From assembly GCA_964057225.1 (NCBI GenBank), contig OZ059899.1, forward strand, positions 13,826,001 through 13,890,000: a stretch of 64,000 bases of DNA. The letters run 5' to 3'. The notes beneath the pieces are model-generated. The model saw nothing but the letters and a program-made list of their open reading frames with translations, did not search any database and was not told the origin of the DNA. Shown here in pieces: positions 1 through 64,000 of the stretch (position 1 is the first letter of the stretch; the number at the start of each line of letters is the position of its first letter). The DNA is from Auanema rhodensis (lineage: Eukaryota > Animalia > Nematoda). A program made the position numbers and the translations under genes.

Positions 1-1069
1 TCTGCAGCAGCACTGTGAGGCATTCTTGAGTATTCACATAATTGCCTATAATTAAAAGGAGATTTTCCTTCGCAAAGCATTTCATAAACAACACATCCGG
101 CGGAAAACATATCCATAGTATGAGTAAGTGTTCCTGAAATAATATTTTTCCCCAAATAAAACTCAACCATAAAAAGACTAACCGAACATCCACTTATCAC
201 CGAGTTCACGAGCTTTCTTATCGAACTCAGTAGATATTAAAAATCTTTCGGGAGCTAAGTTACAAACTTCTTTTCCACTCGTATCAAAAAAGAACGTGAA
301 ATGAGAAGGATTATCCTATAAATGGTGTATATTTCAAAACAGAATGCTTATTTAACAACTCACATTTGGCAAAAACGTTGGTTTGAAGGAAGCAAAATCA
401 GTAAGTTGGACCCAATTGATAGATGACATCACGATATTTTGGGTTTTAATATCTCCATGAAAAACATCTGCTGCTTGACATTGAGCCAAGGCTTTAAATA
501 TTTGAAAAATATACCTTTAAAAAATTTAAAATGTGTTTAAAATATGAAATCTAACCATAATCTTTCTTCATTGTTTATAAATGGTCGAGTGCTTAATCTA
601 TCGCTCAATGTATATTTCTGATAAGGTCGTTCTAGTACAACAGCTTTAGGCTTTTGCTAGAATCGAACATACATTACAATTTGACTTGTAAATCAACATA
701 CGTAAATTTTTCGGAAAGGAGAACAATTGGGAGATTTAGCTAAAGAATTTCGTATTCGTATGACTTCTTCAACGAATGAACTGATATTTTCATTAATGGT
801 TTTGCCATCCTAAAGTAAAACTTTTATTCAAATAAATATTTATCTCATTTCGAACCTGTATCAAATAAACCTTATAAACATTAATCAATCCAGAGGATCT
901 ACCTCTGGCAACTTTCATAAATCGAGTACTCCCCAAACTAAATATTCAATAATACAGCATTGGTTTATCACTCTTCTGTATACCTTTCTGAACTGATCCC
1001 TAGATCTGATAAATAATGTTCTACTGGTAATATTTCCGCCGGATTAGCAGCTGAAACAGCATTTCCCAT
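1..1069 (-). CDS. vps-15: VPS15/PIK3R4 kinase-like subunit of the class III PI3K complex, 5' part (continues beyond window start)
   Basis: Spliced translation starts [19 protein letters not shown] (myristoylation-type MG start typical of VPS15), then [60 protein letters not shown]. Confidence 0.93.
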
Positions 1070-1901
1070 GTTTTATACAATAGTCTGTAATATATTAGTA
1101 TTAATGTACTACATAAATCTTTTTTATTTAAAGTATGAATACTATAATAATTAAATAATGCAGCTAATTTTATTCGATTAAATGGAATTATTCACTATAA
1201 ATCATATCTTTCTAATCATATATTCAAATCTACTGATCAAAAAGCGTAAAGCTAAAGCGTAGAAATATGAGAGAAAAGAGACAGAAAAAGGATTATCATT
1301 GGAGCGCAGGTTCTAAAAAGCTATCTCAACTAAGATCACCACCATTTCACATCTTTTTAATATGAAATAGTTGTTGAAAATAGCATTTAAAACTATTATA
1401 TTTTGAAAGAAGTTTAAAACTGCGAAATCTTTGTAACATACGGTTTAACCATTGATTTGTTCATTTATTAAATCACAAATAAAATATTATAATATTGTTT
1501 TTTCCAGTTTCGTCATATATCGTTTGATTGATATGATGTTTATCATATGATGAAAGGATAAAATAATCAGTTATTGAGAGAAGAAACGAACTTACGCTTT
1601 ACAGTGTAAATACTTCAATGCAACCGCTCGCGATTTGAAAATGAATGAAATGAAGAAGTTCCGTGAACACGTGAACGCTTTGCTACTACTAGGCGTCGCT
1701 AGTGTGTATGACATAATCTATTTTGTTTAATATACTTCGATCATTTCAAATTCCAATATAAATTTTAAAGACTATTTTTTTACAATTAAGGTACGTAAGT
1801 TTGAAACAAATATGTTGTGAAAACTTTATCTCAAATCAACAATAATATCTACATACTTGTCTGGTCATCATTATTTTGGCTTGTAGTTAAAATAAACCAA
1901 T

Positions 1902-4162
1902 TCACGGTGCAGCTTGAGGAGATGTTAAATTAGCTGGTCGGTATTGTAAATCTATTGGCTTTCGGTCATCATACAAAGTAGGAGCTTGTAATAATATAAC
2001 AACTGTTCCAATAAAGCAAGCAAGAGAGAAAATCAGTAGGAATAGACGATCTAGAACCATTGCCACATACTTCCAATCCTCATCGATCTGTAACAAAAAC
2101 ATAAGATATCGCAGAAATAATTGAAAAACCTTATCATCACGGTCTTTCTTTTTCAGCAGCTCCGCAATAAAACATATATTTTCGAACGCTTTCACTACCT
2201 GAAGTATATTAGGTTAAAAACTAAAATAAAATACAACATATTAACCTGTGGTGAGTAATATAATTTTTGTATTCTATCATCTATAGCAGCACTAGTTAAA
2301 TTTTTCCCAATATCACGACTGACCCTATGTTCATGATAATTTAATGGTATTTTTCCATCTAAAGTTGTTGGTCCTGAATGTTTCAAATTTAGAAGCTCTT
2401 TTAAGAAAAAAATTAAAGTTAACTAACCTACACCAGTTCTTCGAGAACTGACACGTCGGAACGATTCTTCGGAATCATCTAATGGCCTTCTCATGAACAG
2501 AATTTTTGGAAGCCATTTCAGAAATACTAGCTTGACCCATTTAGGCATTAAATGCGTTGTAGGTGTACGGAAATGCAAATTTAATGCTGTAAACGTTGAC
2601 ATATGTATATTTGAATAAAACGAAATTGCCGCATACCGATAACGGTAACTACAACACTAAGTGTTACCATGACCATTGTGAACAGTAAATATTTTCCAAT
2701 TAATGGTAGAGTGATTGATGTGGCCGGTATAATTTCAGTCTAAGCAATGTGAAAATTGAATGGAAACAAACAAAAATATTCTTTACCAGGAGCAAGAAGA
2801 AGATAGTCAAAGCTACAAGAATAGAAATACAAAGAGTAACTTTTTCTCCTGAATCCGAAGGCAAATAGAATACAAGAATAGTAAGGAAAGATATTCCAAC
2901 ACATGGAAATACCAAATTTACGGTGTAGAAAAGAGGCTTCCTTCTAAGCTCCAAGTAGTACTAAAATATTTGAAAATCGAGAAAAATATTGACTATTAAT
3001 GACATACCATGATATCAATATAAGCACTTTGTGGGCAACAGCTGGGATAATTCTTTGATCGACGTCGAGCTACACGAGACATGATGTCCCATTCCACAGA
3101 AGGATAATAATCGGAAAGATCTGAATAATTCAGATATCGTTTAAACTTCATATTCTAAATCCCACCAATTCCATCATCAGCGATAGTTATATTATCAACA
3201 ATTCCATTGGCATCAGCTTCCTCAACATATCGAACATTATTTTCAAGCAGTTCCAAATTTAATAAATTTTCCGAATATGACCACGAACCGAACTATAATA
3301 TTTGTAAAATTAGGCAAAATATGAAAAAATAGGAAAAAACCTTCAGATGACACTGCTGTTCGTCGAACGGAAACCTTTAAAAATGAAAAAATTATTTGAG
3401 GAATAGAAGACAGAACATTTTAATTCCCAAGAGTATAATGGATGTCGAGATGGACATGTTCGTTGATAAACGTCAAGACAAAATCATTAGAATAGTATTC
3501 AATTGAAATAATTTTCTTTCTTTCTTTTTGTTTAGAAGTCTATTGAAGCTTACTAACCATCTAACATCTATCTGACACATGCTTTTGAAGATAGCTGGAG
3601 GTTCCCATGTTACTTGACCCGAGTAGTGAAGTGTTGCTTTGGTGGATATGGTAATATTATAGTTACTATCAGCACTGAAATAAATTATTAAAAAAAAAAC
3701 AGTTTTAGGCATAATTTCTACTTATTATACAACACAATATCAGGAACCCAAATCATTTCATAAGGCACATATAGAACACTGACACCACCATAATTCTTTG
3801 GATCCCATGAAAGTTTTTTGTCCATCCATACTTGCTTTAACCAAACTGAACATGTCATAATTTGGTCAATTTCATGCTGGAAAATGAATAATTAAGCTTA
3901 ATTTGAATATAATTAACATACCACATCAATGATCTGACTAAGCCTGAGCTTCAGCTTTATGGTCACGGGCTCATGAGGACTATTGGCTGGCCTGACATTC
4001 AGCATTAGTATTAATTATAAAACTATATATATATACAAACCTTCTATGCCTGTTATAATTAACCATGAGATCATCATACAATCTTTTAGCATCCTCATTA
4101 GCAAATATCAAAATAGGTAAAAACAGGCTAATGAGGATGAGAAAAAAATCTCTTGGAGCCAT
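1902..4162 (-). CDS. unc-38: Nicotinic acetylcholine receptor alpha subunit (levamisole-sensitive type), multi-exon
   Basis: Signal peptide then [21 protein letters not shown]; Cys-loop [15 protein letters not shown]; loop [14 protein letters not shown] (YxxCC characteristic of UNC-38); TM1 [35 protein letters not shown]; TM4 [15 protein letters not shown]. Confidence 0.93.
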
Positions 4163-4869
4163 TAAAATATGTATGTTGTAACAGATTTCATCTGGCAATA
4201 AGATAGTTGTATATTTGTAAGAAAAAAACAATCAATGATAAAGTTTACAAAGAAATCTGGGCATTTTGAAACGGAATTCGCGTGAGTCCTAGTCACAAAT
4301 TTTGAGAAATCGAATGGATTGCTTAAGCCAGCATGCTAGTACTAGTAGAAAAGAAAGAATAGAGAACAATGGATTATAGAAGCTGCCGCCGAGAACTATG
4401 CTCCCAATAACCCCATCGCCTTGGCTGGGTAAAGGCGAAACTCTAGGAATTGAATGCAAATATTGAATCCTTTATAATATTCAAAGATATTAATACTGGA
4501 AATACATGTAAAAAAGAAAAATTAGTTAATATTTTTGCAGTTGTTTGGTATTGAGCAGTTTTAACTTTTTCACATCTTTATGAAAACCTGAAAAAGAAAA
4601 CCTTAAAGAGAGAGAAGCAAAAAAAAGTAAAGCTGGTTATAGAATTTGCGTATGAAAGAAGAGAATGTCAGTGTGACTAGTCGGAAAGAATCGTTAAATT
4701 GAATAAATGTGTCAGCTTCTGCAGCCTATCATCCCATAATTAGATATTGGACAAAGTAACACATGCTATAAAAGCAAGGGTGGTAAGTAAACTGAGGTAA
4801 AAACCACAATATCATGTGGAGTAGGGAAAAAACAGATCAGACTGCTTGGTGGGGACCAAAAGAAACCAC

Positions 4870-4930
4870 CGCCTAGCGGGAGCCACCCCAACAGTTGTAA
4901 CAGAATCAATAGGAGGATGTGCAGCTGACG
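4870..4930. promoter_or_regulatory. Candidate muscle enhancer upstream of unc-38
   Basis: GC-rich island ~700 bp upstream of the ATG with GCGGGAGCC (4876-4884; resembles the C. elegans muscle motif CCCGCGGGAGCCCG) and E-boxes CAGTTG (~4892) and CAGCTG (4922-4927). Confidence 0.35.
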
Positions 4931-5076
4931 CTTCCCCTAAATAACATATGCATATTTTAGCGAACAAACAATCACTTTCACGATTTTTTGAGATCTTTAT
5001 ATGGTGTCAATATGACAAGAATTAAAGTTTATACATTTAATAATAGTATATACATTTTAATTATAAAATATTTGCA

Positions 5077-6945
<1,869 letters not shown>

Positions 6946-7210
6946 TATTCACTATCATATATTTATAATATTTTTCAAACGGCACAGTAACAATAATTAT
7001 AACATAGTTTCTAAATTATAATAAATGTGAAGCTGAAAATTATAAAGTAGTCCTAACACGAATGGACCGCCCTTTAAGACAATTTAATAATTTTTGAGAT
7101 AGAATTTGAGAACATCAGTAGTTTTCTTGAAAAGTACGCCAATAAGCTTAAAAATATAATTTTATTCATGTTTCCTATTTAATATATAGTCTTTGAAGGT
7201 AATAAAAAGG

Positions 7211-14196
<6,986 letters not shown>

Positions 14197-14319
14197 ACAT
14201 TTATTGTTACTTTTTGTTGTTTTATCATAAAATTTTCATATTATTTGTTATGATTGTTACGATTCAAAATACGTCTTGAAGTATCAAAGTTGGTATAACT
14301 GAACACAGCAATAAACATA

Positions 14320-14919
14320 CAGTCCTGTGCGAAATAGTTGGGACACCCCTATGTTAGACCCCAGAAAACCCCTTCAAACTACAAAAAAAAATTTTGCGAG
14401 TTTGTATAGTTTATATTCAGTCAAAATATATGTTAATATATTGAAAACTGATTTTATTATTATTTCTAAATTTATAAGGAAAAATAGTGTTTTTTGACTA
14501 TTTTGAATAATCCCTTTGGTATAATTAAGTTCTTTTCTGCAGCATAGCTTCAAACAAGTAAGCTTCAGCATCTGAATCTTAACAAATATCTATGAAGAGA
14601 ACTTGGTTAACGTACAACCAAATTATCCCATTCAAATGAAAAATAGACGTTTAGTGTACTCCTAACATTCTATCAAAAGATTATTTCTGAAGTCTTGATG
14701 AAACTCATGAAATTTATGAAAGAAGACTTCAAGCAGTTTATGAAAATTTCGGGGACTTCAGAAATTACTTTTAAACATGATTTTTAAAATTTTTAAGATT
14801 TTTTGTGAATTCATTATCGTTTTTTAACACTCAAAATATATTTTTCTTCAATTTTTGTAGTTTATGTTAAAAGATATGAAGAATTCAAGTGAGTGTCCCA
14901 ACTATTTCGCACAGGGCTG
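14320..14919. mobile_element. Non-autonomous Tc1/mariner-type element (MITE), 600 bp
   Basis: 27-bp terminal inverted repeats CAGTCCTGTGCGAAATAGTTGGGACAC / GTGTCCCAACTATTTCGCACAGGGCTG (1 mismatch), TA on both flanks, CAGT terminus as in Tc1; AT-rich interior without a transposase ORF. Confidence 0.9.
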
Positions 14920-15209
14920 TAACTAAAATAAAATTACCGAGAAAACCATATGTATTTAATAAATAAGAAACAAAAAAATGAGGTGAATCTGTCAAAAGGC
15001 AACTATTTATAACAAGTTTTAGCGAATTATATATACGCAACACAAGGATTACGTATTGTGAGCGAAGTCTTAGAAAACGAACGTTTTTAAAATTTCCCAT
15101 TTAAAAAAGTCTTTATTTCGGTTAAATTATTTTTAATATAACATGTTTTATATTATTAAAATAATTTATATACTATAGGATAAGTGCTAGTTATGAGAAG
15201 TATAGTCTG

Positions 15210-18091
15210 ATGTTGAAATATATTTTAATTTTGTTGTTTGCGGGTATGTAATATATAATTTTTGTCAAATTTTCATTCATTTCTTTTGAAGGAGCGGTGA
15301 ATGCTGTTGGCCTACCCGATGATATTTATTATAAAGTGGATGTTCATAGTGGCTCTGCTTGTTACCGTTTATTAAACGGAACGCACCAATTTGGATGTCA
15401 TAGTTAGTTCCGTTCACTTTCCGTACAATGACTTGTTATTTGCAGCTACGAAGCAAGATGGTTCTGGCGTAGTTGTAGTCATAAGAGATTTGGTTGAAGC
15501 TGAAAATATCAAAACTTGCTGGAGGTAATGATTTTGTTTTAATTTCCTTAATACTTTAATATTAAAGGAATCGATTTCCGGAATATAGCGGATCCTTCTT
15601 TATTCTCATTGATTTATCGCTGTTTGACAAGTATTACATTCTTCTTAACGCTTTTAACATTAAATTCGTTTAAGAACTGTTATAAAAGATTTACAATCAG
15701 CTACATGTGTCAACGGTATCATCTTGACCAATAAAGAAACACTTTCTTTGCAATCTACTGTTGTTGGCTCACATGATAGTCAATGTCCGAATGAGCAGAC
15801 TAGTAAGTTATATTTTAGATGTGAATATAATTCACATTTTTTTAGGCTTTTATAAAGATGGATGTGAAAAAAATTCCTGGAATAAAAAAGGTGCAATTAT
15901 TCCTCATGGCTTGAGGTATATGGATTGGAATAAACAGATTTTATACTTATCAAATGATACTCATATCAAATCTATTGAGCAGGTCGGTTTTAGATATTCA
16001 TTTAGTTTGAATTGTTTTATTATATAGTGTTATGATTTGTTTAACAAGCCTAACGGAAGTGATACTGTTACATATCCATTGTGTTCTGCTTCGTTTTCTA
16101 TCAGAAGTATGGCTGCTGGTTCAACCGAAATATGTTATAGACGTAGTATGCCAAATTCTCGTATTTTGGATTTAAATATTGATGATAGGTTAGTTTATAA
16201 TGTGTTTCTGTGTAATGGTGTATTTTCAACTTAGATCTGGAATCTGTCATAGCTTAAGTGGAAGAAGTGTTGTTGCTTTATTACCCCCAAATAAGAAAAA
16301 GGAAGGACCTAAACAGAAATCTAGTCAGTACATGATGCTATCTGGAAGGGTAATTTATTACCAATTTATTTTTGTAAAGTTAGTTTTTATAGTTGGACAG
16401 CTTTGGGTTTATACCAGAAGTATCATTTGGAGACATATCAGTTGTTACTTCATTGATCTCGATGTTAGCTGTTGCTAAGGGTATTGGAGATAACTATGAT
16501 AGTTTTGAGTCCGCAAGTGCCGCTTCTGATAAATATCTCTTGTACACTCTGTTCAACGGGGTTAGCTTATATATTTCCTTTTGTTTAACTTCTTATTCGA
16601 CATTTAAGGAAGCTTTTGATTATATTGGAAGTAGTCATATGCTATTTGACATCCAAAATAATCGTTTCCCTCATGATGAGGATGAAAATGCTTTGTTTGA
16701 ACAGGTGAGGATGATATTAATAAAAACTGACAGAATACTTTTTCAACTAGGTTTCTCCTGAGGACATCGTTGCCGTAATTGAGCCACAGCACATTGGTTC
16801 GGGTAGTGAACTGAAGATTATTGTTGATGATAAACAGATGAAGTTTGAAGAAGTATAATATATTTTTCTTCCTTTATATCTTTGACCATACTTGTTTAGG
16901 TGCATAATATCATTAGCTCCATACAAAAAGGAGGTTTATCACGAAGTGTGCATATTCAAAAACCCAAGAGTGGTTTACGAATGCCTCCATCCACCTGGCA
17001 TTCGTTGATGAAAGTAAATCCGAAAGCTGTTGGTGTTGTCTTGGCTCCATTCACTGAAGAATACGAATACAGGTGATATATATTTTTTCTTTTATTTCAA
17101 AAACGGATAACTTATTATAGACGAGTCAACAGTATGCTGGACAGAAACTCTTGGTCAGCCGAGGACAGAGCTGATACCATCCAGCAAATTGCAACTGCTG
17201 CAGCAGCTATTTTGCGAGTAGCTGCAGACTATGTTAGCATCAGTGAATCAGTAAAAGCTTCGTTAGTCATCGACGATAAATTTGTATGTTGAATTTTATG
17301 AGTTTTGTTTGTAATATTGCTTTTAGGTTTCTACACTCTTTGACTGTTTTATATCATCTAATGAAACCTATGAATGCGAATTCATTGAGAAATTGAGAGG
17401 AGTAAAGACACGAAGTATGTTCCACGAAGATTTTTCGTTATTCAATGGCTCTTTTGGCTAATTTCAGAAATAACCGATGTTAAAAGCTCTTATATTGGAG
17501 TTGGCGATGCTAATATGTTGCAAGTTTTTGCTCATTCATTAGCAATATATGCTTCTGGTACAACAGCTCATACCCATAATATCAAAGATGCAAAACAGTG
17601 TACAGACCTTGGTCGTGTTCAAAAGGTAGTTTTGGAAAAAACTGCAGTTATGGATCATACATTATTTTTTGCTTAGGCTTATAATTTTCATTGGTTGACT
17701 GATCCGATTACATCCACTAGTCATTGTTATCGTCATAGCGTTTATCTTGATGAAGCCATATCTCCAGCCTTCTTGATAGAAGGTATGTCACTCTTATAAT
17801 TTCTTTTAATATAGTAAATTCAGGCTATGATTTCAAAAATTCGACATATTCAACATGGACTGAATCAGTATATGAACTAGATGATTTGAAACTATTTTTA
17901 GTTGAAAGAAAGTAAGTTAAAATTAAATAATCTTTATTAAATTATTTCTTTTAAGATCGTTTGAAATTTGTTTATTCTTAACGGGATGCGTTATCTCATT
18001 GTTGGCAGTCTTAATTGCTGGAAGATGCTCGGAAGATACATTCATAATCGACGAAGGTGATATCAGAGCTGAACAAGGAGAACCACTTTAA
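15210..18091 (+). CDS. aph-2: Nicastrin, gamma-secretase subunit
   Basis: Signal peptide MLKYILILLFAG; CYRLLNGTHQFGC; hallmark FNGEAFDYIGSS; MPPSTWHS; AISPAFLIEGYDFKNSTYSTWTES; C-terminal TM and short tail ending EQGEPL*. Confidence 0.95.
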
Positions 18092-18346
18092 TTAATTTAA
18101 TTTAACTTATCATATTTACATCTCTTGCTAGGAGAGAAATCTCTTTAAAACCTTTATGCTGTCATAATTTTCTAATTTACCATTGTTTCCTTGATCTCAA
18201 TTCTTTTTATTTTCCGAAATGAATCCTTCTCTAAAGTTATTTTTGTTCTTGAGTTTAATGTTTATAGCTCATATCTACCTGACTTATAATGATTATATAT
18301 CTCCAAAATAGCATAATAACTTTTCTTCTTTTTTGAATTAGACTTC

Positions 18347-18759
18347 ATGTCTGAGCCAGGAAAGGCTCTGAAAACTGATAGGGAACGTTGCTATATAGTA
18401 GGTTTTACTATTATTTCAAAAATATTTTCTTCAATATTAGGCGAGAGACGCTTTCTTTGCTTGTAGTGACAGATATTTAGAACAAGGGTTATCTGAAGAA
18501 CAGGTATTCGAGGTAATAGTGCTTTTATTGACCTTTTTAGGCCTTGAAAAAGTGCAAAACTGAGAAAAAGTTGTTTGATACTGATTGCCCCACTTCTTGG
18601 GTTGGGCACTTTGTTAGAAAACACAACTTTGAAAGGTAGAACATGGTATCTCACTCATTTTTATCAAATGGCAATCTTAGGTACAAGAAAAAGTTGGCTG
18701 AAGAAGGGTTGAACGTAGCAGAGAAAGATGATGAATCTACTTCCACTCAGAAGCAATAG
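18347..18759 (+). CDS. COA6: COA6/COX6B-family cytochrome c oxidase assembly factor, 95 aa, 4 exons (absent from ORF track)
   Basis: Exons 18347-18397, 18441-18503, 18541-18635, 18681-18759 give MSEPGKALKTDRERCYIARDAFFACSDRYLEQGLSEEQALKKCKTEKKLFDTDCPTSWVGHFVRKHNFERYKKKLAEEG...; CX9C and CX10C followed by CPxSWVxxF. Confidence 0.88.
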
Positions 18760-20862
18760 AGTATCTAGATTATATTAGGATTGATTTGAATGATTTTTGT
18801 AGATTCTTTATAAATTTGGTCTTTTTCGATCGTTAGCTAGCAAAGTTGGCAATCAACCTGCCAAATTTAAGAAAGTACCAGTGCCAACGATAGCCAAGGT
18901 TATTGGTAGAATTAGATAGTTTCTATTTATGTTTACCGTTTTTTTAGAATAAAAAGTTATTAAAGACTGAATGTTTGTCATACAATGGTTCAAAAGATTC
19001 ATTTCCACGGATAGATTTCAAATTAATTTCTGAGAATTATGTGAGAAGCCCCTAATTTTATTATTTTCCTATTCAATTTTATAGAAAGAACCTGAGCGAG
19101 ACATGAGTCATACTTATCCTTTCCGTAAGTTACAAATACAAAGGTTTGCAGATTGATATATAGGTTTATTTTTTCCTTTTTAGAAGATGCCACTTATTCC
19201 CAGAAATTAGAGATTATATAAAAAATAATTTGTCAACCCCTATGAACTCTCAAATTTTGTTAGAAGTTTTAACATCCTTATTAGAAGCTAAAATTTATGG
19301 CAAATCCGAAGACGAAGATGTGATATTAGCTCAGAAGATATTTGAAGCACAAACAATCCCAATGCCTCCCGTTATTCAGCATAGTTTTGGTACAGGTTTT
19401 AAAAGATTATGATTATAAGTAGATTGCTTTCAGAAGCTCTTCATCTGCTTATAACAGATCCTTATAACGATAAAGCATTATCTACTTTATTCAAAGAAAA
19501 TATGATTCATATGGGTAAAATGGAAAGATTGTATGCTTGGAGTTCTTTAATGTGCGGCCAAATAGAACGATTCAAGTCAGTTCACAAAAGTTTTCGCTTT
19601 TTAAAAGTTCAGTGTTGTTGCAGAACCATAGTTTCTGAAAGTAAAGTTGATGTCACAGATCCTATTGTTTTGTACTTACTATGGAAACACATTGAGGGAA
19701 ACAAGGTATAGATACTTGCCATCATGTTATGCTTAATGTAACGTTAAGGCTGATCCTAATGACATTGCTTGCTTCCTGCTTGACCATTTACAAAAGAAAA
19801 AGTTGATGGTAGATATCGATTCTTTCGAAAAATACTTCGCACCTTTCTTAAGGTAATTTTAATTTTTTTTTGTTTTTTTCACCCATCAACATATTCAGAG
19901 AAATAGGAGAATTAACAAAGCCTGAACTAAGTGATGGTACTGTGGTTGATGAATATATACTGAAGACAAAAAATCTCAACGCAAATGATGTACAAATTCT
20001 AGAGAAGGATGTATTGGGTTGGCTTACGAACTTAGCTAAATCAGGAGGTGAATTGCTCTCATATTTAGTTATGACTTAAAGCCATCCGTCTATATTTATA
20101 GGAAGTTTGGGCAAAAGTGAATTATCTAATTTCCTACAGCAAGTCAAAATTTGGAAAATAAATGGCCTCAAAAACAAAACAAAGAAATCAGCTATTGTTG
20201 TAGATGCTCTTAATACTACTTGCGGTAGACGGGAAAAGCTGAATTCTTTTATAAATTCGTATGATAAGCTATATTATTATTGGAACTTCAATTTCTCTCT
20301 TTTCCAGGCTTACCAAAAAATATTTCAATGTATTTGTGGTCATAAGGAAACCATTGTCAGAATCGTTTTTCAAACAACGATTTCCAGGAAATGTTAGATT
20401 TTTCTCGTGTAACATCAAGTAAGAATGGGCTATTTTTAATTAATTTTCACATGTTTTAGTTCTGAGGATGATCTTTTTACAATTTATGCCGGTTTAGCAT
20501 GGGGTCCCACAGCCAAGCTTTTGAGCAATGATCTTTTCAGAGGTCACATAGCACGGCTGGAGTAATATATTCGAAAAACATCAAATATAATTTTTCTTTG
20601 TTTAGACATACAGGAAGTCTTTCTCTTAGTGAATGGCTAAACTCTTCTTCTTTGCGATTTGAAAAAGATGATAATAACTTCAACATAATGGTATTGCATA
20701 GTATTTAATATTCATAGTAATATGAGCAGTTTTTAGGATTTATCGAAACTTCAAAGATCTGTTAAGAAGTTAGATAATGGTGTTTATCTTATCCCAACTG
20801 AAGATAAAACACTAGTTCCTATAAAGTATCATTTGTTTAAACTGATAAAATCTCCAACATAA
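18728..20862 (+). CDS. PRORP: Protein-only mitochondrial RNase P catalytic subunit (PRORP/MRPP3-like)
   Basis: NYN nuclease motifs AIVVDALN, SEDDLFTIYAGL, LLSNDLFRGHIARL; N-terminus MMNLLPLRSNR|ILYKFGLFRSLASKVG is basic, acid-free and presequence-like; exon chain 18728-18760, 18803-18898, 18948-19040, 19085-19143, 19184- stays in frame. Confidence 0.82.
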
Positions 20863-21905
20863 TAGGTTTACTTATACTTCTTTCAAGTCTAATAGTTTGT
20901 TGTTATTTGTTATTGTTATAGACACCATCTGTTTTAATTCCCTTTTGTATTATTAAAGAATTTATAAGTCTTGTCTATCCTATTGTCAAAATAGAAAACA
21001 TATTTCAAGCTTAACGATTTTTATACAGCGTATATCGATAGTGATATGGCCATTATTCCTTCTGCTGGAACTTTAAATAATTAAATAGCTTTTAAAACAT
21101 AAAGTTTTGTGAATGGAGATTCAGAGTATGTACTCAATCGATTCGATCCCGCTCGATACCGTCACGAAATCATGCGCTATGTCAATTTCCTCGAAAATTC
21201 AAATCTTAGAAGGTCGTTAAGGTCTTAAATACCATTGCTCTACGATCAGAAATCATGAACTTATACTTTAGACTATGCAGCGGATCAAAACTCTAATGAT
21301 CTCTCTTACAAATTGTAGTTATCCTCCTTTTATAATTTTCGCACACCAATTCCTGCAACTTAATTTCCATTATCGATTAATTAGGATAAAATCAATGTTT
21401 AAACGTAATTGCTGCAATGCTTTTGCTTTATGAAGGTTTATAAAGGTTTGCAATTGTATTAAAACCTTATATAATTCATAAACAACTTTCCTCGGTGAGG
21501 TTATGCTCAACATCTGCTTTTATTGATTTCTGCGCCATTACCGCCAGGGTGGGGGAGTCGTTGTGGAGTCATTGAGATGGTTTAAATCCGAATATTAAAT
21601 AAAATCTTCAAAGGAAATACTTAATATATCTTGTATTGATAACTGAAAACGAAATCGATACTGAAATGTAAATTGAGTTATCTAATATACGGAGCCTTTT
21701 AAAAATGGATGCCCCGCCTTTGTGCCTAGGTCATATGCTGGACAAATACGTAGGGGCTAGCTGCACGAATATGCCCCTACCCATCGTGATTCTTTAATTG
21801 TTTTTTCCATTTTTTCGAAAGCACATTGTTATTTTTTGTGCTAACTATAACCAGTGTATCTTAAACTATCTTTTATATCTATTTTCAGAATAATAGCATT
21901 CATAA

Positions 21906-23974
21906 ATGAGGGAGGACGAAGAGGAAAGGCCATGCGTTCCCGATCAAACCCCCGAACATCTTAAACTGCCTCCATATGATGTAAGTTGAAATTTTAGGAT
22001 TTAATTTTTACATAATTATAGAGTGACAATGACTGCATCAATGATTATGACAATACTTCTGAAATTGATAGGATGGTTCATGTTGTAAATCTAATTCTAC
22101 ATGAGAATAATAACCGTCCCAGGTTCGAAAACTCAACTTCAGTTTTCTCAAAAACGGCTTAAGATATCTTCATAATTTTTTTTGATTTAGTTTCAGAAAT
22201 AAAAAAGCTTCAAAAAGAGGTGTATATGGTTTAGTTGGGGATGATCAAGATTTAGGAATTTGGTTAGTTAGTTTTTAACCGTTTTACAGGCAAATACAAC
22301 TCAATCATTCATACCTTCTATTTTCAGGGGCCCTTATTTGGAAGACATATATAGAAATAGTCATCTTCATCCTGCCTTAATTCCGGTACAAAATAAATTA
22401 AAATTTATAACAAAAATAAAAACTTTAATTTTTAGGATGCACGGCCTAAGCTTGCTTCAGACGAAGGATATACTTCATCAATCTTGCCAAAATGGGATGT
22501 TCTGAAACCTATAGATATGGAGGTAGAGGACAATGAGGAAGAAAAACCTGAAATAGAAGCAGAAGGATTACCCGAAGGAGGAGTTGAAGAAGGAGCTGAA
22601 ATAAAACTAGACGATGAAGAAGAGCCTGAAGTGGATGCATTAGTAGAAGCAGAGGCAGAAACTGAAAATGAAACTGAAACAGAAACAGAAACGGAAATAA
22701 AGAGAGATGTATGCGTGGTAAAGGTAAAAATTAAAAAAAAAAATAATTTTAATATGATCAGTTTCCAGTCTCATTTTGAAATCGATTACTCAACTCAATT
22801 GCCCTCAACATCAACATCGCCCTCAACTTCCCAAGGAAGTGAGGTTGATTCTGGCTATTCTCGATTATCAACTGTTTTAAGGTTTATTTTAAAAAATAAA
22901 TATATAAATTTCATTTCATTTTTAGATTTGGTAGTATTGATGGTCGAATCAATAAACGTGGTTGGATTAGTTTACCTAGTTTCAAAAGTTATAAACGCAA
23001 AAAGTATACCACAATTAATATAATTAACTTCTTATAATATTATTTAAGTAAAAAGGGTGATGGAACAGGTGAACACGAATCTTCAACTTCTCATTCAAAT
23101 GCTCCATTGTTCGATGATGTTAGTTTAATGTTTTGATTCTTTGTTGTAATTGTTTCCATGTTTCAGAACTATTATTATCGAAAATCTTCATTAAGAAGCA
23201 CTTATAAAGCATTGATGATAATTGATGATCCTGATCAGTATGTGGATAACTAATTTATAATGAATTTATATTGTTTTTAGTATACCTCTTGCACCTAAGC
23301 GAACACCTCCTCCTAGGTGTGATCCTGTTATAGTTCAAGATTCTAACCAAAACGAACCGGAAATGGAAATGGTGGTTGATGAGCAACCCTCAACTAATGA
23401 TGTTGCTCTTGCTGGCATAAAAAAGTATATTTTTCATATATTTTAAATATTTAACAAATGTGTCCTTCTTCAGTGATCATTCTTACCGACAGTATAGAAC
23501 AGATCACGAGTACGAGGATGAAGAAGTAGCTGAAGGAGATGAGGTTGAACCATATGAACCTACTGAAGATGGAGACGATACCGGGAAGGAAGACGATGAG
23601 GACGGGGACGATAGAGAGAGGGAGAATTATGATGGACGGTCTCGGTCGTATGAAGACGAAGAAGATGAAGACGAGAATAAAGATTATCGAGCTCGTGCAA
23701 GAAATCGTTTGGCGTATAGAAGGTCTTTAACTATTTTTATTTTTTTCAACTTCCCATATTTTAGTGAATCATCAGGGTCTTCCTGTAGTTCTGACTATCC
23801 TATAGAAGGCCGACCATATAATTATCAACGAAAGAATAGAGAAGATGAAGAATCGTCATCTTCAAGCCAGGGAAATCAATATGGTGATGAAGTTGATGAA
23901 GAAAGTGAACAGAGTTTTGCCGAACTCGATCTTTCTTCCGGTGATGGTTCTGCTACAACCGAAATGCGGCAAGG

Positions 23975-24007
<33 letters not shown>

Positions 24008-25546
24008 TGAAGAAGATGAAGAAGAGTAAGCGATTTTTATTCAAAAATTGTTTATGTTTATAATTTGTTTTAGAGAAACTGATAAGTCACATCCTTCCGG
24101 CAGTCAGTGTTATTTCTCAGAGCAATCGACAAGCGCTGGGTGAGTTATGATTTTCAAGTTCACAACTAAACTTTTTTTAGGACCTATGCTGATAGTTTTT
24201 CACGCAAAATTCAACAGGAAAACGAGGATGAGGTACTGATTTTTTTAAAAATAATTTATTGATATTACATTCTCAGGACATGAGAGCTGCCGAAAGTTTA
24301 GAATATGATATGAATGAAGAAGCTGATGTAAGAAGCTTTCGCCTCAGTTTTTTTGCTAAAATTTAATTCTTTCAGGGACCAGCTGAGGAGGATACTTATG
24401 AGCAATCTAAACCTAATTGGCGTAATACTAAACCTTCTAACAGTAGAGAAAACGTTAGTGTAACTCACACTTTCGATGATTTCCGGAGTTCAAATTCTCA
24501 GGTTCTAAACTCGTCTCACAATTTTATTTTATGCTATATCTAATTAAGAATGAGAGATTTGAGGAACGCGAAAATGTAGCAGAGGATGATGATGAGATTG
24601 TTATTGAAGAATTTGATCCGGGGCTCGTAATTGAGACAACGACTGATAATGATGAATTTAACCCATTTGAAGTTTAAATTTTATTTCAACTATTTGTAAT
24701 TCAAGAATTTTCAGGCAGCCGAAGCATCTTCATGTTCAGATCCTCGCAATTTTAGTATTTGCGAAGAAGAATGGTTAGACTCTCGGGACTCTGATGGTAT
24801 GTTATATTTCCTAGTTTTTCAATTTTCACCAACCCTGTTCCAGGCTCAGAACCAAGCAGAATGAATGGCATTTATCGTGAACCTGCTTCCGAAAATAATC
24901 AGGTAATATCCTTCTATCCTTTTGTGTCATTGATATTTCCTATCTAGGATGAAGATGATAGTATGTACGAACTTAGAGTATATCACGATGATGTCCGGTT
25001 AGAGCGTGTTAGGTTGGATCTGACCTTTGATGAATGATTTAACGATTAAAATCTCATTGCAGTAGAAAAAACGGTCAATCGTCCGATGATGAAGACGAAG
25101 AAACCGATGAAAGAGAAGAGCAGCCCCCTGGCCATATTAACCGATCTCTTGTTGTTAATGATGACGACGAGGAAATAGATGTAGTTTCAATTGATAATAA
25201 TGTTTCCGGACATGTTTCCCCCGAATCTCCCGTCTCCCAAAGTTCTTGTGCTGCTACAGGTGGAAATCAGTTTTTCGATTTTTGCATAACTTGATTCAAC
25301 GATTTTTAGACGAGCTATATTTCGAAGAAGGTCAAGAACCAATAGAGAATTTTGTCAGCGAAGAAGTCGAATATATTGAAGATAGTACTTTGTCTGATAA
25401 AAGCAAAATGGATGATAACTCTGGTATGGAGCATAATGGCAACGAGTAAGCAATCAGATTAAACTTTATCTCCACATATTAATGTTATCAGATTACCGGG
25501 TACATCTGGCAGATGGACTGGGGAGAATGGGAAGATAAGAGGCTAA
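21906..25546 (+). CDS. Large acidic low-complexity (Glu/Asp/Ser-rich) protein of unknown function, about 20 exons
   Basis: TTTCAG acceptor ~18 nt before ATG; regular exons separated by ~45-nt GT-AG introns; poly-Glu (23976-24026) and ETETE runs; no domain recognised; internal boundaries approximate. Confidence 0.7.
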
Positions 25547-26441
25547 TAACATATCCTTTTCTGAACATTTTTAATCTGCGTTATACTGTGAATAATGCTT
25601 GAAGAATGATTATTGGGTGCGATGGAAGCTATAATTAATTCAGATAAAGTAAACGGTCAAAACGATTGTAGATGGATAGCGTTAACCGTTTTAAATAGTC
25701 TTACATGTCTCAATTCATTTCCCCCGTTAACGTGATATTACCGTCTTAGTCCAGTCTAATTTCAATTTGATTGTTTTGCTTCGATCTCTTATTCGAAATC
25801 GGGTACTTGCAATGTCTTTTGTTTTCAGTTTTATTTTTCAACTATTCTGGTGTTTGAAAGCTATTATCATTTTATTGTTGAATTATTTATAATGGTGCAG
25901 CTTAAGTTTAAAAAACTGTTCGAAAACAGTAACTTCCCTGTGTAACTATATCATTTTTAGCCTTAATGTCATAAATAATAAATGTTAATTCCTGAGTTCA
26001 AGCCGGTATTGAAGCTTGATATAAATGTTCTATTAAAATTTGGAACTTGCTTGTGTTGTACTTGATTATTCCGGCCACATGGAAATGCAAATGAAATATT
26101 ACGTGGCACGTTTTGCGTGAGCGCATTTTATTTTTATTTCATGTTCACTCGGTTGTATTCAGATTCATCAGATTTATTTCTTCTAATTTGAATATTTTCC
26201 AGAATTTCAAAACAATTCAAGGCAAATATGCCTAAAGGAAAGTACATAGAAGACACGTGGGTGGGCATAATAAATAGTTTAAAAAGAAACTTTCTCGAAG
26301 TTAAAGCACAATATCTTCAATAAGAGCAGAGAAGTAAAAAGTATCTACATGAAATCACAGTAAGAATTTTTTTAGAAAGCCGGTGACTTTTGTTGGATTA
26401 CAAGAAGTCAAGAATTTCTAATTGGTTTGATGTTTGCATTG

Positions 26442-29400
26442 TTAGCGGCTTAAAGCTCTTAATGATTCCAATAGATTTTTAACAATGCCCGAAAGTCTTG
26501 TAGCTAAGCTGAGCTGATTTGTTTGGGGTGCCTGTAATTTTATTTATTACACAAAATACTGTGAATATCTTACATCTTGAACAGCTGCTTGTAATTCGGT
26601 CAGAATATTAGCTGGAACCGGACCAACAGCAACATTGCCATTAAGAACAGTACTTGGTACTGCTGACATTTGATCTTTTGCTATATGAAGTTGTGTCAAA
26701 TCTGAGAAAATAGTTTCAGTATATGTTTCGAAAATGCTGTACCATTGCTGGCTGAGTTAGCATTTCCCACGTTTCCTAAACTGAAATGCTGGAAATTCTT
26801 ATCTGTTTCTAGCTTATTATTCGCAGGATATGGGGTTGTCGTTCTATATATAAATGGAGTGGTGCTTCCGGTTTGTAATCTGGTAGTTGGAGGTGTAGGA
26901 GGATTGGTTGGAGCATACGTCGATCGAGTAGCTACAGATTGAGCTGGGCCCAAGATTAAATTAGTTACGGGCTGCTTCGTTTCTGTAACCGCTTTTAATA
27001 TTTCCCATCCGGATTATTATATAAGTGTTGCATCACGCAATTAGTTGAGATTATGTGTTAGAATAGTCATAGATCAAACCATTATTGACATTTCCAAGAC
27101 TGAAATGCTGGAAACTTCCAGGGGCCATTGTTGTTTGAGATATAGGTGGGTAATGAGTAGATGTCATATAGGTAAAGCCAGCATTAGGTTTCTGATTAAC
27201 TGTCTTGTCTAAAAGAGATTACACTATGTGCTCACAAATGGTTACTCAAATAAAAGGTTGTAAAAGGAATAATTAAATGTGCATAATGAAAGTGATATAA
27301 ATGAGACAATTGGTAACCTTTCGTTTCTTGATTTCCCATACTGAAATGAACCATTGTTGTTGTTTCCATGGCAGGGGTTGGCGGGTAATGCGAAGACGTT
27401 TCATATTTGAAACCAGCAGGATCTCTCTGAAAACGAAACCTCAAATTCGATTTACATAACTGGCAGTATTTAACAGATTCTTTGGTCAGAAAGCGAAATT
27501 TTGAGAGCAAACGTAAATGAATCTAATTAAGCTGATCTTTGGTTATCGACAGATTCGAAATTTTTCTGAATTATCATGGGTTTTAGACATTTTTCTATTT
27601 GAACAAAGAACTCCAGATTCATAGAAGTTACATTTTCCGATGTTTTCATAGATTGGGGGATAATAGGAAGATTCTCTACCTGAACAGAAGAAATATTGGT
27701 TTGTCGTGCTGGGGTTTCAGTTTGAGTCATAGGGTAATGTGTTGAAGTACTATATGGGTACATAGTACCATTGTTGTTGGAAGTTGGTGGAGCAAATATG
27801 ATTTTTATAGCCTGAAAGCACAAATTATCTTTTGACCAGATAGAGGAATTTATCAAAAATTACCAGAGGAGGTGTTGTAGGTGGATAGTGTGTTGAAGTA
27901 GAGTACATGTAAGCTCCTACATTAGGCTGTTGTTGAGTAGATGGTTGATCATACTGGAAGGAAGCTGTAACCGGCCCTATAAGTTTCAGTTGTTTGTAGT
28001 GTTTCAAAGTAATTTCAATATACTATTGAATTGTGATAGTAGAAGATCTGCCGCCAAATTTCCGGAGATTACAGCACCATTCATCAATCCCATGGACTTA
28101 TTTGAGTATTCGGCAGAAGCAAAATGAACAGCCTGAAATCAAGAATGTTTTTTTTGAATCCGAAAGATGAAAACGGTTTTGTTTACTTTGCTTTCTGAGT
28201 GAACTCCGTTGAGGAACTGTAAAATGGACAAATCTCTCATAGGACCGAAAGCTCCGATCGAACCAAGTGCAGTGGGATCAGATGAAAAACGGACATCTCT
28301 GAAACAAATAATTTTCTAGTTACGATCTAATGATGTTATCTTACTTCACATCAAGTGGGCTGCTGCCTCCTCCCATAGCTTTGGCAATAACATCAATATA
28401 CAACTGATATCGTTGTCGTTCATCTTGTGGAGCATCAATGATGTGAGCAATACCCCAAAGGATGCCTGTCTTTTCCCGAGTTGAAACTTAAACGAAATAC
28501 AGTTTTGAAATGATTTTTTTTCTAAAACGAAATACCACATTCGCTGTCAGGAGTTACATCAAAGGTTGTCAACCAAGCAATTTTTTCTTTTGATGATGTA
28601 TAGATGACTTGTCCATTCCGATTTTGTGCTCTCCAGAAAGGAGTTGGGAATGTCATAGTAAAGTAGAAAGCATCACCTTTAGGACTGTATTTCTCTGTAA
28701 CAAGACGGGATAAGTTTATATTTTTACTATTGGCAGAGTAATACCGAGGAACGAGGAAAAAGATGAAGACAGGGTAGGTACTACTGTGATGTGGCCAGCC
28801 ACAGTTGGAGGTACTGTTACAAGAACTTGTTGAGCACGGAAACTGCCTGATGTAGTAGTGAGAACAGCAGGAGAAGCAGCTTAAATACATAAATTCAATG
28901 TGTTTAAGAATATTTGAATGATTTATAAAGAATGGTATAATGAAGATTACCGTGATTAATCGTCGTAACTTGTTGATTATACTCGATATGAATTCCATCG
29001 GCCATAGATCTATATGAAGTTTTTGAATATGTCTGCTAGTAAAGTCGAATGAATACCTTACTACGTTGTACATGCTACCAACTGCTAAATAAGAACTTCC
29101 ATGACCGAAATCCATCAAAAGATCGGATACTGATGACTGATCACTACCTGCTGTGAGTGATATGGTGAGAGGAGAAATCAAATTTTCAGGAGCATCATAC
29201 AACGTCTGCAACATACAACACTTGATTCATAACTTGTTCTACATTCTGGATTTAATGAGTACTACTTCTTCTTCTTCTTTTCTCATCGATGGTGTCACCA
29301 AAAATAAAAAATAGCGATACTTTCAGTAAATTTTTAAGGACAAAATAGGAAATGATAATGAAATTTGTCCCTATTTTAAGAGCTTTCATATGTATTATTC

Positions 29401-30510
29401 ATCATTTTCAGACATTTAGCATCATTTTTGAGTAATTTGACCTTTTAACACGCTGTATGCTATCAACAAGTTGTTTCATTCATATGATCAAAGATAAAAA
29501 AATAGTTGAAAAAATGTTTCATGAGGTAAAAAACTAGTTGAGATGATTGTACTAGTAAGCAGCAACATAGATGCTAGAACTGATTTTAGACATATTTCCT
29601 CGTTTTACTACTTGTAAGGATTATTAGTAAAAGCAAATAGAATTTCTCTTTTTGAATTTCAAGTGTATTTTTTGAAATTTGAGCTATGATTCAATCTACT
29701 CTAAGTCTATTTACATACGTTTCTGGCTCGTACTTTGAGATGACCTCTACGCTATTATTACGAGTAACGTTAATGAAATATTCGAATTTGCTTTGCAACG
29801 TTTGAAATAAGGATCTGCATTAATACCTGAAGCAAGCGATTCATGGATGCAGCTTCCCGATGACTCATTCCACTTGTAACTGTGAAATCTCCCACTGTCA
29901 TGTTTCCTAAACGCTCCGCATCTGGAGATTGCAAAACTTGACTAAAAGATGCTCCTGATGGAATGGATGATGTCCATGTTTGACGTTTTCTACAATAAAA
30001 ACTTTGTTTCAGATCAAATAGTTGCGCAAAACCTGCGGCGTATTCCTTCTACGAGAACGGTGTTCTGCCCGCACATGGCTTGCTTACACAACTGAATATT
30101 GTATTTCTTTGTCAACGATATGAGTTCTTCATGCTTAGGCGAGATGAATTGAGAACCTGAAATAAAAATTTTTACGTTTTGGAACCAAATATCCTGATAG
30201 ACCTAAGTCAAGCCATTCATCGCCTACATTAGTAGTAACGGTTCGTGCCCTAATTCTTCCACCAACCTAAGTATATCATAATTCACATATTACTATAAAG
30301 AAACAAAAAATGTTTCTATGCCAATTATACCTGTCCTCTTGCTTCTAAAATCAGTACTGAAGCACTTGGTTTTTCCTCAAGAATCTTTCTGGCAGCTGTT
30401 AATCCGGTTAAACCACCTCCCACAATCACAACATCATACACCTAAACGAGATATTGACAAAATAAAGAAATTCATAAATTATTTTCATTTACTAAAGACG
30501 TTTTCGGCAT
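26442..30510 (-). CDS. amx-2: Flavin-containing amine oxidase (MAO family) with Thr/Pro-rich repetitive C-terminal extension; 5' end uncertain
   Basis: FAD-binding YDVVIVGGGLTGLTAARKIL...VLILEARGQVGGRI, WLDLGSQFISP; FGHGSSYLA; C-terminal VHFASAEYSNKSMGLMNGAVISG; TSSHYPP motif and terminal helix LSLATRLSGIVKNLL resemble my recollection of C. elegans AMX-2. Start at 30510 (MPKTSL|VYDVV) is tentative. Confidence 0.85.
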
Positions 30511-31120
30511 TTTTTTTTGAAAAATCAATAAATATTTGAATTCATTTATTTATTCTACTGAGCAATTAATTTTCCAATAATGTAGCATCTGACACGGTTG
30601 TATTTCTTAAAAGTAAGCTATTTCTTCAGTTTTTTCTGTATTCTCTCTAGCTAAACTTCAATTTTTTCATGATTATCAAGAGGGTTGCGTTATTTATTAA
30701 TTTTTTTTTGTTGCAAAGTTCTTTCTCGAGAAATGCGTATGTTCTATATTGTTTGCACTGAACTTGACTAGAAAGTGTTGGGTGGTTCAAATATTAAAAA
30801 GAATAAGATAAAGACAAGAAATGACAAAGTGCTTTATAATATTATTTTTAGCTTGAAAATTGATTAAGTAAGATTATTGAAGGATGGACCTGCATGCTGA
30901 GTGCTTCATAACTTCTTAAGCTATGTTTCATTTAGCAACGCCATCTCTATCGCATCTTTTGAATTATTCCCCCTCTCCTATCCCTCAAAAATTCGCTTAA
31001 TTGAAAACAATTTTTTGATTATTTGTGAACCGTGCTGCTCATAGATTATCTTTACCTTATACATTTCTTTGAATTTCGTTGTTTGATCAAAAATGTCTTG
31101 AAGATCAAAATGAAACTAGT

Positions 31121-31426
31121 TTACGGAAAATCTTGCAAGCTATTTGTGAAGTAATGGAGATGTTCGTGAAATTTTTTTAAAAAGAATTGTTTCACACGTT
31201 TTTGTACTTCCTGACTACAAACAAGCAGAGGCGAAAATGAAGACAGACTAGAGGGCATGTTAGATGAAGCTTCTGCTTGCTTCTGAATCATTGAATTGTT
31301 TGCCTTTGGCAAGTTTTTCCAATCTTCAAAAGAAACCGTCAAGGAGTTTGATGACACAACAACAGTTAGATGGAAGAAAATGAAAATGAAAAACGATTTT
31401 CGTCCTTTTGTCTGTGTCTTTGCCAT
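31121..31426 (-). CDS. Possible signal-peptide-bearing upstream exon (of amx-2 or a separate gene)
   Basis: ORF begins basic then hydrophobic (KGRKSFFIFIFFHLTVVVSS) and ends at a GTAAAC donor-like site, but I could not join it in phase to the amx-2 exon at 30441. Confidence 0.25.
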   Translation of the reverse strand: MAKTQTKGRKSFFIFIFFHLTVVVSSNSLTVSFEDWKNLPKANNSMIQKQAEASSNMPSSLSSFSPLLVCSQEVQKRVKQFFLKKFHEHLHYFTNSLQDFP

Positions 31427-34400
31427 TATAATTCCTATTCAGTAAGAGTTCGGAACTCATGTCTCCTTCTCTCTATACTCGTCTGAAACATACCGGCGGT
31501 TCAAAATCAAAAAAAAACAAAAAAAGGGTTTTCCAAACAGGCAGAACGAAATAGACTAAGAGGAATAGAGATGAAGGTAGAGAAAGAGAGAGAGAGAGGG
31601 GAGAGATGTTGCTTGCAATGCGCTCATCTTCACCTTTCCTTGTCTACTCTCCTCACTGGTGAATCTTGAAAAAAGTCAGCACTACAAGGCCGGTTGTTGC
31701 TAGTTTTTTGAGATCATAGTAGCCGAGCTTTTTTCTTGCATCAGATGCCTCGGAAGCAGCATTTCAATGAAAAGGATGTATAGCGAATGAAAAGCACATT
31801 ATTCTAAAAGTACACATATGTTTCACTTTTCCGGATACCGGAAACTTCCGCGCACAGCTGTGTGAACATCTACTGCTAAAGTTCATTTCTCTTCAAATAT
31901 GTTTTGATGTTGATTAGGTCAATAACTTTGAAATTATGAGACAAATTGTTATTCGAAACTTCCCCAACCACCCTTCTAAGCTGCTCTCCGATCCCCGCTA
32001 TCGTCAGCAGTCAGCTTGAACCGGAAGACCAATAAGACGATCAATCTTTTTTCCAAAAATAAGCATGCGTATGATTATAATCTGATGTCTTGAATGATTT
32101 ACACCAGTCAACAAACGATAACAAAAGTTCTTTTGAATATATTGAGATGAAAGCTGGTAGTACTAGGTATTGTGTAAAAGATAAAACTTTGAAAAAACAG
32201 CTAGGAATACCATTGGTTTTGAATAAACAAATGGTTAAGCTTGATCTATTTTTGAACTTTTAAAAGATTAACAGTCTCGACTTCTATTTACAGCACAACG
32301 ATGTACGGTTTCTTTGATACTATAGGTAGTAATCTAACAAGTTTTCCGAAAAAAGATTCCAAAGCAAAAAAAATGAAATAGTTATGTCAATAGTAGAGTA
32401 TTCAACTCGTCGTTTCAACAGTTTAGATATATGTATATGTACAAATACTTACAAACTTATACTATACAAACCATGCTCTAACATTAAGTTTTAGGTTTAA
32501 AATTATATTTTCGTCTTCGATACAGTTATAGAATCTCAAGAAATACCTTTTGTTGACTAAATTCTTCTTCATTAGTTATGTTGAATGAATTCTGTGCTTG
32601 AACGACAATAGTCAACAATGCCAATAGCCATAACCGCATATTGCTGAAACATGCTTAACATGATAACGGAACATGTGCAATGATTTAGATTGATGAGACG
32701 AAAAATGGAAAAAAAAACTTAAACAACATGCTTTCAACGGATCATAATTATTTTGAAAATGAAGAATCTAAAAACAAAACAAAAAGGTTTTGTATAGCAA
32801 ATTCGAATAACGAGAGCATTAGAGATTGAGAGAGAGAGGGAGAGGGAGAGAGAAAGAGAGAGAGAAAGATAGTAGCGGATGAAGGTGTGGACAGGGGGTA
32901 CCTCGTAATAACGGATTTGAGCATTGTCTCTCCAGATTTTGCTTCATAGAGTGAAATACGTATCGGATTTAAAGCAAACATAAGAAAAGACAACGTCAAT
33001 TTTTTATAAATATAGAATAAGCTTTTATGATACTTGAACGAACCTCAAAGATATTATATTAGTACGAAGAATTGTATCAGAACATGAAAAACTTTAAAGC
33101 TTGATGATCTCTCGTAAGGGAAAAAAGAGGTGTCTCCGATATTTTCCGGATAAAAGAAATTGAAATTGAAACGCATGTTACGATTCAAATGCATATCCAG
33201 ATAAGCCGGTTTTATGAGATATAGGTTTTTTGATCGAAATTGGAAAAAAACAGAAGAAAAAACTGAGGAAATTAATTGAATATCCATTTGGGAGGTTGGT
33301 TGAAGATCAAGAACTTAATCGAGTTCATGATATAAGCATTGAAGATGTAACAGCACAGCAATAGACAAGTTCTACATGTAGACTAAGAGGTTAGAGAATA
33401 GTTCAGAAGTAAGAGAATGCAAATTTATTGAAAAAAAATAATTTTAGTTGTTCATAAGCATCTTTGAAGCTATTATCAAGCATAGTTCACAAGACGGTTT
33501 TCTTGATTCGGTTCCGGTTTAGAAAGAGAAACGATTCTGACGATATTACATGGAGGGAAGTGGAGAAATTAAGAGTGAAGAACAGAAGAAATAACAATGC
33601 GCACAGAGAGAATAGGAAGAAAAGCGTTGAGCATTGAGAAGACAGATAGAAAATGACCGATTAGGTAGCCAATTTGCAAACATTGCCGGCGGGATAAGCC
33701 AATATTTGTGCGTAGAAGCTATCCAAAGGCTTCAGCATTTTTTCATGTAATGCAAGTCATAACGTCATCTGCCAAAACGGATTACAAAACATATCATGAT
33801 GCATCTTCAATCACTTTAGTAGATGTATAACAGTCTATGAGAGAAATGAAAGAGTATTTCAGGTTACACAAACGGCTGCTAAGCTTCTTGTGCTGTTGCG
33901 CATGTCTGAGAGAGAGAGAGAGAGATGAGGTAAATGCGAAAGCAACTGTAGGTGATATGATGATGACTGCTGTGGATAGCCAGCTCACCATACCTCAGTT
34001 ATGTCGAATTCAACAATGAGTGTCAGAATCACAATTTGAGGAAGAGTTAGAGAAGGACAAGAAGCTGAATAGAATGCGAACGAGTCTCCGCCTACTGAAT
34101 TTGAGTGAAAAGTTTGTATTGCAAAAGCCACACAAAGAGTTCAGGTGGGCATTTACTATACGTCTATGCTCCGCCTATTGCTTTTTTCTCACTAAACAAC
34201 GTATATCTAAATCAAATATAGTAAATACATGGATTATTATAACAGTGTTGAATTGTCAAAATTTGATTTGAGTGGGCTTCGTTTATAAGAAATCTTACGA
34301 TTCTTAAGGTTTGTTTGTAAAACAACATCAGCGAGTCAATTGTTGCGGAAACTGATGTTATCTCTCGAAAAAATTAAAGTTTTTGAGACAAAAAACTTCA

Positions 34401-36414
34401 AAACTGAAATTATTTCATCTTTGAACTGCTTAACAAATTTTTTGGTCAAAATGGTAAATGCTAAGCTAAGAAGAACCTATTGTTGATATACCATGCTGCT
34501 GCTTCATATCACTTGTCATCGTCTTACTTGCTAACTATGAGTAATATTTCAAATATTTTAATGATTTTACGCATTTCAATCAACAAAATTTAAAATTTTC
34601 TCAGAATTCCTGCGTCATTCTAGTGGTTTTTGCTGAAAAAATGAAAATTTTAAATGGATGATCAACCGTTTAACCTGTCTGTTCAATCACAAATGAAATA
34701 TAGAATTTAAATATTTGAAATTCTATTTCATAGTTCAAAACTATTTTTGACTGTAATGAATTCTATATCTGTAAGTTATTAGAAGAATAAAAGTAAAAAG
34801 AAGAAGAATGAAGAAGAAGAAAGGAAAAAGAGATTTTAACGGTAAAATCTGTAATTTGGCAATTTCCGTATAATACATATTGTTTGAGAGAGAGGAGAGG
34901 AGAGGAGGTGGAAGGGGGGGGGGAAACTTCCGATTTTCAACATATGAATAAGAAGATTGATTTTTGAAACTTGGTGATGTAAATGTAAAAATAAAGAAGA
35001 AAAATATGAAAATTATTAAAAGAAAAAGAAAAAAAATTCATATGAACCCGTTGTTACGCTGAAAAGAAATAAAAAGAAAAATTCGTATGTTGTTTCTATG
35101 AAACTGTTTTATTATTTTAATAATTCTTTAGATATACATATATTTTATTTATTTCTTTATAAGTTTTCTAAAATATTAATTATAAAACGATAATAAACAA
35201 GGAAATATGTTATAGTTAACAATGAAATGTGCCTGAAGTCATGTCCTCTGTGCTATAGGATTGCTGAAACTGATGATGTTCATCATAATCTAATGATTTG
35301 AGGGGCGAAAACTTCTTCTTTTTTGGCTGTTCTTGAAGAATCTAAGAAGGGGTGTGGTGGTTGAAAATGAGTAAAGATATAGTTCTCCCTCATATTACCT
35401 TAAACAATTCAAATTTATGATATAACATTAATTCGTTGAAGAAGATGAAGTTGGGGGTCGAATGTATGGAATGTCATGACATCACTACTTTCTCATGCTT
35501 CTTATCACATTACTTAGTCAGGTAATTTCTATTTTCATATATTTTAAAATTAAAAAAAAACCTTTTTTCAGAAGAAATGGGTCTAAGTTTCATATTTATA
35601 TTCAAATTTATATGATGTACTTTAATTTAATTGGATATTTAGACAAATTTAACAACATTCTCTTTCATTTTTCATAAATGAATCATCAAATGTACCCTCT
35701 CTACTTCTTCTTCTTTTTCTCTTTCTTCTTCAAACCCCTGAGAATAACCTGTTTGAATTGAGTTTGAATGGCTGTAAGATTGCAAACGACAGACGAGACA
35801 GAGATAGAAGTTTCACGTACATTCACGTGGTAACGATGCTTGATCGAATGAATTTTCAATTTTTCATCAGATGATGTGAAGTGAGTTGAAGTCTCATAAG
35901 CTTGAAACCTGAACTCATCTACTATGTATAGTAGAAGACAAAAAGAAATATGGATGAATGGAGAGGTGGGGGGTCAGCAGAAGAGTACAAGCAGGCACAT
36001 ACTTCAGGCTACTTCTCTGCTTCATCCTTCATTACTGGCAGAAATGAAGCAATATGATTAGAGATCAATTTATGCAGCTTGTATGTCCTTGCTGTAACGT
36101 TTTCTGATTTTTTTTTTGCTTTCGCAACCAAATTCTCTTTATATATTTTCTTTTATTGAAAGAATTTCAATGAATTGAAGACCATCATCATCATCATCAT
36201 CATCATTACATGTTCATTAGATCATCTCTCTATGTATAGATAATTACAATCAGAATATATAATGACTAACGATAAGGATGAGTAATCAGATGAGAGACAA
36301 TCCGGCTTTATAACATACACACATACATCTCTAGCTTAATGGCCTTGATTCACCTCTTTTGCAAGTATATACATGTATATATCTGACGTCATTAAGGTAC
36401 TTTTGCGTTTAAAA

Positions 36415-36500
36415 GTCAGTTTGGACAGTCAATCAGTTAGTCAGGCCATCAGTCCGCTAGTCCGTTCTGCCAGTTCAATCAGTTTAGTCAGATGATCAGT
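36415..36500. repeat. Degenerate CAGT-based tandem repeat
   Basis: GTCAGT/CAGTC/TCAGTT/TAGTC units recur roughly ten times within 85 bp. Confidence 0.5.
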
Positions 36501-39114
36501 AATGCTTATTTCAATTTTTTTTCTTTAATACTCACGTGTTAATAGTTCTATTTATATTCTCATCATCAACTAAAAGACTGAGTTTATAATTCTCAATGAA
36601 GCATTTATGATTTTATTTTGTTCCAAATTTGGAAAATTCCCGCCAACTTACGACGGAAAAAAACAAAAAAAAAACCAAAGAAGAAGAAGAAAAGTTTTCT
36701 TTTCATGCCGTTCCTGGAGGTGGAGATCCCCTAAGAGAAGAAGTTGGCTGACAAACGAACGCTTGGTACTTTACCTGTTCGGCTATAGTCTCCACACCAT
36801 TATCAGCTTCAGATCGGGAACACTATTTCGAAAATTTTCGATTTTTCTTCTTTCACAAGTCAGTTAGACAGATCACATCGACGTCATCTAAGCAGCTCAT
36901 TCTATATACATACATACGTTTTCTTCGCTATTGTTTCATATTTGCAGCCTTGGGTTGTAAATATTTTTGACCAATATGGTAGCAAAGACAAATCATTGAA
37001 ATCACAACTTTTCGCTATCTGCATCGTCCTTTTCATTGTTTGTATGTCGTCGTCTTTTCATCATCGTTGTCGATACCTTCTTAGTCTTCCGGAATTTAGT
37101 TTCAACACACACACAATCCAGTCAAGAAGTGTGTAAAACTTGCCAAAGACTTTCATGTTTCCAATGTTTTTTCAATAGCTATTAAAGGGAACGTTTTTGA
37201 TACAATAGACCCTGATGACCAGTCAGTCAACCTCCAACCTTTCATAATATCACACAAGGGCTTTGTCATGTATCATCATGAAACCCTCCTGAATCTCCTC
37301 CATCTTCTCTTCATACAGCTTTTCTCTATGAAATTGAAATTTAAGCTTAATTGATTCAAAAATTCCAATTTTTCCCTTCTCTTTCGCAATCGTGTCAGAG
37401 ATTACACACAGACAGAACTACTGAAAGTGACTACACATCTTCATCTTAGGCTATGTCCTGGCTACGTCCCTCTGTCGTCGTTGTCGTCGACGATTTGGAA
37501 CATTCAGCATTCACAATGTCTACTTGCCACCATTAGATCAGTTGACGATGGCCGTTCCAGCTTTCTTCGTTCCACATATGTCATTTGAAACCTTTTTTTC
37601 ATCAGAGTTCCAAACAATTACTATTCATCGATGTTTTTTTTTAATCAAAAAATACGATTTTTCTCAATATCATACGTGCAAAACTGCTACTCTTGTCAGT
37701 TTAGAATACATTACGAGTTTTGGCTTGTAAAAAGTGATAAGAGACTGATTATTACTATATCATCTAGTTAACGTAACTTTCATTTTATTTGTGACTTTGA
37801 TGACAAAAAAAATATTGTTCTTCTATACTTTTTCTCGATAATTCATCTTTTCTTAGAACCATCACACTGTTTCTCACTATCACAAGTCGACCACATCATC
37901 TTTCAACTGAAAAATTGAACAATTTGAGAGAAATTAGGGGAAACTTAAAGACATTCACGCGCATTCCACACATTTTTCAACAACACACGACCAATTTTTT
38001 TTCCAACAATTGTTCCATTTGACAGTTTTCAAACGCTTGCCTTAGGGTGCCTAGCGTTACCAATTATTAACTTGCAGCATTACCGATTATTAAACCAATC
38101 GTCAATACAGTTCCTACGTTCCTCTTTATTTCTACGTTACAGAACAATGAGAGAGACAAATGAATGAGAGATAGAGGAAATGAGGGAGAGAGAGAGAGAA
38201 TGAGAAAAAAAGTCAAAGAGGGAGAATGAAAGAAAAATGAAAAGTTAAAGAGAGAAAAGAGAGATAGCAAATGATCCTGAGAATGAGAGTGAAGGAACAG
38301 GAGAAATGGGAGGGTAGATCGACTGTCCATCAACTGCCTTCGGGGTTTTTTGACCGTAAAAGGGAAACTAATTCCGTTTTCGCTTTTACCGGGGCATGTG
38401 TATGATATGCCAGCAGTACAACATGCCTGTAAAGCTATATTTGCCTATACGTCACCATTGTTCCTCATACTGTTTCAGTTCAATTGCAATGTAACTGAGA
38501 TAACTCCCTATCTTTCTTCTCTCTCTCTCTCTCTCTTTCTTTCAATCTCATTCTTCTGTAACAATGTTTCAACTTTACTTCATTCTTTGAACATTCCATA
38601 TCGTCCTGCAGCCTATTTCCTTCTTATTAGAACCATTTCTTTGAAATTCTTTTAAAATCCTTCAGAGCTTTTATTAATATCTTCAAATAACTCCGCTGTT
38701 CCAAAATTATTGAAAGTGCAAGGTCATCTTCGGTCGTTGTTGTGTCTTCTTAGGGGGGCTTCTTCTGGGTCAAACCGTCATCAGTGACATGATGATTTCA
38801 ATTCTAACTTATCACCTTCATTTCTCTAAACTATTTATTTCATTTTTTATTGTTTTTCTGCCTAAAAAAAAACTTTTTTCGTATTTTTTCTTTGGGAAAT
38901 CCTTGTAAATGATCTTCTGACTGATACTTCATTTCGGCTAGTTCTATTTATATTCATTATTGAACATTTAGCTATTATCTTTCCATTTTTCTATTGCCAA
39001 TTAAAACATTTTGAACTTGATATACTACATTCAGATTAGATTTGTCATTGGTGAGCTCTCGACTTCGTCATCCTTTCCTGACACGTGTGCCGATCACGTC
39101 AGTTTCTACTCATA

Positions 39115-39732
39115 ATGCGTTATGGGCTATGTTTCTTTGTGATGATTTCATCAGTTTTCTTACAAACATTAGCTGAAGAAGAGAAATATTGTGTAACATG
39201 TAAAGTCAGTTCAAATATAATCTTTATATAATAACATATATGTAATAGTTAAGTTTTTTTATAATCTTAAGGCTCTTATGAATGATGCTATTGCATATTA
39301 TGGACAGAATATATCAACAGTTACTGAGCCATCACTAACAACAACAACATCATCATTATGCCGAAAATATTATATTGGCTTTGAAGAAGTTATCTGTAGA
39401 ATACTACTTCAAGTATGTTCTTTCTTTCATTATTTAATTAATTTACATATATACACGTGATTAATACACGTGATTCGCTTCACGTACACTTTCACGTATA
39501 CTTTCACGTGAACTCTCACGTACTATGATATTCATTCTCAAAAACTGTGGAACGCTAAGCGGTTGCATATCACTTCATTCTTATTCAAACATCTTGAATA
39601 GCACATTTTTCATTTTAGGTTAATGCTAGTGATTTGTTGAAAGCTCTACAAACTGGCGTATCAATAGATACAATTTGTGAAAAAGGAGGAGTATGTAATA
39701 ACAATGAATATTATCGACAACGGATACTTTAA
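39115..39732 (+). CDS. Secreted saposin-B-type protein (caenopore/spp-like), 3 exons
   Basis: Exons 39115-39204, 39272-39412, 39619-39732: MRYGLCFFVMISSVFLQTLA-EEEKYCVTCKALMNDAIAYY...LCRKYYIGFEEVICRILLQVNASDLLKALQTGVSIDTICEKGGVC; signal peptide plus six Cys in SapB spacing. Confidence 0.88.
39453..39524. promoter_or_regulatory. Intronic array of six CACGT(G/A) motifs
   Basis: CACGTG x3 and CACGTA x3 at ~12-14 bp spacing in intron 2 of the saposin gene. Confidence 0.55.
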
Positions 39733-40796
39733 TTTAAATATAATCCTTTTACTTTCTCTCTCTCTCTCTCTCTCTCAGCCATTTTTTGTGTGGGCAATCC
39801 CTGTAATGGACAGAAATACATTCCCATACTCTTCCCTCTATCCCTCTCTAATCACTTTCTCCTTCTCTCTTTCTCTTCTTTTCTTTCTCTCTACAAATTC
39901 TCAGAAAAGCCATGAGATTCTAGTCTTTTCAATCGCCACTGTATCGAACAGCATGATAACTCACTGATTGGTCAACGTATTTCACAAGTCATTTTTCCCT
40001 TTTTCTATATATTTTCTTCTCTCATTCAGCACATTAATTGCGATATTGATCTAAAAAAATTCCTATAATACCGTTCTCCAACCATACCAAACTCATCATC
40101 ATATCATACCAATTGGCTTTACACTCCATTCATCTGTCTCCAAAACTTCTTTATAAAATGCTTTTCACTTTTCACAAAACTTATTTTATAAATTAATATT
40201 TCTGTTTTTGTGAATTACGAATAAAATAAAGATTATGAGTATATAATCATTAAGAGAAGAAAGGCAACAATAATCAATGGATATTTATTTGAAACAATTG
40301 TATTACATAATATCCGAAATCAAATCTAGAAATTTACAAATCTTAATTGACGAAAATCTTTTATAAAGATGGTAAAAAAATATCCTAATACAAAATATAT
40401 ACATTTATTATTATTATTAGTAAAATGAACATATTATATCATAGAACATATTATTTAAAAACCGGTAACAGTCAATGATAAGCTCGTATTATATGGAAAT
40501 AAAGACTTCAAAGAAGAGTTTCAAACTTTCTCTCTCTATACTCTTAGAAGAGTAAAAGAGAAAGAGGCAGAGAGAGAGAGAAAGAAAATGAAAAAGACAG
40601 ATAGTTAATTGAGCTTTTAAACAAGAAAAGAAGACCCGTGTCTTTTTTTTTGAGTGCAATAGAAATGCCAAACATGAAGAGAAAAGAGAAGGAAAGACAG
40701 CATTTTCATCCTTTTTCCTGGCTTCTCTTACGATTCCGGGGGAAAAAAATCAAAGTGAGATGTATGCCTTCAGGGCATAGATTTCAGGACATGATC

Positions 40797-42336
40797 TTAC
40801 ACGTTTAAATGCTCATTGGATACGTAGAGGTATGGCTTTGGAGCACGTGTTGGTGGCAATGGTAAGAGGTCAATAGCTTCATAAGCAAAATAGCAATTAG
40901 AGGAATTGTTATGATTAGAACGAGAAGGAGTTGAAGTTGAAGTAGGAATAATTGCAGATGGACCTACGGCTGGACATGAGGTGGTACTCAGGCGATGAGT
41001 AGTATAGCGCTCGAATGTGTCTTCTCCTCTCATTGACATCATAGTTTCCTTTGCTGGCGGATGAACATGTTGATTATGATGATTCACTTTGCCTCCGAGA
41101 ATGCCTTGAGGATGCAAATCTACGGGCAATGAGTAAACCTAAGAGAAATCAACATTAATTCATCCAATTCGTATAGTTTCAAATGAAAATACCTTGTGAA
41201 CATATTGATTTGAATGAGAACGCTCATTCTGATGATAACGAGTCTGATCAGTCTGACGTCTACATTGAAGCCAATTCTCTAAACGCATTATTGGATGAAA
41301 AGCATCCCTGAAAAGCATTACTCATTAGATTAATCCAGGAAAAATTGTCAAAGTTCTTACCTGTGCACGCATAAGATTAGGAATATCAGAAATAGCAGAA
41401 CTCCTAAGAGCACGCCAAAGCAGATGAGAAGCAAAAGGCCAGGAAAACGATGCTCAACAATGTAATAATCCGATAACACCTCGTAAGGGCTAGCTGTTGG
41501 CTTTATCGGTCCTTTTAACTCATTGACACGGGTCACTACTTCAGACGGAACTGAAGTCGTCGGTGGAGTGCGAGTTGAGGTTGAAGAAGTTTCAGAAGAA
41601 GATGTTGCAACTTTAGCAGATACGAACACTGAAAACAATCACAATAAACTGATTCATCTTCAAAATGCTAGATCTTATACTCTCAAAATGTAATTAAAAA
41701 TCCTTTAAAGCTTAATTTAAAACTTAAAACTTACTCATATCACAATTGGAACCAGTCCATCCAGATGAACAAATTTTCATTCCCATATCAGAGCATTGAT
41801 AATGTCCAATATGATCATCTCGTGAACGACAGAATTTCAAACAACGTGGACCATATAAACCTCTGGAAAAAATTCAATTTTCATTCGAAATTTGAAAAAA
41901 ATTCAAAACTTACGGTGCACATATTGATCGATAATGAACATGTGTTTGGAAAAGTTCAAAGTATTCAGAATTCCATGTACGTTCAGTATCTAGTGTTCGG
42001 CTGATGTAACGGAAAGGAACTTCAGGCAATGATAAGGAAATTGATATTTTTTCCTAAAATATTAATAATAATAAACAAAAATAATATATATGAAACATAC
42101 ATTTTCTTTAAATGGTCCAATTACAAAGGTGGAATTGCCAACTTTCTGAACCGTATGTCTGGGATAGTTGAGGACTAACGACTCATGAGATGATGACAGA
42201 CGCATTTCAACAAAGAAATTTGGAGTAATCTACAATAAAATAAATATAATTATATGTATATAGAGTTAAAATATATTAAACTAACCGTATAAGCAATTGG
42301 AAATGATGTAAAGATGAGTAACCATGTTGTAATCAT
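40797..42336 (-). CDS. DSL-domain type I membrane protein (Notch-ligand family) lacking EGF repeats
   Basis: Signal MITTWLLIFTSFPIAYT; DSL CAPGLYGPRCLKFCRSRDDHIGHYQCSDMGMKICSSGWTGSNC; Ser/Thr stalk; TM PGLLLLICFGVLLGVLLFLIFLILCV; cytoplasmic tail ending EHLNV*. Confidence 0.85.
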
Positions 42337-43580
42337 AGTTGCAAGTGTATTAGTAAAGATGGAGTAGGAAGGAGGATGTTAGAATATCTTCAAAAATTGA
42401 TAGAGAATATCTGTTTTCTTCTAATATTCTTCAAATCTATAAATATATGAATGAAGCTAATTATTTACATATAAATTAAGAACAAAAATAAAATATAATC
42501 CGTAATATATAGCAAAGGTTTGCTTTTGTTTTTTTTCCAAACAAAACACAAAATAAGATGTAGAATGATGAGATGAGAACGAAAATAAATACAAAAAAAA
42601 AGTCTTTTTTGATCAGCAAAATGATCTAATGAGTGTGTAGTTAGGTTATAAATATGATTTTTCAATAATCAACTGAGATGTATATTGACTACATGAGATA
42701 AGTAGGCGGAGCTACAATAGAGCCACGCCCACAAGATGTTTTATGTTTTTGGATTAGCCGCCAATGTTCGAATGATGTCGGCATGAGTGATGGAGCAGTA
42801 TGCCGGCATATCTAGAGAATATGAAAAGTTCATTTATAGTATGTATGTAATCGGAAGGATTAAAGGATATGTTGTCTTAATTAGGCTGGTAATGAAGCAA
42901 GTGTCTTGATTATGAACTATGACACTTGCGTGAAAGGAAACCGAGAATTGCCTGTGGTTATATGTTGGCAGGTTATTATGAACGTGTTATCAACAAGTTT
43001 CTAAATACTAATTATGAGTTCATATTAACATGTATATTCAGTATTGTTAATTTGATCTATGTTAAATACAAAATAAATATAGTTGATTATATGATTTATT
43101 TATGAATTATATTCTTTCAATATTGTATTCTTATACGACAAAATCATATAGTTACGACAAGTTGTATGAAAAACCAATATATAATAGTAATTAGCATATA
43201 TCGTATTACGTCATGTAAGAATTAAATGACGTATAATTCATTTTCAAACGCTTGATTGTGATAAGTGGTTGCATTTACTATTTCAATTCCGAATTATTCG
43301 AAACTTTATAGAAAGGTAATATCAATATAATATGTTATAATACAAACTATATATATATAAACTATAATATTGTATAGTTAAATATAGTTAAGTTATTTTT
43401 ATCGAATTTATTGGAATAGTTTTAAATAATTTATTTCAAAACATGTACATAAAACGATTTGTTGCTTTCTTTCAAACAATATATACTCAGTAAAATCAAT
43501 AAAAGATGAGAACAATAATTAGAAAATGACATATGATTCAGAATTTCTTCTTCAAAATGTTTAATAATAAGAAGAACAAC

Positions 43581-46500
43581 TCAGAATGAAGGCTTTGATA
43601 CACTATAGCGTAACGATGAAATGGAGCGCTTTGATGAAAACTTCCTTTCTCGACGACGACCACATCGTAGAATTGTGAAAATTGCATCAAAGATGAGAAT
43701 GGCTAACTATAATTTCAATTATATAGATTTGATATGATATATAGTTAGTCTTACTTCCATAATAGTGATGACACTAACACCCATCCATAAACCAAGCTGA
43801 CCACCGAAATCAGATAATAAGTTTGACCACCCGTAAGCTTCACTTTCCATGAGAGATTCATAATTTAGTTGCTCAAAAAATACTTCAATCATAGCTCCTT
43901 GTTCTCTATAAACATAATATTATAATTTATATGATATAGTTATAGCATAAAATGATTAAAAACCTTTTGTACATCAGACAGTGTTGTGGAGCCATTCCAA
44001 CAGGACAGCCTGTCTGATCTCCCGGTACAGCTGGCCAACGTGAAGCTGAATACGATACCGTATAGACATCTTGTCTGAAATATTAGATTACTATAAAATA
44101 TAGTATACAATATAGTTAATTATTATATATTTTATAATATATAAATGTGTTTAACAACTTGATTTTGGAAAGAAATATTACCTGCAAGGCTGTCTACAAT
44201 GACATCCAATTTCTTTCGAATTCCTCATAGCATATAGTATTTGTTCTTTAATACAGCTACCTAAAAATATAAAAATATTTAATTAAAATATAAAATATTA
44301 TAACAAACGTTTATTTGGATCATCAACTGGACAATTCTTTGTTTCTCGATATGGTGGAAAGCGAGGATCTCCACATCCACATGATAATGCCAAATGCCTT
44401 TGTATACAACTTCGTTGACAACCCTTAATCAATTCGATTTTTAAAAATTTTTTTTTGGAATTATTCTAATTAAAAAATTTTTTTTTAAAATTCAATTACC
44501 TCTGTACTATATTGTTTATCCAAATAAATAAAATCGGCGTCTTTGCCTTCTTCTATACAATCACCATATGGTGCAGATTTTCTTGTCATTGATTTCTAAA
44601 AACAAATTTTTTTCTAAAATTTTAAATATTTATACATTAAATTAGCATAAATATAATATTATATGTCATACCAATCGTATTCCAAAACTACTAACAAATC
44701 CTGTTGGAGCTGAATATCCCAGTGTATCCGGAAATGGCTGCTCATCATGTGAATGTACTGTCAATCGTACACCAGCAGCTTCAGTTGTTGGAAGATATTC
44801 CGTTACATTCAGAAATACTTCCAATCGCAATCCTATATTTCAATATTTATTGATTATTTTATGTTCAAAAAAAAAAAATTATATTTACTATGTGTCTTAT
44901 CATAATTGACCTAAATTTTCAAAAAATTAGTGTGAACTACTGACATCACACTAAGTAAAGTGTTAAAATGCTAAAGGATTTCTTAAAATATTTTAGAAAA
45001 TTTATGAACTTTGAATTAAATTTAATATAAAATTATAATTATTCATAAATCTTTATACATATAGTTAATATATTACTAACCATATGCTTGACCAGCTCTT
45101 TCATTAGTCATGTTATCATATTTACTTGCCGTATAGGTAAAACATGCTCCGTATGTTGGATCAAGATATGAATGAAAATCACTAAAATATTATAATAATT
45201 AGTAATAATATTATATAAATAGTTATAATAACTCACGCATCTACATGACATTCTTTACCATTAAATGAGCATTTAACTATAAAATCTGACTTATTATAAC
45301 TAATTGCCCATTTTTCGTCTTCTTGCAACTGGTCGACAGCAAAAATAATATTTTCCATGGCTTTCGTCTTCAGAGCAATAGGATCAGTTACTCCCTGCAA
45401 AAATATTTAGTATGAAACTTAATTCTATACATTTTAAATTAGCATAATTAGTATATAGTATACCGCATATCCATAAGCTTTTTCTCGATCCTGCTTCTTC
45501 TTTTGCACGGGTGACACAGTCGTTGTTGGCTGCAGATCCCAAAAATTAACAATTCGATCAGCTAAAGTATAAATATTTTTTCAAATAATCTTTATAAAAT
45601 TATTGTAATTTTTTATATTTACATATAGCTAAGTTATAAATATATTTTAATGCATACATAATTAGCATATTTATCGAAATGACGTGAAATATTTCACGTA
45701 AATTCAATAGGATACTTATCATTCATTTTCATTTAAAATGTTTTTATTGAACGGTTGTTCTCATTATTCGTTTCTTTTTCATTGTTGTCTTCTCAAAAAC
45801 TTGGATGTAACATACCTAACTGAGTTACATTGCCTTCCGGTGATTCAATTCTTACACACATTCTTATCGGCATCGCACAAAAACAATCAACTTTAGCTTT
45901 CTTTTGCTCATCAGCATATGAACAATCACCAAATGTACTACATCTAAACAGAACGAATTAGTTTTTAAACGAATTCAATAATAAAGTAAGTAGCAAAAAA
46001 AAAAAGAAAAAAAAAACAAAATGACAAATGTGCAAACTTAGTGCATTTGCGTTCTTTCCAGTCAGTTTCGGGATAGCATGGCCAAATCTGCTCGTTTTTC
46101 TTGTTATAAAAGCATAAACAAGTTTTCGTACTTGTACTATTTATATCCTATAGTTACGATTATATATTATTAATTTAATAATTATTTTTTTCTTCTTTTC
46201 TTTTACCTTTATAGCATTACATCCAGTGCTTTGTGTACAGGTGCAGCGACTATATACAGCTAATAAGCCTTCATAATGACTCAAAATTCGCTCATAAATA
46301 CGCTGCTTGTGAGCCTGGCGTCGTACAAGAACCTGAATGTGAGCATTATGATTATGTAATTTGAATTATCGCAATTTGATTCATACACTAGCTTCGGATT
46401 GCGGTGATGCTGTTGTTGAGATGGTGATTTCACGGCGTTGACGCATCGAAGATGCTGACGTCTGAACAGCAAAACAATTCGATTCATCATCACACATGCA

Positions 46501-48343
46501 CTGATCATCAGGCTCAAGTGTATATGATCGATGACATCTGTAATATATATTAGTTATGCTAACTATAGAACAAAAATGTTCTTGTGCTGCTCTTTTACTT
46601 AAACCATTACTTACCGTCCCCACCAATCACATGAATGACATCCTGCTAGTATCCAATCTTCTTTTCGAGCACAAAATGAACTTGCATATGACGTCATGGC
46701 CGATTCAGAAGGCTTTTCCGGATGCAAGCAGTAACATTCATCCGTTGATGTTGTATTTGGGATAACAGATGGACACTGTGTTTCGTAAATATGAAGTGGC
46801 CACCGTCCATTAACCTGCAAATATGTATTCAACGATTGATGTCTATGAGACTTGAAAGCCTGACAAACCTTCTCAAATCCTTTGGCTTCTATGCAGAAAT
46901 TTGAAGAACATAAGCATGGTAGATGTGAATTATTAAAAAATTCATCAGCATTCTCACATATTCCATGATCACAGTTAGCACATGATTTAATTTGAAAATC
47001 ATCTGATGGCTGACAATTCCAATAAAATGATTCCTGAGAGAAATGTAAGCAAATCTAAAAATAAGCATTATCTATTAACTATATGTATATAATTAATAGA
47101 ATACATACACATTTTGTAGCTAAATTATCATCTGTTGGTGAATAATATCCATTTTCATCTGATCTACAATACACATAAGCTGTTTTAACTACAGCCTCCT
47201 CTATCCATCTATAAATATTTTTTTTGGTTTATGCTCAGCACCTTTCACATTGAAAATCAAGAAAAAAGGTTTTTTTTTAATTTTTTACTGTTTAGAATTA
47301 TGAAAAAATGCCCTTTCAAGGAAGTTCAAATGTGTTCAACTTAATTATGTATGAATGCTATACCTAACCTTCGTGAGCGTGAAGGGCCAGACTGATCTGG
47401 AACCCGATGACTACTACGCTCTATTGCCAATTCAAATGATTCTAACTGAAATTGAAAATTTATTTTTCTGCAAAAATAAATAAATAAATATATATATATA
47501 TATATCTGCATATATATATATAATTAAAATTAAAATTATAATTCAAAATATTTGATTATAAATATATAATTATTGAAAATGAATAGAAAATATAACAAAC
47601 CGCTGATTTGATAGCGCTTGATTGACGAGCTAATGAATTCTTATAAGGATTTATATTACAAACAGTAACAGCTGGAAATTTAATTTGTTCAAATTTAATT
47701 TCCACACCAACAATGATATCATTTCTGAAAGAATATAGTTGATGATGTATTCTCTGAGGATTTTTATTTTATTTTGTTTCTCGTGCAGTTTAAGCTCAAT
47801 GTGCCTGCCCTTCTTGAGACATGAGACCAAAACATAAACCAAAATATTATGGGATGTTCAAGACATATCATATATCATCAACCTGTCTGAGAATTCAGTT
47901 AAGAAATCTTTAGTTTTGGGGTTGGAAAAAAACTCAAAAGGGCATACAGAATTGCAGGGAAGTACTTGTTTCAAGATAACTCAGGTGTTATTACTTATTA
48001 AATTTTTCAATTATCCAATAGGCTTGAAAGGCGAAGCAGGTTAAACATAAGAAGAAAAGCAAGAGCCAAAGCTTTCTTCGTATACCTTCTGACTCATATG
48101 CTCGAGGAATACCATGTGAACTGAAATAATTTATTATCAAAATACATGCATATATCTATATATGTACAAGAAGATCTTGTTGTTGTTGCCATTATTTTCT
48201 TACTTTTTCGAATAAAAAAATTAAAATAATAGTGAATTTGAATGAATTACATTCAAATTACAATTGAAAGAAGAGCTTGAAAACTTTTTTTTCGTGTTAG
48301 CTATGTATAGTTGTAACAGCAAATGTAACAAGAAATTCTTTTT

Positions 48344-48381
<38 letters not shown>

Positions 48382-48391
48382 TCTCTCTCTC

Positions 48392-48444
<53 letters not shown>

Positions 48445-48610
48445 CTTCTCTCTCTATATTCTCTATTTCACCTCTTTCAGTAACTTCTTTTGAAAAATTA
48501 ACATAAAAAACACAGAATATAAAACATTACCTTGTATGTGAAGCAAAATCGACCCAATCCAAAATAAGGCTTTTTCGAATTCGATTAATCCAAACTCTAC
48601 ACGATACCAT
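43581..48610 (-). CDS. asic-1: DEG/ENaC sodium channel subunit
   Basis: [107 protein letters not shown]; closest to my recollection of C. elegans ASIC-1. Family certain, orthology less so. Confidence 0.88.
48347..48454. repeat. Imperfect (CT)n microsatellite in the first asic-1 intron
   Basis: Direct inspection. Confidence 0.95.
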
Positions 48611-48835
48611 TGTTACTGATTCATCTGAAACTTGAAACAAAATGTATAAGCTATAACAGAAGATTCGATGTGAACGAAGGAAGAGCAGGATGAGGAGGTG
48701 GAGGAGGAGCAACACAGCAAGAAACATTCGACACAAGCAAGAGCAAGAAGCTCATTTATAACAAGACTAAACACAAGTTTCTTGGTGCATGCCATCAGGA
48801 GTCATGGTGGTTGAACAAGAACATTGAAAGAGTGC

Positions 48836-48838
<3 letters not shown>

Positions 48839-48892
<54 letters not shown>
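48839..48892. repeat. (GA)n microsatellite followed by a G-run
   Basis: Direct inspection. Confidence 0.95.
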
Positions 48893-49787
48893 TGTTGAAA
48901 AAGGGAAAAGCTACATTAGCCTAACATATAGCAAGGAAGCTAGTGATCAAACGAGAATAGTGCGGTGATGGTAATGGGCTCATCTTGAGCTAATTATATT
49001 TCTAAGAAACAATAATATTTTATAGTTAATTTTATGGAAATTATTATAGTTAGTATAGTATAGTACTATTGTTCTGAATTGTTTTTCAATATGTATATGA
49101 ATATGGACAGTACTTTTAATAATTTCGATTCATTAAAAGAATTATTATTCAATTTATATGATATAGTTAAGACAATATAATATATGAAAATTGAACATAA
49201 AGATTAAGCAAAAAAAAAAAACTTGAAAAACTGAAAAGTTGGTAATGCGTTCCATGCGAATACGATGAAAAGAGACATTTCTTTCAAACATTTTCCGGAT
49301 ATATCAGTATTGTCTCATATTGAACAACAAATTTCTCTGAAAAACTAATAATTTCAACATAATAAACAATGAAAATGTTTAAAAAATGAAGGAAAAAACT
49401 ACTTTTTGCGGTATCACATAAGAGCAAAAGCTGAAGCAGGCATAAGAGACAAAACGAAAACCAGATTGATGGTCTGCTACACATGGAAGAAAGCTTTTGC
49501 TATTTTTTAGTTTATGGTAAGATTAGCTCAACAAAAAGCAGAGAAAAAAAGGAAAAAAAGAAACAAAATATATGAAAGGTCTTAACCCAAAATAGTTTTA
49601 TAATCTTGAGCCATTTTTATGAGATTATTTTGACCATTTTTTAGGGTTAGACTTCTCTCTTCTAGACCACCACCCTCTCAACATCTTACTTACTTACTTA
49701 CTCACTCACTTTCTTATATGCCCACACACCCACTTTTCACATGTCTTAGTCTGTTGTCTCTGTTCCTCCCTCTTAATTTTTTTGTGA

Positions 49788-49795
49788 CTCTCTCT

Positions 49796-49853
<58 letters not shown>

Positions 49854-49864
49854 CTCTCTCTCTC
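49788..49864. repeat. (CT)n microsatellite
   Basis: Direct inspection. Confidence 0.95.
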
Positions 49865-50383
49865 TTTTAAGAATTATATACTTCTATTACAATTCGTAGT
49901 GAGTAGGAAGTAAAAATAGTAAATTAAAGGTTTCTTTGAAAAAGAAAAAATAATATTTCAAGACTAATCATCATATTTTTGCATTTTGAAAATAAACAAA
50001 GTCATTTATCTGCGCAGTAAAAGAAACAAATGTTGGCTTTGGTTTAGGTTTAAAATTGAAATTGAAATAGGTATACACAGAGTAATTTCCAAGAAAAGGA
50101 GGGTAGAGAGAGAAAGAGAGGGGGAGAGAGAGAGGGAGGGGATAGGTTTAGAAGGTAGATCTATGAGAGAATAGAAAAAGTTATATTGAGCACATTCTGT
50201 TTTTGAACTTTGAATCTTTAGATCCTTAAATTACAATAAAAGAAAAATGATTGAACTGAATGATACTCTCTTTACTACAATTATAGATTTTTTCTTTTCC
50301 GTTTCGGATAACGATGATCTATCATTTCTAACCATAATTACACATCTGAATTATAGTACAATGAGACGGAAATATTTGAAAAA

Positions 50384-50391
<8 letters not shown>

Positions 50392-50450
<59 letters not shown>
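50392..50450. repeat. Perfect (CT)n microsatellite
   Basis: Direct inspection. Confidence 0.95.
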
Positions 50451-50454
<4 letters not shown>

Positions 50455-51738
50455 GAAATAGATGTGTAATTCTCTGAAAATTAAAGCAGAAATAGATATA
50501 TAAATCATATAAGTATTCATGTTTGATCATATGAAGCATTTTTGTCTCCAAGTTTTTAAACTTTTTTTTAGACAAAATTATTGAAATGATTGAGATTCAG
50601 CAATATACATAAATGCTGCAGCTACTGCTACTGCATTTGATAGGTTGGCAGGTTGGTAGTCTAAGGTTTGTCAAGTTGCTTAAAAAGCGGAAAACGATCC
50701 TATATTAAGTAAAAGAAGGATAGATGTATGAAACATAGTTGAAACAAAGAAAAAGTTCAAAACTTAGTCAAACGCTTCTAATATTCATTACTTTTATTTT
50801 GGTTGACATAGACAATTGACACAAAGAGTTTTAAATTCATGTCTGATTTCGAACATAATTTGAACTTTTAAACCTTCATAAATCAAAATTTAATAAAATT
50901 ATATAAAAATTTATTATATAATTAAAAATAATAAATAAATAAATAAAATAATCATTTTTAATTAAATAGACAAAAACAAATATTAAGTTATTTTTGAATG
51001 GCTTACGGCACACTAACTATAGATTTATAATAAAAATTATAGATTTTTTGCTAATTGTTAGCAAAACGAAGAAAATTATAATGTTTTTTACTCAAGTAAT
51101 TTCACAATTTAATCAAAGAATATGTAAAATTAACATTTTGACTAGTTTCGTCTATGCTTTTTACAACAACTTCTTAAAGCATCTGTAGCCTGACGAGACG
51201 GCTTTTGTAAAAATTTTTATTGTATGAATGTATAATATTTATTAAAATATATTATTATACATTAACATATAACTGACAAATCTAGTTCAAAAGGTAGTTT
51301 CTTTTGAAATGAAATAGAAGAGCCAGCAGCTCCTGAAGCAGCATGATGCGGAGCTTGACACAACAGGACAGATGGCCATGAAAGGTAGATGACATACACA
51401 GGCATATACATGTATATATATATAGATACATAGTTTCATTAATTCCAAATAACAAACTAGAAAGAGAGAGAAAGAGAGAGAGAAGGGGTGAGAAGGAGAG
51501 AGATAGAAAGAGGGGGGAGGGGGGAAGAGAGAGAAAATATTTCAAAGACGAAAGTTTCAAATAATATAACAAGAGATTTGTTTTTTTTCTTCAATGTCTA
51601 CATAAAGAAATATAAAACATACATAGAGTGATAGAAAGAGTGAAAGAGAGAGCGATGAAGGGAGTGAGAGAGAGAGAGAGGTATTGAGAGGGAGTGAGAG
51701 AGAGAGAGAGGTAGAGAAAGAGAAAAAGAGGGAGGGAA

Positions 51739-52166
51739 TTAATTTAAAACGACATCAGTTCCGTATGATATAGTATTCTGTGATGTAGGCCTTTCATATG
51801 TCATGAATAATGTCTTCAATTCCAGATACATAATCTATAAAAATAGTTTTTTTGGTTTCTTTGTAACAAAAAAAAACAATAACGAGCATGAAAAAAACAA
51901 ATAATTTATAAATTTTTGGTTAAAATAACAAACCTTTCCTGTTGAATCGTGGCTAACACACCATCCCTCGGGCAATGCTGGCAATGTAGGATCTTCCCAG
52001 CTTGTTGACATCGTTAAATGATTTAAAAATATTTTTCTATTACATCTATCATATCGAATACTGAGATAATCAGGTAAATCATCATCAGATTCCTGGAAAA
52101 GGAAATGCTTAGATAGCTATGGGTAATATGTACGTAAAGCAGTATAAAACTTGGAAAAGTTGGCAT
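51739..52166 (-). CDS. 95-aa mini-protein made of two degenerate WW domains (absent from ORF track)
   Basis: Exons 52166-52134, 52092-51934, 51834-51739 (all phase 0, GT-AG): MPTFPSFILLYESDDDLPDYLSIRYDRCNRKIFLNHLTMSTSWEDPTLPALPEGWCVSHDSTGKIMYLELKTLFMTYERPTSQNTISYGTDVVLN; matches WW pattern LP.GW....D..G..YY.NH....T.W..P twice. Confidence 0.72.
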
Positions 52167-52978
52167 CTGATGCCATTTTTTTGTAAAAACACTTCCCCGT
52201 TCTTGTTTAAAAGTGAATTATCTTTTTGGAAACGAAATTCCAAAACTTGAAACAAAAATGAGCAAATGTTATCAAGAGAATATAGTATTTAATAAAATTA
52301 TTGTTTGCGAATTTTATCCTTTTTTTCAAGTTTCATAGTACTATTGGGAGGGACACGGAACAAGTTCGAGAGCTAATACAAGTTGATAAAGTTTGAAATG
52401 TTAGCATGCAACTTACCAACAAAGCTGAAGTTTCCATCAGAATTAGCGAAATATATAGAAAAAAAAACTTTTTTCACTTTTCAAATAGGAAAGATTCTAA
52501 ATAATCAATTATTCTATGATAGCACCATGTTGGAGCTGATAAGAGCAATCGAGAGAAGGTAAGAAGGGTGACTCACAGAGAGATTTCTATTGAACTCTCT
52601 TTCATCCAAAAACATTTATTTCAAATTATTTATAAAGAAAATGAATGTCTAGACATATACTATACATCTTAACTTTAATTTTAATAAAAAAGAAATGTAA
52701 TTTTTAATTTTTAAACTATTTTGTGATGAAATTCAATTTGATGACGATGATTTGACAAAATTCTTTTTGATTCTGAATTTAGTCGACAATTCAAATGTCT
52801 TTCTATAAATTTAATTTTATATATTCAATTTTATTATCTTTTACTAATTTTTCCAAACTATTATGTGAGGTTTCGAATTTTTGTCAAATAACACGTAGTG
52901 TGCTAGCTGATCATAGTTGTTTCTGAGTCTCCTCTTGTTTCACTATACGCTCCTACAACTTCCTCAACAAACAGCATT

Positions 52979-53130
52979 ATGCTGAAGCCAAGTTTATTTC
53001 TGAGTGTTTTTAATACAACTGTTGTTTCCTTTTTATTTACTGGATTTTTGATTGGAACATTTGGTAATTCAATGATAATTCTCTGTACTATACGTAATCC
53101 AGATCTTCGTGGAAAGCCAGGTATGATTCT

Positions 53131-53178
<48 letters not shown>

Positions 53179-54166
53179 TCATTTTCTTCATCTTCAGGAA
53201 TATTGCTGGCTGTTACTGCTTTTGCTCACATAATCTGCTTATCCTCAGAGTTGATTCATGCTTATACGATCTTGATTGATACAGGCATTGAACGAATTTT
53301 GTGTTTCAAATTGCTTTTCATCTATCTCAATGCCATTCAATTCCAAGCTGCTATGTCCTTAATCATGGTTTTAGATTTACTTCTAGCCATTGTATTTCCT
53401 ATATGGTATTTCCTAATTATGCTGTTTATGCTAATTATTCCTCTAAAACTTGAAACTCTTATAGGTATAAGTCATGTCAAACAAAACTTTATTTGATTAT
53501 AATGCTTACACCACCTTCTCTATATGCTTTATCATTTCAATATCCAAGTATTATTACTTTAACTGATGATACCATACCACGATGTAATACTATGACAGGT
53601 AAGTAAGCCTTACTACTACTCCTTATAAGCCTATCCAACTTTAAAACCTATTATAGTTCTTTCCTCAGCAACAGTTAATACTATGAGAATGACATGCAAT
53701 TTCACCATATTTCTATTAACTATACTTGCATATACTATAGCTGTTGCCTATTTTTATAAAAAACGTAATTAACTTCGTCAAAAAGCTTCAACAATTCAAT
53801 AAAATTTTTCAAATTTTCAGATAAACTTGATGAACACTTAAAGCCGGTCATAAAACGTGTAGGTGTAACAGCTATATGCTTTGTCCTAACATGGTGTATA
53901 GCATCAAGTGGTTCTAATATTCTAATTCATACAAACTTAGATCTTGATCATAAAAATGCTTTCTTTTCAAGTTTGGTATAGTTAAAACAACATTTTTCAA
54001 ATAATAATTCATAAATTTCATTTTTAAGATTTGTTTTGGAATTATAAGTTATAGCCAGAACTTTTATATTTTACTTTGGAGATCAAGTTTATATCGGGAT
54101 TCGGCTAAAGAAATCATATTATCTGTTAGAAAATTCAAATCTAAAGTTTCTTCTCAAATCTATTGA
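52979..54166 (+). CDS. Serpentine chemoreceptor GPCR, Srsx-like (copy A)
   Basis: GTFGNSMIILCTIRNPDLRGKPGILLAVTAFAHIICL, DLLLAIVFPIWY, SYSQNFYILLWRS; seven hydrophobic segments over six exons. Confidence 0.85.
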
Positions 54167-54296
54167 AGTTGATAGGTAATGAAGCATAAATATTTAACTA
54201 TATTAACTATATCATATATATTATTATTATAATTATTTAGATACACTTGAAGATATTTCTCTCATCTTTTATTCATTTGTTAAATTTGTATTAAAA

Positions 54297-54805
54297 TTGG
54301 TGTGTCAATAAATACGTGGCCATAGTAAGTCATGTGGAAAAAATTTAAAAAAATGTTAAAAGCGAAAAGAATTTATTTCCAAAAATATTCTCCCCCGTTT
54401 CAATCACTTTCTTCCATCTCTTCTCTAAATTTCTTATCCCATTCCTGAAAAATAACTGAGATTTGGGCTCGAAAAAAGTTTCAATAAAAGTTTCAACTTC
54501 CTCCATAGTTTTGAAGCTTCCCGCTCTCAAACGATGTTCCATTGACCTGAACAGATGGTAATCTGTTAAGGCAAGGTCTGGAGAATAAGGGGGATGCTTC
54601 AAATCTTCCCAATCCAGCTCCTGGACCGTTTGTTGTGCCTTCGCACAACAGTGAGGTCGCGCGTTGTCGTGGAACAACGTCACGCGCCTGATGCGGTTTA
54701 AATATATTCTTATTTTGTAATTCTTTTAAAAAAAAATTAAAATTTTGTAAAAGTTAAGTATTTTTTTAAATTCTCGCGGTGGCCACGTTTTTATTGACAC
54801 ACCTA
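54297..54805 (-). mobile_element. Internally deleted mariner (D,D34D) element, ~510 bp
   Basis: Inverted repeats GGTGTGTCAATAAA(T/A)ACGTGGCCA at both ends; minus ORF 54345-54683 has LFHDNARPH...HPPYSPDLALTDYHLF with exactly 34 residues between the last two Asp; N-terminal two-thirds of the transposase missing. Confidence 0.92.
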
Positions 54806-57800
54806 TTTATTATATTTTTACAAAATAAATTGTATTTAAAAAGAAAAATAACTATAATGTTATAATATTATATTCTTAGAAAATAAATTGTATTAAAAAC
54901 AAACATAACTATAATGTTTATGATTATCTAATCATTTGTTTTGAATTTTTTTTTCATTGAAACATATTTCTTTTAGACTAATGCTGTGTCCGCCTACATA
55001 ATTGGAGCGTTAAATCTAATAAGTTTATAAAATAATTGATGAAATACTTCCAACTTGAATGTAAACTTATTAATATTATAGAATAATACAATGTTATAAA
55101 GTAGAAGAGAGAGATAGAGAGAGAGATAGAGATAGAGAGAGAGAGATAAAGAGAGAGAGGGAGATAGAGAGGGAGATAGAGAGAGGAGATGAACAATATG
55201 GGAAGATGAAAAACATTTTTAATTATTTTCACACTTTCATTCAGGCATACAATTTGAATACAGATTTAGGGGGGAGGTTGGAAGCTTTATACTTCCTTAT
55301 TTAGTTCTTAATAATAATTTCTTTTCTAAAAATAATTTTTAGAATTTACAAATAATCTCTGATATCTATTAGTTCAGATTTTATTTTTTTTGTTTTATAT
55401 TTTAAGCACAAACTGGTAATTCTGATTTGTTGTCATGAAACAAGGACTCCGAAGGTCCTTTGCACAATAGAAGTCTTTGGATTTTCTGCTTAATCATAAC
55501 TAGTGCATATATCAACTTAACTATTTCAAAATAGTTAAATATAATAATTTCAAATAAAATTTCAAGACAGTAATCAATTTAAGTTTCTCTTCTACTACAA
55601 CTACATACAATGATGCTGCTCATAAAGTTTCAGAAAGCTCATGATCCTTCACCACAAAGCAGATTATGATGAATCTGATGTCGTTTCAGTGTTTATAATA
55701 TATCAAATTCGGACATATAGTCTTTATATTTATGAGAAAATATAATAATTTAAAATTTACATCATAAAATTTCAGAAAAAATCGTCCAATACTAGCAGTC
55801 GTGGGGGCTTTCATAAGCTACATGTTTAGCAGTTGAAAGATTGAACATAGAAGAAGTGAACATCTTGTTATTATATAACACCTAAAATAGAAAAAACTAC
55901 AGTAATATTCAATAAAATGAATGATTTTCCTTTTTTTCAAACTTTTTCACAGAACTGATAAGCTTTTTCCTGTTTTAACTTCGTATTGAGAGAGATGTAG
56001 AGTACACAAACACATCAAGTTGTGACTGATGTTCCTTGAATACGTATTGTTAACTATGTTATGACAACATGTTCGTTTGTGTAGTTAGACTTGACAAGGT
56101 TGATATTAGTCCTATGAAGTGGCTACTCAGTTCTATGTTGCTCTTTTGAACCTTGACAAACCCAACTAAGCTCTTATGCATGATAGGGGGGGGGGAAGGG
56201 GGACTAACCATAAAGAACACTGAGAACATAAGAACCACAAACGATCAATCGTAACATGTAATACATATTAGTTGTCGTTGTCTTAATCTATTCTCGTTCA
56301 GTTCTCTTTCGTTGTTTAGGAAAAGCTTTTCATCCATTTTCGAAACAGTTGTAGTCGTGGGTCGATGTTACAATTCGAAGATATTATCAAGCAGGGAGAA
56401 ACGTTGTAAGTTACTAAAACTACTTGGAGACATCCAATTAGGTAAAGTACCTGACCTAAATTGGGATAAAACTGATTGGAAAGCACATGAATCATCGTAA
56501 GGTGATTGATAGAAATGCATAGATATCCTCAACTAGTGACTAAGCGATACAGAGAAATGAATGTCAAAGATTTCCAAGAGGAACAACATATGAAATCTTC
56601 TTAGTTGCATAAGGTAGTTTGATTGTAATTCTTTATACTTGCTGTTACATTTGATTTCAATTGCTCAACCACTGATAGTCCAGGCTGTTCTCTGTGTATT
56701 AGTACATTCAACTTGACTACTGATTAGGGAGAGTTTATGGATACCTCCAGGCATGACTCTACTGGATATCATCCCACTCACCTTTATTGTAAAAAGTTTT
56801 TGATGATTCCAATCAAACTGAAGCTACTGAAAATAAATGGAAAGTTCGAATTGATGTTAACAGTACCCTGGGAAGATATTCCAAGAATAGTATGAGGTTG
56901 AGATTGATGATGTTTGAGTGTTCGTCGTATTTCATTTGATTTTCAACATTTTTTGAAACAACTATCAAATCAAAGGTTTAAAATTCAATAAAAGACAATA
57001 GTTTTGCGTACAATTTGAGAAAAGAAACAACAAAAAGCAACAAGGAAATGAAAGAAACTTAAAAGGATATCAACTATCAAATGTTATTTCTGAATGAAAA
57101 AGTTGGAAACAGCAGAAAAACAGCATTCATTCTATTCATTTTCAAAAAAGTTGAAACAAGTTGCACATCTTTAAGAATATCTTTAAAAAAATAATTTAAA
57201 TAGAATAACATCATATGAACAAGAATTGAATTAAATTTATTCTGACAAGACAATATGAATGTGAATATGCTTAACCAACTTTGTTTTGATGAAAAAACAT
57301 AAAAAAGGTATATGATTTATGAATTTAATATAAAATATACATAAATATATATATATATAATATAGTTAGTACTTATATTTATTATAATTAAATATTATAT
57401 AAATATTTAAAAAATTGGAAAAATAATTACAAAAAGTAATGAGTAATGACGTCTGACGACACTCTCATCATCCGGTATTGATTAGCTTCAATTTCAAAAT
57501 GAACGAATATTTCAAAGCAGAATATTTGATATAAATAAATTAAACTTTAAGCATATCTGTAAATCATTAAGCTTGAATAGTTTGAAGCATTTTTTGAAAC
57601 TTTTTTTTCTTTGAAATTTTCATAAAAGGAATAATTACTGCAGATTTTGTATAATAATATGATTCATTAGATGAAAATCAGACATCAAAAATGAAAAAAA
57701 AGAGAAAGAAGGAAGTTTGATTATATATTATTCCAAAATTGATAAATAAAAATTATTTTAAATGAAATTAAATATTTTAAAAAAAGAATGAAAATTAAAT

Positions 57801-58999
57801 CATTTTCTTATATAATATTTTGAAAACTTGAATAGAGAGTAGAGCAAAATGTAGTGGTCATGAGCATGAGAGCTTGAGAGAAGAAGAGAGAGTTTAACGT
57901 CCAAGAGTCAAGAACTGTTATTTTCTTTTTTCTTTTTTGTTGTTAATAAACATTTTTTTCTATTTATTTTTATTATTTTTTATGGATGAAAATACTTTTA
58001 TATTACTTTATTTTTATTATTTTTATTATAATATTTACAAGGAAATAGAGATTTATGTATGTACATATAAACATATATATGTATATATGTATAAACAATC
58101 AATTACTTATATTTAAATTAAAATATTAGAAAATAAAATTATTTGTTTTTCATTATATAGTTTATGTGGAAAAAATAATCGACATATCATAACTTCTTTA
58201 TATTTAAGTTTGTATTCAAAACTTTTGTCTGAATTTTACTAAATTACTAAAATTTCATTTATTTCATATTCTATATAGATCTTTATTCTTATTTTATAGT
58301 TAAGTTTTAAGTTTTTATTCTTAATTTTAGTTACTGAAGATTTTCAGCTTTTGAAATGAAGTATGAAAATCAGAAAATGAAGTAGAAAAAACTTTAGAGA
58401 ATATGCGATCAGACACTAACACTTAGCTTTTTCTATCTTTAGAAGAAAACTTAAAATAACATCTTCTTCAATAATATTCTCTTTAAACTATAATTATATA
58501 AAATATATTTTCAATATCCAAATATATATATATATTCTTTGATTAATTATACAAACTTTGTTTAAATGATTTTTCCCACCTTTTTCTAGATTATCTGAGT
58601 TCGATCGCAATAGTTTCTTTCTATCTCACGACTCCGGACATCAATACAGAGTGAACATGATTTGGATGTTGATACACATGCTCCTACTTATTCAATGAGA
58701 AAAATCTTCCAATATATCTTGAGAATCTGTATATTCAACATGTACTTCATAAGTAATCTCTCTCTCTCTTTCTCTCTCTCTCTTTACCCCCCTCTCTCTC
58801 TATATATATATATATATAAGTATATCTATATATATTAATGAAATTAAACTATATAATATAATATTATTTTAAAAGATTATACATAATTATCTTTAATTTG
58901 TACCTTGAAATAACGACTTTTTCCCGATATTTTTCGTTATTTTACAACAAATATCTATGTTGTTGAACTTCAATTTCATATGATTTTATTAGGACAACC

Positions 59000-59139
59000 A
59001 TGAGTAATCTTCAAGATATTGTAAATATTTGTGTTATTGTCATATTGGTTGTTGGATTTTTTATCGGAACATTTGGTAATTCAATGATACTTCTCTGTAC
59101 TATACGTAATCCAGATCTTCGTGGAAAGCCAGGTATGAT

Positions 59140-59187
<48 letters not shown>

Positions 59188-60269
59188 TCCCTCTTTCTCT
59201 CTCTATTCATCTTCTTCATCTTCAGGAATATTGCTGGCTGTTACTGCTTTTGCTCACATAATCTGCTTATCCTCAGAGTTGATTCATGCTTATACGATCT
59301 TGATTGATACAGGCATTGAACGAATTTTGTGTTTCAAATTGCTTTTCATCTATCTCAATGCCATTCAATTCCAAGCTGCTATGTCCTTAATCATGGTTTT
59401 AGATTTACTTCTAGCCATTGTATTTCCTATATGGTATTTCCTAATTATGCTGTTTATGCTAATTATTCTTCTAAAACTTGAAACTCTTATAGGTATAAGT
59501 CATGTCAAACAAAACTTTATTTGATTATAATGCTTACACCACCTTCTCTATATGCTTTATCATTTCAATATCCAAGTATTATTACTTTAACTGATGATAC
59601 CATACCACGATGTAATACTATGCTAGGTACATGCCATAAACTTATTACAAACTTAGCCAGCTTAATCATTTCAGTTATTGCTGATCCTCATCTAGCTACA
59701 ATTCGTTTTAATTGCAATTTGATTGTTAATGTTCTCACAATCGTCAGCTATATCTTATCTCTAATATTCTTCTACAAAGCTTGTAAGCCACAGATTATGC
59801 TTCATACTCAATAACCACAAGTAAAAACTTAATTTAGGCATTAATCGTGACCAAATTCGGCCAGTGTTGAAACGCGTAGGAGTTACAGCTGTATTCTTCG
59901 TTTGTACATGGTTTCTGGCATCTGGAGGTGCCAATATCATATCCCGATTCAACGTGTCTAGTTCAGTTCGCAATGCCATGCATTCCAGTTTGGTGGGAGT
60001 TTAATTCATATAACTAACTTTAAAAATTAAATTACTAAATGCAAATGGATAACCAAATTATTTTTAATATTTTCAAGAATTATTTGCAGGTTATATTCGG
60101 AGTTATGACTTATAGTCAGAACTTTTATATTTTACTTTGGAGAGCACGTCGATATCGTCAGACAGCCTTTGAAATGATTTTTGTATTCAAAAAATTTCAA
60201 AAAACCCGAACTGTATCAATACGTCCATTTACATCTCATACTAATTCAAATTTTACAACAAGAACATAA
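59000..60269 (+). CDS. Serpentine chemoreceptor GPCR, Srsx-like (copy B)
   Basis: Same motifs and exon layout as copy A; TYSQNFYILLWRARRYR. Confidence 0.85.
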
Positions 60270-60316
60270 TATAATTGAAATATTATAAGAATAGTTAAGT
60301 TAACTATATGTATATA

Positions 60317-60378
60317 GATCCGTAGTACCGTTTACGGATCCGGAATTGCTGCGGATTTTCCGGATCATTTCGATCCGG
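60317..60378. repeat. Chain of three overlapping GC-rich inverted repeats
   Basis: GATCCGTA..TACGGATC, GATCCGGAA..TTCCGGATC, CCGGATC..GATCCGG. Confidence 0.75.
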
Positions 60379-61199
60379 TCCATTCAATCCTGATATGTAT
60401 GTAAATTCACTTATGCTATGTATCAAGTTTCATCGGCAACTGCTCACATTCAATGTGTTCTGTATGCTCTTTTTCAAAATCAAAAACTCAAACTTAACAA
60501 ACTTTGTTTGGAGCATTGTTAATGATAAAAGTAAAAGTGTCAGATCGTTCAATCTCTATCGCAACAAGCTTACTCTGTATATACTATGGGCTTGCATTCA
60601 TCATGTTTTCACACAAAAACCAACGATTCCTTCTATGTATTATGAATCAGCTCTCTTCCACACGTATCATGTGACTTCACTTACTTTGAAATAAGAATTA
60701 TAATAATTTTTTAAAAATTTTCAAATTAATTTCAATTTTTATTTTTATTTTCCAACTTTATTTTGTTATAAATAAAGATTATTTATTATAACTAAAGCAT
60801 TTTATATAATATCTTAATTTGGTTTTGTTGTTCTCAATTGAATAGGCTCTATGCTGCTCCGACTTGAGACCACCCAACAATGGCTTAACTCGCTCAGATT
60901 CCTCAGGGAGCTTCTGGCTTCATATACGGCAGCAATCATCACTCACTAACTGCTCATACTGAATGATGTAGTAGTATTCAGCAATATAGCTTGACTAGGT
61001 TGGAAAATTGCAAGCATATGATGATTGTGAGAGCGTTTTTGCAGAAAATGCTAACGAAATTGAGTAAATTAGACAGACACATAGACTTGGACTTCACTAT
61101 AGTTTATACATATATTGCTATGATATACGAAGAGAAGTATAGCATAAGGACAACATTCAGTTTATTGATCTTTAAACGTTTTATTTTCATTTTTCAGCT

Positions 61200-61757
61200 T
61201 TAAAATATATTTTGGTAATGCTGTGGTTGATCCGATAGCCAGTATCGGGCTCGCCAAGTTGGACGACCAAATCGTGAACTGACGGGAGATGCTTTCGAAA
61301 GAAATTGGCATCGTCGAAACATTTCACGTCTTCCATGTAATCGGACGACTTTCTCACAACCAAGATCTTAAATCAAAGATAACTTGAAATGGAAAGAAAT
61401 AGATAGAAAGGTAGATAGATAGAGAGAGAGAGAGAAAGAGAAGTGAAGAGATGTAGAGAGAGAGAGAAAGAAAAAAGAAGACATAGCGAGAGAGAGAGAG
61501 AAAAAGAGGGATAGAGAGAGAGGGGGAGAAATAGGAAAAATAGAAAAGAATACCTAGAGGACAATTCTCATAAGTATATGAAGTACAATTGGAATCAAAT
61601 GGTACATGTGAGTTAAAGTGCTGTGATCTTGCCAAGCAGATGGTAGCTGAAATATATGAAAGAAATGTATTAATTTGAATAAGAAATATAGATAATTACC
61701 TAGAAACATACCTATTTTAAAGAAAAGAATTGTATAGAAAAGAAATGAATACATCAT
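61200..61757 (-). CDS. Small secreted Cys-containing protein, ~101 aa, 3 exons
   Basis: Exons 61757-61712, 61646-61554, 61366-61200 join in phase 1: MMYSFLFYTILFFKIATICLA-RSQHFNSHVPFDSNCTSYTYENCPLDLGCEKVVRLHGRREMFRRCQFLSKASPVSSRFGRPTWRARYWLSDQPQHYQNIF. Third acceptor was chosen for frame. Confidence 0.55.
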
Positions 61758-62574
61758 GAGATGCTGGAATAGATGCAACAAGGTTGGTGTCGATCTTCAA
61801 GCCGAAAATGGCAAAAACGGAATGTGTTGAGTGGGCAGCAATTGACGACGAGCTTGCGATAACGAGCTTAAATGCTCCAAAGCAATAACGTGATTTCTAA
61901 AGTTAGTAGAAGAAGAAGGAAAAAAAGGAGGAAAAAAGTGATATAGAGAGATGGTTCAATAGAGAGGGTGAGGAATAGAGAGGGAAAAGGAGAGAGAAAG
62001 AGAGAGAAATGTGTGTTGGGGGTGGGGGAATGGAGTAAAGTAGGAGGATAAAGCTAAAATGAAATGAAGAAGCTTGATGATATTACTAAGAGATCAAACT
62101 ATTCCAATTGTAAGCTTGTCATTCAAAAACATTTGAAATACTATTTTTAATTAGAAAACAGTTCAACAACTTCGTTTATTTGAAATCAAAATGTCAGAAG
62201 TTCAAATTATCTCCGATGGACCGATGGAGAACTTCTCTGATTTTTGATGTACTTCTTCGAAGAATTATTTCCGCTTTTTACGGCAATTGATGCATTTTTT
62301 CTTGAATTCTATCTGTTGACATGACATTGAGCCTGAACGAGAAACGAAACAAAGAACGTCTACTCGGACAAGATACGACGAATGAGAGATGAAGCTCTTG
62401 ATGTTGAAGCATCAGTCTATCTACCAACATCAGTTTTCAAGGTTAACAGATTTTCGAGACGTTTTTTCTCATTCGCTTCGTCTAATCAAGGACATCGTCA
62501 TGTCCATATAAGAGGAATATCTAACTTGTACTTGTCATTTCGTCCAGCTACTATCATCAACTGAAGCTGAAGCT

Positions 62575-63408
62575 ATGGTATCTGTTGGAATTGCTTCAAC
62601 AGCTTCATTGCTTACAACATTAGTGGCTTCAGCCTTTATAACCCTTATTATGAATCAGATGAGCGAATTAGATGTGTTAATTGAATTGAATGAATTCCAG
62701 GTTCGTTAAAATGTTTTGGAAAAACAACAACAACAACAACCTAAATAGCAATTTCTTGTTTTCTTTTTTTTCCAGATTTATACAACAGTTATGGGTAATG
62801 AAGATGATGTTAACGATTATGATGATGATTGGATAAAGAAGTTGAAAACAAAGTTTGTTCATATAAGCAGTGAAATTAGTCAGCCTACGTTGGAAATGCT
62901 TATGGGACATAGACAACGTGGACGCAAAGCTTCGTGTCAAGTTTCTCTTTCAAAAAGTAACTTTGAATCTTGGTCTGAAGGCTGTGTGTTCAATGGACAA
63001 CAGCATTGCCCTCCAATGAGACAGGATCTTCTTCTTAATGGCTGTGATGAGCGATTGAGAGTATCTACTGCGGTGGTTGGTGATGCTATTGGGTGTGTAC
63101 ATCTGATTAAAGAAAATGAGCAAAAACGTTATTTTAGAGTAGCAGATGACTATTCTGAAGATCGTGTACGACAAACGAAATCCCTATTTAGCTGTAACTA
63201 TAACGATGAAACACGTGATACAGATGTAACACCAGAATTAATGGGTCATTCTCAGCTGAATGCAACTGCCGGATGTAGAGGATTGCAAGCAAAATCTGCT
63301 ATTCGATGCTTCCGAAGGGCAATAGGTTCAGCTGTATTCGACAGGTTACGAAAGGAAATGCTCAGAAGACAAGTTGGTAATAGTACAGAAAATTCTGGAC
63401 AAGACTAA
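62575..63408 (+). CDS. Cuticle-collagen-derived protein with degenerated Gly-X-Y domain (diverged gene or pseudogene)
   Basis: Exon 62575-62700 MVSVGIASTASLLTTLVASAFITLIMNQMSELDVLIELNEFQ resembles Col_cuticle_N; exon 62776-63408 has a basic site RQRGRK, C..HCPP and a 3-codon register of Gly or one-step-from-Gly codons. An extra upstream exon 62382-62441 is possible. Confidence 0.65.
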
Positions 63409-63669
63409 TTGCATATGACGTACGTATCTGCTCGTTTTGAACAAATCTCAATTTCAAGTTTGAATTGAAAACTCTTGAAAGGCATCGGAAAAGTAGCGAA
63501 TTGGACGAAGATAGAAAGCAGCAACAGCCGCAGTATCAGCAGCAGTTACATCATGATGATGTAACTAACTGAGATGAAAACTAAAGAATTTCGGTATTTC
63601 TGATATAAATATAAAAATCTTTATTACATGATATATATATTCTTAATCTAATAAATTCATTTCACTTAA

Positions 63670-63941
63670 TGGCATTATAACCTGAGCTGATACAATTGGC
63701 TGATTACGTCCATCTCGTACTAATAGAACACGAATATCATCTGATATGCCCTATAATCAGAAGAATATACATCATTTACTATAACTATTTACCTTTTCGG
63801 GTGCTAAACAATAGATTAATGTACTATATGTATAGAAGTTACCGGATGTTAGTATTGCAACTGGTATAAGAGATTGTTCTATCTTATAAAGTTTTTCATT
63901 CCATAATATGCTGAGCCACATGTTATATATTGGAGTTTTTC
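63670..63941 (-). CDS. Exons of an unidentified gene entering from beyond the window end
   Basis: Two in-phase exons with AG/GT ends (KTPIYNMWLSILWNEK...CLAPEK | GISDDIRVLLVRDGRNQPIVSAQ); no family recognised. Confidence 0.35.
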
Positions 63942-64000
63942 TGGATACATTCATATTAGTTATTTATAGAATATTGAAAACTATTTGTTCTCTGATTTAC

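Follow-up and report, generated by a model that had tools for sequence, protein, structure and literature searches.

Adjoining COA6 and PRORP genes with a candidate dual-frame exon in the nematode Auanema rhodensis

Gene content of the locus

The window analysed here, a stretch of 64,000 nucleotides from Auanema rhodensis contig OZ059899.1 (positions 13,826,001 to 13,890,000), is AT-rich (32.7% GC) and has very short introns that run from GT to AG. On its forward strand we find the genes for COA6 and PRORP (Table 1), preceded by a same-strand cluster at 12843-18090 that consists of an EPRS-like gene and then a nicastrin/aph-2-like gene. In C. elegans, ears-1 and aph-2 adjoin too (ZC434.5 and ZC434.6), which suggests that the EPRS-nicastrin synteny with C. 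elegans is conserved; a literature search on the C. elegans neighbours (ZC434.x) found nothing. RNA contigs of the nicastrin-like gene end at 18216-18229 and the contig that covers COA6 starts at an AG acceptor at 18340-18342, so that a gap of 113-126 nt is left unbridged. This spacing fits the classic operon distance, the interval of SL2-type operons being about 100 nt, whereas COA6 and PRORP have no spacer between them and depart from that pattern. The contig of run X1 carries five extra, unaligned letters at its 5' end, and these may be the remnant of a leader. Past PRORP, the next coding-like stretches of the plus strand (22436-24026) are extremely acidic, with long Glu/Asp runs and no convincing Pfam match.

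The four exons of COA6 splice into a coding sequence for 95 amino acids. In the spliced product the pair CYIARDAFFAC, which forms the first, CX9C half, straddles exons 1 and 2, and the CX10C pair CKTEKKLFDTDC is also present. Exon 3 matches Pfam family PF02297 (the COX6B/COA6 twin-Cx9C-type fold) with 28.3 bits, where the cutoff is 26 (E 2e-6), and in a search of the PDB its top three matches are human COA6 chains (E 0.04-0.06), with no COX6B chain among those listed. The downstream gene carries the nuclease motifs VVDALN and SEDD in its exons between 19184 and 20862. Its segment 20440-20562 aligns with positions 135-171 of Pfam PF16953 (E 1.4e-7) at 31.8 bits, which falls below the whole-protein cutoff of 39.1 because a single exon of 41 amino acids was scored, and the same segment aligns with human MRPP3 over the SEDD...RD nuclease motif of the NYN metallonuclease domain, with its conserved aspartates. 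The original prediction, made from the letters of the window, had named these two genes COA6 and PRORP; the matches on exon 3 and on 20440-20562 bear out both names, and the TAG that ends COA6 was found where it had been placed.

The exon translations between 19164 and 20076, each scored singly, gave no Pfam match that would mark the N-terminal PPR domain. A phmmer search with 19436-19705 against 1.84 billion representatives returned 0 matches, the query itself included, and two metagenome scans found no relatives of 20104-20256 and 19185-19388. One PRORP intron, 19576-19623, is 48 nt long, divisible by three and free of in-frame stops (SVHKSFRFLKVQCCCR); keeping it would add 16 residues and leave the frame intact, and it is removed in all four of the RNA assemblies described below.

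Table 1. Features of the COA6-PRORP locus and its upstream neighbours, in window coordinates
Feature	Position	Strand	Remarks
Prolyl-tRNA synthetase part of EPRS-like gene	13541-14227	+	HGTP_anticodon, ProRS-C_1
Nicastrin/aph-2-like gene	lobes 15728-17289, end ~18090	+	Nicastrin lobes
COA6 exon 1	18342/18347-18397	+	Start ATG 18347, context cttcATGt
COA6 exon 2	18441-18503	+	Donor phase 0
COA6 exon 3	18541-18635	+	Carries CX10C; matches Pfam COX6B and human COA6 chains
COA6 exon 4 (limits of the original prediction)	18681-18760	+	Stop TAG 18757-18759; uninterrupted to 18898 in the RNA contigs
Candidate dual-coding 32 nt	18728-18759	+	ATGATG; +1 frame MMNLLPLRSNR over COA6 tail DDESTSTQKQ and stop
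Candidate intron, 42 nt	18761-18802	+	GT..AG, 24% GC; donor 1.0 bit, acceptor 6.0 bits
First RNA-supported PRORP coding-like segment (ILYKFGLFRSLASKVG...)	18803-18898	+	Presequence-like, without ATG; in-frame coding score
TATAAA	18809-18814	+	Possible variant poly(A) signal for COA6; putative role
PRORP exon opening with AATAAA (18948-18953)	18948-19040	+	RNA contigs
PRORP exon with first in-frame ATG of the ORF (19103, codon 70)	19085-19143	+	RNA contigs, translation
PRORP exons (five of the last ten)	19184-19389, 19434-19575, 19624-19705, 19749-19852, 19899-20047	+
PRORP exons (rest of the last ten)	20102-20258, 20308-20418, 20460-20561, 20606-20690, 20737-20862	+
PRORP stop	20860-20862	+
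PRORP 3' UTR	20863-20997	+	Contig ends at 20942-20997

RNA assemblies across both genes

The RNA data are assembled contigs from four runs of one study, the runs being labelled only as guessed RNA, and they were compared with the genome over 18100-21000. Minor variants are lost in such contigs, and leaders, ends and abundance are not visible in them; the comparison reported no loose contig ends. A single contig of about 1930-1990 nt covers both COA6 and PRORP in each of the four runs; it begins at 18340, on an AG acceptor located 5 nt upstream of the ATG of COA6. The introns removed from it number 15, of which 14 are listed directly and the fifteenth (19853-19898) was rebuilt from record offsets and the reading frame. 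Because these introns are absent, and because every one of them is GT..AG and 37-54 nt long, the contigs represent spliced RNA. The continuity from COA6 into PRORP is compatible with a single RNA of both genes or with mRNAs that overlap, and the contig by itself does not prove a single transcript.

According to the original prediction, a splice from 18760 to 18803 joins a start codon in the last COA6 exon to PRORP. In all four runs the contig is unbroken from 18679 to 18896, without gaps or mismatches, so that 18761-18802 is kept, and an 18760^18803 joint is missing from those listed for the four assemblies although 15 neighbouring introns have been spliced. For the dominant form of the RNA the proposed splice thus fails. 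The missing junction weakens the model of a shared exon and is not fatal to it, because contigs hide minor isoforms: the assemblies say only that the dominant RNA form over the junction keeps 18761-18802, and a minor isoform in which it is spliced out may exist.

The reading frame of PRORP extends to position 18803

When the exons are joined as in the RNA contigs, PRORP has an open frame of 503 codons (18803 to 20859), with a TAG (18800-18802) directly before it. The first AUG of this frame is codon 70, and the 69 codons ahead of it are AUG-less. Such a stretch stays open from 18803 in only 0.2-0.5% of shuffles (P 0.002-0.005). The position-specific composition LLR of the 69 codons is 17.5 in frame versus 6.6 and 5.1 elsewhere, where known coding chunks give 18.2 +/- 6.3, and their codon log-odds are +21.7 in frame versus -11.4 and -23.6 in the other frames, where noncoding chunks of the same 69-codon length never rise above -21. 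The exon 18803-18898 taken alone scores +10.3, the best noncoding chunk reaching 4.1; it reads ILYKFGLFRSLASKVGNQPAKFKK, which is basic and without acidic residues. If the N-terminus is taken from the start at 18728 joined to 18803, the first 50 residues include five K/R and zero acidic residues. The SEDD motif lies at residue 401-412 in the longer forms of the protein and at residue 332 in the form that starts from Met 19103, compared with about residue 434 in the 541-residue human chain 7onu_E.

It is very probable that the coding region of PRORP begins no further downstream than 18803; the frame extends back exactly to the acceptor there, as had been predicted. Since it does so without an AUG of its own, the start codon must come from elsewhere. 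The first AATAAA downstream, at 18948, does fall inside a PRORP exon, which is also in line with the original prediction.

A candidate dual-frame exon and a 42-nt intron

The letters on which a shared exon would be built are all in place. The ATG ATG at 18728-18733 stands in the +1 frame relative to COA6, whose end it overlaps by 32 nt; a GT at 18761-18762 and an AG at 18801-18802 bound the candidate intron; the PRORP frame is open from 18803, where the next exon begins; and no intergenic space separates the two genes. Joined across the candidate intron, the reading MMNLLPLRSNR continues directly into ILYKFGLF and runs in frame via all RNA-supported PRORP exons to the stop (11 + 503 codons). 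The stretch between the two parts contains in-frame stops, among them TAG 18776-18778 and the TAG at 18800-18802. With 18761-18802 retained, as it is in the assembled RNA, the frame that begins at ATG 18728 is only 16 codons long and ends at TAG 18776-18778. Further short ORFs on the assembled RNA start at 18790, 18971 and 18985.

In length and in AT content the 42-nt stretch lies within the range of the 15 confirmed introns (37-54 nt), and its donor, at 1.0 bit, is at the low end among the 15 real donors. Equally good pseudo-introns occur three times in 1983 nt of exon sequence. A GT located 37-54 nt before the acceptor, together with an in-frame, stop-free ATG, turns up in about 16-20% of shuffles, so that the GT/AG/ATG layout alone is not significant. 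Donors at 18601, 18613 and 18715 would also connect the COA6 ATG to PRORP in frame, with introns of 88-202 nt; we judge these routes unlikely, as they would produce COA6-PRORP fusions with atypical introns. The route from 18728 is the only one that supplies an AUG with an intron of normal length and without a COA6 fusion.

An inverted repeat of 8 bp, formed by GAATCTAC (18733-18740) and GTAGATTC (18798-18805), flanks the candidate intron, and its 3' arm overlaps the acceptor. Folding of the RNA from 18715 to 18830 gave no significant structure relative to shuffles (z 0.11), and Rfam reported no RNA family in the window.

An ATG-free COA6 mRNA and two start contexts

In the spliced COA6 mRNA, the 256 nt that lie between the start of COA6 and 18728 contain 0 ATG in any frame. 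Depending on the shuffle control, 5.7, 3.2 or 1.8 ATGs would be expected there, with P(0) of 0.003, 0.02 and 0.07, respectively; under the most conservative control the depletion therefore has a P of only 0.07. The original prediction had described ATG 18728 as the first ATG of its exon, which is correct, and it is also the first in any frame past the start of COA6. At the -3 position the COA6 ATG has a T, while the ATG at 18728 (gaaagATGa) has an A. Nematode start contexts favour A-rich sequence, and by this preference the context of the COA6 ATG looks weak and that of 18728 looks strong. In our reading, an ATG-free stretch combined with such a pair of contexts is a hallmark of leaky-scanning mRNAs with two ORFs (e.g. 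PMC7896298). The overlap is located in an acidic, unstructured-looking tail of COA6, past the CHCH core, where dual coding would probably cost little.

Discussion

The explanation that we tentatively put forward, as a possibility that we hold at somewhat less than an even chance, is that COA6 and PRORP share a dual-frame exon, which works only in a minor spliced isoform. The two genes adjoin without a spacer within an operon-like, same-strand cluster (EPRS, nicastrin, COA6, PRORP), and the most likely source of the PRORP start would be the ATG-ATG at 18728, read in the +1 frame of the last COA6 exon. Removal of 18761-18802 would link this start to 18803, and the predicted product would be a PRORP of 514 amino acids with a classic mitochondrial presequence. 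At steady state most of the RNA seems to retain the 42 nt, which would then probably be part of the COA6 3' UTR or mark an unproductive form, and since the retained form dominates, the form productive for PRORP would be a minor isoform. Two routes may lead ribosomes to ATG 18728. On a two-gene mRNA they might pass over the COA6 AUG, which is poorly placed, and continue scanning, a route that is possible because the COA6 ORF contains no other ATG, or they might start on an mRNA that is trans-spliced at 18681. In the original prediction, a choice between cis- and trans-splicing at 18681 would couple the assembly of complex IV to mitochondrial tRNA processing. Abundant COA6 mRNA, with a 3' end after TATAAA 18809 or AATAAA 18948, may mask the rarer form in a de Bruijn assembly. 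That the 42 nt are spliced out, that translation starts at 18728 and how ribosomes get there are inferences on our part. Taken as a whole, then, the original prediction stands in its gene identities, the zero spacer, the frame that reaches 18803 and the rank of 18728 as first ATG, and it is not supported in the 18760^18803 junction.

A related and, to us, unlikely arrangement is a single mature two-gene mRNA with overlapping frames, in which PRORP is started at 18728 whenever the weak COA6 AUG is skipped, and in which the regulated removal or retention of the 42 nt, with its in-frame stops, sets the ratio of PRORP to COA6. It is similarly doubtful, in our estimation, that PRORP starts at Met 19103. 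The protein would then have 434 residues, and 18803-18898, 18948-19040 and the start of 19085-19143 would be a spliced 5' leader or COA6 3' UTR that is open by chance, with overlapping or dicistronic RNA and no shared coding exon. Met 19103 is the first usable AUG of the only form that was assembled, as the TAG at 18800-18802 precedes the ORF in frame; it has an A at -3 (agacATGa), and the N-terminus that it gives, MSHTYPFRKLQIQRRCHLFP, is basic too, with its first acidic residue at position 21. However, this reading has to treat as chance the 69 upstream codons, which are so rarely open in shuffles and which code only in that one frame. It also gives the mRNA a leader with upstream ATGs at 18971 and 18985, to which an unspliced two-gene RNA would add those at 18728, 18731 and 18790, and it moves SEDD about a hundred residues away from its place in the human chain, to which the longer forms come closer.

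The position of the ORF at an acceptor invites a different account, in which COA6 reaches its 3' end and PRORP is trans-spliced at or near 18802/18803, in the manner of an SL1-type operon, and is translated from a near-cognate codon; the candidates are ATT at 18803, or GTG, ACG and ATA at codons 27-30. We think it improbable. The ORF does start exactly at a good acceptor (6.0 bits) that has no cis partner in the RNA, and (M)LYKFGLFRSLASKVG has the highest amphipathic moment among the candidates (0.46). Against this, initiation at codons other than AUG is rare and inefficient, the canonical nematode leader is not known to carry an AUG that could stand in frame, 18761-18802 is joined on both sides in all four assemblies while the true spacer before COA6 is unbridged, and the ATG-free COA6 mRNA is left unexplained. 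A leader-supplied AUG of the flatworm type was considered as well, since the ORF starts at an acceptor, and was set aside on the sequence of SL1: to our knowledge canonical SL1 is without AUG, and we know of no single-letter SL1 variant that would give an AUG in frame with 18803. SL1-type operons of Caenorhabditis were reportedly described by Williams et al. in 1999. In that genus there are SL1-type operons that lack any intercistronic region (PMC9258526). They resemble COA6 and PRORP in being same-strand neighbours with no intercistronic region, in which the 5' end of the downstream mRNA is set by an acceptor beside the end of the upstream gene. They differ in that the downstream mRNA has its own AUG past the trans-splice site, whereas PRORP has none for 69 codons after 18803 and its candidate AUG lies inside a COA6 coding exon.

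PRORP could also borrow the COA6 AUG itself, the two genes sharing a first exon within a single locus as unc-17 and cha-1 do, if the donor at 18397 or 18503 were spliced to 18803. Both donors, which end exons 1 and 2, are phase 0 and in frame to 18803, and at 3.6 and 5.3 bits they score above the 1.0 bit of 18761. A phase match is a 1 in 3 chance for each of them, though, and neither an 18397^18803 nor an 18503^18803 joint is present in the contigs; the introns would measure 405 or 299 nt against 37-54 nt in the 15 that were seen, and the product would have three to five acidic residues within its first 30, unlike a presequence. We regard this arrangement as very unlikely. Skipping of exons via the same donors could yield proteins in which the COA6 N-terminus is fused to PRORP. 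In C. elegans, one 3' splice site can be used in cis or in trans, as in alternative operons and at unc-17/cha-1. The likeness to such alternative operons and shared-exon loci is that an acceptor at our locus, either 18681 or 18803, could be used for cis-splicing or for the addition of a leader and so give different proteins; the difference is that the COA6/PRORP contigs show no alternative junction.

The shared, dual-frame exon that we favour is akin to mRNAs with leaky scanning and overlapping ORFs. Human MOCS2A/MOCS2B is an example in which one transcript encodes two unrelated proteins. Green algal polycistronic transcripts provide others (PMC7896298). With this class the COA6/PRORP unit has in common an upstream AUG in poor context, the lack of any AUG between the two starts and a second ORF whose beginning lies, in a different frame, over the end of the first. 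It differs in that its second ORF needs an extra splice of 42 nt, unseen in the assembled RNA, and in that its contig fits overlapping mRNAs as well as one mature mRNA; in mRNAs of the class the whole second ORF can be read from the second AUG of the existing RNA, and in the assembled RNA of COA6/PRORP it cannot. We see in the arrangement a variant of overlapping or dicistronic layouts and of zero-spacer operon layouts that are already known, rather than a system of a new kind.

Nematodes normally resolve such units via trans-splicing. A dicistron gated by the 42 nt, if true, would mean splice-gated leaky scanning in an animal that is supposed to resolve its operons in this other way. Even if the shared exon is not real, an automatic gene model that starts from Met 19103 probably drops at least 69 coding-like codons of PRORP, likely with the targeting sequence among them. 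Should the shared exon prove real, it would physically interlock two nuclear genes that serve mitochondrial biogenesis, one for an assembly factor of the copper site of complex IV and the other for the catalytic subunit of mitochondrial RNase P, and the output of PRORP would hinge on a 42-nt splice and on ribosomes that bypass the start of COA6.

What the first reader, a model, noticed from the sequence alone, without database searches (positions are those of the whole stretch)
62575..63450. A ghost collagen: Gly-X-Y register survives in the codons though most glycines are gone
Layout is that of a cuticle collagen (N-terminal TM helix, ELNEFQIY, basic cleavage site, Cys cluster, CPP). From 63190 every third codon reads AGC,TAT,GAA,GAT,GTA,GAA,GGT,CAG,GCA,GGA,GGA,GCA: 10 of 12 are Gly or one base from Gly; again TGC,AGG,GGT,GTA,AGG from 63307, ending ENS-GQD. 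Only 9 Gly remain in ~130 residues, yet 210 codons stay open. A triple helix is impossible, so either selection kept the frame while the helix was dismantled (new non-helical protein) or this is an unusually stop-free pseudogene; the TAA falls where the terminal Cys motif is expected.
Basis: partly seen in the sequence, partly recalled or inferred. Interest (0 to 1): 0.75.

Follow-up and report, generated by a model that had tools for sequence, protein, structure and literature searches.

The report
Cuticle collagen gene that lost its helix
A roundworm gene keeps the promoter, first exon, intron position and pro-region of a skin (cuticle) collagen. Its collagen helix has worn away to a faint three-codon rhythm while the reading frame stayed open, so a structural repeat protein has probably turned into a different protein rather than died.

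Summary
A two-exon gene (62575-62700, 62776-63408; 252 codons) is built like one subfamily of this genome's own cuticle collagens.

Shared features:
- a TATA box of collagen type
- a membrane-anchor head whose only Pfam hit is a sub-threshold Col_cuticle_N
- a phase-0 intron directly after the ...EF(Q/K/R) motif, as in that subfamily
- in order, a W motif, a basic cluster and a Cys...C...GQQ.CPP knot

After CPP there is no collagen: no Gly-X-Y run in the window or in the 26 kb downstream, and no Pfam hit. Exon 2 has no relative among 1.84 billion proteins.

Crude periodicity tests were not significant. A codon model built from 219 real Gly-X-Y blocks of this genome found a local signal of 15.3 bits at 63202-63345. 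Permutation P was 0.0005-0.001, and 0 of 164 control ORF chunks reached it.

In simulated neutral decay to this level of glycine loss, 128 collagen codons almost never stayed open (1 of 2,000 runs at 0.5 or more substitutions per site). Selection on the frame is therefore more likely than a lucky pseudogene.

Expression and dN/dS could not be tested. Two first-stage readers noted this same stretch; no follow-up existed.

The parts
62505..62515 (+). TATA-like core promoter element (CATATAAGAGG), 68 nt before the ATG
   Evidence: Read. Real collagen genes of this genome carry (T/C)ATATAAG 25-75 nt before their ATG, e.g. L014 and L027.
62575..62700 (+). Exon 1 (42 codons): hydrophobic signal-anchor (residues about 3-26) followed by a degenerate Col_cuticle_N head ending ELNEFQ
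   Evidence: The only Pfam hit is Col_cuticle_N at 12.7 bits, E 0.14, below the cut-off of 23.5. tblastn against 141 kb of own collagen loci hits only true heads, end to end (L112 E 0.007, L087 E 0.011). Hydropathy is 1.6-1.8. Shuffle controls are weak.
62701..62775 (+). Intron: 75 nt, gt...ttttttttccag, phase 0, with an in-frame TAA
   Evidence: Read. It has the same position and phase as the intron after ...EF(Q/K/R) in L087, L112, L076, L094 and L114, and after the corresponding DMK in L118.
62776..63015 (+). Exon 2, pro-region remnant: DDDW motif (62821-62832), basic cluster HRQRGRK (62908-62928), Cys-knot remnant C54...C70...C78-P-P (62935-63015)
   Evidence: Collinear with the subfamily pattern ..AW..(F/I)GRNKR..QCNCG.Q..CP.G found in 16 distinct genes. 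L087 and L031 read CGQQPS(N/H)CPPG where this gene reads NGQQHCPP. The HMM score taken alone gives p about 0.06.
63016..63201 (+). Exon 2, first 62 codons after CPP: no recognisable origin, three Cys (90, 107, 140)
   Evidence: No periodic signal, no Pfam hit, no relatives.
63202..63345 (+). Ghost of a Gly-X-Y block: 16 triplets whose first codons are GGA/GGT or mostly one step from GGA (GAA, GTA, GCA), with Gly kept in 4
   Evidence: 15.3 bits, permutation P 0.0005-0.001, 0 of 164 control chunks reach it. Present in the true frame only. Robust to model settings, and model-free P 0.008. Fisher 6e-4.
63346..63408 (+). C-terminal 20 codons (part of a predicted basic helix) and the TAA stop
   Evidence: The structure model has low confidence, so the helix is only a prediction.
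63650..63655 (+). AATAAA, a possible polyadenylation signal about 245 nt after the stop
   Evidence: Read. Not tested.

Best explanation
This is a single-copy derivative of a cuticle collagen gene of the 'GRNKR...QCNCG.Q..CP.G' subfamily of this rhabditid nematode.

What it has kept: the collagen-type core promoter, the membrane-anchor head exon, the subfamily's phase-0 intron, and a worn version of the pro-region (W motif, basic cluster, first cysteine knot up to CPP).

What it has lost: the triple-helix-coding part has been overwritten by point substitutions at roughly 0.5-1 per site. GC fell from about 57-61% to 40%. In-register glycine fell to 14% over the tail and 25% in the best-preserved 16 triplets (63202-63345).

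The 252-codon frame, both splice sites and an even number (8) of cysteines survived this. I therefore infer that stop codons were selected against, and that the product is a non-helical protein.

Inferred mechanism: the protein enters the secretory pathway through its N-terminal anchor. It exposes a disulphide-bonded, non-collagen ectodomain of about 200 residues at or near the epidermal surface or cuticle. It may no longer be released by the BLI-4/furin-type cut, because the RxxR site is degenerate.

Shown here: ancestry, anatomy, the periodic ghost, and that neutral retention of the open frame is very unlikely. Inferred only: expression, topology, disulphides and function.
For: - The only Pfam hit of exon 1 is Col_cuticle_N.
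- tblastn of exon 1 against the genome's own collagen loci hits only real heads, end to end, finishing on the same EF(Q/K/R).
- The intron position and phase are identical to L087, L112, L076, L094, L114 and L118.
- The pro-region is collinear with 16 subfamily genes, and GQQ.CPP is shared with L087 and L031.
- The TATA element resembles those of real collagens.
- No Gly-X-Y exon lies anywhere in the window or in the 26 kb downstream, so this is not a mis-modelled collagen.
- The ghost periodicity scores 15.3-17.1 bits with P of 0.001 or less, 0 of 164 controls reach it, and it is in the true frame only. GGA-neighbour codons are 10/16 in register against 4/32 off register.
- The neutral-decay simulation reproduces the observed Gly fraction, near-Gly fraction (0.64 against 0.65) and GC (0.41 against 0.405) at t of about 1. 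It left 128 codons open in 0 of 400 runs at t 0.5, 0.75, 1 and 1.5, and in 1 of 400 at t 2.
- The codon-usage frame score is +0.19 bits per codon, 7th of 54 long open frames in the window.
Against: - Each head and pro-region similarity is weak when taken alone. Pfam scores 12.7 bits against a cut-off of 23.5. Shuffles that preserve the anchor/polar split give p 0.035 and family-wise P 0.16. The pro-region HMM gives p 0.06.
- The ghost covers only 48 of 130 tail codons and emerged after several cruder tests had failed.
- The frame score is below the lower quartile of true exons (0.28).
- AlphaFold2 without an alignment gives no confident fold (pLDDT 33).
- There is no evidence of transcription.
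- No homologue was found in other genera. Close congeners appear not to be visible to these searches: a normal collagen of this genome finds nothing above 60% identity. Conservation is therefore unknown.
Confidence: 0.5

Rival explanations
1. A dead collagen gene: an unprocessed pseudogene decaying neutrally, whose frame has stayed open by luck.
For: - Every collagen feature is degraded: head below the Pfam cut-off, no strict RxxR, the C-x-C of the knot split by 14 residues, the helix gone.
- GC and the near-Gly fraction match neutral decay at t of about 1.
- The codon-usage score is modest.
- No fold and no relatives.
I did not check it.
Against: - At t of 0.5 or more, 128 collagen codons stayed open in 1 of 2,000 simulations. 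GGA is one step from TGA.
- A sequence of this composition would be expected to carry about 13 stops in 210 codons.
- GT/AG, the polypyrimidine tract and the TATA box are all intact.
- The number of cysteines is even.
Confidence: 0.25
2. A chimeric or partly new gene. Only the 5' part (promoter, exon 1, pro-region up to CPP) comes from a collagen. The tail came from other DNA after a deletion or rearrangement, and the three-codon rhythm at 63202-63345 reflects chance or some other structural periodicity of small residues.
For: - The first 62 codons after CPP show no ghost.
- Global periodicity is weak (P 0.03-0.16).
- Exon 2 has no similarity to any collagen locus by tblastn.
- AlphaFold2 predicts a helix over residues 172-204, which overlaps the end of the signal.
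Against: - The local signal is strict period 3 over 16 triplets. It is enriched specifically for GGA and its one-step neighbours, which is the collagen Gly codon (88% GGA in real blocks). It strengthens when the codon tables come from the nearest subfamily.
- Coiled-coil myosin rod pieces among the controls do not reach the score.
- A captured non-coding tail would stay open for 130 codons with a probability of about 2e-4. This is my estimate from base composition.
Confidence: 0.17
3. No gene at all: a chance open frame next to a hydrophobic ORF that only resembles a collagen head.
For: Genome-wide, on the order of ten random open frames of 210 or more codons are expected at this composition (my estimate). 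The individual similarity scores are weak.
Against: Several features coincide: the only Pfam hit is the predicted family, the intron sits at the homologous codon and phase, the W / basic / Cys / CPP motifs are in the right order, the TATA box is of collagen type, and there is a periodic ghost.
Confidence: 0.05

Closest known systems
Cuticle collagens of this genome's 'FGRNKR...QCNCG.Q..CP.G' subfamily, nearest L087 (G000:C4:13436869) and L031 (G000:C4:13438803)
   Same: TATA element; membrane-anchor head; for L087, exon 1 ending ...EEFQ with a phase-0 intron; W motif; basic cluster; Cys knot ending GQQ..CPP.
   Different: - The paralogues continue CPPG into about 10 Gly-X-Y triplets, then a GC(I/V)xCP knot, then a long interrupted helix and a C-terminal knot. 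Here none of these survives.
- Head identity is only about 33%.
- There are extra insertions: about 12 residues before the W and 14 residues inside the knot.
- RNKR has become HRQRGRK.
C. elegans cuticle collagens as defined by Teuscher et al. 2019 (PMC7852208) and reviewed in PMC11304992
   Same: Predicted type II membrane topology, a basic site shortly after the anchor, and a cysteine knot before the first helix.
   Different: It lacks the defining N-pro-helix (about 10 triplets), the main domain of 37-43 triplets and the C-terminal knot. Col_cuticle_N scores below the Pfam cut-off.
Atypical C. elegans collagens COL-55, ROL-8 and COL-135 (PMC7852208)
   Same: [quoted passage not shown]
   Different: Those proteins still consist of Gly-X-Y repeats. 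This gene has none.
Collagen pseudogenes such as C. elegans col-182 in N2 (PMC11304992, PMC7341120)
   Same: A collagen gene that has lost its collagen function.
   Different: According to those papers, col-182 was disabled by an insertion in the lab strain. Here the frame, splice sites and promoter are intact despite deep sequence erosion.

Membership tests
Nematode cuticle collagen | N-terminal membrane anchor or signal peptide | tested here: met
   The 19-residue Kyte-Doolittle mean is 1.6-1.8 over residues 1-25.
Nematode cuticle collagen | Col_cuticle_N (PF01484) at or above the gathering score | tested here: not met
   Exon 1 alone scores 12.7 bits against the cut-off of 23.5 and was the only hit. 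It did not appear among the 94 genome hits at E of 0.001 or better. tblastn to the genome's own heads gives E 0.007-0.011.
Nematode cuticle collagen | RxxR furin/BLI-4 site after the anchor | tested here: not met
   A basic cluster HRQRGRK sits at the homologous place, but no Arg-x-x-Arg is present. The paralogues have RNKR or RTAR.
Nematode cuticle collagen | Cysteine knot preceding the first Gly-X-Y block | tested here: inconclusive
   C54...C70...C78-P-P is collinear with QCNCG.Q..CP.G, but the C-x-C is split by a 14-residue insertion and no Gly follows CPP.
Nematode cuticle collagen | Gly-X-Y domains (N-pro-helix of about 10 triplets and a main domain of 37-43 triplets; PF01391) | tested here: not met
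   There is no run of 4 or more Gly-X-Y in any frame of the window, and only two four-triplet Gly-rich runs (not collagen-like) in the 26 kb downstream. No Pfam Collagen hit at E up to 10. Only a codon-level ghost of 16 triplets with 4 Gly remains.
Nematode cuticle collagen | C-terminal cysteine knot | tested here: not met
   The paralogues end ...C.CP... or ...CPKYC.... This gene has C167 and C178 inside the ghost, and no such motif.
Subfamily 'EF(Q/K/R)|intron ... GRNKR..QCNCG' of this genome | Phase-0 intron directly after the EF(Q/K/R) of the head | tested here: met
   This gene reads ELNEFQ|gt. L087 reads LEEFQ|gt, L112 INQFK|gt, L076 MNEFR|gt and L094 MEEFK|gt.
Pseudogene | Disabling lesions: stops, frameshifts, lost splice sites or lost promoter | tested here: not met
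   252 codons are open, GT...AG is intact and the TATA box is present. Loss of expression was not testable.

The most novel reading that the evidence does not exclude
A cuticle collagen gene was converted, under continuous selection for an open frame, into a non-helical membrane or secreted protein. It still carries the collagen head and the first cysteine knot. It might act on collagen biogenesis itself, for example by pairing with chains of its parent subfamily during chain selection or processing as a cap or decoy. That would be a case of protein birth by erosion of a repeat domain.
Probability: 0.15. Interest if true: 0.7.

Novelty: new variant of a known kind. Interest (0 to 1): 0.5.

Why it matters
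Cuticle collagens form one of the largest gene families in nematodes. They are thought either to persist as helices or to die as pseudogenes. Here a gene has an intact promoter, head, intron and frame, but its helix has been substituted almost beyond recognition. It would show a third fate: a structural repeat reused as raw material for a different protein.

The case also has a datable trace. GGA-neighbour codons persist in register, so the order of events can be tested by comparing congeners. If the gene turns out to be a pseudogene, it is only a curiosity: an unusually long-lived open frame.

Tried and rejected
**A mis-modelled real collagen with helix exons further on.** Rejected. No Gly-X-Y run of 4 or more triplets exists in any frame of the whole window. 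The 26 kb downstream holds only two four-triplet Gly-rich runs that are not collagen-like.

**A frameshifted collagen.** Rejected. The ghost model gives nothing in the other five frames (P 0.08-0.9), and 9-base power is absent overall.

**An astacin-like protease.** The ESM Atlas listed only astacin clusters, but at 0.87-0.88 with low recognition. Pfam shows no astacin hit at E up to 10. Rejected as a chance lead.

**Paralogues or relatives of exon 2.** None were found in the own genome, by word search, by phmmer against 1.84 billion representatives, or as an exact ORF on public contigs.

**Structure.** AlphaFold2 on the single sequence gave pLDDT 33, so no fold search was run.

**Crude periodicity tests.** The near-Gly run scan, chi-square by register and 9-base Fourier tests were not significant or only nominal. 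They lack power, because 49% of codons count as 'near Gly'.

**Head similarity to the 25 strongest collagen heads.** Not significant under shuffles that preserve the anchor/polar partition. The relevant subfamily lay among the weaker Pfam hits.

**Controls for the 'no relatives' result.** A ProRS exon and a complete collagen of this genome find only relatives at 60% identity or less, in other genera. The orphan status of exon 2 therefore says nothing about congeners.

Full report
**Setting**

The window is G000:C7:13826001-13890000 of a 181-Mb nematode genome. That genome has at least 94 Col_cuticle_N matches. The neighbours are ordinary nematode genes: an Srsx serpentine receptor upstream, and BBS1 downstream on the other strand. 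A complete collagen of this genome finds its best relatives in Caenorhabditis, Ancylostoma and other Rhabditina at 60% identity or less. The worm is therefore a rhabditid, and its close kin are not visible to the protein searches.

**Anatomy**
- Exon 1 is 62575-62700, 42 codons. It is a hydrophobic anchor followed by ...SELDVLIELNEFQ.
- A 75-nt phase-0 intron follows (gt...ttttttttccag). It carries an in-frame TAA, so a retained intron would truncate the protein.
- Exon 2 is 62776-63408, 210 codons plus TAA.
- CATATAAGAGG lies 68 nt before the ATG, and no ATG lies in between.
- AATAAA lies about 245 nt after the stop.
- I never searched or folded the joined product.

**Is it built like a collagen?**

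Pfam gives exon 1 a single hit, Col_cuticle_N. The score is 12.7 bits (E 0.14), below the cut-off of 23.5. Exon 2 gets nothing, including no Collagen repeat, at E up to 10.

Against the 25 strongest collagen heads of this genome the similarity is weak once the 'anchor then polar' layout is preserved in the shuffles (p 0.035 for an HMM, family-wise P 0.16 for pairwise scores).

The picture changed when I fetched the weaker Pfam matches.
- tblastn of exon 1 against 141 kb of collagen loci returns real heads as its top hits, aligned from the first to the last residue and ending on the same motif. L112 scores E 0.007 and ends ...INQFK. L087 scores E 0.011, is 33% identical and ends ...LEEFQ.
- In L087, L112, L076, L094 and L114 that motif is followed at once by a phase-0 intron; L118 has the intron at the corresponding point after ...DMK. 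This gene has the same arrangement.
- Their second exons read ..AW.., about 20 residues, (F/I)GRNKR, a few residues, QCNCG.Q..CP.G, and then Gly-X-Y. Sixteen distinct genes share this pattern.
- This gene is collinear with it: DDDW, then 24 residues, then MLMGHRQRGRKASC, then a 14-residue insertion, then C..NGQQHCPP. An HMM of the pro-regions aligns the pieces in the right order. The score alone gives only p of about 0.06.
- L087 and L031, a tandem pair on contig 4, read CGQQPS(N/H)CPPG.
- Real collagens here carry (T/C)ATATAAG 25-75 nt before the ATG.

No single item is strong. Taken together they make descent from this collagen subfamily the only reasonable reading. The items are: the predicted family as the sole Pfam hit, the homologous intron codon and phase, the ordered motifs, and the promoter element.

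The basic cluster is degenerate, with no Arg-x-x-Arg. According to PMC11304992 and PMC7852208, RxxR is the usual BLI-4/furin site of cuticle collagens.

**Is there a helix, or a hidden one?**
- No run of four or more Gly-X-Y triplets exists in any frame of the window.
- The 26 kb downstream holds only two four-triplet Gly-rich runs that are not collagen-like.
- The tail after CPP is 40% GC, against 57-61% for real Gly-X-Y DNA.
- Exon 2 has no paralogue in the genome, no word-sharing relative and no phmmer hit at E of 0.001 or better among 1.84 billion representatives.
- AlphaFold2 without an alignment is uninformative, with pLDDT 33.
- An ESM Atlas lead to astacins (0.88, low recognition) finds no support in Pfam.

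**The ghost**

'Gly or one step from Gly' covers 28 codons and 49% of exon 2. Shuffled codons give a run of 10 or more of 12 in most trials, and a run of 11 of 12 (the best in exon 2) in 15%.

I then built a sharper test.
- Codon tables for the G, X and Y positions came from 219 real Gly-X-Y blocks of this genome.
- They were evolved under an AT-biased HKY model for 0.1 to 2 substitutions per site.
- Each codon was scored against the average of the three positions.
- The score was scanned over registers, times and window sizes, and calibrated by codon permutation.

Results:
- P is 0.0005 for the tail and 0.001 for the whole exon.
- 0 of 164 control chunks of long open frames from the same genome reach it, including myosin coiled-coil pieces. 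Their maximum is 13.2 and their 99th percentile 9.8.
- Only the true frame shows the signal.
- It is robust to GC and kappa, and rises to 17.1 bits with codon tables from the nearest subfamily alone.
- A model-free contrast of near-Gly codons in register against out of register gives P 0.008.
- Real collagens use GGA for 88% of glycines. In the window, GGA or a one-step neighbour fills 10 of 16 in-register codons against 4 of 32 others (Fisher 6e-4).
- Simulated ghosts show that the test has about 97% power at t = 1 and 60% at t = 1.5.
- The 62 codons between CPP and 63202 show nothing.

I ran several tests before this one. The permutation covers the scan inside the final test, but not my choice of test.

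**Gene or pseudogene?**

I decayed the collagen DNA of L031 and L087 neutrally in silico.
- Reaching the observed in-register glycine (14% over the tail) takes about one substitution per site.
- At that point the simulated GC (0.41) and near-Gly fraction (0.64) match the observed values (0.405 and 0.65).
- 128 codons stayed open in 0 of 400 runs at t 0.5, 0.75, 1 and 1.5, in 1 of 400 at t 2, and in 4.5% of runs at t 0.25.
- GGA is one step from TGA.

The intact frame, splice sites and TATA box therefore argue that stops were removed by selection. The codon-usage frame score is +0.19 bits per codon. That is 7th of 54 long open frames in the window and is similar to the neighbouring receptor gene. 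It lies below the lower quartile of true myosin exons.

I put a functional, non-helical product at about 0.5-0.6, a lucky pseudogene at about 0.25, and a tail of other origin at about 0.15-0.2.

**Comparison with the known**

By the definition of Teuscher et al. (PMC7852208), a cuticle collagen has an N-pro-helix of about 10 triplets, a main domain of 37-43 triplets and flanking cysteine knots. By that definition this gene is not a collagen. It is a collagen derivative. Atypical C. elegans collagens (COL-55, ROL-8, COL-135) still consist of triplets. col-182 in N2 is a pseudogene that arose in the lab strain (PMC11304992).

I found no description of a cuticle collagen gene that kept its frame while losing its helix. 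These were full-text searches of an incomplete library.

**Verdict**

This is a new variant of a known kind and of moderate interest. It remains open until expression and comparison with congeners are done.

Noticed in passing
window 10553-11848: A tandem repeat of 264 nt x 5 copies, 95% alike. On the + strand its consensus appears to encode the ...QG..VR.LK... motif of WHEP-TRS linker repeats. It lies just upstream of ProRS exons (12275-14230), so this is probably a Glu-Pro tRNA synthetase gene with unusually homogeneous linker repeats. The WHEP reading is from memory and was not scanned.
   Followed up: partly
window 59000-60300 (+): An Srsx-type serpentine chemoreceptor gene (Pfam 7TM_GPCR_Srsx, E 3e-16). 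A (CT)n microsatellite sits inside what appears to be its first intron and reads through as SLSLSL in the raw ORF.
   Followed up: partly
window 54345-54683 (-): A fragment of a mariner/DDE_3-type transposase (E 2e-4, below the Pfam cut-off).
   Followed up: partly
G000:C5:15313560-15329144: Five HSP70 copies with identical scores, about 3.2 kb apart; the first is in the opposite orientation.
   Followed up: no
L032:5479-5667 (-), i.e. about 2 kb past the window's end: A BBS1 (BBSome subunit 1) exon on the opposite strand. It is the next recognisable gene downstream of the finding.
   Followed up: no
G000:C4:13436869-13453274: A cluster of collagens of the GRNKR..QCNCGQQ..CPPG type (L087, L031, L109). 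One head match (L109) carries an in-frame TAA. These are the nearest relatives of the finding, although they lie on another chromosome.
   Followed up: partly
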